Shown here: positions 1 through 54,188 of the stretch, in pieces
Position numbering within the stretch: position 1 is the stretch's first letter
Layout of the letters: the number at the start of each line of letters is the position of its first letter
Assembly: GCA_021818685.1 (NCBI GenBank)
Contig: JAKATP010000005.1
Span: 1 to 54,188, forward strand
DNA from: Bacillota bacterium
Lineage (GTDB): Bacteria; Bacillota; Sulfobacillia; Sulfobacillales; JAIMBI01
Length of the DNA: 54,188 bases
Reading direction: 5' to 3'
Program-made: the position numbers and the translations under genes
The notes under the pieces: model-generated
Seen by the model: the letters and a program-made list of their open reading frames with translations, nothing else
The model's database searches: none
What the model was told of the DNA's origin: nothing

Positions 1-225
1 CGTCATCGCCCCGATGCGGATGCCGTCCGCGATCTCCGTGATCCCCTGGAGCTCCTCCACCCGTCCGAGGTCGATGAGGCGCTCCGGTGTCGCGAGTTCC
101 ATCTTCATGAGGGGCAGGAGACTCATGCCCCCGGCCAGTACCCGGGCTTCCGGGTACTCGGCCAGGTCGTGGAGCGCGTCGGCAAGCGCCGTCGGACGCG
201 CGTACTCAAACCGCGTCATGGTCAT
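1..225 (-). CDS. FAD-binding medium subunit of xanthine dehydrogenase/CoxM family (runs off window start)
   Basis: Not in ORF track. Manual translation MTMTRFEYARPTALADALHDLAEYPEARVLAGGMSLLPLMK...LIDLGRV...IRIGAMT with the LAGG FAD motif; GGAGG RBS; overlaps the large subunit stop. Confidence 0.88.
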   Translation of the reverse strand, partial: MTMTRFEYARPTALADALHDLAEYPEARVLAGGMSLLPLMKMELATPERLIDLGRVEELQGITEIADGIRIGAMT

Positions 226-2581
226 GGTTTCTGCCTCCGACTCCTTTCTCCGCGTCGCGAATGGCGCGCCACACCCGCTCGGGCGTGAACGGCATAGACA
301 GATCGGAGATCCCGAGCGGTGAGAGCGCGTCCAGCACCGCGTTCACCACCGTGGGGGTGGCCGCGATGGTGCCCGTCTCGCCCACGCCCTTCACACCGAG
401 TGGATTGTGCGGGGACGGCGTCTCCGTATGCAGCACTTCGATGGGCGGCAGGAAGCGCGCCTTTGGCAAGGCGTAGTCCATGAGGGAGGCGGAGAGAAGC
501 TGGCCCGTCTCGTCGTACACGGCCCCCTCCCACAGTGCCTGCCCGATTCCCTGCACGATGCCGCCGCGCACTTGTCCCTCCACGATCATAGGATTGATGA
601 GCGGTCCGCAGTCATCGACGGCGATGTAGCGCAGGACCCGCACCTCACCCGTCTCCCGGGCCACCTCCACCACGGCGGCATGGGTTCCGAAGGGATAGGT
701 GAAGTTGGCGGGATCATAGGATGCCTGGGCTTCGAGCCCCGGCTCTACCCCTGCCGGCAGGCTCCAGGCAAGGTGCGCCTTCAGCGCCACCTCCGCGAAA
801 CTCACGGAACGGTCGGGCGCGCCCCGCACGGAAAAACGGCCCCCGTCGAACGTGATGTCGGCCACGTCGGCTTCCAGTGTATGCGCGGCGATGCGACCCG
901 CCTTGTCGATGACGCGGTCGAGCGCCATCGCCAGGGCCCCGCCGCCGACGGCGGTCGAGCGGGACCCGTAGGTGCCCCAGCCCATCGAGACCTGATCCGT
1001 GTCACCGTGCATGATCTCGATATCTTCCAGCGGACACCCGAGGCGATCCGAGACGACTTGCGCAAACGTCGTCTCCTCGCCCTGTCCGTGCGGCGAGATG
1101 CCGGTCATGACCATGACCTTGCCGGTGGGAAGAATCCGCACCAGGGCGTGCTCCCAGAGTCCGCCCTGAAATCCCACCGCGCCGGCCACCTCGGAGGGGC
1201 CCAGTCCGCACATCTCCACGTAGGTGGTCACGCCAAGGCCCAGAAGACGCCCCTCCCGCCGGGCGGCTGTTTGCTCTTCGCGAAAGCGAGGTAGGTCGAG
1301 GGCCTGCAGCGCCAGGTCCAGCGCCGCCTGATATCGTCCCGAGTCGTACGTGATGGAAAACGCATTGGTATACGGGAACTGCTCGTCACGTATGAGATTC
1401 TTTCGGCGCACCGCGATGGGGTCCATTCCAATCTCGCGGGCAAAGGCGTCCACGAGGCGCTCGATGAGGAAGGTCGCCTCGGGACGTCCCGCACCGCGGT
1501 ACGCGTCGACCGGCGTCGTGTTGGTATAGACACCCATCACCTCTACCGACGCGCGCGGGATATCGTAGGCCCCCGTGACGATGAGACCGAACAGGATGGT
1601 CGGCACACCGGGAGCGGCCGTCGATAGGTAGGCGCCGAGATTGGCGAGCGCCTTGACCCGCACGGCGGTGATGGTGCCATCACGACGTCCGGCCAGTTCC
1701 ACCTCCTCGACATGGTCGCGTCCGTGGGTCGTGGCAACGAAGTGCTCCTGCCGTTCTTCGACCCACTTCACTGGCCGACGGAGCTCGCGAGCCGCGAACG
1801 AGACCAGGACCTCGTCTGGATAGCAGGCGATCTTGCTGCCGAATCCGCCGCCCACATCCTGGGCGATGACGCGCACGCGGTGCTCAGGCATGTTCAGTAC
1901 GCTCGACACCAGGAGCCGGTGAATGTGCGGATTCTGACTCGTGGCCCAGAGGGTCAGCGACTCCTGGCCAGGGTCGTATTCGGCCACCGCAGCCCGCGGC
2001 TCCATCGGATTCGGGATGAGGCGCTGCTGTACGATAGTGCGCCGGACCGTCACCTCAGCCGTCCGGAAGGCGTCGCTCACGTCTACCCCCGCCCGCCAGT
2101 GGAGCGCGAGGTTGGTCGGCAGGCTGTCGTGAACGCGCGGGGCATTCTCGCGGAGGGCGTCAGTGACTGACACCACCGCCGGCAGCACGTCGTAATCGAC
2201 CTCGATGAGATTCCGCGCCTCCCGTGCCGCCTCCAGCGAGTCGGCCACCACCATGGCGACGGCATCGCCGACGTAGCGCACCGTGTCTAAAGCCAGCGCC
2301 GGGTGTTCCGTCACGGCCAGATCGGAGCCCGGCGGGAGCCAGGCGGTGGGAATGGGTGCGATCCGTCCGACGAGGTCGCGGCCGGTGTAGATGGCGTGGA
2401 CGCCAGGGTAGGCTCGCGCCCGCTCCGTCGTCAGGGAGCGGATGCGGGCATGAGCGTGCGGGCTTCGCAGCATGATGGCATAGAGCTGTCCCGGGCGGAC
2501 CATATCCGCCGTGTAGCGGCCACGGCCGGTCATGAGGCGGACGTCCTCTCGCCGCGGCACCGATTGTCCTAGGACGGCCAT
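206..2581 (-). CDS. Molybdopterin-binding large subunit, CoxL/CutL-like (form II CODH-like / xanthine dehydrogenase family)
   Basis: R.ED.RL.TG.G.Y, GGGFGSK, AYRGAGRPEA active-site loop, GVKGVGE.G; 791 aa. Confidence 0.93.
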   Translation of the reverse strand: MAVLGQSVPRREDVRLMTGRGRYTADMVRPGQLYAIMLRSPHAHARIRSLTTERARAYPGVHAIYTGRDLVGRIAPIPTAWLPPGSDLAVTEHPALALDTVRYVGDAVAMVVADSLEAAREARNLIEVDYDVLPAVVSVTDALRENAPRVHDSLPTNLALHWRAGVDVSDAFRTAEVTVRRTIVQQRLIPNPMEPRAAVAEYDPGQESLTLWATSQNPHIHRLLVSSVLNMPEHRVRVIAQDVGGGFGSKIACYPDEVLVSFAARELRRPVKWVEERQEHFVATTHGRDHVEEVELAGRRDGTITAVRVKALANLGAYLSTAAPGVPTILFGLIVTGAYDIPRASVEVMGVYTNTTPVDAYRGAGRPEATFLIERLVDAFAREIGMDPIAVRRKNLIRDEQFPYTNAFSITYDSGRYQAALDLALQALDLPRFREEQTAARREGRLLGLGVTTYVEMCGLGPSEVAGAVGFQGGLWEHALVRILPTGKVMVMTGISPHGQGEETTFAQVVSDRLGCPLEDIEIMHGDTDQVSMGWGTYGSRSTAVGGGALAMALDRVIDKAGRIAAHTLEADVADITFDGGRFSVRGAPDRSVSFAEVALKAHLAWSLPAGVEPGLEAQASYDPANFTYPFGTHAAVVEVARETGEVRVLRYIAVDDCGPLINPMIVEGQVRGGIVQGIGQALWEGAVYDETGQLLSASLMDYALPKARFLPPIEVLHTETPSPHNPLGVKGVGETGTIAATPTVVNAVLDALSPLGISDLSMPFTPERVWRAIRDAEKGVGGRNHDHDAV

Positions 2582-3084
2582 ATCGCATCACCTCCTGCCG
2601 CGGCCTGGATGGACTCGGCCGCTTCCGAGATAGCCGCCACGATATTCTCGTAACCCGTGCAGCGGCAGAGAACACCATCTAGACCCGCACGGATTTCCGA
2701 TGGGGAGGGCCGGGGGGTCTCGCGGAGAAGTCCCGCGGCCGTCATCAGAACCCCGGGGGTGCAAAAGCCGCATTGGAGAGCATGGCGTGCCTGAAAGGCG
2801 GCTTGAAGGGGGTGGAGACCCTCGGGCCGCGCCAGCCCCTCGACCGTGACGACGCGGCTTTTATCGAGCGACACGGCCAAGACGGTGCAGGCCTTGACCG
2901 ACAGTCCGTCGACGAGGACGGTACAGGCCCCGCACTGGCTCGTGTCACAGCCGACGTGGGTGCCGGTAAGACGGAGGTGCTCCCGCAGGTATTCGCTGAG
3001 GAGCAGGTTGGCGGGCAGCGATTCGACGCGCGTTTCACCATTGACGGTCAGGGTTACGGCAGTCGGGGAAACCGGGTCTGGCAT
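2569..3084 (-). CDS. (2Fe-2S)-binding small subunit, CoxS-like
   Basis: GCDTSQCGACTV, QCGFCTPG and LCRCTGY motifs; start MPDP follows an AAGGAGG RBS. Confidence 0.93.
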   Translation of the reverse strand: MPDPVSPTAVTLTVNGETRVESLPANLLLSEYLREHLRLTGTHVGCDTSQCGACTVLVDGLSVKACTVLAVSLDKSRVVTVEGLARPEGLHPLQAAFQARHALQCGFCTPGVLMTAAGLLRETPRPSPSEIRAGLDGVLCRCTGYENIVAAISEAAESIQAAAGGDAIWPS

Positions 3085-4084
3085 GGAGAATACCTCCTTG
3101 CACGGTGTGGCACTAAGTGGAAGTGCCTTCAAGCAGTGGCGTCAAGCAGTGCTGTCACTATGTTGTCATGCCTCCTGGCGAGGCCGTCGAGACAGCGAAC
3201 CAAAGACCCCGGGGACGTTTGTCGCGCCCACGATGAGCAGGGACGGGAGCTTGGCTCCAGATTACCATATATGGCCACTTTTGGAGTTTCCGGTCCACGG
3301 TTAACGCATCAATTTGCGCAGGGTGCCGTCTCGGAGATGAAGGCTGTAAAGGTTGGCCCTCACAACTTCGGCGTCGTCACCCAGCCGAGTCAAAACGACC
3401 GTCAGGATTGGCGGCCGACCATCTAGGCACTGCGGCAAGCCGACGAGGAGGATCCCGATAGAACTCGACTCGGGAGCTGACCGGCCTACGGCCCGATTCC
3501 GCGCGGCGATAACAAACGGTCACATCTTCGGGAGGTCGGAGTTATGTTCACCGGTTGGATCCGGCAAGCCATATCCATCGATGTAAGGCTCGCGCTACCC
3601 TTCCCTTCCCGCGGGGGGTGGCGGAGGCGGGGACGCCGAGGGGTCCGGTTCATGGCGGATCCGACCGAGAGGGGTCACGCCCAAGCCCGCACTCCTCTCC
3701 GTGCGACCCGTCTTTCCGTCAAACCCGTCGGACCGAGCCTCCTGGCCAGCTTTCCCGTGCTCGTCATCTATGGACGGTCTGACAATCGCGAGAGGACGGT
3801 GGTCGCCCCACTGCCTTCCAGAATGTTCTCCCCCATCGTTTACGCAGGACGGCGACATGGACTTCTTCTCGTCGGAGGACGAGGAGCGTCGTGTCGGATG
3901 CGTCGACCAAGGCGGTGCCGGCTTGGCCGGACCCGTCAGCAACCGGAGAGTATGCGAGCAACAATGTCAGCGCCCGCGAGGGCGAACACTTCGAGGGCAA
4001 GCCCGATTAGGAATAGACGCCTCCCAGTCTGGATACTGTTTCGGTGCACCCGAGAAAGACGAGACGGTGCCGGCCAGCCCGTGC

Positions 4085-4405
4085 GCGCGGTCTCGCGGAG
4101 GAGCCCCGTCATCAGGCGCCGGGGTGAAAAAGCCGCATAGGACGGCCTGGCGCGCCTGGGAAGCGGCGTGAACGGGGAGCGGAGCCCCTCGGGCTCGGGA
4201 GCTCCTCGATGGCGGCGACCCGGCCAAGACAGTGCAAGCCTGGCGCGACCGGCCGTTTGGAAAGGACGGTGCAGTCCCCGTCCTGGCACGGCTCGCAGCC
4301 GATGTGCGTATCGGTGAGACGGAGACGCTCCCGCCGGTATTCGCGAAGGAGCAACATGGCGGAGAGTGATAGGACGCACGTTTCACCATTGACGGTCAGG
4401 GTCAT
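4085..4405 (-). pseudogene. Decayed, frameshifted duplicate of the neighbouring coxS-like gene
   Basis: 24-nt exact match of 4379-4402 with 3031-3054. CoxS-like pieces lie in three frames: TLTVNGET..LLLREY..RLRLTDTHIGCEPCQDGDCTVL, then QACTVLA..QARQAVLCGFFTP, then GLLRET. Confidence 0.8.
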
Positions 4406-4671
4406 CCCGTCGCGAAAATCGAGTTTCGCAGGGAGCGTGTTTCCCGGCCCGGTTTGACACGGTCAGGGAGTGCCTGTCAACGCGTTGCAAGGCCCACGGG
4501 CGAGGCCGTACGCGACGGCGGGTCAAAGACCGATGCGACGCTTGCGTACCCCGGTTAAGGCCGATTTCGGGGTCTTCGGTCCGGGCGGGACGCGTCCAGT
4601 GCGCATGGTGCGCGTCTTGGCGATGAAAGCTAGAGCAGGCGCGACCAAGCCAACCAGATGGAGGAAAAGCC

Positions 4672-4872
4672 ATGCGTGTCCGAGTGCACGGGGGAATCGA
4701 TCCCGAGGTACCACGGCGGTTTCACGAATATCTGAAGCACAGCGACGCACGGTACGAAGGGTGGGTCACACCGGAAATCCCGGAATTCTACCAGGTCAGC
4801 GTGGACTATCTGGATCCGTTTCGGGAGCTGGCGGCGACTTTTGGCCTTGACGTGGAACCGCACCAGAGTTGA
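4672..4872 (+). CDS. Small hypothetical protein (66 aa)
   Basis: GGAGG RBS upstream of ATG and protein-like composition; its 3' end overlaps the convergent gene. Confidence 0.55.
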   Translation: MRVRVHGGIDPEVPRRFHEYLKHSDARYEGWVTPEIPEFYQVSVDYLDPFRELAATFGLDVEPHQS

Positions 4873-5158
4873 TCCGGGGCACCAGCTCGGATTCCAGGGC
4901 GAAACGCATCACGGCGGCGGGGTCAGCGGACACGACGAACACTTCCTGTACAGCGGATGGCGAGCGGGCCAGGAGTTTCACCCCTGTCGTCGTTTCATAT
5001 TGCACCGACCATCCCGTGGTGCCTCCCCGCTTGCGACGGATAGGACCGGGAATCACGGAGTTCACAAACTCGCATCCGGCCAACAGGGTGAGCCCGGCCT
5101 CGATGGCCGGGAGCACGGCGTGTTCCCGCTTTACCTTGTGATGGCGGAATTTTGCCAT
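4796..5158 (-). CDS. DUF2103-like putative metal-binding protein
   Basis: K.KREHAVL..., VIPGPI, T.TGVKLLARS.SAVQEVFVV pattern; start overlaps the NUDIX stop. Confidence 0.65.
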   Translation of the reverse strand: MAKFRHHKVKREHAVLPAIEAGLTLLAGCEFVNSVIPGPIRRKRGGTTGWSVQYETTTGVKLLARSPSAVQEVFVVSADPAAVMRFALESELVPRINSGAVPRQGQKSPPAPETDPDSPR

Positions 5159-5688
5159 CACGGGGCCACCCTGCGGGCGAAGTAGGCGCGGAGGGCGTCC
5201 CGGGTGCTCCCGAAGGCGATTTGATCCCAGGGAATGTCGGACTCGACAAAGGCCCGGATTTCAAAACACTCGTCGCTCTCGGAAAGAAGCGTGCCCCCGG
5301 CCGGACGGGCGAGGTACACGACGACCGCCACCGCAGACGGCCGGTAAGCGTACACGTCCAGGACCCCCTCCAGAGCCACCGACAGACCGGTTTCTTCGCG
5401 GGTTTCCCGGCGGGCGGCATCGGCGACTGTCTCGCCCCGCTCGGCATAGCCGCCTGGCAGCACCCAGTGACCAAAACCGGGGTTAATCGACCGCCGGGTG
5501 AGCAGCACGGCGTCCTGCCCCATGTCGACGAGCACGCTTGCGCCCACGCGGAGGTTCTGGTACATCACGTAACCGCAATGCGGACAGATGAGTCGTGCGT
5601 GGCCCAGGACTGACCTGCGTTGGAGGCGGCCGCCGCAGGCTTCGCAGAACCGTGCTTCGAAACCGGGTGGGCGTATGCCGAGGCTCAC
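5158..5688 (-). CDS. NUDIX hydrolase with N-terminal zinc ribbon
   Basis: CEACG...CPHCG; Nudix box PGGYAERGETVADAARRETREETGL. Confidence 0.92.
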   Translation of the reverse strand: MSLGIRPPGFEARFCEACGGRLQRRSVLGHARLICPHCGYVMYQNLRVGASVLVDMGQDAVLLTRRSINPGFGHWVLPGGYAERGETVADAARRETREETGLSVALEGVLDVYAYRPSAVAVVVYLARPAGGTLLSESDECFEIRAFVESDIPWDQIAFGSTRDALRAYFARRVAP

Positions 5689-6428
5689 GACGCCGCCTCC
5701 CCCATGTGCAAGCCCAAGCGTTCGCCGGCCGTCAGCACGTGAACGACGATGGGGGAGCGGCCGGAGCGCGCGCCCGCTCCGCGTGCGTCCACGACGGTCA
5801 CAGTTCCAGAACCCAAAACTTCAAGCTCTTGGGATTCCGGGTACCAGCAAGCGGCCGTATTTTCATCGAGACCGACCCCAACCCGGTCCGGATGCGCAAT
5901 GACGGCGGTCAGGAGGCGGGGGAGGCGACGCCGCTCTGAGAAATGTTGATCGACGATGGCGTCGGGCCAGAAGCCGAGCCCTTCCGCAAACTGAAGGCCC
6001 GCGGGATCGAGAGGAGAGCGTGCCGATCCACCCGCGAGCATCACCCGCGACAGGGCGGCGGCGCCAGCGCTGGATCCGGCCACGGGCGCGCCGCCAGCCC
6101 AGCAAGCAAGGATCCGGGGAAGAAGCGGGCTGATGCCGGCCACGAGGCGCGCCTGGTCGCCGCCGCTAAAAAAGATACCGGTAATCTCGGGCCACCAGTC
6201 GGCGACGGGGCCCGACCCGTCCGGGTCGTCGGCCCAGTGGACCTGGCGGGCGCCGAGCCGCCGGAAGGTATCGGCGTAACGGCCATAAGCGTGGGCGGCG
6301 TCCAACGAGGCGCCGGCGATGACGGCAATGACCGGATCCCGGCCCGTCAGATTCAAAAACGTGCGCAGTACGGCGGGATCCCCTTCGTGCGACTCCGCTC
6401 CGCCGATGGCCAGCACCATGCCCGGCAT
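5685..6428 (-). CDS. Cyanophycinase / peptidase S51 family
   Basis: LAIGGAE, FFSGGDQ, GSSAGAAA nucleophile, IVDQHF, GVGLDENTA. Confidence 0.88.
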   Translation of the reverse strand: MPGMVLAIGGAESHEGDPAVLRTFLNLTGRDPVIAVIAGASLDAAHAYGRYADTFRRLGARQVHWADDPDGSGPVADWWPEITGIFFSGGDQARLVAGISPLLPRILACWAGGAPVAGSSAGAAALSRVMLAGGSARSPLDPAGLQFAEGLGFWPDAIVDQHFSERRRLPRLLTAVIAHPDRVGVGLDENTAACWYPESQELEVLGSGTVTVVDARGAGARSGRSPIVVHVLTAGERLGLHMGEAAS

Positions 6429-6522
6429 GACTCACCCCCCGGATTGCGGTTCGCGCCTACGGCACCTGATCCCTGTATGCTCCGGCACGCCCAATATTGC
6501 CAGAGATGGGAAGCGTGGACGG

Positions 6523-7167
6523 CTAGTCGGCCTGGGAGCGGTGATCTCCGGGCTCGGGAAGATTGGTCCAGGGGGTGACGATCATTTGACCATGCTCGAC
6601 CCGGGCCACTTCGGCCCGGGGGGCCGACTCGCCCGGGGGAATCGCCCATATGCTGCCGATGCGTATCTGACTCGGTTCGAACCGCAGGGCGTAGATCGCG
6701 GCGCTTTCACGGTCAGGCTGCCCGGCCATGACCAGGCCGCGCAGGCGCCCGAGTACAAACACGTCGCCTCCGGAAATAACCCGCGCCCCGGGGTTTACGT
6801 CGCCTGCGACGACAATGTCGGCGGCGTGCTCCACGACCTGTCCGGATCGCAGTGTCATGCGCACGATGAGGGCCCCTTCGGGTGCAACCGCCGGCACCGC
6901 CTTCGGCGCGGCTTTCTGACCCTCTTGTACGACTCCGGCCAGCTTCAACGCCGGAAATGCATCGAAGTGGTGGGCGACGCCGCCTAACAGACGCTCGGAG
7001 AGGGGGAGGCCTGAAACCTCCACCACCAGCTCCGAACGCCCGAAAAACTGATGGTGACGCTCCAGCGTGCGCTGAAGGTCTTCCAGCAGCTCTTCTTCAC
7101 CCGAGAAACCGTGGGCTAGGATGCGAAGCCCGCGGCGATCGCCCTTGATATCCAAAAGATCCTCCAA
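6523..7167 (-). CDS. minC: Septum site-determining protein MinC
   Basis: IKGDRRGL N-terminus; TLRSGQ..GDVNPGA.VISGG.V.VLG.LRG...AG beta-helix. TTG start is approximate. Confidence 0.88.
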   Translation of the reverse strand: MEDLLDIKGDRRGLRILAHGFSGEEELLEDLQRTLERHHQFFGRSELVVEVSGLPLSERLLGGVAHHFDAFPALKLAGVVQEGQKAAPKAVPAVAPEGALIVRMTLRSGQVVEHAADIVVAGDVNPGARVISGGDVFVLGRLRGLVMAGQPDRESAAIYALRFEPSQIRIGSIWAIPPGESAPRAEVARVEHGQMIVTPWTNLPEPGDHRSQAD

Positions 7168-7586
7168 AAGTCTGTCTAGCCCTATCGTTCCACGCCTAAG
7201 CGCGGAGATCCTGCCGGCACGCGTCGAAGTGGTCGGACACGTCGAAAGGCGAGGGCGGGCGAAGGGTGCGTCGGAGGTGCGGTTCGCCTGCGAAATTTGT
7301 TGGATTCTCATAGGCGGCCCTCTGGTACCGGGGGGTCCCGAAGCCCGAAGACGTTCATCGGGAAGAGGAGCGGCTTTCGTGCCGGGGAGAAGAACGGCCT
7401 TGAGCCGGACTTTCGTCCTGCGGACGCGGACCGGACCTGCCTTGAGGCTGCTTGTTGTCGAACTGGGCTGTCGATAGTCTCGAGTGCGCCCTCTAAGGCT
7501 CTCTGGCCGGCGGGGCGAAGCCGCGGCGCGGTCCGCTCGCCATCGGGGCACCCGTCGCCTTTGTCACGGGATGGCCTTTGACCTCG

Positions 7587-8651
7587 CTAGGACGCGCGCT
7601 CGATAAGCGGAGTCAGCAGAGGCACACTCGGGCTCCCGGCATGGCCGAGATAAGGAAGATGCCAGGCGGCCTCGATGGTCTTCAGGATGCTGTAGTGATC
7701 CGCCCAGAGGGCGATACGTTTGTGCCGTGGGCCATCGCGGGCGATGACGATGAGGGGAACGTTGCCTCCTCCCAGTCGGCCAAGCACGGGCAGGCCCGCC
7801 AGGAGCAGCGGGGCTTCGGGACCCGGCGCCATGTACGCGCGCAGCGCCCCCGGCTGAAGCGTCGGCGCGCCGCCGCCTTCGTCCCAGACCACGAATACCA
7901 CCGCGTTGCCGTGCCAGGCGGGCGAATGGAGGATGCGGGGAATCCAGGCGGCCAAAAAGCTGTTGCCGTCGCGAATCAGGCGGCTCTTCTGGCTTTCGGG
8001 GCAGGCGGGATGGCGGCCGCCCGCCTGGCCATGCATGTCGTTACAGAGATTCGGCGTCAGAAACACGAAGCGGGGAACCGCGCCGGATGTGAGTTCGGCG
8101 GCCAAGACCGAGAGCGGCACCACATGCTGGCGGTCGTGCGCCCGCAGGTTTCGAAACAGCATGAACGGATCGTGCTTCTCCGCATAGAGCGTGGGGGCCG
8201 CCTCACTCGCTCCCGGCGACCAGGCGCCCGCGAAGCCGGTGTGCGGGAGACTTTCCATCACGGCTTGCCAGGAGATGCCTGCCTGATTGAGCTCGCTGGC
8301 CAGCGTCGGGCCTGAAAAACGCTGCGCGGGCGAGTCGCTGTGACTGCCGAATGTTCGCCCCGCGATGAGGGCTACGTAATTCGGGAGACTCGGGTGCGTG
8401 ACGCCGTAGTACGCGCTGTCATACGCGTACTGGCGGGCCAGGGAGCGGATGTAAGACGCACGCGGGTTTGCAAGGAGGGTGTCGGCACTTTGGTTCTCCA
8501 TCACGATAACGAATACGTGCGAAAAGGGCCTGGGGGCGCCGGCGGTCGGAGGCGCCGGATGGGTCTGCGGCCGCAGGACAATGGCCAAGTAGACCGCCAA
8601 CGCCAGTCCCAACACCGCGACGGCGATGAGAATCGTCCAGACCCGCCTCAC
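7587..8651 (-). CDS. Secreted/membrane-anchored phosphoesterase (acid phosphatase / phospholipase C family)
   Basis: N-terminal TM segment; HVFVIVMEN, THPSLPNY, KHDPF, TPNLCNDMH, DHYSILKTIE. Confidence 0.88.
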   Translation of the reverse strand: MRRVWTILIAVAVLGLALAVYLAIVLRPQTHPAPPTAGAPRPFSHVFVIVMENQSADTLLANPRASYIRSLARQYAYDSAYYGVTHPSLPNYVALIAGRTFGSHSDSPAQRFSGPTLASELNQAGISWQAVMESLPHTGFAGAWSPGASEAAPTLYAEKHDPFMLFRNLRAHDRQHVVPLSVLAAELTSGAVPRFVFLTPNLCNDMHGQAGGRHPACPESQKSRLIRDGNSFLAAWIPRILHSPAWHGNAVVFVVWDEGGGAPTLQPGALRAYMAPGPEAPLLLAGLPVLGRLGGGNVPLIVIARDGPRHKRIALWADHYSILKTIEAAWHLPYLGHAGSPSVPLLTPLIERAS

Positions 8652-8795
8652 CGCTCACCTCCCCCGACCGATTCCAAGATATCATTGACCGTCATGCACG
8701 CGCGTCCGCGCCCACGTCGGCCGCCTGGGATACCTGCCGCGGCGAACCTCGGGGCTGAAGCCGACGCGCCCGGCTTCACCCTGAAGCGGGGATTC

Positions 8796-10301
8796 TCAGG
8801 ATCCAATCCCCATGTGGCTCCAGATTATCTGACTGAGAGTGTCTAGAGTTTGGATGCCGTACGCTTGGGAGGGATTGCCCGACGACAGGATCGCCACCAC
8901 ATAGTTCCGGCCACTGCCTGCGACATGTCCGATGCTGTTGATTTCCCAGCCTCCGGGGACGGAAAGCCAGCCGTTTTTGAGCGCTACCGTGGCTCCACCC
9001 GTCGCTCCGGTCGACACTCCCCAGGCCTCCCATCCGACGACATGGGTCATCAGCTGGGCCTCGTACTGCTGGGACGCGGCCGTCAGTACGGGATTCGGAT
9101 AGCTCAATAGGCGGAGCAGTTCGACCTGGTCGACGGCTGACGTCTTGGTGAGGCCCCAGTAACCGCCTCGGGCGGGCGTGGTGTCAACCATGCCGGCCAC
9201 CTTGAGAAACTGAGCGATGCCGGCGCTGCTCCCGGCATCGAACCAGAGTGCGGTGGCTGCCGAGTTGCTGCTCGACTCAATCATGGGGACGGCCAGCTGC
9301 TGCTCCGCCGGGGTCAGCGGATGTCCAGACATCTGCGACTGCCAAAGGAGGGTCGCAAGGATCGTCGTTTTCACGATGCTGGCGGTGTCGAAGTCGTCGA
9401 GGGTGGGGTTAAACGTGTAGGTGACTCCGTCTTGAGCATCGTACACGGCGGCGGACACGGTTCCGGCACGACCGGCCAGGTAGTCCCGAAACGCCGTGCC
9501 GAAGGGGTTGGGTCCGGGCGCGGCCAGCGTTTGCCAGGCCGCAGTCAGCTCGGCCACCATTGCCTGGTGAGCGTGGAGCTGCTGGTCCGGGGTCCGGGTC
9601 AGATAACTCCCGGCCGATCGCACGGCCGCTTGGGCCTCGGTCCACCCGGTCCAGTTGGAGTTAGCTCCGGACAGTTTCTCGCGGAGCTTCTGCAGCAGGG
9701 CCAGCACATCTTGCGGTTCTCCACCGACGAGGCCTCCGCTGGCCCGCGACAGCTCGTTGGCGGCACGGGTCCAGGCGGCCGCCGCCTCGGTCCAGTCTGC
9801 GGCCAGGCGCAACAACGCGTCGGGTGTGTGGGCCGCGCCCAGATCCCGCTTCAGCTGGAGGGACGAGAGGGTGGAGCGGCTGCCCTCGAGGTGACGGAGC
9901 GCCGTGAAAGCATTAAGGGCTCGCTGGCGCGCCATCCGTGTGACGTGCGTCACCACTGCGGCTGTGTCCTGCCTGAGGTGAGTGAGCTCGGACGCCCCTC
10001 CCCCGAACCAAACACGGGGGAGGGGGTTAAAGGGGTTTTGGGCTTGCCATTGAGCGAGGGATGCGTGCAAAGGTGCCAGGGCCCGGGCCGGCACGCCTTC
10101 GCGGCGGTCGCTTTGCCATTCCACCGCGAGCCGCGCTGCGTTTTGATCGAAGGACCGGGCCCGGGCGGCCGCGAACAATGTGCCTCCGACGCCCAGCGCT
10201 GTCGCGGCGCTGACTGCCATGATGAGCGGCCACCGTATGCGGGATCGAGGATGGAGGTGCCGTCTGGCGGGATGGGTCTCGGGCCAGGACAGGGGTGGCA
10301 C
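8796..10301 (-). CDS. Secreted serine hydrolase, class A beta-lactamase-like C-terminal domain with helical N-terminal region
   Basis: TM segment; SxxK (ASIVK), SxN (SSN) and KNG motifs in the C-terminal half. Confidence 0.8.
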   Translation of the reverse strand: MPPLSWPETHPARRHLHPRSRIRWPLIMAVSAATALGVGGTLFAAARARSFDQNAARLAVEWQSDRREGVPARALAPLHASLAQWQAQNPFNPLPRVWFGGGASELTHLRQDTAAVVTHVTRMARQRALNAFTALRHLEGSRSTLSSLQLKRDLGAAHTPDALLRLAADWTEAAAAWTRAANELSRASGGLVGGEPQDVLALLQKLREKLSGANSNWTGWTEAQAAVRSAGSYLTRTPDQQLHAHQAMVAELTAAWQTLAAPGPNPFGTAFRDYLAGRAGTVSAAVYDAQDGVTYTFNPTLDDFDTASIVKTTILATLLWQSQMSGHPLTPAEQQLAVPMIESSSNSAATALWFDAGSSAGIAQFLKVAGMVDTTPARGGYWGLTKTSAVDQVELLRLLSYPNPVLTAASQQYEAQLMTHVVGWEAWGVSTGATGGATVALKNGWLSVPGGWEINSIGHVAGSGRNYVVAILSSGNPSQAYGIQTLDTLSQIIWSHMGIGS

Positions 10302-10471
10302 GAGGGTGGGGGCTCCCTTCAGGTATTGGTAATCACAACGCTATAGACGCCTTCTAAGTCACAGACGGCGCATTAGACGGACAAGTCCGGGAGGCCCGCA
10401 ATCGGGTATGGGCCGGAGAAAGAACTCCGGATCCGGGCGACCGGTATGACCGCGCCTCGCCGCTTTGCTAA

Positions 10472-10503
10472 TTGCCCACCCCCCGGGGGGAGGGGAGTAT
10501 ACT
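10472..10503 (+). promoter_or_regulatory. Putative CsoR operator overlapping csoR-copA promoter
   Basis: C-tract/G-tract pseudo-palindrome CCCACCCCCCGGGGGGAGGG followed by a TATACT -10, typical of CsoR-family operators. Confidence 0.6.
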
Positions 10504-10551
10504 GTTGAGAACAGAGTCGAACGAGGGCGGGGGATGAAGGGAGGAGCGGAT

Positions 10552-10854
10552 ATGCTGCCCGAGTATAAGGCCGATGCCAGCCACCGTCTGAAGGGTGCAG
10601 TCGGACATTTGAGGGCGGTCGAGCGCATGGTCGCGGAAGAACGCTACTGTGTGGACATCATGAAGCAGCTGGCCGCCGTGCAGGCGAGCCTCGAAGGTGT
10701 GCAGCAGGTGCTCTTGAAGAATCATCTGTCGACCTGCGTGACCGACGCGATCCTGGCAGGCTCAGGAGATTCGCTCATTCACGAATTGGTGCAGGCGCTG
10801 CGCTACAGCAAAGGGATTCCGCCGGCCGAAGCGCTGACGGTGACATCGGGCTGA
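10552..10854 (+). CDS. csoR: Copper-sensing transcriptional repressor CsoR family
   Basis: RL....GH....RM.....YC.DI..QL.AV......H...CV; GGAGG RBS; directly upstream of copA. Confidence 0.9.
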   Translation: MLPEYKADASHRLKGAVGHLRAVERMVAEERYCVDIMKQLAAVQASLEGVQQVLLKNHLSTCVTDAILAGSGDSLIHELVQALRYSKGIPPAEALTVTSG

Positions 10855-10882
10855 CCGCACGTAACGGGAAAGGGAGAAGGCG

Positions 10883-13800
10883 TTGGCACTCGGAAAGACG
10901 GCACCACCGGACACAGCCGCGGAAACGTCCGTGCAGATCGGCATCGTGGGCATGACGTGTGCGAGCTGTGCTCTGCGCATCGAGAAGGGACTGTCCCGTC
11001 TGGAAGGCGTGGATGGCGTCCGGGTGAATTTCGGCACGGAGAAAGCTACGGTGCGTTTTGATGCGAAGGCCGTGGATCCGTCGCGGATTGTGGCCAAGAT
11101 CCAGGATGTGGGCTACAAGGCCATCACCAGCACCATGCGGCTCCGAGCGGTGGAACCATGGTCGGAAGCTAAGGCGGCCGAGGCACAGTCGATCATAGCG
11201 GCGATGCCCGGCATCGTGACGGTCCGGTTTGAAGCAACATCGGACCTTTTGGTGGCCCAGTACCTGCCCGACACGGTGGGTTCGGCAGACGTGCGGCGGG
11301 CGCTGAAGGACCACGGCCTGACGACCGAGGACGTGGGTCAGGAGAAAGATGCACTGCACGAAGCACGCGCGCACGAAATTCGGGGCTGGCTCCGGCGCTT
11401 TATGGTGGGCGCGGTGGTCTCGCTGCCACTGGCCATTGGGCTTGTAAGCCGGATAGCTGGCCATCCCATCCTGATGAACCCATGGCTGCAATGGGGGTTG
11501 GCCACCATCGTGCAGGCTTACGTCGGCGGGTTCTACTACGTGGATTCCTTCCACAACCTGAAGAACCGGAACGCCAATATGTCCGTGCTGGTGGCTCTCG
11601 GGACTTCGGCCGCGTACGTGCTGAGCGCGGGTCTCACGCTGGCCGGGTCCCGCCATGTGCTGTACTTCGATGACGCGGCCTTGGTGCTGACGCTCGTGAG
11701 CCTCGGAAAATACATCGAGGCGCGGGCCAAGGGTGCATCCTCAAGCGCCATGAAAGAACTCATGGGCCTATCTCCCAAAGAGGCCCATGTGGTGGTGGAT
11801 GGGGTGGAGACGTCCATGGCCGTCGACGACATCGAGCCGGGTATGGAATTGGTGGTGAGGCCGGGCGAGAAGATTCCGATCGACGCCGTCGTTACGGGGG
11901 GGCGAAGCCGGGTCGACGAGTCGATGCTGACCGGTGAGCCGGTACCGGTCTCGAAGGCGGTCGGGGATGAGGTCGTGGGTGCGACCTTGAACCAGACCGG
12001 GATGCTGCGGATCAAAGCGCTCAAAGTCGGCCGGGACACCGCCCTTGCGCAGATCGTGGCGTCGGTGGAGAGCGCGCAGGCCCAAAAAGCCCCCGTGGAG
12101 GGCCTGGCCGACCGCATCGCGGGCATCTTCGTCCCCGTGGTGCTGGTCATTGCCGTCGTGACGTTTGCGGTGTGGGCACTCGTGACGGGCAACGTCATCC
12201 ACGCCATCCTGCCGGCCGTGACCGTCCTCGTGGTGGCGTGTCCGTGCGCCCTCGGGCTGGCGACCCCGACGGCCGTGACAGCCGGGGTCGGCGTGGGGGC
12301 ACGGCGCGGCATCCTGATTCGGGGGGGCGAGTATCTCGAAGCCGCGGCCGGGATTAATGCCGTCGTCTTTGACAAGACCGGGACCATCACGCGCGGAAGG
12401 CCGAGTGTATCCGAAGTGCGGGCGGTCGGCGGCGGCGAGGGGGACGGGTCCCGCGTGCTGCAATGGGCAGCGGCGGTGGAGCGGTTCTCCGAGCACCCGT
12501 TCGGGCAGGCACTGGTGGAAGCGGCCCGGGACCGCGGACTCCCGGTGCCGGAGGCGTCAGACTTCGATGCGACCGTCGGCCGCGGGGTGTCAGGACTGGT
12601 GGACGGTCATCGGATTCAGGTCGGGAATGTCCGCGCCTTGGCCGATGACGGCGTCGTTAGCGAGGCGCTGGAAGAGACCGCGCGGGCATGGGAAGCCGAC
12701 GGGCAATCCGTCGTGTACGTAGCGGTGGATGGCCAAGTTGTGGGTGCGGCGGCCATTTCCGACGCGATCAAGGACACGGCCGCAGAAGCCGTACGGGCGC
12801 TCCAGCACGACGGCCTCGCTGTATATCTCCTGACGGGTGACAATCGGCGGGTGGCGGAAGCCGTCGCCCGCCGGGTCGGCATTCCGGACGGGCATGTGCG
12901 CGCGGAGGTGTTGCCGGAGGCCAAGGGCGCGGCCGTCGCCGCGCTCCGGGCCGGGGGGCTTCGGGTGGCTATGGTCGGGGACGGGATCAACGACGCCCCC
13001 GCCCTGGCCACGGCCGACCTCGGGATCGCCATCGGCACCGGTACTGACGTCGCCATTGCCGCCGCCGGCATTACGCTTATGAGCGGTGATGTCCGCGGCG
13101 TGGCGGGCGGGCTGCGGCTGGCGCGCAAGACGCTTGGAAAGATTCGGCAGAACCTCTTCTGGGCGTTTATCTACAACGTCATCCTGATCCCGGTGGCCGC
13201 TGTCGGCTGGCTGGCACCCGTGTTCTCGGGCGCCGCCATGGCGATGTCGTCTATCCTGGTGACCAGCAATTCGGCCCTGTTGAACCGGGTCAATCCGTAC
13301 GCGGGCTTGACGGAGACGGAGGCCCGGTGGGCCGCCACCGACGGAGCGGACGCCGACGGAGCGGACGCCGACGCGTCGGCGACCGCGAGCGATCCGGTCT
13401 GCGGGATGACGGTGCGCGTGGGAGACGCCGCGGGCCGATTCACCTATCAGGGGGAGACGTACTACTTCTGTGCGAAGTCGTGTCTGGAGGAGTTTCGTGA
13501 AGACCCGGAACGATTCTTGAAAGGGGAGCGGATAGAGATGGCAGAGGCTGAAGCGGGAACGGCCGTCGATCCCGTGTGTGGGATGACCGTGAAGATTGGA
13601 CAGGAGGCCGCGCGCCATACCCACGAGGGCATCACCTATTACTTCTGCGCGCGGTCCTGCCACGAAGAGTTCCAAGCCGACCCCGAGCGATTCTTGAAGC
13701 GATCCGGGGGCGATACCGAAGCGATTCGGACAGCCGTGGACCCGGTTTGCGGGATGACCGTCATGCGGGAGTCGGCGGCGGCGCGCCTCGACTGGGAGGG

Positions 13801-13888
13801 CACCACCTATCTCTTCTGCGGGTCGGGCTGTTTGAAAGCCTTCGTGGCGGACCCAGACGCTTACACCAAGACCGGTACGGACGCCTGA
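10883..13888 (+). CDS. copA: Cu(I)-translocating P1B-type ATPase with N-terminal HMA domain and three C-terminal YHS/TRASH domains
   Basis: [37 protein letters not shown] and MAMSS motifs; three DPVCGM...YxFC...C repeats. Confidence 0.95.
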
Positions 13889-13961
13889 GGAAGGACGGTG
13901 TGCTCCGGCTCTCGGGCGCAGGCCAAGATTCCGGATCGGGGGGACACCTGCAGGGCGGCTC

Positions 13962-14765
13962 TCAGCGGATGCGATCCCGTCTGCCGCGCCATCGGACGGC
14001 GGCACGCTTCTTCGAAGGCGTTCCCGTGTGCCACACATCGTATCCGGCCCGACGCTCCACGCCTGCCGGTCTGCCGGTGCGGATGAGCTCCGCAAAGAAT
14101 CGGGCAGGAGGCACGGGGACGCCATTCACCGCAAACGCACGGTCGCGCTCCGCGGGCGCATCAGGGCGAGAGGCGGTCTTCTGCGCTGCCGTGCTGGCGT
14201 TGTTGATAAAGGCCAGCACGGCCTCGGCGGTGAGCGCGGTGGCCGGCATAACAAGGGCGCTCACCCCCGCCTCTTGAGCCCACGCCTCGACGCGCCGCGC
14301 CCGGTCCGCGTCGGGTACCGCGACGACCATGCGGCCGCCATGGGCTTGCAGGAACCGCGCGAGCTTGTCATTCCACGCGCCCCGACGTTCGGTGCCTCGA
14401 TCGGCTTCGAGCGCGATCCGATCATGGCGCCCCTCGGTGGACACCAGCCAGCCGTCGGGGCGGTAGCTCGCGTCGCTCCCGTAAGAGGCCGGTTCGAACC
14501 GCCATGGCGGGGCCAGCGGGGCGAGTCGCACGTACATCTCGGCGACCATCTCGCGGTGGCGGGAGCCGCGCCGGGGGCAGCGCGGATGCCAGTAGGCTCC
14601 CGCATAGGCCAGCGCCTCGCCATCCTCTACGAGGCGCCGCAGGCGCAGGCCCGCCGCCTGCGGCGTCGACCCGCTGAGTACGGCTGCCTGGCCCGCGGTC
14701 AGACGGCCCACGGCCGTAAGCGCTCTTTGGAGCGTCTCAAGTTCCAGGCCGGCTCGCGGACTCAC
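13962..14765 (-). CDS. Replication-relaxation (Replic_Relax / MOBC-like) protein, wHTH + PD-(D/E)xK-like domain
   Basis: N-terminal wHTH-like LT..Q.....RLRRL; conserved H (RHRE); YRPDG...IALEADRGTE...W.DKL..F motif; start overlaps the upstream ATPase stop. Confidence 0.7.
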   Translation of the reverse strand: MSPRAGLELETLQRALTAVGRLTAGQAAVLSGSTPQAAGLRLRRLVEDGEALAYAGAYWHPRCPRRGSRHREMVAEMYVRLAPLAPPWRFEPASYGSDASYRPDGWLVSTEGRHDRIALEADRGTERRGAWNDKLARFLQAHGGRMVVAVPDADRARRVEAWAQEAGVSALVMPATALTAEAVLAFINNASTAAQKTASRPDAPAERDRAFAVNGVPVPPARFFAELIRTGRPAGVERRAGYDVWHTGTPSKKRAAVRWRGRRDRIR

Positions 14766-16213
14766 AGTCCGGAAGTCCTGGGCGGAAACAGGCGAACGAG
14801 GCGGGGAGGGCGCTGCCGTCCGCGAACCGTCGGAATCAGCACGGCCCGCCCTCGGGGAAGATAGCGGGCTTCCGGAAATGAAGACGGCAACGCCTCCCCC
14901 TCGAGTCGGCGAAGGTCTCCCGCGGCTGTCCCGCCTAACACGAGCCGGGTGCGGGCATTGGCGAGGACCGCCTCCTGAAGCTCGGGGGAGAGCTGTCCCA
15001 AATCCTGGTGCGCCAACACGATACTCACGCCGTAGCCGCGGATCATGGCCAGCACGTCGGCCAAGTCAGGTGATACCCACTGATGAAATTCATCCAGGTA
15101 AAGAACGTGCCGAAGACCCCCGTGGGGCCCTGCCCGATACGCGGCCTGGACGAAGAGATGCCACATCAGTACGCCCAGGCCGCGGGCTCCGAGACCCAAT
15201 TCCGCCGGGCTCAGGGTGGCAAGCAGCACGAGGTCCGAAGCGAGCACGTCGTCGAAATCAAAGTCAAAGGGTGGGGAGAGGGCGGCGGCGGCGCCCGGAT
15301 GCATCCGGAGGCTTTGGAGGCGGTTTAGGAGGCCAATCTCCAGATCGAGCTGCCGTCCCGGCGGAAGGGCCCCGAATTCGTGCTCGAAGAACCGATCGAT
15401 GCCGGGGTCCTGAACCTCGCGACGAAGACGGTTTCGATAGGGCGCGTCGTGCACGATGCGTTCGACAGCGTCCAGATCCGCCCGGTCGGCCAGCGCCGCC
15501 TTCGCCAGTTGGACCGCGTGGACCAGCACCACGCGCCCGAGGGTGCGGTAGAAGGGATGGGCCCCCGGTTCCATCTGGTCCAGGGCGACCGCCAGTGCCT
15601 CGCCGGCGGCCGCACTCGCGCCGGCCAAAAGATTCAGATGGGGGCAGGCGGGATCTGTTGGGTCAAACGGCACGACCACCCGTCCGGCCGCCAGCGCCCG
15701 GCGTCTGGCCGCGTCCGCGAGGTCGCCCTTCGGCTCCATCACGGTCACGCCGACGCCGCGCTGCAAATCCTGGTCAATCCAGGGTTCAAGCGCCGTCGTA
15801 GATTTACCGGAGCCGGTGGGTCCGAGGACATGGACATGAAGGAGCCGGTCGGGGTCCCGAGCCGTCAGGGGATAGCCGAAAACGCTCCGTGCGAGGACCA
15901 GCCGGTGGCCGGTGCGGGGGCCGATGCGCGCGACGACGGCGGCGACGACGGCGGCGACGAAAAGGGCTGCCGACAATGGCAGGGGGAGGAGAGAGGCGGC
16001 GGCCGCGGCGCCCGGCAGCCAGGTCAGATGCCGGCGGGATCCGGCTATGACGACGCCAAGGAGGAGAGCTGCGGACGGGCCCAGGACGGCGGGTTGCGGC
16101 AGGGAGAAGAGGTGCGAGGCACGGAGACTCACGAGAATGAGTGCGGAGACAAAAACGGTAACACATCCCGTCCACTGCAGGACGGGATGTCCCAGAAACT
16201 CTCTTAGGCGCAT
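14762..16213 (-). CDS. VirD4/TraD-like type IV coupling ATPase, membrane-anchored
   Basis: N-terminal TM helices; H.HVLGPTGSGKS Walker A, EPKGDL, LYLDEFHQ Walker B, RGYGVSIVLAHQDLGQL. Confidence 0.85.
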   Translation of the reverse strand: MRLREFLGHPVLQWTGCVTVFVSALILVSLRASHLFSLPQPAVLGPSAALLLGVVIAGSRRHLTWLPGAAAAASLLPLPLSAALFVAAVVAAVVARIGPRTGHRLVLARSVFGYPLTARDPDRLLHVHVLGPTGSGKSTTALEPWIDQDLQRGVGVTVMEPKGDLADAARRRALAAGRVVVPFDPTDPACPHLNLLAGASAAAGEALAVALDQMEPGAHPFYRTLGRVVLVHAVQLAKAALADRADLDAVERIVHDAPYRNRLRREVQDPGIDRFFEHEFGALPPGRQLDLEIGLLNRLQSLRMHPGAAAALSPPFDFDFDDVLASDLVLLATLSPAELGLGARGLGVLMWHLFVQAAYRAGPHGGLRHVLYLDEFHQWVSPDLADVLAMIRGYGVSIVLAHQDLGQLSPELQEAVLANARTRLVLGGTAAGDLRRLEGEALPSSFPEARYLPRGRAVLIPTVRGRQRPPRLVRLFPPRTSGL

Positions 16214-16387
16214 GGCAGCCGGCCTTCATTTCATTAAGTCATAAAGGGGATCGCCGGCCCTCATGGTGTCAGGGCTGCCGGGCCCTCCGCAGACCGCGAA
16301 CTCCCTATTATTGGCGGCCTTTCTTGGACGGCCGCCCGATTCCTCTTTGTGACGTCCCCCAAAACAGCCGAGAAGCTCGGTACGGCG

Positions 16388-17797
16388 CTACTCTCCTTCC
16401 CAGTCCACGGTCCCGACGGAGGGAAAGCCCGCGAGTGCTTTTTCCAAATCGTTCTTAATCTGGCTGAGATGCTCGTCCGTATCGGCCTCGGCGCGGAGGA
16501 CGAGGGCGGGCTGGGTGTTGGAGGCACGCACGAGCCCCCATCCGTAGGGATAGTTGACTCGCATCCCGTCGACGTCGATCACCGGGTAGCGTGCCTGAAA
16601 CTGACCTCGGAGCGCCGTCACCACCCCGAACTTCTCTTCGTCGGGACAGGTGACCCGCACCTCCGGGGTGCTGGGTAGACGCGGTACGTCGGCCAGGAGC
16701 GCGGAGAGCGGGAGATCGCTCTGCGAGAGAATCCGCAGGAGACGCCCGGCCGCGTAGAGCGCGTCGTCAAATCCGTAGTACTCGTCGGCAAAAAACATGT
16801 GGCCGGACATCTCGCCTGTGAAGACCGCGCCCACCTCCCGCATCCGGGCCTTGATGAGTGAGTGGCCGGTCTTGAAGAATTCCGGCTCGCCGCCGAGCCG
16901 GATCACCTCGTCCACCAGGGTCTTGGAACACTTGACCTCGATAATGGCGCGTGCACCGGGATATCGAGCCAGAATCTCCCGCCAGTAGAGGATCATAAGT
17001 TGATCGCCCCACAAGATCTGGCCCCGGTCGTCCACGACCCCGATCCGATCTCCGTCGCCGTCAAACGCGATCCCGACGTCGGCGCCGGTCGCTTTCACTT
17101 CATCGATCAGATCCGCCAGATTCTTCGCGACGACCGGGTCTGGATGGTGGTTCGGAAACGTGGGGTCCGGCGTACAGAAGAGGGGCACCACTGACTGCAC
17201 CCCATAGGCGCGCATGACGGACTCCGCAAACAGGGCGGCGGTGCCGTTTCCCGCATCCACCACGACTTTGAGCGGGCGGGGACCGAGTGTAATCTTCTCG
17301 GCCAGCATGGCGATGTAGTCCGGAACCGGGTTCCGGTGCTCGACACTGCCCCTCTCGATGGAACGGTCATCGGCCTGCGCGGCCGAGTGCTTGTCCACCT
17401 CCCGCTCCATGAGCCGGCGCACGTCCTGAATCTGCTCGCCGTAGATGGTGGCGGGACCGAGCGCCAGTTTAAAGCCATTGAACTCGGCCGGGTTGTGGCT
17501 GGCCGTGATCATGACTCCGCCATCCACGCCGTAGTGAACGCGCGCCCAATAGAAGATGGGCGTGACGACGGTACCGATGTCAATCACGTGTCGGCCGACG
17601 GCCGTGAGCCCTTCCACCAGCGCATTCCGGAAAGCCGGGGACGACGCTCGCGTATCGTAGCCGACTAACACGTCACGGACGCCCCGCCGCTCCAGATAGG
17701 TGCCCCACGTGCGACCGAGCCGCTCCACGTCAGCCTCTACAATATCGGTCCCCACCACGCCGCGGATGTCGTATTCCCGAAAAACACTGGGATTCAT
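16388..17797 (-). CDS. Phosphomannomutase/phosphoglucomutase (AlgC-like)
   Basis: FREYDIRG, TASHNP, FDGDGDR, GEMSGH, VRASNTQP. Confidence 0.95.
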   Translation of the reverse strand: MNPSVFREYDIRGVVGTDIVEADVERLGRTWGTYLERRGVRDVLVGYDTRASSPAFRNALVEGLTAVGRHVIDIGTVVTPIFYWARVHYGVDGGVMITASHNPAEFNGFKLALGPATIYGEQIQDVRRLMEREVDKHSAAQADDRSIERGSVEHRNPVPDYIAMLAEKITLGPRPLKVVVDAGNGTAALFAESVMRAYGVQSVVPLFCTPDPTFPNHHPDPVVAKNLADLIDEVKATGADVGIAFDGDGDRIGVVDDRGQILWGDQLMILYWREILARYPGARAIIEVKCSKTLVDEVIRLGGEPEFFKTGHSLIKARMREVGAVFTGEMSGHMFFADEYYGFDDALYAAGRLLRILSQSDLPLSALLADVPRLPSTPEVRVTCPDEEKFGVVTALRGQFQARYPVIDVDGMRVNYPYGWGLVRASNTQPALVLRAEADTDEHLSQIKNDLEKALAGFPSVGTVDWEGE

Positions 17798-17922
17798 GGC
17801 CGCCCCCCGCCTTGCTTTTGTCCTGAGGATAGCCGCGACACCGAGGTGGGGCAAGACGACCCCTTCCGATTATCGGGTTGTCCGTGGGGACGGGGAGCCA
17901 GACTGACCGTAGACGACAGCGA

Positions 17923-17968
17923 TTGACACGCACGCGAACAATTGATTACGATTCGATTGGTATTGTTC
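17923..17968 (+). promoter_or_regulatory. Sigma-A-like promoter with overlapping inverted repeat (putative operator) for the NCS1 permease
   Basis: TTGACA (17923) - 18 nt - TACGAT (17947); GAACAAT (17936) ... ATTGTTC (17962) inverted repeat in an AT-rich patch. Confidence 0.5.
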
Positions 17969-18005
17969 GGAACCCAATCGTCCCATCATCCCAGGGGGGA
18001 ACTCC

Positions 18006-19400
18006 ATGGCAGTCGGCGACGCGCCTGAAGCGGCTTCGGCCGTACAATATCGAGACGAAATCGTCCGCATCGAACCGAAGGGCATCGAGCACGTGACCGA
18101 ATCCGAACGGCACGGCCGGCCCAGTTCCGTCTTCAGCCTTTGGTGGGGGGCCAATGTGGAGCTCGCCACCCTGTCCACGGGTGTAGCAGCGGTGGCACTC
18201 TTTGGCGTGAACTTCAAAGAGGCCGCCATCGGCATTCTCATCGGGAACGTCATCGGTGCGCTCATTCTCGCCGGGCTCTCGACGTTCGGGCCCCGTCTCG
18301 GAGTGCCCCAGCTGGTCCAGTCGCGCGCCGCGTTCGGCTTTTTCGGCAACTTCGCGCCGGGCATCTTAAATATGATTGCGGGCGTCATGTGGTTTGGCGT
18401 CAACACCGTGCTGGGCGTGTTTGCGCTCACGGCGCTCACGGGTATGAACTTCCTGGTCGGGCTCATCATTATGGCCGGCATCCAGGTCCTGGTGGCGGTC
18501 TACGGCTACAATCTCATCCACGCTTTCGAACGCGTCATGGCGATCGTACTCACCCTGGTGTTCATCGGCGTGTCCGTGTTCGCGTTCGGGCACGCACACT
18601 ACAATCTGCCCTTCGACGCCAAGGCTCCGGTGGCTTTCGGCGGGGTATCGGGTGGGATTATCGAATCCATGGCCCTGGCGCTCTCGTATCTGTTTGGCTG
18701 GACGGCGTTTGCCTCCGACTACACCCGCTACCTGCCGACCAAAACCCGGCCGGCTTCGGTGTTTGGCAGTGCGGGGTGGTCGAGCTTCATCTCCTGTCTT
18801 TGGCTGGAACTGGTGGGGGTGGCGCTGGCGACGGTGTTTCCGGCTGCCGCCGCCGGCACTAACCCGGTGGCCGTGCTGACGGCGATTCCTGGCCACTGGC
18901 TCGTGGCGCTGGCGTTGATTGCCGTCTGCATTGGCACCGTCACGGCAAACGTCCTCAACATCTACTCCGGCTCCCTGTCGGCGCTGGTTGTGAACATTCC
19001 GCTGAAGCGTTGGACGGCCGCGATCGTGGTGGGAGTGGTAGGGGCGGTCGTGGCATACATCGGCCACACCAACTACTATGTGGAGTACGAGAACTTCCTC
19101 TTCCTCCTGGCCTACTGGATAGCCCCATGGGCGGCCATCGTGCTGGTGGACTACTTCATGTACCGCAAGGGGCAGTTCGAGACGGTGCTGTTCTACAACG
19201 CGCGGCGCGTGCTGCGGCCAGGACTGTGGGCGTGGGCGATAGGCGTCGTCGTGTCGATCCCGTTCTTCAACCAGTCGATGTACGCGGGTCCGGTGGCGAC
19301 CCACCTGCCTCAGATCGGGGACGTCTCCTACTTCGTCAGCTTCATCGTGGCCGGCGGCGTGTACTGGCTGTGGACGCGGGGACGCCCTGTCACCGCGTGA
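18006..19400 (+). CDS. Purine-cytosine permease (NCS1 family)
   Basis: IE..GI.....ERHG, W.GAN, GP..G.PQ..QSR..FG, ASDYTRY, N.YS; about 12 TM segments. Confidence 0.92.
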   Translation: MAVGDAPEAASAVQYRDEIVRIEPKGIEHVTESERHGRPSSVFSLWWGANVELATLSTGVAAVALFGVNFKEAAIGILIGNVIGALILAGLSTFGPRLGVPQLVQSRAAFGFFGNFAPGILNMIAGVMWFGVNTVLGVFALTALTGMNFLVGLIIMAGIQVLVAVYGYNLIHAFERVMAIVLTLVFIGVSVFAFGHAHYNLPFDAKAPVAFGGVSGGIIESMALALSYLFGWTAFASDYTRYLPTKTRPASVFGSAGWSSFISCLWLELVGVALATVFPAAAAGTNPVAVLTAIPGHWLVALALIAVCIGTVTANVLNIYSGSLSALVVNIPLKRWTAAIVVGVVGAVVAYIGHTNYYVEYENFLFLLAYWIAPWAAIVLVDYFMYRKGQFETVLFYNARRVLRPGLWAWAIGVVVSIPFFNQSMYAGPVATHLPQIGDVSYFVSFIVAGGVYWLWTRGRPVTA

Positions 19401-19413
19401 GACGGAGACGATG

Positions 19414-19443
19414 ACGGGCCGCTCCGATGCCGGAGCGGCCCGT
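19414..19443. terminator. Hairpin between convergent permease and paaD
   Basis: ACGGGCCGCTCCG...CGGAGCGGCCCGT inverted repeat; no clear U tract. Confidence 0.55.
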
Positions 19444-19456
19444 GGCGTCTACCGGC

Positions 19457-19957
19457 TCAACTCAGGCGCTTTAAGCCCTCGAAGGGATTGCGGCATGCCC
19501 GGCAATAATAGATGGATCGGCAGGCGGCGGGGCCGAAGAGACTCTCCGCCACCACGTCGGACGACCCGCACCAGGGGCAGTGCGGGAGCGCATCTGGCGG
19601 CGGCGGGGGAGCAATCCCGCGGCTTCGAAGGGCCGCATGGCAGGCGGGCCGGATGCGGTCGCTGGTCCACCCGGTGCGGCTCGTGAACACCACACGGATC
19701 GCGGTCGCGCGATCCGACAGGGCGGCCACAAGCCGTCGGAAGGCATCTTCGCGCATGATTTCAAGGGCGGGACAGCCGACGAAGGTCGGAATGAGCGTCA
19801 CCTGGATCCCGTCCGGCGTCACCGATACCGCATCCACCATGCCGAGATCCACGACACTCACACCCGGCATCTCGGGGTCGGATACCAAAGACAGCACCCG
19901 GTAGACGTCGTCTTCGGTAACCGGGGCGGATTTGGCGACCTGTGTTCCCTTCACCAT
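19457..19957 (-). CDS. paaD: Phenylacetyl-CoA epoxidase subunit PaaD (PaaJ)
   Basis: DPEMP.VSVVDLG, PTFVGCPA, WTSD, CPWCGS, FG..ACRS.YYC..C..PFE. Confidence 0.92.
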   Translation of the reverse strand: MVKGTQVAKSAPVTEDDVYRVLSLVSDPEMPGVSVVDLGMVDAVSVTPDGIQVTLIPTFVGCPALEIMREDAFRRLVAALSDRATAIRVVFTSRTGWTSDRIRPACHAALRSRGIAPPPPPDALPHCPWCGSSDVVAESLFGPAACRSIYYCRACRNPFEGLKRLS

Positions 19958-20751
19958 GATGCGCCCGGATCCATCCGCACGACTTCCGATGCGTCGGCCA
20001 AGAGCGCGTCCAGCTCCGGCGTGTGCTGACCAAGCCGTCCATTCCGGAACAGGGCCGCGCCCGGTACGTCAAGTCCGAGGGCGAGAAGCCGCCGACTCAC
20101 GCGGTCGAGCCACTCCTGCCCGAGACTGTCGGCATCCGGGAGAAGTCCTGTCCGGCGCCATCCCGACTGCCAGGGGGCGGAATACGCGAGGTCACCGGCG
20201 TCCGCGAACGCGCGCTCAAAACCATGTTGGAGCCGCCGGCGCGCGTCGCCGTCGGTTCCTTTCCCCGCTTCGAAGGCGCGCAACCACGCCTCGTGATGAA
20301 GAAGGTGGTAATGCTCCTCGCGCCGGATGCTGCGGGCACTCTCGGCGAGCGGCGCATAGCTCGACTGGACGGCGCGATCGAGACGAAGGCTCTCGAAAGT
20401 GTCGTAGAGGTAGTGGCGGCCGAGTGCATAGGCCCAGTCAAAATGCGGCAGCTCCCGATAGGAGCCGGGACCATTCTGCCGCTCGACCAGCACGCTGTTG
20501 CGCCGTGCACTCGCCGGACGCAGGTGGGCGAGACTGTCCCGCGCTCCGGCGCCGAGGTCGGCTAGCAGCCCGTAATAGGTGGCGGCATGTCCCATCTCAT
20601 CCTGGGCGATGGAGGAGAAGGCCACGTCTTCTTCAAAGTGCGGAGCGACGCCGAGCCACTCCGACGCGCGAAGCGCCACCACGAAGTCATCGTCCGCCAT
20701 TTGCCACAGCAGTTCGACCAATAGGCTTTGGGCTTCCGGCTGCAGGATCAT
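19951..20751 (-). CDS. paaC: Phenylacetyl-CoA epoxidase subunit PaaC
   Basis: ADD......R.SEWLG.AP..EEDVA.SSIAQDEMGHA, EE.YH. Confidence 0.92.
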   Translation of the reverse strand: MILQPEAQSLLVELLWQMADDDFVVALRASEWLGVAPHFEEDVAFSSIAQDEMGHAATYYGLLADLGAGARDSLAHLRPASARRNSVLVERQNGPGSYRELPHFDWAYALGRHYLYDTFESLRLDRAVQSSYAPLAESARSIRREEHYHLLHHEAWLRAFEAGKGTDGDARRRLQHGFERAFADAGDLAYSAPWQSGWRRTGLLPDADSLGQEWLDRVSRRLLALGLDVPGAALFRNGRLGQHTPELDALLADASEVVRMDPGASW

Positions 20752-20788
20752 GGATTGCCTCCCTCGAGACGGTTCGATCGCCCCGGCG

Positions 20789-21130
20789 TTACGCCATCGT
20801 ATCTGGTGTCATTGCGTGCTGGTGGTATCGACGCCACTTATGAACCAGGTATTGATAGTCCGCCGTTTCCCGATAGGACTTGTCCCCGCGAAACAGGCCA
20901 TCGCCATTTTCAAGCATGAAAATGGCCTCACGGGGAATGACCCACAGGCCGTAGAGGGGTCCGCGGCGCAGAAAGTTCTCACGGGCGAGCATGATGGCCA
21001 TCTCGGGCGAGCCGGCGACGAAGCTTCCCCGCTGCACATAGGCCCCGTGCGGCTCCAGGCGCGCGAACACCTCGTACACGACGCCGTCGGCGTCCCGTCC
21101 GGTGACTGGATGCTCTTCGTGCTCCGACAT
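20789..21130 (-). CDS. paaB: Phenylacetyl-CoA epoxidase subunit PaaB
   Basis: YEVF...GS..A.S.EMA...ARENF.RR....LWV...DKSYR; start overlaps the paaA stop. Confidence 0.88.
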   Translation of the reverse strand: MSEHEEHPVTGRDADGVVYEVFARLEPHGAYVQRGSFVAGSPEMAIMLARENFLRRGPLYGLWVIPREAIFMLENGDGLFRGDKSYRETADYQYLVHKWRRYHQHAMTPDTMA

Positions 21131-22071
21131 CAGGAAGCCGCCCCCTTCCCGGCGTCCGTGAGGAGGCGGCGGACCCAGGCCCCCTCTTCGTACGACGTCT
21201 GGCGCAGGCGGAGACGTGCGCCGGACCGCGGGCCGCGGTTGTTGATGACAGCGCGCCACAACTCCCAGTCGGGCGGGGTGTAGGTCCACTGACGGCTCTG
21301 GGGGTCCTGATGGAGGCTCGGGTCGGGAATCGTAAACCCGAGCGCCCGGATGCGGGGAACGTACTTGGACAGGTAGCGCTGCCGGAGTTCCTCATTGCTA
21401 CGGCTGCGGATCCGAAATCGGAGGGCAGCCGCCTGGTGCGAGGTCGGCGACCCCACATCCGGGGGGCCGAAAAACATCATGAGAGACGGCCACCACCGAT
21501 GCAGCGCGTCTTGGAAGAGGGCTCGCTGGGCGGGCGTTCCCTCGGCGAGTGCCATGCAGATGCTCTCGCCATGCTGGATGTGAAAGCCCTCTTCCTCGAC
21601 GATACGCCGGAGCGCCCGGGTATAGGGGGCATAGGATCCGCCGAGGAGCATGCCCTGGGTAATGATAGCCGCACCGTCTACGAGCCAGCCGATAAGGCCG
21701 GCGTCGGCCCAGGTCGGAACCTCCAGGTGAAACACGTTGTGAAACTTCTGCCGGCCGGAAAATAGGTCGGCCATAATGTGTTCGCGGTTTCTTCCAAGCG
21801 GTGCCATCAGGTCCTCGACGACCCGGATCAGGATCTGTCCGTGGCCGGCCTCATCCTGCACCTTCGCCATCAGGGCGAGCTTGCGATAGAGGGTCGGTGC
21901 ACGGGGCACCCACTCCTTTTCAGGCAGGGTGCCCATGATCTCACTCACGCCGTGCAGGGTGATGAGACGGATGAGCTCGGACCGGTACGCGTCGGGCATA
22001 AAGTCTCCGGCTTCAATCTTGTCGCCCGCATCCAGGCGGGCCATGAAGTCCAGGGTGCGATCATCGTCCAT
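21130..22071 (-). CDS. paaA: Phenylacetyl-CoA epoxidase subunit PaaA
   Basis: KIE..D.MP..YR, SEIMG.LPE.EW..RAPTL.RK, KVQDEAGHG, EE.FH, WWPSLMMFFGP. Confidence 0.95.
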   Translation of the reverse strand: MDDDRTLDFMARLDAGDKIEAGDFMPDAYRSELIRLITLHGVSEIMGTLPEKEWVPRAPTLYRKLALMAKVQDEAGHGQILIRVVEDLMAPLGRNREHIMADLFSGRQKFHNVFHLEVPTWADAGLIGWLVDGAAIITQGMLLGGSYAPYTRALRRIVEEEGFHIQHGESICMALAEGTPAQRALFQDALHRWWPSLMMFFGPPDVGSPTSHQAAALRFRIRSRSNEELRQRYLSKYVPRIRALGFTIPDPSLHQDPQSRQWTYTPPDWELWRAVINNRGPRSGARLRLRQTSYEEGAWVRRLLTDAGKGAAS

Positions 22072-22272
22072 CAGGCGCCCTCCCGTCGCTCAGGCGCGGG
22101 TCATGTGCCAACCGACTCCAGCGAACACGAAAGACGACCGGTAAGGGAGGGCCGAACGGCCCCGCTTGGAGGGGCCGGGTGACCCTGGAGGCCCCAAAAA
22201 CGGGGACCAGAGCGGCTCCCGGGGCCTTGGTACAATAGGAGCACACGGCGCTTGTCGCTCGGAGGCGGTCAG

Positions 22273-22731
22273 ATGGCGGAGACGAGAGTCCGGCCTTACC
22301 GGGCTAGCACGGATTTCAGAGCGGTGCTGGACGCGCAGTGCGACCTCTACGCCCTGAACTTTCCCCGCTTTGTCTGCACTCCCCAGTTCGTGGCCGAGCA
22401 GGGAGCCCGGCTCCGGCAGGCAGCGCGCCGCCCGTACGAACACCAGCTCTTCGTACTGGACGACGGCGGTCAGGTGGTCGGCTTTATCTGGACGGTCATC
22501 CGCATGGATCTGCAGGGCGCCTTCGGATCCGTGGACCAGATCTACCTGCAGCCACCGTACCGGGGCCGGCACCTGGGGGAGCTTCTGCTTGATGCCGCCC
22601 ATCATCATCTGCGCACGGCCGGTGTCAATTACGTGCGCCTGTTTGTGACCGATAGCAATGCGGGTGCGGTGCAGCTCTACCGCCGGACCGGCTACGAAAT
22701 TATCCGCCTCGAAATGGAGCGGCCGCTTTAG
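22273..22731 (+). CDS. GNAT family N-acetyltransferase
   Basis: IYL.P.YRGRHLG..LL, N..A..LYRR.GY; GGAGG RBS. Confidence 0.85.
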   Translation: MAETRVRPYRASTDFRAVLDAQCDLYALNFPRFVCTPQFVAEQGARLRQAARRPYEHQLFVLDDGGQVVGFIWTVIRMDLQGAFGSVDQIYLQPPYRGRHLGELLLDAAHHHLRTAGVNYVRLFVTDSNAGAVQLYRRTGYEIIRLEMERPL

Positions 22732-24302
22732 CGGGCGCGCCGGGAAAACACGCGCGAGACGATAAGGTCGTATTCTTCCACGTGAAAGCGGCGCGCCGCC
22801 AACAAGAAGAGGGCCGTGCCGATCACCATCATCAAGACGAGGGCCGCCGCCCGCACGGCAAAGTGCGCCGAGTCCACCCAGGCCAGCACCAGGTAGCGGG
22901 TCATGGCGACTCCGATCGCCATGACGAGAGCTGCCAGCAGGGTGCGAAGCCCGGTCCGCAGCATGCGGGTGGCGCCGATAGGCCCGAAGCGTCGCCGCAT
23001 CATGTGCATCAGCAGCAAGAGATTGGTCCACCCGGTCATCGCATACGCCAGCGCCAGCCCCGCCTGCTGCAGGGGTCCCATCAAGAGGACACTGGCCACA
23101 AACCCGACCCCAATGGCCACCACGCCCACCGCGACCGGCGTGCGCGTGTCCTGATAGGCGTAGAACCCGCGCGCGATAACCTCCATGGCCCCGTACGGCA
23201 GAATGCCGAGCACATAGAAGCCGAGCGCGCCGGCCGTGACGGTGACGTCGTGGGCGGTGAAGCGACCATGCTGGAACATCACGGCCACGAGCGGGACGCG
23301 CAGGAGCCAAAAGCCGACGGTCGCCGGGACCGACACGAAGATGATCACCCGCATGGCGCCTGACAGGTACCGGTAGAAAGTGTCGCGATCTCCGGCCGAC
23401 GCCACCTCCGCCAGATTGGGCAGAATCGCGATGGCCAGCGCCGCGGCCAGGCTGACCGGCACCATCATGATGCGGCTCGCGAGATTCAAGGCGTTGATGC
23501 TGCCGGCTGGGAGCAGCGACCCGAAAAAGGTCTGGTTGACAATCAAATTGATCTGGCCGAGCCCGACCCCGAACATGATGGGCAGCATGAGTCGCCCCAC
23601 GGTGCGGAGGCCGGTATGGCCCGGGTCCCAGACCACGGCGTAGTGAAACCCCAGGCGCGAAACGGCGTATACTTCCAGCAGGAAGTTCACGAAGGCGCCC
23701 ACGAGGACGCCCCAGGCAAAGGCCTGGATGCCCCAGAGATGGCCGAACAGGAAGCCGAGCGCGATGATCCCGATGTTATATAAGAGCGGCCCGACGGCGG
23801 TGGCCCAAAAGCTCTTGCGGGCATACTGCGCTCCCACCAGCACCCCGTTCAGTCCATGGAACAGGACGGCGATGAGCATGATGCGCGTGAGGTAGGCGGT
23901 GGCCCGGATGGCCTCGGGATTTCCGTTGAAGCCGACGGCCACCACCCGCACCACCAGCGGAGCCAGGATCTCCGCGACCGCGAGGACCGGCAGGAGTCCC
24001 GCCACAATGATGGTGAGCGACGCGTTCAGGACCCGTTCCGCCTCGCGATGTTCCCCACGGTTCAGGTAACCCGCCATGACGGGCACAAACGCTGAGCTGA
24101 TGGCACCGCCGATGAGGAGCAGATACAGGGTGTCGGGCAGGACGTAGGCAGCGTTGTAGTGGTCGACCGTCGCGGTCTGCCCGAAGAAGTCGGCAATCAG
24201 GGAGGCACGGACGAATCCCAAGAGACGAGAGGCGATAGTAGCGGCGGTGATGAGGGTCGCGGCCCACATGATGTGTCTGACCTGGCCCTCGTCGCGGGAC
24301 AT
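22728..24302 (-). CDS. murJ: Lipid II flippase MurJ (MviN)
   Basis: SRLLGFVR, A..LPD, GGA.S.AFVP, F..G.F, FYA.QDTRTP; many TM segments; GGGGAGG RBS before the chosen start. Confidence 0.92.
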   Translation of the reverse strand: MSRDEGQVRHIMWAATLITAATIASRLLGFVRASLIADFFGQTATVDHYNAAYVLPDTLYLLLIGGAISSAFVPVMAGYLNRGEHREAERVLNASLTIIVAGLLPVLAVAEILAPLVVRVVAVGFNGNPEAIRATAYLTRIMLIAVLFHGLNGVLVGAQYARKSFWATAVGPLLYNIGIIALGFLFGHLWGIQAFAWGVLVGAFVNFLLEVYAVSRLGFHYAVVWDPGHTGLRTVGRLMLPIMFGVGLGQINLIVNQTFFGSLLPAGSINALNLASRIMMVPVSLAAALAIAILPNLAEVASAGDRDTFYRYLSGAMRVIIFVSVPATVGFWLLRVPLVAVMFQHGRFTAHDVTVTAGALGFYVLGILPYGAMEVIARGFYAYQDTRTPVAVGVVAIGVGFVASVLLMGPLQQAGLALAYAMTGWTNLLLLMHMMRRRFGPIGATRMLRTGLRTLLAALVMAIGVAMTRYLVLAWVDSAHFAVRAAALVLMMVIGTALFLLAARRFHVEEYDLIVSRVFSRRAR

Positions 24303-24378
24303 GTGGTGCCTCCCCATGCCCGCTATTATTTCATAGCCGGATTTGCGGCGAGAACGGGGGAAGTCCCGGCAAAAAGCA

Positions 24379-24408
24379 TTGAGAACTGCTGGTGGCATGG
24401 AGTACCAT
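24379..24408 (+). promoter_or_regulatory. Putative sigma-A promoter about 380 nt upstream of glpX
   Basis: TTGAGA - 18 nt - TACCAT. Confidence 0.4.
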
Positions 24409-24438
24409 GGCAGTGATGAGCCCTCTGGATTCGGCGCA

Positions 24439-24705
24439 CCTGGTCGCGGTGCACAACCCGGGCCGATTTGACGGATGATGTCCTGAACTGCGAGCGCGGG
24501 ACGGACGCTGACCGGGTGGGGGTGCCGCGATACCGCCTAATTTGTGGTCCGGCGTTTCGACGGCTAACACGTGTGGTGATGACGCACCAGCGAAGAGCGC
24601 GCCTTCTTCTCCGACCTGACGGGTCGGGCCCCGATCACAACCTGAAGACCACGGGTCAGGACCGCTGCGGGGTGGGCACGACGCGCAGCCCGGCACCCGC
24701 CAGGA
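24439..24705 (+). ncRNA. Candidate structured ncRNA, 6S RNA-like
   Basis: Nested long-range pairings CCTGG/CCAGG, CCGGGC/GCCCGG, GTCCTGA/TCAGGAC. The segment ACCTGAAGACCACGGGTCAGG...CGGCAC resembles the 3' conserved part of 6S RNAs. Not verified with a covariance model. Confidence 0.35.
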
Positions 24706-24792
24706 ATGGAACCGCCTTTGGAACCCGAACACGTATGGCAGGATCTGCCGCTCCCTCCCAAAGGGGTGCGGAAGTCGGGAGGAGCATGACGG

Positions 24793-25782
24793 GTGGATAG
24801 AGAGCTGGCGCTCGAAATGGTGCGGGTCACGGAGGCCGCTGCCATCGCCGCCGCCCGGGTGATGGGACGCGGCGACAAGATCGCAGCCGATCAGGCGGCG
24901 GTGGACGCCATGCGGAGCGCCCTCAGGACGGTGGCGATTCAGGGGCGGGTCGTAATTGGCGAAGGCGAGCTGGATGAGGCCCCCATGCTGTTCATTGGAG
25001 AGCAGGTGGGCAACGGCGACGGCGATCCGGTCGACGTGGCCGTCGACCCGCTCGAGGGCACCAATCTGGTCGCGAAGGGCATGAACGGAGCCATCGCCGT
25101 CATGGCCATCGGTCCCGCCGGGAGCCTCCTGCATGCTCCCGACATGTACATGGACAAATTAGTGACGGGATCCGCCGGGCGAGGTGTGATGGATCTGGAT
25201 GCCCCGATCGGCGACAATCTGCGGGCACTGGCACACGCAAGCGGACGCCCGGTGAACGATCTGACAGTGGTCGTGCTGGACCGGGACCGGCATCGTGAAC
25301 TCATCGCGGGCATCCGTGACGCGGGCGCCCGGATCAAGCTCATCAGCGATGGCGATGTCACCCCGGCGGTGGCGGCATGCCTCGAGGGTTCGGGGGTTGA
25401 CATGCTGGCCGGGAGCGGCGGTGCGCCCGAAGGTGTGCTGGCGGCGGCGGCGGTGAAGTGCCTGGAAGGCGAAATGGTGGCGCGGCTCCTCCCCGAAGAT
25501 GACATCCAGCGTGAACGTGCGGAGGCCATGGGCGTCCGGCCGATTGACCGGATCCTGCGTCTTGATGACTTAATCCGCGGAGACGACGTCTTGTTTGTGG
25601 CGACTGCCATCACCGATGGAGATTTTCTGCATGGGGTCCGGTACACGAAGGACGCAACGCGCACCGAAAGTGTCGTCATGCGCTCTCTGACGGGAACCGT
25701 GCGATTTGTCGAAGCCGAGCACCGGCTCGAAAAGAAGCGGCGTTTCGGGCGAACCCCGGACGCGGGAAGGATGCGTGCTTAA
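24793..25782 (+). CDS. glpX: Class II fructose-1,6-bisphosphatase
   Basis: VIGEGELDEAPML, DPLEGT, APDMYMDK, DGDV, GGAPEGV. Confidence 0.96.
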   Translation: MDRELALEMVRVTEAAAIAAARVMGRGDKIAADQAAVDAMRSALRTVAIQGRVVIGEGELDEAPMLFIGEQVGNGDGDPVDVAVDPLEGTNLVAKGMNGAIAVMAIGPAGSLLHAPDMYMDKLVTGSAGRGVMDLDAPIGDNLRALAHASGRPVNDLTVVVLDRDRHRELIAGIRDAGARIKLISDGDVTPAVAACLEGSGVDMLAGSGGAPEGVLAAAAVKCLEGEMVARLLPEDDIQRERAEAMGVRPIDRILRLDDLIRGDDVLFVATAITDGDFLHGVRYTKDATRTESVVMRSLTGTVRFVEAEHRLEKKRRFGRTPDAGRMRA

Positions 25783-27728
25783 TGGCGAATGACCCGACCG
25801 AGGAGGTCAAGAAGCCGACGCGTCGACGTCGGACCCAGACCGAGGCATCGCCGGAGTTAGAGAGCGTCGAAGTAGCAGCCACGCCCGCGGCGGAAACCGT
25901 CGCAGCGGCCGAATCTGCCCCCAAGCGGCGGGGGCGTCCTCGCAAGAGCCCTGTCGAATCGGCCCCGGATCCGGCTCCTGAGACGGCAGCCGTTCCGAAG
26001 ACTCGGCGGAGAAGGACTTCCACCCGCGGCGCGGCCGCGGCTTCGGAGGCGACGGTTCCGCAGATGACACCGGAGATGGCGCCCGATCGAGCTCCCGTTA
26101 CGACGGCACCCGCCGCGCCGGTGGCTCCTGCTCCCTCTCCAGATCCCGTGGCCGTCATTCCCGAGGCGCCGGTGACGGGTGACTCGGAGGCCGCGATCGC
26201 TCCGCCGAAATCCCCCGAGTCGGTTCCGCAGGCGGTGAACGGGCAGTCTCGTGTCCCGAGACCCTCCGTGCGGCCCGTGCCCCCAATGGGACCGCGCGGG
26301 CAGCGAGGCGGACGCAACGACCGGTTTCGCGACCGGCAGCGGGGCCCGGCCCCCAATGGCCGCCGTGATGACCGCAGAGGCGTCCCGCGCGAGAATCGGG
26401 AGCCGCGCGAAATGCGGGAATTTCGCGAGCCCCGGGAGGCGCGCGACACGCGCGAACCCCGGGAGCCGCAGCTTACGATTACGCAGCTCGAGGAAATGCC
26501 GCTCCTCGACCTCTACAAGATGGCCAAGGCCCTTGATATCGCGGATTACCGGTCGGTCACCAAGTCTGACCTCATGTGGGAGATTCTCCGCGCTCGGACT
26601 CATCGGGACGGTCTCATCTTTGCCCAGGGTCTTTTGGATGTCGTCGGCGACTTCGGCTTCCTCCGGCCGGCGGACTTTGCCCGCAGCCGCGAGGACGTCT
26701 ACGTGTCGGGATCTCAGATCCGCCGGTTCGATCTGCGTCCCGGGGACCTCGTGTCCGGTCAGGCGCGGCCGCCCAAAGAGGGAGAGCGCTACTTTGCTCT
26801 CCTGCGCGTGGAGGGTGTGAACGGTCTCTCCCCCGAGAAGGCGGCCGAACGCATCGATTTTGACGCGCTCACGCCTGTCTTCCCCGACCAGCGTTATCGG
26901 CTCGAAGTGACACGGGACGAGTTAGCCACACGCTTGGTCGACATCATCGCCCCCATCGGGATGGGTCAGCGTGGCCTGTTGGTGGCGCCCCCCAAGGCCG
27001 GCAAGACCGTACTCCTGAAGAAGATCGCCAACGCCATCGTGCACAACCATCCGGAGGTTCACCTCATCGTCCTCTTGATTGACGAGCGCCCGGAAGAGGT
27101 CACGGACATGCAGCGCTCCGTGCGTGGCGAGGTGGCCAGTTCGACCTTCGACGAACCACCGGAGGATCACATCCGCGTGGCCGAGATGGTGTTAGAGCGT
27201 GCGAAACGGCTGGTGGAGACGGGACGCGACGTGGTCATCATGCTCGACTCCATCACGCGCCTGGCCCGCGCGTACAATCTGACGATCCCGCCATCGGGCC
27301 GCACTTTGTCAGGGGGCATGGACCCCGCGGCGCTGCACAAACCCAAGCGTTTCTTCGGTGCGGCCCGCAATCTGGAGCAAGGCGGAAGTCTCACCATCCT
27401 GGCCACCGCGCTGGTGGAAACCGGCTCGCGGATGGACGACCTCATCTATGAGGAGTTCAAGGGCACCGGCAACATGGAACTGCATCTCGACCGGCGTCTG
27501 GCCGAGCGCCGCATCTTCCCGGCTATCGACATCAAGCGGTCCGGCACTCGCAAGGAGGAACTCTTGCTGTCGGCCGAGGAGCTCGAAGCCATGTGGGCGA
27601 TCCGAAAGGCGATTCACAAGCTTGATACCCCGGAGGCGACGGAGCTTCTCATGAGCAACCTGAAGCGCACCCGAGCCAACGCCGACTTCTTCCGGGCCTT
27701 TGCGGCCATGGCGGAAAACGGCGGTTAG
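25782..27728 (+). CDS. rho: Transcription termination factor Rho with long low-complexity N-terminal extension
   Basis: [50 protein letters not shown]. Confidence 0.97.
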
Positions 27729-27817
27729 CCAAGGAAGCCGGATTGCCGGCCGGCCGCACTTCTGGTAACATGGATCAGCTTTCAGAGGCGTCAACTTTAC
27801 GTCGGGGAGGGATAACC

Positions 27818-28021
27818 ATGCGCGACGAGATTCATCCCCGATACGCCCGCACTACGGTCACATGCTCCTGCGGCGCCACCTATACGGTTGGATCGACCCG
27901 GGAGAACATGCATGTGGAGGTCTGCGGTCGATGCCATCCCGTCTATACAGGCGGCGGTCAGCGGCTCGTGGACACGGGCGGCCGGGTGGAACGATTCAAG
28001 CGCAAGTACGGCTTGAAATAA
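27818..28021 (+). CDS. rpmE: 50S ribosomal protein L31 (Zn-binding type)
   Basis: M...IHP.Y....V.CSCG...C..CHP.YTG...DTGGRVERF. Confidence 0.96.
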   Translation: MRDEIHPRYARTTVTCSCGATYTVGSTRENMHVEVCGRCHPVYTGGGQRLVDTGGRVERFKRKYGLK

Positions 28022-28025
28022 CAGG

Positions 28026-28053
28026 ACAGAGCCGTACGGCTCTGTTTTTGTTT
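28026..28053 (+). terminator. Intrinsic terminator after rpmE
   Basis: ACAGAGCCG-TA-CGGCTCTGT followed by a T-rich tract. Confidence 0.8.
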
Positions 28054-28090
28054 TGGTCTCGAACCCTGGACGGAAAAGAGGCAGCCCACG

Positions 28091-29182
28091 ATGGATGCGC
28101 GGATGCTGAGCCGCTTGAACGACATGGACCAGGATCGCCAGGCGTTGGAAGAACGCATGGCCGACCCGGCCGTGATAGGCGACCCCGCTGAGTCACGGCG
28201 CCTCGGCCGCCGACTCCGCCACCTGACCCCCATCCTGAACCGTTATCAGGAATGGCGGCGCATCGAGCGGGAAACCGCGGAGCTGAAAAGGATGGTGCGT
28301 GAGGAGTCGGACGAGGATCTGCGGGCGTTCGCGGAGGAGGAACTCGACAGGCTCCGGGTGCGGCTCGCGGAGCTGGAGGCCGACCTTCAGCTCGACCTCA
28401 TCCCGCGCGATCCCGACGACGACAAGAATGTGCTCGTGGAAATCCGAGCCGGCGCTGGTGGCGAAGAGGCGGCGCTGTTTGCGGCTGAACTCATGCGCAT
28501 GTACCTCCGATACGCAGAGCGTCACGGATGGCGCAGCGAGTTTCTCTCCGAAAACCCCACGGATATCGGCGGCATGAAGGAGGTCGTCTTATTAATTGAA
28601 GGCGACGGCGCGTTCAGTCGCCTCAAATACGAGCGCGGGGTGCATCGCGTGCAGCGCATCCCGTCTACGGAGTCCGGCGGGCGCATCCACACTTCGACCG
28701 CCACCGTGGCCGTGCTGCCCGAGGTGGAGGAAGTCGAACTCGAGATCAATCCCGACGATCTGAAGGTGGAAACCATGCGGTCCGGGGGCGCCGGCGGGCA
28801 GCACGTCAACAAGACCGAGTCCGCCGTCCGCATCACGCATCTCCCAACCGGCATCTCCGTGCACAGCCAGGACGAGCGTTCGCAGCATAAAAATCGGGAC
28901 CGGGCCATGCACATCCTGCGCGCTCGCCTCAAAGAACGCTTCGAGGACGAGCAGGCGTCGGAGGTGGCAAAAAACCGCCGATCCCAGGTGGGGACCGGCG
29001 ATCGGTCCGAGCGCGTCCGCACCTATAATTTCCCTCAGGGGCGTGTCACCGACCACCGCGTGGGTCTTACGCTGCACCGGCTCGAAAGCGTCCTCGACGG
29101 AGACCTCGATGAGCTTATCACGGCGCTTAACCACCAGGCCGAGCAAGAGCGCCTGCAGATGGGCATGGAGAGTCTCGGATGA
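28091..29182 (+). CDS. prfA: Peptide chain release factor 1
   Basis: [14 protein letters not shown] anticodon-mimic loop, [18 protein letters not shown]. Confidence 0.97.
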
Positions 29183-29198
29183 TCGGGACCAGATCGTG

Positions 29199-30026
29199 AT
29201 GAGGGCAGACCCCGATCTGCGCGAGGCTGTCACCGCGCTCGCCCGCGCGGGCATCCCCGACCCCGAACGCGAGGTCATCCTGCTCTTGCTGGCCGCGACG
29301 GGACAGGATCGCGAATCGTTGTACCGGGACGGTCCGGCGATGAGTCCGGGATCGCGGGCGAAATTTCGCGAGCTTTTTCGCCGCCGCGCCATGCGGGAGC
29401 CGTTGCCGTATCTGACGGGCCGGCGGGAATTCTACGGACTTGACCTGGCCGTGTCACCGAAGGTGCTGATTCCTCGCCCCGAGACCGAGACACTGGTCGA
29501 TAGAGCTCTCAGCGTGATACCTCCCCGCCCGGGCCGGGTGGTGGACGTGGGGACCGGATCGGGGGCCGTCGCCTTGGCCATCGCCTCGGCGGGACATGCC
29601 GGCTGGTCAGTGGAGGCCGTTGATCTCGACCTCAGCGCCCTATCCGTGGCTCGGGCTAACCGTGCCAGGCTCGGCCTGCCCATCAAGATTTATCCCTCGG
29701 ATCTCCTGAGCCAGGTCGAGCCGGGACTCCTCGCCGTGGTGGCGAACCTGCCCTATGTGGGTCTGGACGACCCGGTCGATCCCGAAGTCCGTTTTGAGCC
29801 CCGGCAGGCCGTCTTTGCGCTTGAGGGTGGTGTACAGCTCATCGAGCGGCTCGTCCATCAGGCTCCCATGAAGCTCGTCGCCGACGGGGTCCTCCTGGTG
29901 GAGGTGGGAGCCGGACAGGCAGGGCCGGTGGCGAGGTCGATGCGGGGCGCGGGATTTGACGTGGGACCGCCGGCCGTAGACTTAGGCGGCCAGGAACGCG
30001 TGGTCTGGGGGGTGTGGAAGACGTGA
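29199..30026 (+). CDS. prmC: Release factor glutamine methyltransferase
   Basis: REPL.YL.G, LIPRPETE, DVGTGSG, NLPY; follows prfA. Start is approximate. Confidence 0.93.
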   Translation: MRADPDLREAVTALARAGIPDPEREVILLLLAATGQDRESLYRDGPAMSPGSRAKFRELFRRRAMREPLPYLTGRREFYGLDLAVSPKVLIPRPETETLVDRALSVIPPRPGRVVDVGTGSGAVALAIASAGHAGWSVEAVDLDLSALSVARANRARLGLPIKIYPSDLLSQVEPGLLAVVANLPYVGLDDPVDPEVRFEPRQAVFALEGGVQLIERLVHQAPMKLVADGVLLVEVGAGQAGPVARSMRGAGFDVGPPAVDLGGQERVVWGVWKT

Positions 30027-30334
30027 TGAACGACGCCGACGACGTCATCTCCGTGGGCGATCTGAAGGCACGGTTGCAGACCGGCGCCCCTACGGTTTTG
30101 ATAGATGTCCGTCTGGCCAAGGTGGGCACCATTCCGGGGGCTCTGCAGATTCCCGTGACGGATCTGGAGGACGAGCCGCGCGAGTACCCCGCGGACGCGC
30201 TGTTGGTCGTGTTCTGCCAGCATGGCCATGGCGCGAGCGAATACGCCCAGGAAGTGCTGAGAGAGCAGGGCTACGCGAACGTGGCCCGCCTCGTGGGTGG
30301 GGTGGATGCCTGGATCCGGGCCGAAGGGCCCTGA
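30026..30334 (+). CDS. Rhodanese-like domain protein
   Basis: LIDVR, IPGA, VVFCQHG, L.GG..AW. Confidence 0.85.
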   Translation: MNDADDVISVGDLKARLQTGAPTVLIDVRLAKVGTIPGALQIPVTDLEDEPREYPADALLVVFCQHGHGASEYAQEVLREQGYANVARLVGGVDAWIRAEGP

Positions 30335-30336
30335 GC

Positions 30337-31593
30337 ATGGCAATCTCGGCAGGCGGGTGGCTGTCGGTCGGGGTGTTCTTAGGTCTTTACGTGGTGCTGG
30401 TCACCGAATGGGTGCATCGGGCGGTGGCAGCGCTGATGGGTGCGGTGGCGGTGGTGGGCCTGGGGCTCCTGTCGCCGGGGGCGGCGGCGCGGGCGCTCAA
30501 TCTGAACACGCTGGTGCTCCTGTTGGCCATGATGCTGATGGTGGTCATCCTGGAGCAGGAGGGTCTCTTCGTGTGGCTCGCGGAGCGGGCCGAAAGGTGG
30601 GGCGCCGGCAGTCCCCGGCGCGTGCTCTTTTTCTTCATGCTGATGACAGCGGCCGCGTCGGCGTTTCTACCGAACGTGACGGTGGTCCTGATGGTGGGTC
30701 CTGCCCTCATCTCGCTGGCCGAAGGCTTCGGACTCCACCCGCCGCCCATCCTGATTCTGAGCGTGGTGGTATCGAATCTGGGCGGCATGGCCACCCTCAT
30801 CGGCGACCCGCCGAACCTCCTCATCGGCACGGCCTCGTCCATGACTTTCCTCGACTTCCTCCGCTACCTCGGCCCATTGGCCGTGGTGCTGACGATGCTG
30901 ACGGTATTTTGGCTGCTCGGGAAGAGATCCCCGCGCGTACACAACGCCTCCGATCGCGAGCCCATCTTTCTTCATCAGCCATCGCACCACGTCCGCATGC
31001 TCCTCATCCTCTTTGGCGTGATGGCGGCCTCGTTCGTCCTGCAGCCCCAAATCGGCCTGCCCATCGGATTGCTGGCCCTTTTGGGGGCGCTCCTGGCGGT
31101 GATGGTGGTGGGTTCGGACTTCGATCAGCTTGTGGCCCGCGTCGACTGGTCGACCCTCATCTTCTTTGGCGGGCTGTTTGTGGTGGTGGCGGCCATGGTG
31201 CAGCAGGGCGTCGTGGCATCCCTGGCCACGTTCATCCTGGATCGGCACCTCGGTCTGGGGCTTCCCGTAGTGGTGCTCCTGGGCGCAGCCGTGCTCTCCG
31301 CCATCCTGGACAGTCTGCCCATCGTGGCCGCCATGATCCCGCTCGTGGACCGCTTGACGGCGGGACACGCCGGATATTTTCCCGGGATCTGGGTGGCATT
31401 GGCCGTCGGGGCTGCGGTCGGCGGCAACGCGACTCTGTACGGGGCAGCGGCCAATGTGGTAGCCGGCAGCCTCGCCAAGGCGCGCGGCTACCGGTTAAGC
31501 TTTAGGGACTGGATCCGGGTGGCAGGACCTTTGACGGCCGGCCTGGTGGTGGTGTCTGTGGCATGGATATGGGTCGGAGGCTTCCTGAAGTGA
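30337..31593 (+). CDS. ArsB/NhaD-family (SLC13-like) ion transporter
   Basis: SAFLPNVT, SNLGG.ATLIGDPPN, VDW.TL.FF.GLF, GGNAT..GA.AN. Confidence 0.88.
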   Translation: MAISAGGWLSVGVFLGLYVVLVTEWVHRAVAALMGAVAVVGLGLLSPGAAARALNLNTLVLLLAMMLMVVILEQEGLFVWLAERAERWGAGSPRRVLFFFMLMTAAASAFLPNVTVVLMVGPALISLAEGFGLHPPPILILSVVVSNLGGMATLIGDPPNLLIGTASSMTFLDFLRYLGPLAVVLTMLTVFWLLGKRSPRVHNASDREPIFLHQPSHHVRMLLILFGVMAASFVLQPQIGLPIGLLALLGALLAVMVVGSDFDQLVARVDWSTLIFFGGLFVVVAAMVQQGVVASLATFILDRHLGLGLPVVVLLGAAVLSAILDSLPIVAAMIPLVDRLTAGHAGYFPGIWVALAVGAAVGGNATLYGAAANVVAGSLAKARGYRLSFRDWIRVAGPLTAGLVVVSVAWIWVGGFLK

Positions 31594-32579
31594 GACGCGT
31601 GGTGGGTGAGGACGGAATCCGGGAGGCGGCGGCGCTACTCTGCGCGGGGGGCATCGTGGCCTTTCCGACCGAAACTGTATACGGTCTCGGCGCGGATGCA
31701 CTCTCCGACACCGCCGTGCGGCGCATCTTCGCCGCCAAGGGCCGGCCCTCCGACAATCCGCTCATCGTGCATGTGGCCGACCAGGAGGGCGCACGGCGGC
31801 TCGCCCGCCGCTGGTCCGATCTGGCGGAGCGTCTCGCTGCCCGCTTCTGGCCGGGACCTCTCACCCTGGTGGTGCCCGCGCGACCGGAGGTCGCTTCTGC
31901 CGCTCGCGCGGGCCTCGACACCGTGGGCGTACGCTGCCCGAATCACCCCTTGGCACTCCGGCTGCTGCGAGCGGCCGCGCTTCCGCTGGCGGCACCATCG
32001 GCGAACCGGTCGGGTCGTCCGAGCCCAACCACCGCCGAGGCGGTGCTGGAGGATCTCGCCGGAGCGGACGGACTGGTGTTGGACGGCGGCCCGAGCGGCA
32101 TCGGGGTTGAGTCGACGGTCGTCGACGTGTCCACGGGCATGCCGGTGCTGCTGCGACCGGGGGGGCTCGGCCGGGAGGAGCTGGAGGCGGTGGCCGGGCC
32201 TCTTTTGAGCGTCGGGGACGGCGCCGGGGCACCGCGGGCGCCCGGCATGAAGTACCGGCACTATGCGCCCACCCTTCCCGTCCGGCTCCTCCGCTTGCAG
32301 CCTGAGGCTGCCATCGAGATGATCCGCACGCACTTTGACCCCGCCGATACCGCGGTTTTGGCCGCGACGGCGGTCCGGCAAGCCCTGACGGCCTACCGGG
32401 GGGTGGATCTGGGTCCGGACGCCGACAGCGCGGCGGCAGGCCTCTTTGAAGGCTTGCGCCGGCTGGAGCGGGAGCCGGGCCTCGTGCGTATTGTCGCCGT
32501 CTGGTCCGAGACGCGCGGCCGCGGACTGGCGGTGATGAATCGCCTGGAGAAGGCGGCCGGGGAGGGGCACCATGTCTGA
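31590..32579 (+). CDS. sua5: Threonylcarbamoyl-AMP synthase Sua5/TsaC2
   Basis: FPTETVYGLGA, KGRPSDNPLIVH, PSANRSG, PGMKYRHYAP. Confidence 0.95.
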   Translation: MRRVVGEDGIREAAALLCAGGIVAFPTETVYGLGADALSDTAVRRIFAAKGRPSDNPLIVHVADQEGARRLARRWSDLAERLAARFWPGPLTLVVPARPEVASAARAGLDTVGVRCPNHPLALRLLRAAALPLAAPSANRSGRPSPTTAEAVLEDLAGADGLVLDGGPSGIGVESTVVDVSTGMPVLLRPGGLGREELEAVAGPLLSVGDGAGAPRAPGMKYRHYAPTLPVRLLRLQPEAAIEMIRTHFDPADTAVLAATAVRQALTAYRGVDLGPDADSAAAGLFEGLRRLEREPGLVRIVAVWSETRGRGLAVMNRLEKAAGEGHHV

Positions 32580-33000
32580 AGGGGGCACGGTCCTATTTGT
32601 CTGCACGGGCAATACGTGCCGGAGCCCGTTGGCCCAGGGATTGTGGACAGCGCTTCATCCCGGGGCCCGGGCATCGTCCGCCGGGGTCGGGGCGTGGCCG
32701 GGATCCCCGGCGGCGGCCGCGGCCCAGCGGGTGGCGCTCGAATACGGGGTGGATCTGTCCGGGCACCGCTCTCGCCACGTGCGTGACGTCGTGGAGCCGG
32801 TCCGGCGCGTGTTCGTGATGACGCGTGAGCAGGCGGAGGAGGTGGTGCGGATGCGGCCGGAGTGGGAGTCGCGCGTGGAGCTCCTGACCGAGGCGGCGGG
32901 CGAAAGGGGTGACATTCCAGACCCGCTCGGAGCAGGCCTCGAAGTCTATCGCGGCCTGGCGGAGCGGCTTTTGGGGTTGATGCGGCGGATTCAGGAGTGA
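32572..33000 (+). CDS. ywlE: Low molecular weight protein (arginine) phosphatase
   Basis: VCTGNTCRSP P-loop and DIPDP; conserved position before rpiB. Confidence 0.85.
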   Translation: MSEGGTVLFVCTGNTCRSPLAQGLWTALHPGARASSAGVGAWPGSPAAAAAQRVALEYGVDLSGHRSRHVRDVVEPVRRVFVMTREQAEEVVRMRPEWESRVELLTEAAGERGDIPDPLGAGLEVYRGLAERLLGLMRRIQE

Positions 33001-33054
33001 CGTGCGGAGACAGTCAGGCAGACATTGCTTGAAGGACGAAGGAGGCAACCACCG

Positions 33055-33498
33055 GTGCGAATTGCCATTGGCGCTGACCACGCGGGCTTTCCCTTGAAGG
33101 AGCCCACGGTCCGCTGGCTCATGGAGCGGGGCTACGATGTGCACGATGTAGGTACGTTCGACGAGGGGGTGTCAGTTGACTACCCCGACTTTGCCGCCAG
33201 GGTGACCGAGTCGGTTGCGGCCGGGGAGGCCACCTTTGGCGTTCTCTTCTGCGGAACCGGGCTCGGCATGGCCATCGCCGCCAATAAGGCGCGGGGCATT
33301 CGGGCGGTGACCTGCCACGATGTGCTCTCGGCGCGGTTGGCGCGGCAGCACAACGATGCCAACGTGCTCACGATGGGTGGTCGGATTGCCGCGCCAGCGC
33401 TCGCCCAGGAGGTATTGGCGACGTTCTTGGAGACACGGTTTGACGGGGGCCGGCACCAGCGTCGGGTGGAGGAGATTGCCGGATTGGAGCGAAGCTAA
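33055..33498 (+). CDS. rpiB: Ribose 5-phosphate isomerase B
   Basis: GADHAG, DYPD, CGTG.G..IAANK, HNDANVL, GGRH.RR. Confidence 0.95.
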   Translation: MRIAIGADHAGFPLKEPTVRWLMERGYDVHDVGTFDEGVSVDYPDFAARVTESVAAGEATFGVLFCGTGLGMAIAANKARGIRAVTCHDVLSARLARQHNDANVLTMGGRIAAPALAQEVLATFLETRFDGGRHQRRVEEIAGLERS

Positions 33499-33527
33499 CG
33501 ACCGACCGGTAGCAGGCCGCGAGTTGC

Positions 33528-34169
33528 ATGGAGGTGGATGGTCGGTTGTTGAAGGTGCTGGAGCACCCCCTCTTGGCGGTGCACGTGTCTCGACTTCGGG
33601 CAGAAGAGACGGAAGCGGACGCGTTCCGCCGCCACCTCACGGCCATCGCACGGCTCATGGCCTATCCGGTGCTGGTGGATCTGCCGGTGGAGGGATATGA
33701 GCTCAGAACACCTCTCGGCAGCGCCACCGGCCACCGGCTGGTCCAGGTCCCGGTGCTGGTTCCCGTGCTGAGGGCGGGCCTCGGCATGGTGGAGGCTTTT
33801 TTGGACCTAGTGCCGGATGCGGTGGTGTCGCACCTGGGCCTTTATCGAGACCATGTCACCAAGGAGCCCGTGCGCTACTACACGAATTTCCCGCGGGGGT
33901 TGATGGCCCATCCCGTCCTGTTGCTGGATCCGATGCTGGCAACCGGCGGATCGGCCGTGGACGCCTTAACGCTCCTCAAGCAGGAGGGGGCGCGTGACCT
34001 GCGGCTCGTAAATGTCATCGCGGCGCCGGAGGGCATCCGCCGGGTTAGTGCCGAGCATCCGGATGTGTCCATCTACGCGGCGGCCGTCGATGAGCGGTTG
34101 AACGATCAGGCATACATCGTTCCGGGGCTGGGAGACGCCGGCGACCGGCAGTTCGGCACCCTGCCCTAG
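33528..34169 (+). CDS. upp: Uracil phosphoribosyltransferase
   Basis: VLRAGLGM, DPMLATGGS, YIVPGLGDAGDR. Confidence 0.96.
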   Translation: MEVDGRLLKVLEHPLLAVHVSRLRAEETEADAFRRHLTAIARLMAYPVLVDLPVEGYELRTPLGSATGHRLVQVPVLVPVLRAGLGMVEAFLDLVPDAVVSHLGLYRDHVTKEPVRYYTNFPRGLMAHPVLLLDPMLATGGSAVDALTLLKQEGARDLRLVNVIAAPEGIRRVSAEHPDVSIYAAAVDERLNDQAYIVPGLGDAGDRQFGTLP

Positions 34170-34215
34170 ACGGTTCCCGGGTCCGGTGACTTTGTGCCTT
34201 GTTTCACTTATAGAC

Positions 34216-34244
34216 TTGTTGGCCCCGCAGGCGTCCGTTATAAT
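34216..34244 (+). promoter_or_regulatory. Sigma-A promoter of atp operon
   Basis: TTGTTG - 17 nt - TATAAT. Confidence 0.7.
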
Positions 34245-34247
34245 TCA

Positions 34248-34347
34248 GGCGGTGTTCTTGGAGTCGCATCCGGAACCGACACGGCCCGCCGCGTGTTGAC
34301 ATAGCCCACCGCCGTCCTTGGAGTGCAGGACCCCGATGGGGTTTTTT
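34248..34347 (+). promoter_or_regulatory. Structured atp leader ending in terminator-like hairpin (candidate attenuator/riboswitch)
   Basis: GGCGGTG/CACCGCC, CGACACG/CGTGTTG and GTCCT/AGGAC stems; ACCCC-GAT-GGGGT-TTTTT just before the RBS. Confidence 0.45.
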
Positions 34348-34368
34348 GTGTAAACGCGGAGGCGGAAC

Positions 34369-34581
34369 ATGGACCGAGACCCGCGCACGCGAATGCTGGT
34401 GCGGGGTGCGGCCGCCGGCGGCGAGATGGTGTTCTGGTTTCTGTTGGGGTTCTTCGCGGGACGATGGCTCGACGGGGTCTTGCACACGACCCCCTGGCTG
34501 ACCGTGGTGGGTATCCTCCTCGGCTTCGCCGGCGGCATTTGGGCCATGTACCGGGTGTTAACCACCAAGGGCAGGGACTAG
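34369..34581 (+). CDS. AtpZ/AtpI-family small membrane protein
   Basis: G...G.WLD.......PW...G.LLG..GG pattern; first ORF of the atp operon. Confidence 0.85.
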   Translation: MDRDPRTRMLVRGAAAGGEMVFWFLLGFFAGRWLDGVLHTTPWLTVVGILLGFAGGIWAMYRVLTTKGRD

Positions 34582-34585
34582 GCAC

Positions 34586-34996
34586 ATGCGGTATGACAGG
34601 GCTTTGGCCCTCACGCATCGGGGATTCTGGGTACTGGCGGGACTCGGCGTGGCGGCCTACCTGACGCCTTCGGTAAAGGGTTTGGGCCTATCGTTTCTGG
34701 TCGGGTTGCTGATGGGGCTCCTGAACGTGCGGATGCTGTCGTCGTCGTTTCGGCGCGGGTTGAAAATCCCTTCGCGGGCGGCGAGTTCGGCGCTGTCGAT
34801 GGCGGGAATCCTGCGTCTGGTGCTGGTAATGGGTGTCATGGCCTGGCTTTTGACGACCCGGCCCGATGTCAAGCCGTGGCCGCTCGTCGGCGGATTCTTC
34901 ATGCCGGAGGTTCTGTTCGCAGCGGCGCTCCTTTTTTTGAAGGGCCCGTACGACCCGAAACCCGGACACGAGGAGGATGTAGCGCGTGACTTTTAG
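34586..34996 (+). CDS. atpI: ATP synthase protein I
   Basis: 4 TM segments, G.....LN...L and R in TM3; directly before atpB. Confidence 0.75.
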   Translation: MRYDRALALTHRGFWVLAGLGVAAYLTPSVKGLGLSFLVGLLMGLLNVRMLSSSFRRGLKIPSRAASSALSMAGILRLVLVMGVMAWLLTTRPDVKPWPLVGGFFMPEVLFAAALLFLKGPYDPKPGHEEDVARDF

Positions 34997-35648
34997 CCTC
35001 ACCGGGTTTGATTGGCATCTGGCCATCTATGTCTGGGTCAGTGTGGTGCTGACCGCGCTCTTCGCGTGGCTCATGACCCGCAAGGCGACGGCCGGGGTGC
35101 CGGGGCTCGCCCAAAGCCTGATGGAATTTGTCTTCGACTTCATCGGCGATCTGGCGCGGAGCTCGCTCGACCTGGAGCGCGACCCGGTGTTTCTGGAACT
35201 GCTGGTGATGATTTTCCTGTTCCTGGCGGTCGCCAATTTCCAGGGCATGATCCCGCTCCTGCACTCGCCCACAGCCAACCTGAACGTAACGGCCATGCTG
35301 GCGATTTCGGTTTTCATCCTCATGTGGTACTACGGATTTCGCGCCCATGGACTCGGCTATTTCCGTCACTGGACGCATCCCGAAGGGCCCATCGGGAAGG
35401 TGATGCTGCCGATCAACATCATCGAGGACTTTTCGAAACCGCTCACGCTGGCCTTCCGACTTTTCGGGAACATTCTGGTCGGCGAGATTTTCATGGAGAT
35501 CATCGCTGGCTTCGGCCTTTACTACTACACGGGCGGGTTTGTCGCGGGATTCGTCTGGTGGGCCTTCACGGCGTTTGTGAACGTGGTGCAGGCCTTCATC
35601 TTCATGATCTTGACCCTCTCATACGTCGCCCAGTCGCAATCGCATTAA
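34986..35648 (+). CDS. atpB: F0 subunit a
   Basis: [29 protein letters not shown]...Y. Confidence 0.95.
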
Positions 35649-35662
35649 CGGAGGTGCCTCCC

Positions 35663-35902
35663 ATGGCAGTGCTGGTGAATATCGCCTCGGCTCGCGCAAT
35701 CGGAGATGCAATCGGGTTCGGTGTCGCGGTGGCCGGAGGCGCCATCGGTGACGGCCTCGTGTTCAGCCGTCTGGTGGAGGGTGTGGCACGCCAGCCGGAG
35801 GCCCAGGGCCGCCTGATGGCGCTCGCGTTCATCGGCGTCGGGATCGTGGAGGCCCTGCCGATCATTAGCCTGGTGCTATTCCTCATCCACCTGATTGGAT
35901 AA
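35663..35902 (+). CDS. atpE: F0 subunit c
   Basis: ARQPEA loop and IVEALP H+-binding Glu; GGAGGT RBS. Confidence 0.95.
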
Positions 35903-35926
35903 GCCCGGCGGGGAAGGGGTGTAGCC

Positions 35927-36421
35927 ATGGCCTATCACATCAACATCCACCCGCTGGACATGCTGAACACCCTGATTGCGGTGTTGCTGCTGTTCTTTGT
36001 CTTGCGGCGGGTGGCGTTCCCCCCGCTTTTGAAGGCGATTCGGGACCGTCAGGCGCGCATCGAGAGCGACATCAAGGCGGCGGAGGATATCCGGCTGCAG
36101 GCGGAGGACTTGAAGAGCCAGCTTGACCAGCAGCTGAAGGACGTGCGGCAGCGGGCCGAAGCCGCGATGAACCGGGCGCTCCGCGATGCGGAGGCTGAGT
36201 CCGCCAAAATTCTGGACCGGGCGCGACAGGAATCGCGCCGGCTTGTCGAAGAGGCGCACACGGAGATTCAGGCCGAGCGCGACCAGGTATTGTCGACGGT
36301 CCGGACACAGGCGGTGGAGCTGGCAGTAGCGGTCGCCACCAAGGTGCTGGGGCAGGGGCTCACGGATGCCCAGAGTGAGAAGCTCCTGGAGCAGTTCCAG
36401 ACCGAGGCGGAGCGGTCATGA
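35927..36421 (+). CDS. atpF: F0 subunit b
   Basis: N-terminal TM segment, P......RQ.RI, coiled coil. Confidence 0.93.
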   Translation: MAYHINIHPLDMLNTLIAVLLLFFVLRRVAFPPLLKAIRDRQARIESDIKAAEDIRLQAEDLKSQLDQQLKDVRQRAEAAMNRALRDAEAESAKILDRARQESRRLVEEAHTEIQAERDQVLSTVRTQAVELAVAVATKVLGQGLTDAQSEKLLEQFQTEAERS

Positions 36422-36948
36422 AATATGGGGCCGCCGCGCGGCGGTATGCGCTGGCGCTCTGGCAAAGCCTTCCCGAGGCCGAGCGGGTCCCGGCGGGCGA
36501 CGTCCTCGGGACGGCCGCCCGGGTTCTCACGGGCGGCCCCGCCTGGCAGATCCTGAAGAACCCGCTCGTGACTCCGCGCGCCAAGCAGCAAGTGGTGGGC
36601 GAACTGGTTGATCCCGCCCACCCCGTGTATCGGCTGTTGGCTATCGTCCTGCAAAACCGGCGGGAGGCGCTTATCGCCGACATTGCACAGGAGTACGACA
36701 CCGAGATCATGCGGCGGCAGGGCCGGGTGCGGGCGGTCGTGCGCACGGCCGAGCCATTGCCGCCGGCCTGGATGAAGCGACTGCAAGAGACCCTGTCGCT
36801 GCGGCTCGGACAGGACGTGGTGTCCACCTACGAAGTCGATCCGACCCTTATCGGCGGCGTCGAGGTCAGGCTCCCCGGTCGGGTTCTTGATGGAACCATT
36901 CGCGGACGTCTGGCACGGCTCAAGGCCCAGTTGAAACGTGAGGTGTGA
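36418..36948 (+). CDS. atpH: F1 subunit delta
   Basis: ARRYA.AL, NP, VDP.LIGG, DGTI...L. Confidence 0.93.
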   Translation: MKYGAAARRYALALWQSLPEAERVPAGDVLGTAARVLTGGPAWQILKNPLVTPRAKQQVVGELVDPAHPVYRLLAIVLQNRREALIADIAQEYDTEIMRRQGRVRAVVRTAEPLPPAWMKRLQETLSLRLGQDVVSTYEVDPTLIGGVEVRLPGRVLDGTIRGRLARLKAQLKREV

Positions 36949-38459
36949 GTGGTGAAGCTTAAACCCGACGAGATTACGGACATCCTGAAGCGCCAGATCG
37001 AGCACTTTAACGAGCACCTCGCACTGGAAGAGGTGGGCACGGTGCTGACGGTCGGCGACGGCATTGCCATGGTCTACGGGCTCGAGCGCGCCATGGCGGG
37101 CGAGATGCTGACGTTTGAGAACGGCACGGCGGGCATGGTGCTCTCCCTCACGGAGGACAGCGTGGGCGTTGTGCTGATGGGCGAGGAAACGGGCATCAAC
37201 GAGGGCGACCGCGTGCAGCGCACCGGCCGCGTGGTGGACGTACCGGTGGGTGAGGCGCTTGTAGGCCGGGTCGTCAATGCCATCGGGCAGCCGATCGACG
37301 GCAAGGGCGCCATCGAGGCGGCGGACCGCTGGCCGGTGGAGCGGCCCGCGCCGGGCATCATCGTCCGTCAGCCCGTCGACACACCCCTGCAGACAGGGCT
37401 TAAGGCTGTTGACTCCATGATCCCCATCGGCCGCGGTCAGCGCGAGCTCATCATCGGCGATCGGTCCACCGGCAAGACGGCGCTGGCCATCGACACCATC
37501 CTGAACCAGCAGGGTCAGGGCGTGACCTGTGTGTATGTGGCCATCGGTCAGAAGCAGTCGACCGTGGCTCGTATCGTGCGGACACTGGAAGACGCGGGCG
37601 CGATGGCGTATACGATCGTGGTTTCGGCCGCGGCCTCAGAGCCGGCGCCGCTGCAGTTCCTGGCGCCGTACGCCGGTTGCACCATGGGGGAGTATTTCCG
37701 CGACCGCGGCGAGGACGTGCTCGTGGTTTACGATGACCTCTCCAAGCATGCGGTCGCTTACCGCGCCATGAGCCTGCTGCTTCGGCGCCCGCCCGGGCGG
37801 GAGGCGTACCCCGGCGACGTGTTCTATCTGCACTCGCGCCTCCTAGAACGGGCGGCCCGATTGGCGGATGAGCACGGTGGTGGGAGCCTCACGGCCCTGC
37901 CCGTCATTGAGACCCAGGCGGGCGACATTTCCGCCTACATACCGACCAACGTCATCTCCATCACCGACGGGCAGATCTTCCTGGAGACCGACCTGTTCTT
38001 CGCGGGCTTCCGGCCGGCGGTCAACGTCGGCAATTCGGTGTCGCGCGTGGGCGGGGCAGCCCAGATTCGCGCGATGCGCCAGGTGGCGGGACGCCTTCGG
38101 CTGGACTTGGCCCAGTACCGTGAACTGGCGGCATTCACGCAGTTCGGGTCGGATCTGGACCGGGCCACGCAGGAGCGGCTGAACCGGGGCCAACGTCTCA
38201 TGGAGGTTCTGAAGCAGCCTCAGTATCAGCCGATGCCCGTGGAGGAGCAGGTGGTGGTGCTGTATTCGGCCACCAACGGCTACCTGGACGACCTGCCGCT
38301 CACGGCGGTGCGGGAATTTGAGCGGGGCCTGCTTCGGCTCCTGCGCGAGGAGCATCCCGCCGTTCTTGATGCCATCCGCAGCGAGAAGGCGGTGTCGGAC
38401 GCGACCGCCGAACAGTTGAAGGCGGCCATTGAATCCTTTAAGGGAACGATGGTGGTCTA

Positions 38460-38460
<1 letters not shown>
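36949..38460 (+). CDS. atpA: F1 subunit alpha
   Basis: [30 protein letters not shown]. Confidence 0.98.
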
Positions 38461-40804
<2,344 letters not shown>

Positions 40805-40815
40805 GGAGATCCACG

Positions 40816-41220
40816 ATGGCAGACTACCCGCTTACGGTCGTCACGCCGGAAGGTGTGGTGTATGAGGGACCGGTCACGGAAATCATCCTGCGGGGCAGCG
40901 AGGGGGATCTTGGCGTCCTGGCCCATCACATGCCACTCGTGACAGCGGTTCTTCCCTGCGTGCTACACGTCGTCGAGACCGATGGCACAAGACGCCGCTT
41001 CGCCCTCGGCGGTGGTTTTCTGGAAGTGGGCCGCGAGGAGACGGTGGTGCTGGCCGATACGGCCGAGCCGTCCGAGCAGATAAACCGGAGCCGTGCGGAG
41101 GACGCGAGGCGCCGGGCTCAGGAGCGCATCGATCGCGGTGGGGTCGATCTCGACCTGGCGCGGGCGAGGGCCGCCCTGGCCCGCGCGGAGGCGAGGCTCG
41201 GCGCACTCGACGGCGAGTAA
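40816..41220 (+). CDS. atpC: F1 subunit epsilon
   Basis: VVTP, G.LGVL.HH.P, GGFLEV, RA..RL. Confidence 0.95.
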   Translation: MADYPLTVVTPEGVVYEGPVTEIILRGSEGDLGVLAHHMPLVTAVLPCVLHVVETDGTRRRFALGGGFLEVGREETVVLADTAEPSEQINRSRAEDARRRAQERIDRGGVDLDLARARAALARAEARLGALDGE

Positions 41221-42183
41221 ATGGCCGTCCCATCGCGCGACCAGGAGCGGGGGAAGCCCGCAGGCCTGTTCGGGCTTCCCCGCGCGGGGTTATTCCACCT
41301 GTTGGTTGTCTATCTCGTCTGGGGCAGCACCTATCTGGGCATCCGCCTGGCCGTGGAAGGCCCCCATGGCTTTCCACCGTTTTACCTAGGGGCCGTCCGG
41401 ATGCTGCTCGGTGGTGGAGGGCTTCTGGCCTACGCCGTTATCCGGGGCCGGCCGGTGCGTTTTAGTACGCGGAGCTTGGCGGTGGCCGCTCTCTCGGGCG
41501 TCTTCTTATGGGTGGGTGGCAACGGGCTCGTGATGGTGGCCGAGCGGCATCTGCCCTCCGGTTACTCGGCCCTCGTGATGGGCGGCCTCCCAATCTGGGT
41601 CACCATCATCGGACTCTTTTCCGGACAGCGCCTACGACCGATCTTGGTCGCCGGCATGCTCATCGGCCTCGGGGGGCTTTACTTTCTGACCCGCACAAGT
41701 CTTCACCTCGCCACGGGCCATCAGATCTTGATTCTCCTGCTCGTCGCCGCCAGCTGGTGCTGGGCGCTCGGCATGTCGTTTCAACGCTGGTGGCTCACAA
41801 CCACGGACGCCCAGGTGAGTTCGGCCTGGCAACAGCTGTTCGCCGGCGGGGTATTCGTCTTTTTGGCGCTCGTGACCCATGAACCCCTGCCCCATCCCGG
41901 TAGCACGGCCCTCATCGGCGCCGCGTACCTGGTGGTACTCGGGTCCTGGCTCGCGTTTACCTCGTTCATTTTGGCGACCCGCCTGCTGCCGATGACGGTG
42001 GTGACCACCTACTCCTACGTGAATCCGCTCGTGGCGGTCGTGCTCGGCGCTCTGGTGCTGGGGGAGCGGGTGACGTCCATGATGGCGGTGGGCGGATTCC
42101 TCCTCCTGCTGGGAGTAGGCGCCGTCATCCAGAGTCAGCGGACGCCGGCCCCGGTGCGGATGTCCGAGGCGACTCAGGGTTGA
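41221..42183 (+). CDS. EamA/DMT family transporter (YedA-like)
   Basis: VYLVWGSTY, PPF....R, GNG, YVNP.VAV.LG...LGE. Confidence 0.9.
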   Translation: MAVPSRDQERGKPAGLFGLPRAGLFHLLVVYLVWGSTYLGIRLAVEGPHGFPPFYLGAVRMLLGGGGLLAYAVIRGRPVRFSTRSLAVAALSGVFLWVGGNGLVMVAERHLPSGYSALVMGGLPIWVTIIGLFSGQRLRPILVAGMLIGLGGLYFLTRTSLHLATGHQILILLLVAASWCWALGMSFQRWWLTTTDAQVSSAWQQLFAGGVFVFLALVTHEPLPHPGSTALIGAAYLVVLGSWLAFTSFILATRLLPMTVVTTYSYVNPLVAVVLGALVLGERVTSMMAVGGFLLLLGVGAVIQSQRTPAPVRMSEATQG

Positions 42184-42262
42184 GCTGGATTCCCATGCGA
42201 ACCTGAGGCATCAACCGCGACAGGTGGGACTCGTTGGCCTTGCCTGTCCCGGTTCTCTACCT

Positions 42263-42772
42263 CTACTCGGGAATGGTCCATGCCCAGTCGAGCATGTGGT
42301 CCTGTTCTGCTGCCCGTTGCATGCCCAGTTTCTCCATCACCCTGATGGAGGCCAGGTTGTCTGACAGGCACTCCGCGGTGATGGGTCTTACGGATGGCTG
42401 TTGCCACGCCCCATGGACGAAGGCACGGCCCATCTCCGTGGCATATCCCTGCCCCTGGTAGTTCGGCACGATGTCGTATCCGATTTCGACCGCGCCATCG
42501 TCGTCAGGCGGCGCTTTAAAGCCCATCGAGCCGATAACGACGCGGTCTCCGGTATGAACGATCATGCCGTTCCACCAGCCATAGCCAGGATGGCATCGTA
42601 CGCGGGCCAAGGTGGTGGGCAACACCAAGTTACGGACGGGGTGGTTCGGGAACCCGGGAGCAAGCGTTGCCCCCACGATGGTTTCCAACGGTGAGGAATC
42701 ATGCAGAACCGCGTCAATCAGCTCGGCGGTCCAGGACACCATTGGCAGCCGTTGGGTGCGCACGTCGGCCAA
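42263..42772 (-). CDS. GNAT (RimJ/RimL-like) acetyltransferase
   Basis: EIGY.I.P.YQGQGYATE, N.ASIRVMEKLG. Confidence 0.88.
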   Translation of the reverse strand: MADVRTQRLPMVSWTAELIDAVLHDSSPLETIVGATLAPGFPNHPVRNLVLPTTLARVRCHPGYGWWNGMIVHTGDRVVIGSMGFKAPPDDDGAVEIGYDIVPNYQGQGYATEMGRAFVHGAWQQPSVRPITAECLSDNLASIRVMEKLGMQRAAEQDHMLDWAWTIPE

Positions 42773-42881
42773 TACGGTTCGTCCCCTGATTGTGTCACGG
42801 GGGACGTTTCGTCCGCCCTCCGTGACGAAGATGATGGTCGGCGCTCCGGTCGCCGTGGGGCTTGATCGACACGGGGAGGCG

Positions 42882-44402
42882 TCATCCCCCGGGATCCCTG
42901 TCGGGGGGGCGGCGGCCGGTGTGCGAGCCTCGCCCGCAGCCTGGCGGCGGGAGGGGACCCGTACTCGTGGTGGAACCTTCCTCGTTGTCCGTCCGATCCG
43001 GCTCGGCGCTGGCGCCTTCAGGTACGAAGAGCGGCAGGCGAATAAAGAAATGGGCGCCCCCTTCCGGGTTGTTGTAAGCCCCCACCCGACCCCCGTGGGC
43101 CTGCACGAGGGCCGCTACGATGGCAAGACCGAGGCCGGCGCCGCCGGTGGCACGGGTCCGGGAGGATTCGGCTCGGAAAAAGCGCTCGAAGACGCGTTCC
43201 GCGTCGGCCGGCAGGCCGGGGCCGTCATCGGTGACATCGACCTGAACCTCCGAGTCCACCTGGGCGACAACGAGCCGCGTGCGCGTGCCGGGCGGCGTGT
43301 GTGCGCGCACGTTCGCGAGCAGATTATCGAGTACTTGGCGGAGGCGCGCCGGATCTCCCAGCACCTCGACCGGCCGGCGCGCCTCCACCGTGACTGGCCA
43401 CTCCGGGCCCACGAGTCGCGCCGCCTCGGCCGCGTCAAGGGCCACCTTCACGAGTTCGACCGGCTCGCGAGCGAGCGGCCGGCCTTCGTCAAGCCTCGCG
43501 AGGAGGAGCAGGTCTTCCACCAGACCGCCCATCCGGGCGCTCTCCCGCTCGATGCCGTGGATGACGCGCGCCAGGTCCTCCGGCCGATGTTGGGCGCCGC
43601 GCGAGAACAACTCGGCGTACGCGCGGACGGCTGCCACCGGGGTCCTCAATTCGTGGGAAGCATCAGCCACGAATTGCCGCAGGCGGGCCTCGGTGGCATC
43701 CCGGCGCGCAAAGGCGTCCTCGATGCGGTCGAGCATCAGGTTGAAGGCACGCGCAAGCCGCCCGAGTTCCGTATGGGGCGGGGGTTCTGGCACCCTCCGG
43801 TCGAGCTCGCCGGCGGTAATGGCGGCGGTTGCCGTTTCCATCGCCCGCAGTGGACGTAACCCGGCGTGGACGAGCCACCAGCCAAGCGCCACGGCGGCGG
43901 CCAGGGCGAAGGCCGCCACGGCCAGCTCTACGGCGATGAGGCGGTCGAGCACCCCGTTCACAGCCGTGAGGGGGTCGGCGAGGATGAGGTAGACCCCGTT
44001 CATAAGGGTCGAGACCTGCACGTGAAAGTCAGGCCCGCCGGCGGCCTGCGACGGGCGGTTGAAGTACTCCCATCCGGTGCCGGGATTCTTGATGGCGGCG
44101 GGCAGGGCGGGCCGGTAGGCTTTCCCGGCCAGGTAGGCGGGCGCGAGCTCGAAGATCTTGCCTGAAGCATAAATGCCGATGTACATGCCGGGCGCGTCCT
44201 GGGCGGCTATAGCGGGCGGGAGACCGCGGGCGAGACTCTCGTCCACCAGCACGGAGACGGGAGCGGCTGCGCGCTGCATCTCGGCCTCTACCTGGCGATA
44301 GAGCTCGGCGTGCAACGCCGAGTAGGTCGCGACCCCGAACACGGCCAGCGCCAGAAGCGCCACCAGTGTGGCGGCTGAGAGAAGCCGAGCCCGGAGCGAC
44401 AC
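42882..44402 (-). CDS. HAMP-domain sensor histidine kinase
   Basis: 2 TM segments, HAMP domain, ADASHELRTP, N box, D.GPG, F box, GAGLGL. Confidence 0.95.
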   Translation of the reverse strand: MSLRARLLSAATLVALLALAVFGVATYSALHAELYRQVEAEMQRAAAPVSVLVDESLARGLPPAIAAQDAPGMYIGIYASGKIFELAPAYLAGKAYRPALPAAIKNPGTGWEYFNRPSQAAGGPDFHVQVSTLMNGVYLILADPLTAVNGVLDRLIAVELAVAAFALAAAVALGWWLVHAGLRPLRAMETATAAITAGELDRRVPEPPPHTELGRLARAFNLMLDRIEDAFARRDATEARLRQFVADASHELRTPVAAVRAYAELFSRGAQHRPEDLARVIHGIERESARMGGLVEDLLLLARLDEGRPLAREPVELVKVALDAAEAARLVGPEWPVTVEARRPVEVLGDPARLRQVLDNLLANVRAHTPPGTRTRLVVAQVDSEVQVDVTDDGPGLPADAERVFERFFRAESSRTRATGGAGLGLAIVAALVQAHGGRVGAYNNPEGGAHFFIRLPLFVPEGASAEPDRTDNEEGSTTSTGPLPPPGCGRGSHTGRRPPDRDPGG

Positions 44403-44403
44403 G

Positions 44404-45114
44404 TCAGATCTCCGGATCCGGTTCGCGGAGTCGGTATCCGACGAGGCGCACGGTCTGAATGAGGGGCGGGCCCAGGCGGTCCAGCTTCTTGCGCAGATAG
44501 CTCACATACGTTTCGACGATGCTCGGATCGCCCCCAAAGTCGTAATGCCATACGTGATCGACAATCTGCGCTTTGGACAGCACCCGGCGTGGGTTTTGCA
44601 AGAAGAACCGCAGAAGCTGAAACTCCGTGGCCGACAGATGAATGGGGGAGCCGGCTCGAAACACCTCGTGCGTGTCCTCGTCCAGCACGACATCCGCAAA
44701 CTCAAGCCGTGAGCGGTTGGTCTCGGCGTCATGCCCGGTCCGCCGCAGAATGGCGCGGACGCGGGCTACCACCTCCGCCAGCGCAAACGGTTTGGTTACA
44801 TAGTCGTCCCCGCCCACGGTGAGGCCCATGACCTTGTCCTCGAGCGCGTCTTTGGCGGTGAGAAACAAGACAGGGCTTCGCACCCCATCCTGGCGAAGCC
44901 GCCGGGTCACTTCCAGGCCGTCGAGGTCAGGCAGCATGATATCCAAGACGATGAGGTCCGGCGGCGCGTCCTGGGCCATCGCCAGGGCGGCCCGGCCGCT
45001 GGCCGCTTCCCGGACCTCAAATCCTTCGTAACGAAGCGTCGTCGATACGGCGTCGACGATGGCCGGTTCGTCGTCCACGACCAACACTGCGGGCCGCTCG
45101 CCTGCCGTTGTCAT
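44404..45114 (-). CDS. OmpR/PhoB-family response regulator
   Basis: VVDDE, LDIMLP, LTAKD, DDYVTKPF, wHTH VETYVSYLRKK, TVR.VGY. Confidence 0.95.
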   Translation of the reverse strand: MTTAGERPAVLVVDDEPAIVDAVSTTLRYEGFEVREAASGRAALAMAQDAPPDLIVLDIMLPDLDGLEVTRRLRQDGVRSPVLFLTAKDALEDKVMGLTVGGDDYVTKPFALAEVVARVRAILRRTGHDAETNRSRLEFADVVLDEDTHEVFRAGSPIHLSATEFQLLRFFLQNPRRVLSKAQIVDHVWHYDFGGDPSIVETYVSYLRKKLDRLGPPLIQTVRLVGYRLREPDPEI

Positions 45115-45177
45115 GCCCACTCCTCGTTTCGATGCCGAGCTGACACCCGGGCTGTTTTTCCGAGCGTAGCAGACGAA

Positions 45178-45227
45178 GTGAGAGGCTGCTGGGTCTTCGC
45201 TCAGTTTTCTCTGAGTGCCGCCTGGGA
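45178..45227 (-). promoter_or_regulatory. 11-bp-periodic direct repeat array, putative response-regulator binding sites
   Basis: Minus-strand hexamers TCCCAG, ACTCAG, ACTGAG, ACCCAG and TCTCAC at exact 11-bp spacing upstream of the regulator. Confidence 0.55.
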
Positions 45228-45228
45228 G

Positions 45229-46383
45229 TCAGGGCTGGTAGTTGGCGGCAGCGGTAAAGACGGACCCGGTGCCGGACCCGACAAACCAGTAGAACACCCC
45301 CGGAATGCCGGCCTGGCGGGCGGCTTGAAGTTCGAGGACGAGACTTCTCCGATCGGTGAAGTAGACGGTGTGGCGTGCACGGCGTGGACCGTAGCGAAAG
45401 TACGGCACATCGCCGTGGGCATCCCATCGGATGCGGGCCCGATGCAACCCCGCCAGGCTCTTCACCTGAAGGAGCGTGAGGCCGGATGCGCGCCGTCCGA
45501 CCCAGTCGTACCCGTAAAACGGCAGCCCGAGACGAATCTTGGCCAGTGGAACGGTCGCCTTGGCATAGGTGAGCACCTGGCGGACCCACCAGAGGGGCGC
45601 GATGGGACCGGGGCGACTGCCCGGATATGAATAGTCGTAGGCCATGAGGAGTATGGCGTCCACCCGCCGGCCGAGCGCGCGATAGGAGAAGGCGCTCGAG
45701 CGGGCCCTCTTCGGGGTAAGGGCTGGCACGTCGATGCTGAGAAGTTTCTCGCGTCGGTGGAGAGCGGCCTCCAGCCGTCCGACAAAGGCGGTGAGGGCCC
45801 CGCGCTCACGGCGCGGAACGCCTTCGAAGTCGAGGTTGATGCCGGCATAGGGACCCGAGGTGGCCAAAGACACCAGGGCGGATATGAGTGCGGCCTCACG
45901 CCCCCCCTTGTTCAACAGGCGCACGAGAAGTTTCCGATCCGTACCGGCGTTCGGAGAGACCAGATTTGATACGGTGAGTTCGATAGGCACATGGTGGGCC
46001 GCTAGCTCCGAGACGAGCGACGGCGGCGCACTATCGTAGAGTCCGCCTTGGCTCGTGATGACCGCGGCGTCGAGGTAGACCATCGCGAGCTTAGGAGCCT
46101 GCGCGGCAAACACACGGACGGACGCGGGATCGTACAACACGACGAAACCGCTGTCTCTCGGCGGAGCGGGCGTGCGATTCACCGATGGCCGTTCGAATGC
46201 CGTTAGGGAGACCCCGATGACTGCTGCCAGCATCAGGGCAGCAAACCGGGGAGGGAGGCGGTGGCGAGTGGGCCCTTGGTCTTGCGTCGTGTGTCCCGCC
46301 CCGTTTCGATCGAGGTGCCGCGCCGCCGATGGCTGCCGGGCATCTTCCGGGTTTCTGGCATCGCGGGCGCGTTTCCTGCCCAT
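45229..46383 (-). CDS. Glycoside hydrolase family 18 protein, membrane-anchored/secreted
   Basis: GINLDFEG catalytic motif, LMAYD, PGPIAP..W, LG.PFYGYDW. Start is uncertain. Confidence 0.85.
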   Translation of the reverse strand: MGRKRARDARNPEDARQPSAARHLDRNGAGHTTQDQGPTRHRLPPRFAALMLAAVIGVSLTAFERPSVNRTPAPPRDSGFVVLYDPASVRVFAAQAPKLAMVYLDAAVITSQGGLYDSAPPSLVSELAAHHVPIELTVSNLVSPNAGTDRKLLVRLLNKGGREAALISALVSLATSGPYAGINLDFEGVPRRERGALTAFVGRLEAALHRREKLLSIDVPALTPKRARSSAFSYRALGRRVDAILLMAYDYSYPGSRPGPIAPLWWVRQVLTYAKATVPLAKIRLGLPFYGYDWVGRRASGLTLLQVKSLAGLHRARIRWDAHGDVPYFRYGPRRARHTVYFTDRRSLVLELQAARQAGIPGVFYWFVGSGTGSVFTAAANYQP

Positions 46384-46467
46384 CGAACATCCATCGAACA
46401 TCCATCGAACATCCATCGAACATCCATCGAACATCCATCGAACATCCATCGAACATCCATCCAACGT
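46380..46467. repeat. Tandem repeat CCATCGAACAT x7 perfect + 1 degenerate copy
   Basis: Read directly: 46380-46456 perfect copies, then 46457-46467 CCATCCAACGT. Confidence 0.97.
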
Positions 46468-46708
46468 CCAGCAAGCGTTCGTCAAAGGGCTATCAAACGA
46501 CCCAAACCCAGGACGCGGTCTCACAAGACGCCAATGTCTCTCCGAGTGGGTTCTCAGGAGTCTCCAAGTTTGGGATCTCATCATGGGTGTTGCAGACAGA
46601 CGGGTCGTCAACAGCGCGGCCTGCGCGCCCCACACAACCATGGGGGTCACGGGATGGTTCGGACGTAAACGGGCTCATCGGAAGCGCCGGTCGCAGAGGT
46701 GCTGACAG

Positions 46709-46758
46709 AGTTCAGGTCCAATTCAGTTCAGGCAGATCAGATCACATCAGATCAGGTC
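46709..46758. repeat. Imperfect pentamer repeat (AGATC/AGTTC/AGGTC) upstream of htrA RBS
   Basis: agttc aggtc caatt cagtt caggc agatc agatc acatc agatc aggtc. Confidence 0.65.
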
Positions 46759-46777
46759 GGAAAGGAAGGGATGGCAA

Positions 46778-48001
46778 ATGTCCTTCGATGATCGACCCGA
46801 GGACGGTGTGGCCCGGCCGGAGCAGTCGGGCGACTCTTACCGCGGGCTCGGCCCCGGCACGCCGCGGCCGCGCTGGCACGCCTTGAGGACCGGAGCGGCG
46901 GTCGCCGCCATCGCCGTGCTGGCCGGGGGCGCCGGGGCCTTCGCCGCGCGCCACTATTTCAGCACGCCGTCCACTTCCATTTCGGTGGCGCCATCGACCG
47001 TCGCGAGTCAGGCCAGCGCTGTCGGCAATACCAACGTCAACGTCGGGAGCATCGCCAAGAAAGTCGAGCCAGCCGTGGTCGACATCAACGTGATCCTCCA
47101 ACAGGGCGAGGGCACGGCGGCCGGCACCGGGATGATTCTCACGTCATCGGGCGAGGTACTGACGAACAATCACGTGGTCGAGGGCTCCATTAGCATTAGG
47201 GTGACCGTACCCGGCCGGGGGACCTACAAGGCGCGCGTCATCGGAGTCGACCCGACGTCCGACGTGGCGCTGCTCCAGATCGAGGGTCTTAAGACCAGCC
47301 TGCCGACCGTCACCCTGGCCGGATCCGCACCGACTGTCGGCGAGCCGGTGGTCGCCATTGGCAATGCGCTCGGGATGAATGGCACCCCGACGGTCACCGA
47401 GGGCACCATCACCGCACTCGGCCGCAACATTACCGCGGGTGACACGCTTGGCAATAGTGAGCGCCTGCACGGGATGCTCCAGACGGACGCGGCCCTGGCC
47501 CCCGGCGACTCCGGTGGTCCGCTGGTGAATACGAACGGACAGGTTGTGGGCATGGACACCGCCGCCTATTCGGGCCAGCAGTCAAGCGCCAGCTTCACCA
47601 ACGTCGGCTTTGCGATTCCCATCGCGAGGGCACTTCACATCGTGCAGCAGATGCAGGCCGGGCAGGCGTCATCTACCGTGATCCTGACCCAGCGGCCCAT
47701 GATCGGCGTGGTGGCCGTGCCCACCAGCCAGGCGAGCCCCTTCTTCCTGAGCCAGCCCGGCATGCCGACCTCAGGTGCCTACGTTGAATACGTGGAACCC
47801 AACAGCCCGGCCGCCCAGGCGGGCATCACCCCGGGGGACGTCATCGTGGCCTTCAACGGGCAGACGGTCACGAGCCCGTCACAGCTGCAGTCGTTGGAGA
47901 AGCCGTTTCACGTGGGCCAACGTGTCAGCGTGGGATTCGTCAACACCGCCGGTCAACAGGAGAGCGCCACCATGACGCTCGTGCCGGCACCGGTCCCCTA
48001 A
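46778..48001 (+). CDS. htrA: HtrA/DegP-like membrane serine protease with PDZ domain
   Basis: TM segment, TNNHVV, DVALL, PGDSGGPL, GFAIP, C-terminal PDZ (SPAA.AG...GDVI). Confidence 0.92.
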   Translation: MSFDDRPEDGVARPEQSGDSYRGLGPGTPRPRWHALRTGAAVAAIAVLAGGAGAFAARHYFSTPSTSISVAPSTVASQASAVGNTNVNVGSIAKKVEPAVVDINVILQQGEGTAAGTGMILTSSGEVLTNNHVVEGSISIRVTVPGRGTYKARVIGVDPTSDVALLQIEGLKTSLPTVTLAGSAPTVGEPVVAIGNALGMNGTPTVTEGTITALGRNITAGDTLGNSERLHGMLQTDAALAPGDSGGPLVNTNGQVVGMDTAAYSGQQSSASFTNVGFAIPIARALHIVQQMQAGQASSTVILTQRPMIGVVAVPTSQASPFFLSQPGMPTSGAYVEYVEPNSPAAQAGITPGDVIVAFNGQTVTSPSQLQSLEKPFHVGQRVSVGFVNTAGQQESATMTLVPAPVP

Positions 48002-48033
48002 GGCCGGACGTTCCTGAACACGAAGGCTCGGGT

Positions 48034-48062
48034 CGCCTCCCGTCACAACCGGACGGGAGGCG
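48034..48062. terminator. Hairpin between convergent htrA and hydrolase
   Basis: CGCCTCCCGTC...GACGGGAGGCG inverted repeat. Confidence 0.6.
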
Positions 48063-48101
48063 GCCTGCGTTCCGGAGAGCGGCTTCGAGTCTAAAGCGCG
48101 T

Positions 48102-48938
48102 CTACCCTTCGGGTGGCCGCCGGCTCTCCCATAAAAATTCGACGATCGCGTCGTTCACGGCCCGCGGGTTGTCCTGGTGTGCGGCGTGGCCCGCGTTGGC
48201 AATGAGGACGTGCGTAGCCTGGTCCTCCTCACGCGCCCACCGGTCCGCTACCTGCTTGATGTTTCCGGTCGGGTCCTGATCACCGGCCACAATGAGCATG
48301 GGCTTTCCGAAGCGGTAATGGGGATCCGGGTGCAGGCAGCGCGCCGTTTCCAGGAAGACCCGGGTAAAGTCTCGGTGGCCGAGGACGCGGAAGCATTCGG
48401 CCATGTATCGCCGCACCTCGGGCCGCGTAGAGCTGGCGTGGCTGGCGGCGGACACGAGGGCGCCCCACGGATACCAGGCCAGGATGCGGGGAGCCAGCCG
48501 GACTGCGACGCGGTCGCTCCAGCCGAGCGTACCGGTATTGCGGGTGCAGTCGATAAGGACCAGGGCGTCGACGCGGTCCGGCTGCCGCACGGCCACCACC
48601 TGCGCCAGGTTCCCCCCCATCGAGTGTCCGATGAACGTGGCGCTGGCCACCTCTTCACGGTCCATGACGGCCAGCAGGTCATCAGTCAACAGATCAAACG
48701 AGAATCCGGCTCCGATCGGTCGGGAGAGGCCATGGCCACGGGCATCCCAGGCCAGGATGCGGTAGTCACGTCCGAGCGCAGGCAGCTGGGCCGAGAAGCT
48801 TTTGTGATCCGTACCCGCGCCGTGGAGCAGCACCACGGGGGGGTTTTGGGGATCTCCCCCGGACCAATAGTGGAGCGGGCAGCCGTCTTTCTCCAGGACC
48901 CGCGCCGAGAAGCGCTCGAAGCCCTCCGCGCTCGTCAT
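48102..48938 (-). CDS. Alpha/beta fold hydrolase
   Basis: LLHG, D.RGHG.S, GHSMGG, GDQD, AGH. Confidence 0.92.
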   Translation of the reverse strand: MTSAEGFERFSARVLEKDGCPLHYWSGGDPQNPPVVLLHGAGTDHKSFSAQLPALGRDYRILAWDARGHGLSRPIGAGFSFDLLTDDLLAVMDREEVASATFIGHSMGGNLAQVVAVRQPDRVDALVLIDCTRNTGTLGWSDRVAVRLAPRILAWYPWGALVSAASHASSTRPEVRRYMAECFRVLGHRDFTRVFLETARCLHPDPHYRFGKPMLIVAGDQDPTGNIKQVADRWAREEDQATHVLIANAGHAAHQDNPRAVNDAIVEFLWESRRPPEG

Positions 48939-48983
48939 AGTCGCCCTCCCGCCTCAGCATAACCGGGCCGGGGTGGTCGGGGC

Positions 48984-49763
48984 CTACTTCTCCGGGGGTT
49001 CAGGAGCTGGGCGCCGGCTCCGGCCGCGCCAGAAATCGCGGATCGGATCGAAATAGCGGTCCGCCACACGCTCTTTTAACGGAATGATGGCGTTTTCGGT
49101 GATGGCGATCGCTTCCGGACATACGTCTGAACAGCATCGGGTCACGTTGCACCAGTCGACGCCGCCCTCGCGGCGCACGTACGGTGTGCGGTCCCGCGTG
49201 TCGAGAGGGTGCATGTCGAGTTCCGCCAGTTTCAGCATAAAACGCGGCCCCATGTAGTGGTCTAGGCGATGATGATCGCGAAGCACGTGGCACACATCCT
49301 GACACAAGAAACACTCAATGCAGCGGCGAAACTCTTTGAGCCGTTCCACGTCCTCCGGCCACAGCTGAAACGGCGCTGGGTGCGCGGGGGTGAAGGGCGG
49401 AATACGGCGCGCGATTTCGTAGTTCTTTCGGATATCCGGCACCAGGTCACGGATGACGGGAAACGTTTTCATCGGTCCCACATGAACGGCCTCGTTCCGC
49501 CGCATATAATCATCCATCCGCGTCTTGCACAAGAGGCGCGGCCGTCCGTTCACCTCGGCCCCACACGATCCGCAGTGGGCGGCCTTGCAGTTCCAGCGCA
49601 CAGCCAGATCGGGCGCCTCATGCTGCTGGACGTACAAGACGGCGTCCAGCACCACCATCCCGGGGGATAGTTCTACCATGTACTGCCGTTCCTCGCCGCT
49701 CAGGCCGTCCCCGCGAAAGATCCAGATCGGCACCTCGCGGCCCCGGAACCCGTCCTCCGTCAT
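48984..49763 (-). CDS. sdhB: Succinate dehydrogenase/fumarate reductase Fe-S subunit (Sdh1-type)
   Basis: RWNCKAAHCGSC..C, CIECFLCQDVC, CNVTRCCSDVCP. Confidence 0.9.
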   Translation of the reverse strand: MTEDGFRGREVPIWIFRGDGLSGEERQYMVELSPGMVVLDAVLYVQQHEAPDLAVRWNCKAAHCGSCGAEVNGRPRLLCKTRMDDYMRRNEAVHVGPMKTFPVIRDLVPDIRKNYEIARRIPPFTPAHPAPFQLWPEDVERLKEFRRCIECFLCQDVCHVLRDHHRLDHYMGPRFMLKLAELDMHPLDTRDRTPYVRREGGVDWCNVTRCCSDVCPEAIAITENAIIPLKERVADRYFDPIRDFWRGRSRRPAPEPPEK

Positions 49764-51544
49764 GCCCCTTCCGACCCCCTCGCGCGGGAGGCCTCCTCCC
49801 GCTGCCGCTTGACGCCGGGCGACACCGGATCATCAAAGAGTCGGCGGAGATCCGGGGGCATTTCCGGCACCGGCTCGTCCCGGACCTTTATCCGGCCGTC
49901 TGGACCGAGTGTCTGGACAATGTTGCGACGACCCTCTTCGGGGTCCTCGTCCGGGTAGTCGGTGCGCCAGTGGGCACCACGGCTCTCCCGCCGTTCCCGC
50001 GCACCCGTCAGGATGGCGCGGGCCAGGGTGAGCATGTTCTGCACGTCAAACACGAGCCCCCAGCCGGGATTGAAATGCAGGCCCCCGTCGGCCGACATCC
50101 GGTTCGCCCGCTCCGAGAGCCGTTCGAGGTGGCCGAGTCCGTCAGTGAGGCTCGTGCCGGAGCGCATGATGCCGGCATAGGTGGACATGAGCTGCTGAAG
50201 CTGGGCGTGGATCAGGTAGGGGTTTTCGCCGCTCTCGATGGCAAAAGGGGCGAGGACGCGCCGGCGCTCCTCCTCTATGGACGAGTACGACAAGGAAGAC
50301 GTCCCGGGGCGCCTCGCGGCGTAGGCCGCCGCCGCGAGGCCGGCGCGGCGGCCGAACACCAAAAGGTCGCCCAGGCTATTGCCACCGAGACGATTGCCGC
50401 CGTGCAGGCCGGCCGCCGTCTCCCCGCATGCATAGAGACCTTCAATATTGGTGGCGCCGGTCTCCGCTTCCACCCGGAGCCCGCCCATGGTGTAGTGGGT
50501 CGTCGGCGCCACCTCGAATCGCTCCCGGGTGATGTCTAGATCGGCGAGCTTTAAGAACTGCTCATACATGGTTGGAAGCTTCCGCTTGATATAAGCCGGG
50601 CCCTTGTGACTGATGTCGAGCCATGCCCCCCCGTGGGGTGTCCCCCGGCCCGCCTGCACCTCCCGAAAGATGGAGCGCGAGACCACATCGCGCGCGGAGA
50701 GCTCCTTCCGCTCGGGGTCGTAGCGCAACATGAAGCGCTCGTTCTGGCTGTTGAACAGGAGCCCGCCTTCACCGCGGACCCCTTCGGTTACCAGAATGCC
50801 ACGCACGCCCGGCGGCCACACCATACCTGTCGGATGGAACTGGACCATCTCCATGTCCATGAGCTCGGCTCCTGCCCGAAAGGAGATGGCGGCTCCGTCG
50901 CCGGTGGACTCCCACGAGTTCGAGCTCACCTTATAGACTCGGCCCCAACCGCCGCTGGCCATGATGACGGCATGCGCTGAAAAGATGAGAAAGCGGCCAT
51001 CGTCGCGCTGGTAGCAGAATGCACCAGCCGCCCGACCATTGTCGTCGAGGAAGAGGCGGGTCGTGATGACCTCCGGGTACACGTCCACCCGTTTGGTGGC
51101 CAGGATCTTGTACTCCAGCGTGCGGATCAGTTCCTTGCCGGTGCTGTCGCCCACGTGTGCGAGTCGGCGGAACGAGTGGGCGCCGAAGGGACGCTGCATG
51201 ATCCGGCCGTCCTCGGTGCGGTCAAAGACGGCCCCCCAGGTTTCAAGCTCGAGCACCCGGTCCGGCGCCTCCTGGGTATACAGCGAAACCATCCGGTAGT
51301 TGTTCAGGAAGTGGCCGGCCTTCATGGTGTCGTAGAAGTGCGTGTCAAAGCTGTCGTACGGGTCGAGATTCCCGAGCGCGGCCGCGATGCCGCCTTCGGC
51401 CATGACCGTGTGCGCCTTGCCGAGGAGCGACTTGGACAGGACCGCCACTCGGGCGCCCTCCTCAGCCGCGGCTAGCGCCGCACGCAGCCCGGCTCCTCCC
51501 GCTCCCACGATGAGGACGTCATAGTGCAGGGGGTCGATGTTCAT
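49760..51544 (-). CDS. sdhA: Succinate dehydrogenase/fumarate reductase flavoprotein subunit
   Basis: GAGGAG, AHTVMAEGG, QFHPT, TEGVRGEGG, HYTMGG, HGGNRLGGNSL, ESRGAH. Confidence 0.93.
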   Translation of the reverse strand: MNIDPLHYDVLIVGAGGAGLRAALAAAEEGARVAVLSKSLLGKAHTVMAEGGIAAALGNLDPYDSFDTHFYDTMKAGHFLNNYRMVSLYTQEAPDRVLELETWGAVFDRTEDGRIMQRPFGAHSFRRLAHVGDSTGKELIRTLEYKILATKRVDVYPEVITTRLFLDDNGRAAGAFCYQRDDGRFLIFSAHAVIMASGGWGRVYKVSSNSWESTGDGAAISFRAGAELMDMEMVQFHPTGMVWPPGVRGILVTEGVRGEGGLLFNSQNERFMLRYDPERKELSARDVVSRSIFREVQAGRGTPHGGAWLDISHKGPAYIKRKLPTMYEQFLKLADLDITRERFEVAPTTHYTMGGLRVEAETGATNIEGLYACGETAAGLHGGNRLGGNSLGDLLVFGRRAGLAAAAYAARRPGTSSLSYSSIEEERRRVLAPFAIESGENPYLIHAQLQQLMSTYAGIMRSGTSLTDGLGHLERLSERANRMSADGGLHFNPGWGLVFDVQNMLTLARAILTGARERRESRGAHWRTDYPDEDPEEGRRNIVQTLGPDGRIKVRDEPVPEMPPDLRRLFDDPVSPGVKRQREEASRARGSEGA

Positions 51545-52314
51545 CGGAGGAGCCTCGGATCCCGAATCAGTCCGAGAATCAGGAGCCGGACGTACACGGC
51601 CGTACCCCACACCCAGAACATGGAAATCCAGGCGTAAAGACCGTGATGCTGGTTGAGTCGGCTGATGACCCGCCAGAGGTGGTAGCGGGCGCGGGGACGG
51701 CGCGGCTTACAGCGGTAACAGTTCAGGTTTCCACCTGCCAGGTGTCGGAATGCGTGGCAGGAAAACGTATAGAGGCTTAGGAGCGCGGCGTCGACCAGAA
51801 GCAGGAGGGACCCGAGGCCTATCCCGAACCGACCTCCGAAGTCAAATCCGTGGAGGGCATCGACCCACAGGAAAACGACGACGACCGTACTCAGATAGAA
51901 GAAGAACCGATGAAAATAGGTCCACACCATCGGGGGACGTGTTTCTCCGGTATAGCGGGTGCGACGGTCCGGAACGGCGCAGGCCGGCGGGCTCCCAAAC
52001 CAGGCACGGTAGTACTCCCGCCGATAGTAGTAGCAAGAGGCACGGAACAAGAGCGGCACCCACGCCACCCACAGGGCCGGAAAGACCGGAATCTTAAGCC
52101 AGCGTCCAAGATCAGGCGAAAAGTACGGCGACAGGTAGTTGTGATAGCGGCCATGCACCTGAAAAAAGACTTCCCACAGCGAGTAGAGGACAAACAGGGC
52201 GAGGGCCGCGCCTACCAGGACGGGTTCGATCCAAAAGTACCGTTCCGTCGCCGCCTTCGTCTGGTGGGGCGGTTCCTGATGCGATAGGGACGGGTGGGAA
52301 AGGGAGTCGTGCAC
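51541..52314 (-). CDS. Cys/His-rich membrane anchor, mycobacterial Rv0249c-like (Sdh1 type)
   Basis: YLSP.FSP, FR..CYYYR..YYR....PPACAV, HR.F.Y, YT.SCH.FRH..GG; first gene of the sdh operon. Confidence 0.8.
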   Translation of the reverse strand: MHDSLSHPSLSHQEPPHQTKAATERYFWIEPVLVGAALALFVLYSLWEVFFQVHGRYHNYLSPYFSPDLGRWLKIPVFPALWVAWVPLLFRASCYYYRREYYRAWFGSPPACAVPDRRTRYTGETRPPMVWTYFHRFFFYLSTVVVVFLWVDALHGFDFGGRFGIGLGSLLLLVDAALLSLYTFSCHAFRHLAGGNLNCYRCKPRRPRARYHLWRVISRLNQHHGLYAWISMFWVWGTAVYVRLLILGLIRDPRLLR

Positions 52315-52452
52315 GCTCTCGTCTCCTTGTAGCGCTCAAGGTACCCCTAGCCTTCCCGTTTTCGCGACGGTGAAGACGGCTAGGTCCTGGCCGCGTCCGT
52401 TGACCTTGGCTGGGACCGATGCTATAGTGGCCGCAACTTCATAGCGCTTCCA

Positions 52453-52557
52453 CCTTTATCAAGACAGGCAGAGGGATCGGCCCGATGATGCCTGGGCAAC
52501 CGGCGCACGATGCGTGCGGTGCCAACTCCGACGGCGCCAGACGCCGACAGATGAGGG
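52453..52557 (+). ncRNA. SAM-I riboswitch (S-box)
   Basis: CCTTTATCAAGACAGGCAGAGGGATCGGCCCGATGATGCCTGGGCAACC...GGTGCCAACTCC...AGATGAGG matches the SAM-I consensus. Confidence 0.93.
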
Positions 52558-52579
52558 AGGAACCGGAGCCCTGCACGCT

Positions 52580-52604
52580 GCGGCCCTCCTCGGGCCGTTT
52601 TTTT
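52580..52604 (+). terminator. Riboswitch expression-platform terminator
   Basis: GCGGCCC-TCCTC-GGGCCGT followed by a T tract. Confidence 0.85.
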
Positions 52605-52628
52605 GATGGACGGAAGGACGTGGGGATC

Positions 52629-53810
52629 ATGGAGGACGGATCGGCAGGACGGCCGGGCGAGTTTCAGGTCGTCTACCAGGTGCAGACGGATCCGGTCATC
52701 GGAAGGGCGACTACCGGCGGTACGGAGGCGTGGCGGGCGCGTGGACGCTTTCTTGGAGAGGTTCCGGCCCCGCGCGGCGGACGCGCGTTGGAGGCCACAG
52801 AGAGCGCCGGAGGGCTAGAGGTGCGGGCGGCCCTGTCCTTGCCGGTTCAGGCGTCCCTCGCGGCCATCGTCGACGCCCTCGAGAGTGGGTGGCCGACGGA
52901 TGTTGCCGTTCGCATCGTGCATGTCGAGTTGCCCTCCAGGCTCGAAGAACACCTGCCGGGCCCGCGGTACGGGGTGCCCGAGCTCCGGCGGCGATTCGCA
53001 ACACGGTTCCGTCCCCTCCTTCTGGCGGCGGTAGACGGAGTCTCCGACGATCTCGACGATTGGGGCGCTGCTCTCCGTGTCCAATGGCTGGCCGGCGTCG
53101 ACATCCTCGTCGAGGGGCGGGGTGAAGACACGGCCGATGGGTCGGAGACGATGCGCCGGCTCGAGAGGGCAGGCTTGGAGGCTTCCCGCATCGCGTTGGA
53201 CACTCCCCGGCGGCCGCTCTACGCCGCCCGTCTGTTCCCGTCCGGACGTGATCTCGTGGCGCAGGCCGAGCGTCTTCGGGATGCGGGGGCCGAAGCCCTG
53301 GTTGTGGAATGGACGGTGTCGGACCTCGACGCGCTGGCGGCCGTAGCTCGGCTGCCTGACAGCCCGGTGATCGTAGCGATGGCGAAGCCCCGCGAGGCGC
53401 CAGCGGCGACTCCGGCGGTTCTCGCACCGGCGGTACTGTTCGGTGAGCTGGTGCGGGCGGCGGGAGCGGATGTGTCGGGGTATGATATCGCAGCTCCCGA
53501 GGGGCGTGCGGCACCCCTCGCGGCCACGGATCAGGCGTCGGTGGGCGAAGCCCTCGCCGCGTCGGGATTCCGGCGCGCGGCGTGGCCGGCGCCGTCTTTC
53601 GGCATTCATCCCGGGATCCTGCCGAGTCTGGTCCGGGAGCTCGGTCCGGACATCGTTATCGACGCCTCGGTCGCTATCCATGGCCATCCCGGAGGTCCGC
53701 GGGCGGGGGCAGCCGCCTTCACACAGGCACTGGACCGCCTGTCGGGGTACGCCGGACCCCTACCAGACGAGCTCGCGCAGGCGCTCGCCCGCTGGGGCGG
53801 TGCCGCGTGA
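52629..53810 (+). CDS. RuBisCO-like (form IV, MtnW-like) protein with degenerate active site
   Basis: PGP.YG...RPLL, GVD, LYA, GAD, PS.GIHPG, HGHP.G..AGA.AF and ALA.WG are retained; the KDDE motif reads VEGR. Confidence 0.8.
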   Translation: MEDGSAGRPGEFQVVYQVQTDPVIGRATTGGTEAWRARGRFLGEVPAPRGGRALEATESAGGLEVRAALSLPVQASLAAIVDALESGWPTDVAVRIVHVELPSRLEEHLPGPRYGVPELRRRFATRFRPLLLAAVDGVSDDLDDWGAALRVQWLAGVDILVEGRGEDTADGSETMRRLERAGLEASRIALDTPRRPLYAARLFPSGRDLVAQAERLRDAGAEALVVEWTVSDLDALAAVARLPDSPVIVAMAKPREAPAATPAVLAPAVLFGELVRAAGADVSGYDIAAPEGRAAPLAATDQASVGEALAASGFRRAAWPAPSFGIHPGILPSLVRELGPDIVIDASVAIHGHPGGPRAGAAAFTQALDRLSGYAGPLPDELAQALARWGGAA

Positions 53811-54188
53811 GGCGCGCGACGAGACACGGGCAGGGCGCCTCCGCCATCCCCGGGGGACGTCCTCTGGCCGATCGGATGCAGGCCCTGCCGGAACAGTTCT
53901 TTTCGAACCTGGTGGCGAAGACCACGGCACGCATAAAGGCTGGACACGATGTCATCAATCTGGGGCAGGGCAATCCCATCGACGAGACCCCGCCGCATGT
54001 CGTCGACCGCCTCCGGTCCACCGCGGGCGAGCTTCGTTACCAGCGTTACGGGCCGTTCTCCGGGCTTTCTGATTTGAAGGCGGCGGCGGCACGCTGGTAT
54101 GCCGCGCGCTACGGCGTTCATCTCGACCCAGCGCGCGAGATCGCCATCACCATGGGCATGAAGGCAGGGCCACGTCATAGTCGACGAT
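53807..54188 (+). CDS. mtnE: PLP-dependent aminotransferase class I/II, MtnE-like (runs off window end)
   Basis: Manual translation LPEQFFSNLVAK...GHDVINLGQGNP...YGPFSG..LK.A...WY..RYGV.LDP.REI; GTGA overlap with the RLP stop; downstream of the S-box. Confidence 0.8.
   Translation, partial: MRRATRHGQGASAIPGGRPLADRMQALPEQFFSNLVAKTTARIKAGHDVINLGQGNPIDETPPHVVDRLRSTAGELRYQRYGPFSGLSDLKAAAARWYAARYGVHLDPAREIAITMGMKAGPRHSRR

Follow-up and report, generated by a model that had tools for sequence, protein, structure and literature searches.

A coupling ATPase and a MOBC-type Replic_Relax protein form a core chromosomal gene pair in Sulfobacillus and its kin

Coupling proteins and relaxases serve as mobile-element markers in MOB typing, CONJscan, and plasmid and ICE finders, and in several described elements the two are encoded side by side. 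According to the accessible parts of two sources, streptococcal class-8 IMEs, CloDF13 (MobB/MobC), and pAD1 (TraX) carry adjacent, co-oriented genes of these two families (PMC5357655, PMC12857230), with VirD4 and MobC forming the mobilisation module of the class-8 IMEs (PMC5357655) and TraX having a winged helix-turn-helix (wHTH) and a PD-(D/E)xK domain (PMC12857230, PMC5357655). The same sources state that CONJscan treats Pfam family PF13814 (Replic_Relax) as MobC, which pairs with a VirD4 coupling protein (PMC5357655), and that MOBC relaxases form no covalent DNA intermediate (PMC12857230). A MobC-like relaxase also stands beside a VirD4-like ATPase outside any conjugative element, in an operon of Bacillus phage 0305phi8-36 (PMC3357382), so the pair is reusable in other contexts.

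Machinery of this origin can also be used by the host. Archaeal Ced/Ted and Helicobacter ComB are chromosome-fixed, conjugation-derived DNA-uptake machineries and, to our knowledge, contain neither a relaxase nor a VirD4-type coupling protein. In Patescibacteria, the chromosome encodes a T4SS that shares homology with the monoderm MPF-FATA conjugation machinery and whose t4cp genes are dispersed, as described in the accessible part of the source (PMC12102498). In Thermus thermophilus transjugation, TdtA, a HerA/FtsK-type hexameric membrane ATPase, is encoded next to a NurA-like nuclease, and the two are proposed to push donor chromosomal DNA out without a classical relaxase or oriT (PMC5365140).

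The locus described here lies in a window of 54,188 nt, the whole stretch of DNA that was analysed, and consists of two genes, A and B (Table 1), that belong to the two families above. The likeness of B to TraX is one of description and not of prototype sequences. Unlike the VirD4 and MOBC mobilisable elements, A and B come without an integrase, plasmid backbone, or att sites, are inherited vertically at one chromosomal site across the order with no close plasmid homologues, and B has an extra, lineage-specific C-terminal domain. Unlike the phage operon, which is phage-borne and non-essential and whose ATPase lacks a membrane anchor (PMC3357382), A is anchored and gave no tblastn match in 50,697 phage records. 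Our analysis suggests, with a probability of roughly one half, that the pair derives from a conjugative element's module of coupling protein and MOBC relaxase, has left such elements behind, and now supplies DNA processing and coupling to a conjugation-type machine that the chromosome encodes and that was domesticated long ago. The computations behind this reading show what the genes are and how their products fold, that catalytic residues are conserved, that the pair is syntenic, vertically inherited, and under purifying selection, and that it co-occurs with VirB4-like genes; binding between A and B is predicted.

Table 1 Features of the gene pair and its surroundings (positions in the window).
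Feature	Position	Strand	Description
ORF A	14762..16213	-	483 aa, ATG start (ORF listing of the window); membrane-anchored VirD4/TrwB-type coupling ATPase (T4CP-like)
ORF B	13962..14765	-	267 aa, GTG start (ORF listing of the window); Replic_Relax (MOBC-type): wHTH 1-64, nuclease 67-195, beta domain about 205-260
GTGA overlap	14762..14765	-	TGA stop of A and GTG start of B share 4 nt; junction ...ctGTGAgt...
PMM-A spacer	16214..16387	-	174 nt; ribosome-binding region; 2x ATGA(A/G)GGCCGGC, 35 nt apart
PGM/PMM-family gene (PMM)	16388..17854	-	Pfam PGM_PMM I-IV; conserved same-strand neighbour upstream of A; synteny anchor
csoR-copA block	10465..13888	+	Pfam; convergent with B; late insertion, outside the module
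MinC_C-domain gene	6523..7551	-	342 aa; Pfam MinC_C; ancestral downstream neighbour of B, displaced here by inserted genes

The overlap of the two reading frames points to translational coupling of A and B, and junctions that overlap or nearly abut are also found in relatives (e.g., L042, L043, L046, L050, L051, and L005). The G+C content over the pair (0.709 and 0.676) falls in the range seen along the window, where further 1-kb bins go up to 0.70–0.72, and there is no compositional shift. No tRNA genes were found in the window, and none of the eight tyrosine-recombinase and ten serine-recombinase matches in the genome falls on its contig. These scans bear out the initial annotation, which had described two intact, coupled genes between copA and PMM with no integrase, tRNA, or compositional shift; the coordinates, strand, 4-nt overlap, and neighbours were all confirmed.

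A scores above the Pfam cut-offs for T4SS-DNA_transf (1.2e-10, 41.3 bits, cut-off 20.1), TrwB_AAD_bind (3.1e-7, 30.1 bits, cut-off 20.5), and TraG-D_C (7.5e-7, 29.6 bits, cut-off 22). Its N-terminal region (res. 10–101) contains hydrophobic segments, with long helices modelled at residues 10–33, 41–75, and 78–97, and this transmembrane anchor precedes a P-loop NTPase with a Walker A motif (GPTGSGKS, res. 131–138), a Walker B motif (LYLDEF, res. 371–376), and an AHQD motif (res. 401–404); both Walker motifs are unchanged in all 18 aligned orthologues. The AF2 model of A (pLDDT 89.2) has a TrwB-like fold including the all-alpha domain. A Foldseek search with this model places TrwB first (1e9s, E 1.6e-12, TM 0.63, about 428 columns), then Cag-beta and DotL, with HerA and VirB4 ranking lower; DndH-C and SIR2/HerA ATPases also resemble A. 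The membrane-anchored VirD4-like ATPase read from the sequence initially is thus upheld by Pfam, hydrophobicity, and fold. A falls in none of the NCBIfam T4CP equivalogs, all eight matches lying far below their cut-offs (best conju_CD1115, 36.7 bits versus a cut-off of 250), so it forms a distinct subfamily. Its NCBIfam matches to CedB (E 5e-4) and CedD (E 8.6e-3) are restricted to the P-loop.

B matches Replic_Relax with 26.7 bits, barely over the cut-off of 25.3, and all 33 aligned members of its family match PF13814, the best at 8.2e-13. The AF2 model of B (pLDDT 87.6) contains an N-terminal winged helix (structural matches at Z 9–9.8) and a PD-(D/E)xK nuclease domain whose closest structural matches are Bax1 (Z 9.5, rmsd 3.6, 118 aligned), BstEII (Z 9.4), and Can2 (Z 8.8); FokI also matches this domain by Foldseek (E 4.6e-4). 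The nuclease site is built from H70, P103-D104, E120, D122, E126, and K134, and the translation of B contains the motifs YRPDGW and LEADRGTE already cited in the initial annotation. Across 25 sequences, among them 16 distant Replic_Relax proteins and the paralogue on contig C202, there is no variation at H70, P103, D104, E120, or K134. The wHTH and MOBC-like nuclease proposed for B therefore agree with the HMM match, both folds, and the conserved site residues, and the possibility raised with that proposal, that the small protein lacks a nuclease fold, is removed. The small C-terminal beta domain is lineage-specific and absent from a distant clade. The subfamily is small and isolated, with 55, 76, and 1014 matches among 1.84 billion representatives at E ≤ 1e-30, ≤ 1e-10, and ≤ 1e-3, respectively; a profile of B used as a homologue query retrieved 11 proteins, named 'hypothetical protein' or 'replication-relaxation family protein'.

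A complex of A and B is predicted with an ipSAE of 0.79, where the best of three controls reached 0.00. This value is attained by 116 of 157 solved complexes and by 2 of 215 mismatched pairs, counts that hold only roughly because our own alignments were used. The prediction runs have at least 55% of contacts in common, with a partner pLDDT of at least 72. The predicted complex has the C-terminal beta domain of B resting against the soluble portion of A, at an interface (res. 170–192 of A) that overlaps an invariant stretch containing P185, N194, L196, and G198. A and B are a naturally occurring T4CP-MOBC pair for which a compact docking interface is predicted, which bears on how a MOBC relaxase hands DNA over to a coupling protein.

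Of the 41 genomes of the order, 37 carry A, whose identity drops with kinship, from 83% and 70% in the genus to about 50% in the family and 39–49% in the order. In the other four, A appears to have been lost to gaps in the assembly: G020 retains an N-terminal piece of A where a contig ends, and the neighbouring PMM gene is missing as well from G032, G028, and G039. B follows A in all 20 relatives examined. The ancestral gene order (permease, PMM, A, B, MinC-like) is kept, with PMM no more than about 5.3 kb upstream of A in all 20 relatives and a MinC_C gene downstream of B in 16 of 20; in a distant clade, the MinC_C gene is the divergent neighbour of A at 9 of 12 loci. The trees of A and PMM have all well-supported clades in common (Mantel r 0.825, with 0 of 2000 permutations as high), and both the fixed position and the congruence span three families of the order. 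Metagenome contigs from four runs of four studies span copA-B-A-PMM colinearly, and their sole indel, of 12 nt, preserves the reading frame. In Sulfobacillus and its kin, A and B are a syntenic core pair that is passed on vertically and kept under purifying selection. Of the checks proposed in the initial annotation, synteny yields a fixed core locus and dN/dS is 0.13–0.16 for A and 0.31–0.37 for B, with dS similar to that of the neighbours; the outcome it named as refuting, a strain-specific, decaying fragment, does not fit genes that are order-wide, intact, and under such selection. Because the pair is a stable host gene set, tools that use coupling proteins and relaxases as markers would falsely report a mobilisable island in each of the order's genomes.

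A remark in the initial annotation that VirB4 and Mpf genes are lacking holds for the window but not for the genome, which carries a T4SS/Tad-like cluster on contig C190, unlinked to the pair. This cluster encodes a T4SS_pilin (PF18895, 1e-8, above cut-off), a TrbL-like polytopic protein whose VirB6-like assignment is weak (TrbL_4, E 0.027), a VirB4 that is split over two ORFs (an N-domain ORF and a VirB4-like ATPase), and CpaB-like, TadA/VirB11-like, TadB, and TadC proteins. All 10 relatives compared keep the cluster in synteny next to gatA-gatB, and dN/dS is 0.065 for the VirB4-like gene and 0.077 for TadA. A dN/dS of 1.41 for the TadB-like ORF was set aside, as we take it for an artefact of an ORF that was called too long or shifted. 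The monoderm model NF045971 detects the VirB4-like ATPase in 39 of the order's 41 genomes, with every match under the NCBIfam curated cut-off; the classical Pfam model PF03135 matches one of 41 relatives and misses G000.

Among 151 genomes sampled across the class, a family search found a VirB4-like match in 41 of 41 genomes with an A-type gene and in 14 of 110 without. This co-occurrence is partly trivial: outside the order, some A-type matches may belong to elements carrying a VirB4 of their own, genomes that share ancestry do not count as independent, and 4 of 14 control genomes likewise match the VirB4-like HMM at this threshold. A single-protein VirB4-like query (E ≤ 1e-20) had left 16 genomes with A but no match; the more sensitive family search found all 16, and the former was not used as evidence that A is independent of VirB4.

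The combined gene set resembles the patescibacterial T4SS, which, in the accessible part of its description, is likewise chromosomal and lineage-wide, with VirB4, a separate VirB4-N-like (TrsD-like) ORF, VirB2-like pilins, t4cp away from virB4, and MOBC as the commonest relaxase class where one is present (PMC12102498). There, relaxases are described as mostly absent and t4cp as not essential, whereas here a MOBC-type gene stands beside the T4CP throughout the order; the present hosts are acidophilic Bacillota with a free-living habit, and Tad-like genes are merged into the channel locus. Plasmid- and ICE-borne systems show the same uncommon combination of CpaF/TadA, TadB/C, VirB4-like protein, TraG-like coupling protein, and actin-like StbA, as far as the accessible descriptions go, and contig C202 of this genome resembles them. 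Such elements may be the kind from which the core genes derive; they are strain-variable with a MOBP relaxase, whereas the pair here is core. The Kr1 record holds an A homologue at about 2.667 Mb.

Under the favoured reading of a domesticated module, the winged helix of B would bind DNA and its intact PD-(D/E)xK site would nick or cut it, while the beta domain would dock B on soluble A. A, as a membrane-anchored hexameric TrwB/VirD4-type P-loop ATPase, would then pass DNA, or B together with DNA, into a channel, most likely the genome's own T4SS/Tad-like apparatus at the second core locus. The net role would be chromosomal DNA transfer under host control, by export or exchange. We infer DNA as the substrate and the second locus as the channel, and likewise the direction and purpose of transfer. 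An alternative offered in the initial annotation, a domesticated ATPase-nuclease DNA-processing system, fits the evidence. Like Ced/Ted and ComB, the module would be conjugation-derived and fixed in the chromosome, and it differs from them in having a relaxase and a VirD4-type protein, which those systems are not known to contain. If the pair works with the T4SS/Tad-like locus, this would be domesticated conjugation machinery that retains a relaxase-type nuclease in free-living bacteria, and because some Sulfobacillus species can be cultivated, host-controlled DNA exchange in acid-mine and bioleaching communities would become testable.

A more far-reaching proposal, which we put forward tentatively, is that a complete conjugation-type machine for chromosomal DNA exchange between cells has resided in the core chromosome, at two or more loci, since before the order diversified. 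Its components would be a pilin, a VirB6-like protein, VirB4, a VirB11/TadA-like ATPase, the coupling protein, and a MOBC-type nickase, with B acting at one or more chromosomal transfer origins. Such a machine would be a bacterial, relaxase-bearing counterpart of archaeal Ced and Thermus transjugation. TdtA and its neighbour are similar to A and B in layout but belong to other ATPase and nuclease families, and TdtA is encoded by an active ICE of 14 kb located at a tRNA gene, with no T4SS involved (PMC5365140).

It seems unlikely, though still deserving of some weight, that A and B act as a stand-alone ATPase-nuclease that needs no secretion channel, whether in plasmid or phage defence or in membrane-associated DNA repair or clearance. 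The PADLOC mad8 defence model matches A (6.5e-16, res. 126–435), and MADS, in the accessible part of its description, includes a MAD7-MAD8 ATPase-nuclease module (PMC13662399). The fold of A is shared in part with HerA, DndH-C, and SIR2/HerA ATPases, and the nuclease domain of B is like restriction enzymes and Can2. However, TrwB, Cag-beta, and DotL outrank the HerA-type ATPases, mad8 is the only MADS model matched, B matches no PADLOC model at E ≤ 0.1, and the pair is flanked by csoR-copA and PMM, with no mad1-6, other mad gene, or methyltransferase beside it. Defence systems are typically patchy and island-borne, unlike a pair that is order-wide, syntenic, and co-diverging with a housekeeping neighbour, and the VirB4-like gene in every A-bearing genome of the class sample also argues against a channel-free role.

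We also consider it rather improbable that A is the coupling protein of a core T4SS/Tad-like machine for a protein substrate or a pilus, with B mainly a DNA-binding regulator. Replic_Relax has been described as a predicted transcriptional regulator fused to an HTH (Steczkiewicz et al., PMC3424549, accessible part), and the patescibacterial T4SS is thought to be co-opted for non-conjugative roles, relaxases being mostly absent (PMC12102498, accessible part). A repeat search and an alignment of the PMM-A spacer recognised no oriT-like conserved element beside the pair, just the short two-copy repeats; conservation with G001 and G002 (three genomes of the genus) is confined to the part beside the start codon. 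Yet the nuclease-site residues, needless for a pure regulator, are invariant both within the subfamily and in the wider family; the predicted docking of B on A uses a dedicated domain, as would be expected of a substrate or adaptor; and B never leaves the side of A in the relatives examined.

The main inference of the initial annotation, an active minimal mobilisation module (an IME without integrase) that could carry the copper-resistance genes through another element's channel, is largely refuted by synteny and phylogeny, and we hold it to be very improbable. It could appeal to the streptococcal IMEs cited above, to a second, probably element-borne T4CP-like/Replic_Relax pair on C202, and to the transfer of adjoining DNA that nicking by B nearby, if real, would cause. 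The pair is instead an order-wide, vertical core locus with a site fixed across three families, on a contig free of recombinases and tRNA genes. The supposed copper cargo was inserted recently, between B and the gene that ancestrally adjoined it: csoR-copA lies next to B only in G000 and G001 and is missing there in G002, where a phosphoesterase gene directly follows B, and in every other relative, the MinC-like gene following B elsewhere. The genome also has equally conserved T4SS/Tad-like channel genes of its own. By tblastn against 72,556 plasmids (PLSDB), B gave no match at E ≤ 1e-3, and A gave none at 1e-10 and 16 weak records at 1e-3 (best 27% identity). No supported excised form of the pair appeared in the four metagenomes; the joints detected have sides of 21–44 nt and lie nearly all in conserved P-type ATPase motifs of copA, coming from other organisms' contigs, and one joint inside the pair (14306–15482, one contig, side 21) was not counted as an excised form.

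A decaying, functionless relic of an ancient integrated conjugative element might be suspected from the missing flanking element genes and from B, which evolves about three times faster than A and is broken into two ORFs in one relative (L040), but is the most improbable reading, as nearly all relatives retain both frames unbroken despite divergence at the level of an order, dN/dS is well under 1, the catalytic and Walker residues are invariant, and the only population indel is in frame.

Two further ideas were dropped. A as a replacement of FtsK/SpoIIIE was rejected, an FtsK_SpoIIIE gene being present on contig C203. A second MinC_C gene lies on contig C59; the neighbour of the pair is a second MinC_C paralogue, and its linkage, for which conserved synteny alone suffices, was not taken as a functional clue.

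Gene A encodes a VirD4/TrwB-type coupling ATPase and gene B a Replic_Relax (MOBC-type) protein; the stop codon of A overlaps the start codon (GTG) of B in the sequence GTGA. A scores above the cut-offs of three Pfam coupling-protein models (T4SS-DNA_transf, TrwB_AAD_bind, and TraG-D_C), has three hydrophobic stretches within residues 1–100, and contains Walker A (GPTGSGKS), Walker B (LYLDEF), and AHQD motifs that are invariant across 18 orthologues. Its AlphaFold model (pLDDT 89.2) finds TrwB as the top solved match (Foldseek E 1.6e-12, TM 0.63), followed by Cag-beta and DotL, with HerA, VirB4, and DndH-C lower. B passes the Pfam Replic_Relax cut-off only narrowly (26.7 vs 25.3 bits), and all 33 aligned B orthologues match the same model (best 8.2e-13). 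The structure model of B (pLDDT 87.6) consists of three parts, and residues H70, P103, D104, E120, and K134 are invariant, also in an alignment extended by 16 distant Replic_Relax proteins and a paralogue. The ORFs, their overlap, the Pfam matches, the structure models, and the invariant residues thus confirm the initial annotation of two intact, coupled ORFs for a VirD4-like ATPase and a wHTH/nuclease protein, and its family assignments were right by Pfam, Foldseek, and fold matches.

A and B are predicted to bind each other. The complex prediction reached an ipSAE of 0.79, compared with 0.00 for the best of three controls; by a benchmark that is approximate only, our own alignments having been used, this value is attained by 116 of the 157 complexes with a solved structure and by 2 of the 215 mismatched pairs. 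The prediction runs have at least 55% of their contacts in common, with a partner pLDDT of at least 72. The predicted interface pairs the C-terminal β domain of B (res. 232–250) with two stretches of A (res. 170–192 and 310–328), the first of which contains invariant residues; residues 235–238 of B and 177–181 of A lie within this interface. It seems unlikely that the prediction passed by memory of a known complex, because we know of no solved T4CP–MOBC complex.

Coordinates and properties of the pair, its neighbors, and related loci of the same genome
Feature	Location	Strand	Description	dN/dS within genus
A	window 14762-16213	-	intact ORF, 483 aa	0.13-0.16
B	window 13962-14765	-	intact ORF, 267 aa	0.31-0.37
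B, winged helix	residues 1-64		Z 9-9.8
B, PD-(D/E)xK nuclease domain	residues 67-195		Bax1 Z 9.5, BstEII Z 9.4, Can2 Z 8.8; FokI Foldseek 4.6e-4
B, small β domain	residues 205-260		structure model
PMM (PGM/PMM-family)	window 16388-17854	-		0.09
CopA	window 10883-13888	+	1001 aa; three C-terminal YHS/TRASH metal-binding domains past the P-type ATPase core	0.11
Beta-lactamase-like protein	window 8796-10301	-	501 aa, in inserted block; Beta-lactamase2 domain only at C-terminal end; dN/dS 0.22 (fast)
Rho	window 25782-27728	+	648 aa; ~230 residues ahead of Rho_N domain
MinC_C gene product	window 6523-7551	-	342 aa; MinC_C at 229-325 only, long N-terminal part without family match
Second pair	C202, L105:999-8649		T4CP-like ATPase fused to GGDEF diguanylate-cyclase domain (1209 aa), then 334-aa Replic_Relax protein (E 8.5e-11)
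T4SS/Tad-like cluster	C190, L104:326-8087	-	downstream of gatA-gatB, tRNA-methyltransferase-like gene, thioesterase gene
Cluster: T4SS pilin			PF18895, 1e-8, above cut-off
Cluster: polytopic membrane protein			weak TrbL match, E 0.027
Cluster: small membrane protein
Cluster: 201-aa ORF			like N-terminal part of VirB4/TraC
Cluster: VirB4-like ATPase			559 aa; conju_CD1110, 1.7e-52
Cluster: CpaB-like protein
Cluster: 374-aa protein			no family assignment
Cluster: TadA/VirB11-like ATPase			TIGR03819, 6.7e-65
Cluster: TadB-like and TadC-like proteins

With high probability, the pair belongs to the core genome, has been inherited vertically, and is under selection. A was detected in 37 of 41 genomes of the same order, Sulfobacillales, and its identity drops with kinship, from 83% and 70% in the genus to ~50% in the family and 39–49% in the order. 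One of the four genomes without A carries an N-terminal fragment of it at a contig edge, downstream of PMM, and the other three also lack the neighboring PMM gene; these absences look like assembly gaps. The genome of the window is a 3.09-Mb assembly of 246 contigs. B adjoins A in 29 of the 41 genomes by single-protein search, and in each of the 20 relatives whose loci were examined, the B HMM matches the ORF immediately following A. In all 20, A has PMM upstream on its own strand, and in 16 the MinC_C gene is found downstream of B. A distant clade has A at 36–38% identity and B detectable at ~1e-6, with the MinC_C gene as a divergent neighbor in 9 of 12 loci. The same genes occur in public records of Sulfobacillus thermotolerans, S. 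acidophilus, S. benefaciens, S. harzensis, and many 'Bacillota bacterium' MAGs. Every well-supported clade of the A tree is also present in the PMM tree, the two genes give a Mantel r of 0.825 (0 of 2000 permutations as high), and dS within the genus is similar across A, B, PMM, and CopA. Contigs from four metagenome runs, one from each of four studies, span copA-B-A-PMM with the gene order unchanged; their sole indel relative to the window, found in all four runs, is a 12-nt in-frame deletion (four codons) at window position 15930 in the membrane part of A. In one relative (G013), B is represented by two overlapping ORFs (8754–9371 and 9313–9525 of L040:8754–9525), a split that may reflect a frameshift or sequencing error.

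By gene content, the window is ordinary core chromosome, with xanthine-dehydrogenase-type genes, MinC_C, csoR-copA, PMM, a cytosine/purine permease, paaABCD, murJ, rho, prfA, prmC, sua5, upp, and the atp operon. The window contains no tRNA, the 8 tyrosine-recombinase and 10 serine-recombinase matches of the genome all lie on other contigs, and the G+C of the pair is inside the range of the window. Only this genome (G000) and G001, a relative of the same genus, have the csoR-copA, beta-lactamase-like, and phosphoesterase genes located between B and MinC_C. In a further member of the genus, G002, the phosphoesterase gene directly follows B, and outside these three genomes the MinC_C gene comes after B within ~0.1–2 kb. 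Because the csoR-copA block is placed there only in G000 and G001, the link of the pair to copper resistance is incidental, and the earlier proposal that the pair mobilises copA was not borne out: csoR-copA is a newcomer beside B.

B had no match in 72,556 plasmids (tblastn, E ≤ 1e-3). A had none in plasmids at 1e-10 (tblastn). At 1e-3, it had 16 matches, all weak, of which the top one (27% identity over 60% of the query) is in a Brevibacillus megaplasmid whose T4CP is near a 'replication-relaxation family protein'; 50,697 phage records gave no match to A. Searched against 1.84 billion representatives, the B profile retrieved 55 proteins at E ≤ 1e-30, a number that rises to 76 at ≤ 1e-10 and to 1014 at ≤ 1e-3. 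Judged by such sequence comparison, the B subfamily is small and set apart from the bulk of Replic_Relax. The second pair of the genome, on contig C202, is preceded by an actin-like ALP gene and by an RcpC-like gene, and it differs in copy number among relatives. It is probably element-borne and probably an example of the mobile form, and it recalls the T4SS, Tad, and StbA backbone reported for Sulfobacillus plasmids (PMC6803676).

A candidate channel is encoded on contig C190 by a core T4SS/Tad-like cluster found across the order, with VirB4 divided between an N-domain ORF and an ATPase. It is a cluster whose gene order is kept in 10 of 10 relatives and whose VirB4-like and TadA genes have dN/dS of 0.065 and 0.077. 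The classical VirB4 model has a match in only 1 of 41 relatives, and the monoderm VirB4 model NF045971 matches 39 of the 41, every time with a score under its cut-off. Across 151 genomes sampled from the class, A-type genes were present in 41 genomes with a VirB4-like match and 0 without, and absent from 14 with and 96 without; related genomes are not independent in this count, some outlying A matches may be on elements with their own VirB4, and the VirB4-like model has matches in 4 of 14 control genomes as well. A single-protein search had left 16 genomes with A and no VirB4-like gene; five were rechecked, and the gene was present in all five. In the complete genome G008, a duplicated thioesterase gene flanks the cluster (L110, C1:1601500–1620500), and extra partial VirB4-like matches occur ~12 kb from it (C1:1597824–1599082).

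The most economical explanation, to which we assign a probability of about 0.5, takes A and B as the module for substrate processing and coupling in a conjugation-type machine that was fixed anciently and has its channel genes at a second core locus. A and B would feed the channel encoded there, and the invariance of the nuclease site makes DNA the likely substrate. The initial annotation's alternative of a domesticated ATPase–nuclease system fits a pair that is inherited, syntenic, and under selection; a channel-independent form of it, such as defence, has a mad8 match in its favor and is unlikely beside the co-occurrence of A with VirB4-like genes. A role in protein secretion or in a pilus, B then acting as a regulator, is slightly less probable again, and is to be weighed against the invariant nuclease site. 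An active mobilisable element is very improbable for a pair in ordinary core chromosome, and a decaying remnant, set against intact ORFs and conserved motifs, is the least credible of all.

The processing and coupling module proposed here is closest in its parts to the VirD4 and MobC modules of IMEs (PMC5357655) and in evolutionary status to the chromosomal T4SS of Patescibacteria (PMC12102498), and Thermus TdtA/NurA transjugation (PMC5365140) would be a functional analogue. Among the matches listed by full-text searches for Sulfobacillus with T4SS or conjugation, none was seen to describe a core T4CP–MOBC pair or core T4SS in this group. Of the full-text matches for Sulfobacillus with T4SS, the genome paper of S. 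thermotolerans is the only one to treat a T4SS of Sulfobacillus, which excerpts of that paper place in a plasmid-like region.

The MinC_C gene near the pair is one of two MinC_C genes, the other being on contig C59, and it is still linked to A and B in the distant clade, with its orientation changed.

Follow-up and report, generated by a model that had tools for sequence, protein, structure and literature searches.

Organization of the locus

The window, that is, the whole stretch of DNA analyzed here, comprises 54,188 nucleotides of a contig from a Bacillota bacterium. At its right-hand end, a SAM-I riboswitch is followed by a gene for a RuBisCO-like protein (RLP) and by the first part of an aminotransferase gene that is cut by an insertion sequence. 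The following features were delineated in this region:

52400..52428, forward strand: promoter-like site TTGACC-17 nt-TATAGT with TG before the -10 hexamer (consensus match only)
52453..52557, forward strand: SAM-I riboswitch aptamer (S box; RF00162, 84.2 bits with a gathering score of 44.4, E 1.6e-18, model positions 1–108 all covered)
52580..52605, forward strand: putative intrinsic terminator in the expression platform of the riboswitch (hairpin of 7 pairs, then a T-run)
52629..53810, forward strand: MtnW-type RLP, predicted to be catalytically dead, 393 codons and a TGA stop (PDB 2oek, E 1e-32; NCBIfam, AF2, Foldseek)
53807..54162, forward strand: MtnE-like class I/II aminotransferase, first 119 codons, cut by the insertion (PF00155; PRK08068; orthologue in congener G001)
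54155..54162, forward strand: left copy of an 8-bp target-site duplication, GCATGAAG (the same 8 bases precede the remainder of the aminotransferase at G000:C173:6048)
54163..54188, forward strand: 26 nt from the left end of an insertion sequence of the ISAs1 family, inside which the contig ends (26/26 identical to G000:C173:4022-4047)

For comparative analysis, the source genome (G000, 95.8% complete) was set beside two congeners (G001, 97%, and G002, 84%) and two members of the sister genus (G005 and G007). The aptamer is the sole Rfam match in the window. The promoter-like site agrees with the consensus at 10 of 12 positions, and one such site was found, where shuffled sequences contain 0.1 on average. 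The terminator stem spans positions 52580–52598, contains six G-C pairs and is followed by TTTTTTT. With an aptamer above the gathering score and an intrinsic terminator 5′ of the start codon, the layout of a SAM-I attenuator appears to be complete. A SAM-I riboswitch also precedes the RLP gene in G001, G005, G006 and G007.

The longest open frame of the RLP spans positions 52485–53810. Since its first codon lies inside the aptamer, translation likely starts at the ATG at 52629, which yields a protein of 393 amino acids and is kept in congener G001. The other five frames of this stretch contain 2–6 stops each. At its G+C content of 71%, the chance opening of a frame of this length is not negligible, and openness alone is weak evidence of coding. 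Homology (E 1e-32) and the distribution of substitutions over codon positions (12, 10 and 40 at positions 1, 2 and 3 of residues 301–393 between G000 and G001) together identify the RLP as a real coding frame. Members of the genus encode 393, 390 and at least 399 codons, and the functional pair G005/G007 encodes 394. A sequence-only reading of this DNA had described an intact open reading frame of about 390 residues, colinear with MtnW and first after a SAM-I riboswitch; both points hold, as the 393 codons align end to end with solved MtnW enolases and the RF00162 match lies directly upstream.

The GTG start of the aminotransferase gene overlaps the TGA stop of the RLP gene (GTGA), and the GCGTGA junction, with a G-rich stretch just upstream, is kept in G000, G001 and G002. 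The part encoded in the window is 77% identical to residues 2–120 of the G001 orthologue, which it matches up to ...ITMGMK before diverging. Against the NF005977/PRK08068 subfamily, which we take to include B. subtilis MtnE, the full-length G001 orthologue scores 439.8 bits (cut-off 494) and the window fragment 112.6. Thus, the coupling to an mtnE-like gene suggested earlier is supported by the overlap, but the gene itself is intact only to codon 119. The sequence at G000:C173:4022-4047 leads into an ISAs1 transposase (NF033564, 143.6 and 91.3 bits in two frames, cut-off 70). Another copy of this element is flanked by a separate 8-bp duplication, GAGACGGG, and similar imperfect ends can be read at the two insertion sites. 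Because contigs from three other studies carry intact aminotransferase sequence at the insertion point, the insertion must be recent, and we rejected it as a sign of long-term decay.

Predicted loss of the enolase active site

The closest sequence relatives of the RLP are the MtnW (YkrW) enolases of B. subtilis, Geobacillus kaustophilus and Alicyclobacillus acidocaldarius (PDB 2zvi, 2oek and 4nas; E 1e-32 to 7e-31), with which it is colinear and equal in length. In the phmmer alignment with the G. kaustophilus enolase 2oek (E 1e-32), residues 76–390 of the RLP cover residues 87–407 of the chain, and four motifs are changed: SIFK to AAVD, KDDE to VEGR, (M)AHP to (M)AKP and NAGGG to DASVA. The carbamylatable lysine and the acidic metal ligands (Lys173, Asp175 and Glu176 of 2oek) are replaced by V-E-G-R at residues 161–164, and KDDE remains lost in both the phmmer and the MAFFT alignments. 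Lys147 (SIFK) is replaced by Asp136. The NAGGG motif holds the Gly-Gly-Gly loop, presumably the phosphate loop. This list agrees with the substitutions noted earlier from the sequence and adds one, Lys98 (FGKLS), which we take to be the general base and which corresponds to Gly87 as counted along the 2oek alignment. The exchange of AHP for AKP is dependent on the aligner, His264 (AHPA) being placed opposite Lys253 by phmmer and opposite a gap by MAFFT. The catalytic roles of MtnW residues were reportedly worked out by Imker et al. in 2007. All of the structural motifs previously said to persist (PGP, RPLL, GIHPG, HGHP and ALxxWG) are present in the RLP of the source genome.

In a set of 45 canonical relatives, the columns of Lys98, Lys147 and His264 each show an invariance of at least 90%; the RLP keeps 46 of the 96 columns that are conserved to this degree, so that about half are gone. 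Of 18 genome-derived relatives, 15 have an intact KDDE, the exceptions being G001, G002 and G039 (KDAE); so do 30 of the 31 metagenome loci, L070 being unaligned. These 31 loci were retrieved in a scan that used as the query P0006, the canonical one of two sister proteins (P0005, degenerate, and P0006, the nearest canonical sister); the contig of P0006 itself was not among the matches, the best of which was 61% identical, and nearly all are canonical. The two best-scoring families of the RLP, NF007095 (144.1 bits against a cut-off of 409) and TIGR03332 (124.6 against 513.6), are both MtnW models. The match to PF00016 (23.2 bits against a gathering threshold of 30.1) is confined to residues 318–371, and the Pfam search reported no N-terminal RuBisCO domain family for the RLP. 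Because the catalytic and metal positions and the Gly-Gly-Gly loop are all replaced, the RLP is, judging from the alignments, an MtnW-type protein unable to act as the known DK-MTP-1-P enolase.

The AF2 model of the RLP (mean pLDDT 87.4, pTM 0.88; residues 23–39 below 50) has a predicted N-terminal α/β domain and an eight-stranded barrel, as in the solved members of the family. Its best Foldseek matches, 2zvi, 2oem and 4nas (prob 1.00, TM 0.72–0.79), are MtnW structures. The alignment supplied to AF2 consists mostly of canonical enzymes, and the model therefore cannot count as separate evidence that the RLP folds.

Relatives and pathway context

In the sister genus (G005 and G007), the riboswitch is followed by mtnW, mtnX, mtnB, mtnD and the aminotransferase gene, whose orthologue thus comes after mtnD. 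These are the only genomes in which mtnX, an mtnB above the cut-off and mtnD were found, directly 3′ of the RLP gene; mtnX, canonical mtnB and mtnD were not found in G000, G001 and G002. The transcription unit of G001 consists of the degenerate RLP and aminotransferase genes alone. No mtnK above the cut-off and no mtnC was found in any of five genomes, G000 among them; MtnP and MtnA are encoded in all five, and a class II aldolase gene (PF00596, 175 bits), located on C16 in G000, follows mtnA. The RLP gene was formerly thought to head a methionine-salvage operon, a view that does not survive, since mtnX, canonical mtnB, mtnD and mtnK are missing from the genes found in the three congeneric genomes. 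As for a second mtnW or an mtnC in the genome, neither another RuBisCO-family gene nor mtnC was detected. A paralogue that performs the actual enolase reaction was rejected, as protein and PF00016 searches of G000 find a single locus.

Phylogenetically, four degenerate RLPs form one clade (96/96 support) nested inside the MtnW clade. The stem leading to G000 and G001 measures 1.18 changes per column and is the longest inner branch of the tree. The loss of catalytic residues appears to be stepwise, with G002 as an intermediate and G000 and G001 as complete cases. A scan of genome contigs revealed no close relatives beyond G001 and G002. According to the run labels, members of the clade are uncultured Bacillota of mine drainage and tailings. 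None of the 23 runs listed for this locus is an RNA run; these runs contain G000-like contigs, and at least one relative shows the same layout, with a joint that has 1441 letters between.

The RLP gene has been shed more than once in the family. Searches of G003 and G004 gave no match to it, and in G006 its frame is broken. The aminotransferase orthologue persists in G003, where neither an RLP gene nor a riboswitch lies within 10 kb. These losses, and the toleration by one strain of an insertion sequence in the coupled aminotransferase, count against a retained role.

Selection on the RLP

Between G000 and G001, ω of the entire RLP is 0.33 (bootstrap 0.26–0.41), a pairwise NG86 estimate that, like the regional values below, comes from this one species pair, with dS near 0.9. 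By region, ω is 0.77 (0.41–1.27) for residues 1–75, 0.38 (0.24–0.57) for residues 76–225 and 0.17 (0.10–0.26) for residues 226–393. In the functional pair G005/G007, it is 0.10–0.23 in all regions. Thus, the N-domain (residues 1–75) is compatible with neutral drift, and residues 226–393 appear to be under purifying selection as strong as that in a pair of working enzymes. The near-neutral N-domain is an internal control for composition effects. Values of dS are equally high throughout the gene (0.68–1.86), the C-terminal part included, which led us to reject recent recombination as the cause of the similarity there.

The three indel events between G000 and G001 are all in frame. The two RLPs are only 61.7% identical, compared with a median of 86.7% over 119 pairs of proteins. 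The RLP ranks 108th of 118 in ω and 114th of 118 in dN, so that about 95% of the genes compared evolve more slowly. Among four runs, six SNPs were recorded in the gene, four synonymous and two not. The RLP gene is not a plain pseudogene. On the question of neutral decay and frameshifts, the overall ω and the in-frame indels speak for retention, but the N-domain is compatible with neutrality. The sequence-only reading that the protein is kept for another role is accordingly upheld in part: the overall ω, the constraint on residues 226–393 and the intact frame agree with it, and the ω of the N-domain and the high rank in dN do not.

Proposed history of the gene

Two states are conceivable for the RLP: a pseudoenzyme with the RuBisCO fold, which would be rare, or a gene part-way through decay. 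The reading that we favor, at just short of even confidence, is that it is a dead remnant of MtnW whose C-terminal half may keep a non-catalytic role and which would be made together with the aminotransferase when SAM is low. The open reading frame would be what remained of mtnW, encoding 2,3-diketo-5-methylthiopentyl-1-phosphate enolase, after the genus lost the rest of the pathway. The ancestral state was probably the riboswitch-mtnW-mtnX-mtnB-mtnD-aminotransferase operon seen in the sister genus. The deletion of mtnX, mtnB and mtnD would have occurred in the ancestor of the genus, after which the mtnW stop came to overlap the aminotransferase start, as is observed today. MTA is probably processed by MtnP, MtnA and the class II aldolase encoded beside mtnA, in a route resembling the DHAP shunt.

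Freed from its reaction, the RLP lost Lys98 and Lys147, the carbamylated lysine with the two metal ligands, the histidine, and the Gly-Gly-Gly loop. In the MtnW/RuBisCO family, the N-domain supplies part of the active site of the partner subunit; in the RLP, this domain now appears to drift almost neutrally. The gene seems to have been retained behind a complete SAM-I attenuator, with its start codon, length and predicted fold.

The constrained C-terminal half corresponds, in the predicted fold, to barrel strands 5–8 and the C-terminal helices. If a residual role resides there, the protein may bind a ligand, or it may act as a partner of the coupled aminotransferase or help in its assembly. 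More specifically, we tentatively entertain, as a rather unlikely proposition, that the half-barrel is kept for a non-catalytic job at low SAM, such as that of an aminotransferase assembly partner or of a sensor of methionine-cycle metabolites. Prediction of a complex between the G001 RLP and its aminotransferase, made without controls, returned two scores of 0.00 where the mark is 0.32, and is uninformative either way.

Alternative explanations

The main rival holds that the RLP is a functionless relic kept as a leader cistron for the aminotransferase and on its way to loss. Its frame would be preserved as the only riboswitch-controlled ribosome entry, feeding the overlapping GTG start, and the residual constraint would reflect the avoidance of stops, of polarity and of a toxic misfolded product. 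We consider this possible, if doubtful. It accounts for the conserved GTGA overlap with its upstream G-rich stretch in three genomes, for the disappearance of the pathway partners, for the accelerated evolution of the entire RLP with its near-neutral N-domain, for the freedom of the former active-site positions to vary, and for the repeated loss or breakage of the gene (G003, G004 and G006), including the aminotransferase kept alone in G003. A leader cistron, however, needs no particular amino acids, yet ω is 0.17 in residues 226–393, and the constrained region is much longer than the few final codons on which coupling could act. Nor has any large in-frame deletion shortened the RLP over the dS of about 1.5 that separates the two species. 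The RLP frame is also unchanged in the strain in which the insertion sequence breaks the aminotransferase, though that event is recent.

A second alternative, already raised by the sequence-only reading, is that the barrel now serves another reaction through a new set of catalytic residues. RLPs are a textbook case of one fold gaining new chemistry, and the superfamily is known for such functional shifts. An apiose-pathway decarboxylase is among the weak NCBIfam matches, the branch before G000 and G001 is long, and the C-terminal half retains GIHPG and HGHP in G000. Nevertheless, the old site shows no new conserved constellation: the residues of G000 and G001 at the former catalytic positions are D/A, V/V, G/A, R/G, K/gap, SV/TA and IHGH/IQDH. 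Because these positions differ between the two species, new chemistry is unlikely, and we assign it a low probability. The metal site is gone in both proteins, the rate of the N-domain, which closes the active site, is consistent with neutrality, and the operon has acquired no new enzyme genes. Residues common to the three congeners but rare in canonical proteins are scattered, with no clustering at the former catalytic positions.

That the RLP is still a DK-MTP-1-P enolase and the substitutions are alignment errors is barely credible: its colinearity with MtnW over the full length and its best family matches would fit, but three independent alignments (phmmer to PDB, MAFFT, and MAFFT of 49 sequences) agree on non-catalytic residues, which sit between well-conserved flanks (RPLL..., GVD..., ...HGHPGG), the scores fall far below both equivalog cut-offs, and neither the gene for the substrate maker (mtnB) nor those for the product users (mtnX and mtnD) were found in the congeneric genomes.

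Relation to known systems

Under the preferred reading of a dead remnant with a partly constrained barrel, MtnW is both the nearest known system and the likely ancestor: the MtnW structures are the closest to the predicted fold, and the RLP would descend from the SAM-riboswitch mtnW that heads the mtnWXBD-aminotransferase operon of the sister genus. It differs from MtnW in having no equivalents of Lys98, Lys147, Lys173, Asp175, Glu176 and His264 and no Gly-Gly-Gly loop, in scoring below the NCBIfam and Pfam cut-offs, in the lack of detectable mtnX, mtnB and mtnD in the genome, and in its near-neutral N-domain.

To our knowledge, the form IV RLPs compared below, which are established or presumed enzymes, preserve both the carbamylated lysine and the metal ligands, and this metal site is present in every characterized RLP. 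In contrast, the present RLP lacks the metal site altogether while lying inside the MtnW clade. The MTRu-1-P isomerase of R. rubrum and the RLPs of Chlorobium tepidum (1ykw/1tel) and R. palustris (2qyg/3qfw) gave weaker sequence and fold matches. In two reports, form IV RLPs are described as proteins with the RuBisCO fold, altered active sites and no carboxylase activity that are linked to the metabolism of sulfur or of SAM by-products (PMC6302742; PMC1821046), and the R. rubrum RLP is identified as an isomerase (PMC6302742).

The RLP resembles pseudoenzymes in general in the loss of its catalytic residues, in its predicted fold and in the apparent purifying selection on part of the protein. 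It differs from pseudoenzymes retained for scaffolding, allosteric or regulatory roles in that the constraint is partial and the clade is tiny and young. No precedent for a pseudoenzyme among RuBisCO-like proteins was found in the searchable full-text literature, and no dead RLP appeared among the papers found on the active sites of these proteins. A highly divergent rbcL is reportedly retained in Euglena longa, an alga that is not photosynthetic (PMC4938576). There, too, a RuBisCO-family gene appears to be kept in an extremely divergent form after the classical pathway context was lost, although it encodes a eukaryotic plastid form I large subunit and not an RLP.

Implications

Annotation requires caution here: labels such as RuBisCO-like or enolase, assigned by similarity, would wrongly credit these organisms with classical methionine salvage, in place of which the genomes appear to encode a route resembling the DHAP shunt. 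If the pseudoenzyme reading is true, the RLP would be, as far as the literature searched extends, the first case of a RuBisCO-family protein that selection preserves although it is not catalytic. If the C-terminal constraint reflects function, the RuBisCO fold would have found a new use outside catalysis, in a tractable two-gene unit under riboswitch control; if it does not, the gene would illustrate, with good dating, how a translationally coupled gene dies slowly. The clade shows the fate of an RLP once its reaction has become useless, in an order readable from living relatives. The order that we propose leads from an intact operon through the deletion of mtnX, mtnB and mtnD and the stepwise loss of catalytic residues to the drift of the N-domain, with the half-barrel still constrained.

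The RuBisCO-like protein is related to MtnW and lacks its active site

As read from its sequence, the RuBisCO-like protein (RLP) of G000, the genome of the window, is an MtnW-type protein devoid of an active site, and its enolase function is presumably gone. A phmmer search of all PDB chains placed MtnW enolases at the top (2oek, E = 1e-32; 4nas, 3.5e-32; 2zvi, 2.3e-31; 3fk4, 6.7e-31), and true RuBisCOs were weak matches. The top NCBIfam models were two MtnW equivalogs scoring far under their cut-offs (144.1 bits against 409 and 124.6 against 513.6), and PF00016 was also under its cut-off (23.2 against 30.1 bits). The substituted positions were numbered by count along the alignment of the RLP to 2oek, the solved G. 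kaustophilus MtnW enolase.

Catalytic positions of 2oek and their counterparts in the G000 RLP
Lys98 (FGKLS): Gly87
Lys147 (SIFK): Asp136
Lys173-Asp174-Asp175-Glu176 (KDDE): Val161-Glu162-Gly163-Arg164
His264 (AHPA): Lys253 or, with another aligner, a gap
Gly-Gly-Gly (NAGGG): Ser-Val-Ala

Imker et al. reportedly assigned in 2007 the roles of general base, carbamylated lysine, metal ligands and phosphate loop to MtnW residues. The sequence-only reading had described the active-site positions as replaced relative to MtnW, and the 2oek alignment bears this out for SIFK, KDDE and NAGGG; its change of AHP to AKP was reproduced by phmmer but became a gap with another aligner. KDDE is intact in 15 of 18 genome-derived relatives, the exceptions being the congeners G001 and G002 and a further genome, G039, and in 30 of 31 metagenome loci, L070 being unaligned. 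Single catalytic-site changes were seen in two further MtnW relatives, G039 (L013; KDAE) and L063 (metagenome contig, 513–1619; Lys147 to Gln, His264 to Tyr, KDDE intact).

The RLP keeps 46 of the 96 columns that are at least 90% invariant among 45 canonical sequences (3 of 10 in residues 1–75, 17 of 44 in residues 76–225 and 26 of 42 in residues 226–393), a count that leaves out P0008 (a fragment) and loci L040, L062, L063, L064, L066, L067, L068 and L070 (partial, divergent or unaligned). AlphaFold2, given a 40-row alignment, predicted a full two-domain fold (mean pLDDT 87.4, pTM 0.88) with disorder at residues 23–39, where canonical proteins have a conserved G-x-W-T segment, and Foldseek ranked MtnW structures first (TM 0.72–0.79). 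Because the input alignment consisted mostly of canonical enzymes, the model indicates compatibility with the fold and is no proof of folding.

Degenerate RLPs form a rare, graded clade

Protein and PF00016 searches of G000 revealed no second RuBisCO-family gene; these and the mtnC family searches found neither the second intact mtnW nor the mtnC that the sequence-only reading had proposed to look for. At E ≤ 1e-30 the RLP had three matches among 1.84 billion representative proteins, and six relatives were found among 5.8 billion clustered proteins. With one genome per GTDB species, the close relatives were two, in G001 (62% identical) and G002 (47%), both metagenome-assembled genomes of uncultured Bacillota or Clostridia.

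In a maximum-likelihood tree, the degenerate proteins, including the database protein P0005, form one clade, (P0005,(G002,(G000,G001))), with support 96/96. This clade nests within the MtnW family beside the canonical P0006, and the stem to G000 and G001 is the longest inner branch (1.18 changes per column). Degeneration is graded: loss is partial in G002 (Lys98 to Asn and Lys173 to Thr, with Lys147, both Asp and His264 kept) and complete in G000 and G001, while P0005 carries Asp, Ala, Q-D-R-E and Gln at the catalytic positions.

The RLP follows a complete SAM-I attenuator and overlaps an aminotransferase gene

The window is one whole contig (G000:C189) of an assembly of 3.09 Mb in 246 contigs (95.8% complete). 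At its right end, a complete attenuator, with promoter-like site, SAM-I aptamer and terminator hairpin, precedes the RLP.

Features upstream of and including the RLP
52400–52428, promoter-like site TTGACC-17-TATAGT
52453–52557, SAM-I aptamer (RF00162, 84.2 bits against a gathering threshold of 44.4), the sole Rfam match within the window
52580–52598, stem of a 7-pair hairpin, followed by a T-run
52629–53810, forward strand, RLP ORF of 393 codons (ATG at 52629, TGA at 53808–53810)

A longer frame starting at 52485 is not credible, since its start codon sits inside the aptamer. The RLP stop overlaps the GTG start of an MtnE-like aminotransferase gene (PF00155; top NCBIfam match NF005977/PRK08068) as GTGA, and the GCGTGA junction is identical across G000, G001 and G002. 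G002 is 84% complete, and because a contig end truncates its RLP, its riboswitch was unseen.

A second SAM-I riboswitch lies immediately 5′ of metK (G000:C128:5103–5205, L038, and L022:11831–11933; 74.8 and 75.6 bits); in G001 it is situated a few kb 3′ of the RLP locus, and in G000 it is on contig C128. On the minus strand at 49760–52314, between a hydrolase gene and the riboswitch, frames of 616 and 257 aa appear by eye to encode an FAD flavoprotein (succinate dehydrogenase or aspartate oxidase type) and a membrane protein. As the G001 hydrolase gene is directly 5′ of the riboswitch, these genes represent an insertion or deletion between the congeners.

The aminotransferase gene was recently interrupted in this assembly

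The window tracks the aminotransferase orthologue as far as ...ITMGMK and diverges beyond. Residues 2–120 of the G001 aminotransferase match window 53807–54163 (77% identical), and residues 101–402 match G000:C173:6011–6916 (82%). The final 26 bases of the window (54163–54188) are identical to C173:4022–4047, which leads into an element of about 2.0 kb with an ISAs1 transposase (NF033564, 143.6 and 91.3 bits, two frames); the transposase is split into 480 and 154 aa and has a DruA-like N-terminal domain (PF14236, 88.6 bits). The remainder of the aminotransferase restarts at C173:6048, after the repeated GCATGAAG. Another copy of the element carries a separate 8-bp duplication, GAGACGGG, common to C173 and C160, which accounts for the wrong left flank in the assembly. 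The element (window 54163–54188; C173:4022–6047, L037; C160:1–98) occurs at least twice, with target duplications of 8 bp, and C173, which also has a 100-N scaffold gap at 3490–3589, is chimeric across the repeat, with the left flank of one copy and the right flank of the other.

Logan contigs from four runs of four studies were compared with the window. Those of X1, X9 and X10 differ from it at 2–5 positions over 52300–54164 and, among the loose ends listed, continue past 54164 as TGGCACTGCAGGAAATTTCC..., an uninterrupted aminotransferase; the X7 contig likewise extends to 54164. Given the uninterrupted gene in other runs, the insertion happened recently and at strain level. Aminotransferase loss is evidently tolerated at least briefly, but the event gives no date for the decay of the locus.

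The X7 and X9 samples also contain a second, related organism, whose contigs match window 52456–52534 (riboswitch) and 53938–53988 (aminotransferase start), with 1441 unlike letters between the matches against 1403 in the window; by sequence, this organism has the same riboswitch–RLP–aminotransferase layout with a diverged RLP. The gene 3′ of the aminotransferase in G000 and G002 has a DUF1779 domain (PF08680; G000:C173:6366–7685, L037, and L023:871–1606), and no counterpart was seen at the corresponding place in G001. An M23 peptidase gene follows in G002; its G000 counterpart opens contig C128.

The surrounding salvage operon is lost

Family searches covered three genomes of one genus (G000, G001, G002) and two of its sister genus (G005, G007), absence being defined by the family models used. 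mtnA scored over cut-off in all five genomes. MTA phosphorylase was found in all five and exceeded its cut-off in two (269 against 274.85 bits in G000). No genome had mtnC, or mtnK over cut-off; mtnB (over cut-off), mtnX-like and mtnD (ARD) genes were confined to G005 and G007, which share one operon order.

The G007 operon, in order after the riboswitch
8557–9522, RLP
9549–10172, mtnX
10253–10786, mtnB
11073–11399, mtnD
11447–12610, aminotransferase

The RLP had been read as heading a methionine-salvage operon, a view that does not hold: mtnX, mtnB over cut-off and mtnD are absent from G000, G001 and G002 in these searches. In G001, the aminotransferase comes directly after the riboswitch and dead RLP, and genes for FabZ, a MarR regulator and an MFS pump come next. 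A single deletion in the genus ancestor probably removed mtnX-mtnB-mtnD.

Operon loss recurs within the family. G003 and G004 yielded no RLP match; G003 retains an aminotransferase orthologue that is 62% identical, and the 10 kb examined there contain no riboswitch. In G006, of the sister genus, the RLP runs across three frames and has NDDE in place of KDDE, the result either of independent pseudogenisation or of assembly error; at this riboswitch-controlled locus (L021, G006:C70, 387–1608), the downstream mtnX is seemingly intact.

Directly 3′ of mtnA, all three congeners carry a class II aldolase gene (PF00596, 175 bits; top NCBIfam match ribulose-1-phosphate aldolase, 174 bits, under the cut-off of 300) whose product resembles MtnB in its N-terminal half only. 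At G000:C16:2963–5786 (L036), mtnA and the aldolase are accompanied by a family-2 glycosyltransferase gene, with a cytochrome P450 gene upstream. A DHAP shunt for MTA and 5′-deoxyadenosine is reported to consist of MtnP, MtnA and such an aldolase (PMC10986504, PMC12632272, PMC6079011). The mtnA-aldolase pair looks like a DHAP-shunt-type route for these two compounds.

The C-terminal part of the dead RLP appears to be under constraint

The G000 versus G001 baseline comprised best-hit ORF pairs, whose median identity was 86.7% (n = 119) and whose median omega by NG86 was 0.11 (n = 118). The RLP (61.7% identical) ranks 108/118 in omega and 114/118 in dN, some of the top-ranked baseline omegas probably being wrong-frame shadows; the aminotransferase is ordinary (0.14). 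For trimmed RLP genes, dN was 0.30, dS 0.92 and omega 0.33 (bootstrap 0.26–0.41), and the three indel events are all in frame. By pairwise NG86, with dS around 0.9–1.5, constraint along the gene is very uneven.

Omega along the RLP, G000 versus G001 (95% bootstrap)
Residues 1–75: 0.77 (0.41–1.27); differences at codon positions 1/2/3, 25/29/34
Residues 76–225: 0.38 (0.24–0.57)
Residues 226–393: 0.17 (0.10–0.26); differences at codon positions 1/2/3 in residues 301–393, 12/10/40

The neutral decay that a dN/dS comparison was proposed to detect is compatible with the estimate for residues 1–75 and not with that for residues 226–393. As both RLPs already lack the active site, the constraint is later than the loss of catalysis. 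The G002 comparisons agree (0.16 and 0.26 for residues 301–393), and the functional pair G005/G007 has omega of 0.10–0.23 in all regions. C-terminal dS (0.77–1.86) is similar to or above the rest, which excludes recent exchange, and the N-domain, being of the same composition, controls internally for an artefact of G+C content. Six SNPs in the RLP among the four runs (4 synonymous, 2 non-synonymous) are too few to weigh. The other five frames contain 2–6 stops in G000, and one is free of stops in G001; an open frame by itself means little at this locus.

The RLP could be a functionless leader cistron whose frame stays open to serve riboswitch control and translational coupling; we consider this the less likely of two remaining readings, as coupling cannot explain amino-acid-level conservation across 168 codons. 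New chemistry at the barrel, which the sequence-only reading had entertained, is unlikely, since the RLPs of G000 and G001 diverge at each former catalytic position and have no new constellation in common at that site. A plain pseudogene is ruled out by the C-terminal constraint, in-frame indels, kept length, start codon and riboswitch. On account of the conservation over 168 codons, we tentatively favour, over a leader cistron, an RLP that may retain a non-catalytic role in strands 5–8 and the C-terminal helices and would be expressed with the aminotransferase at low SAM.
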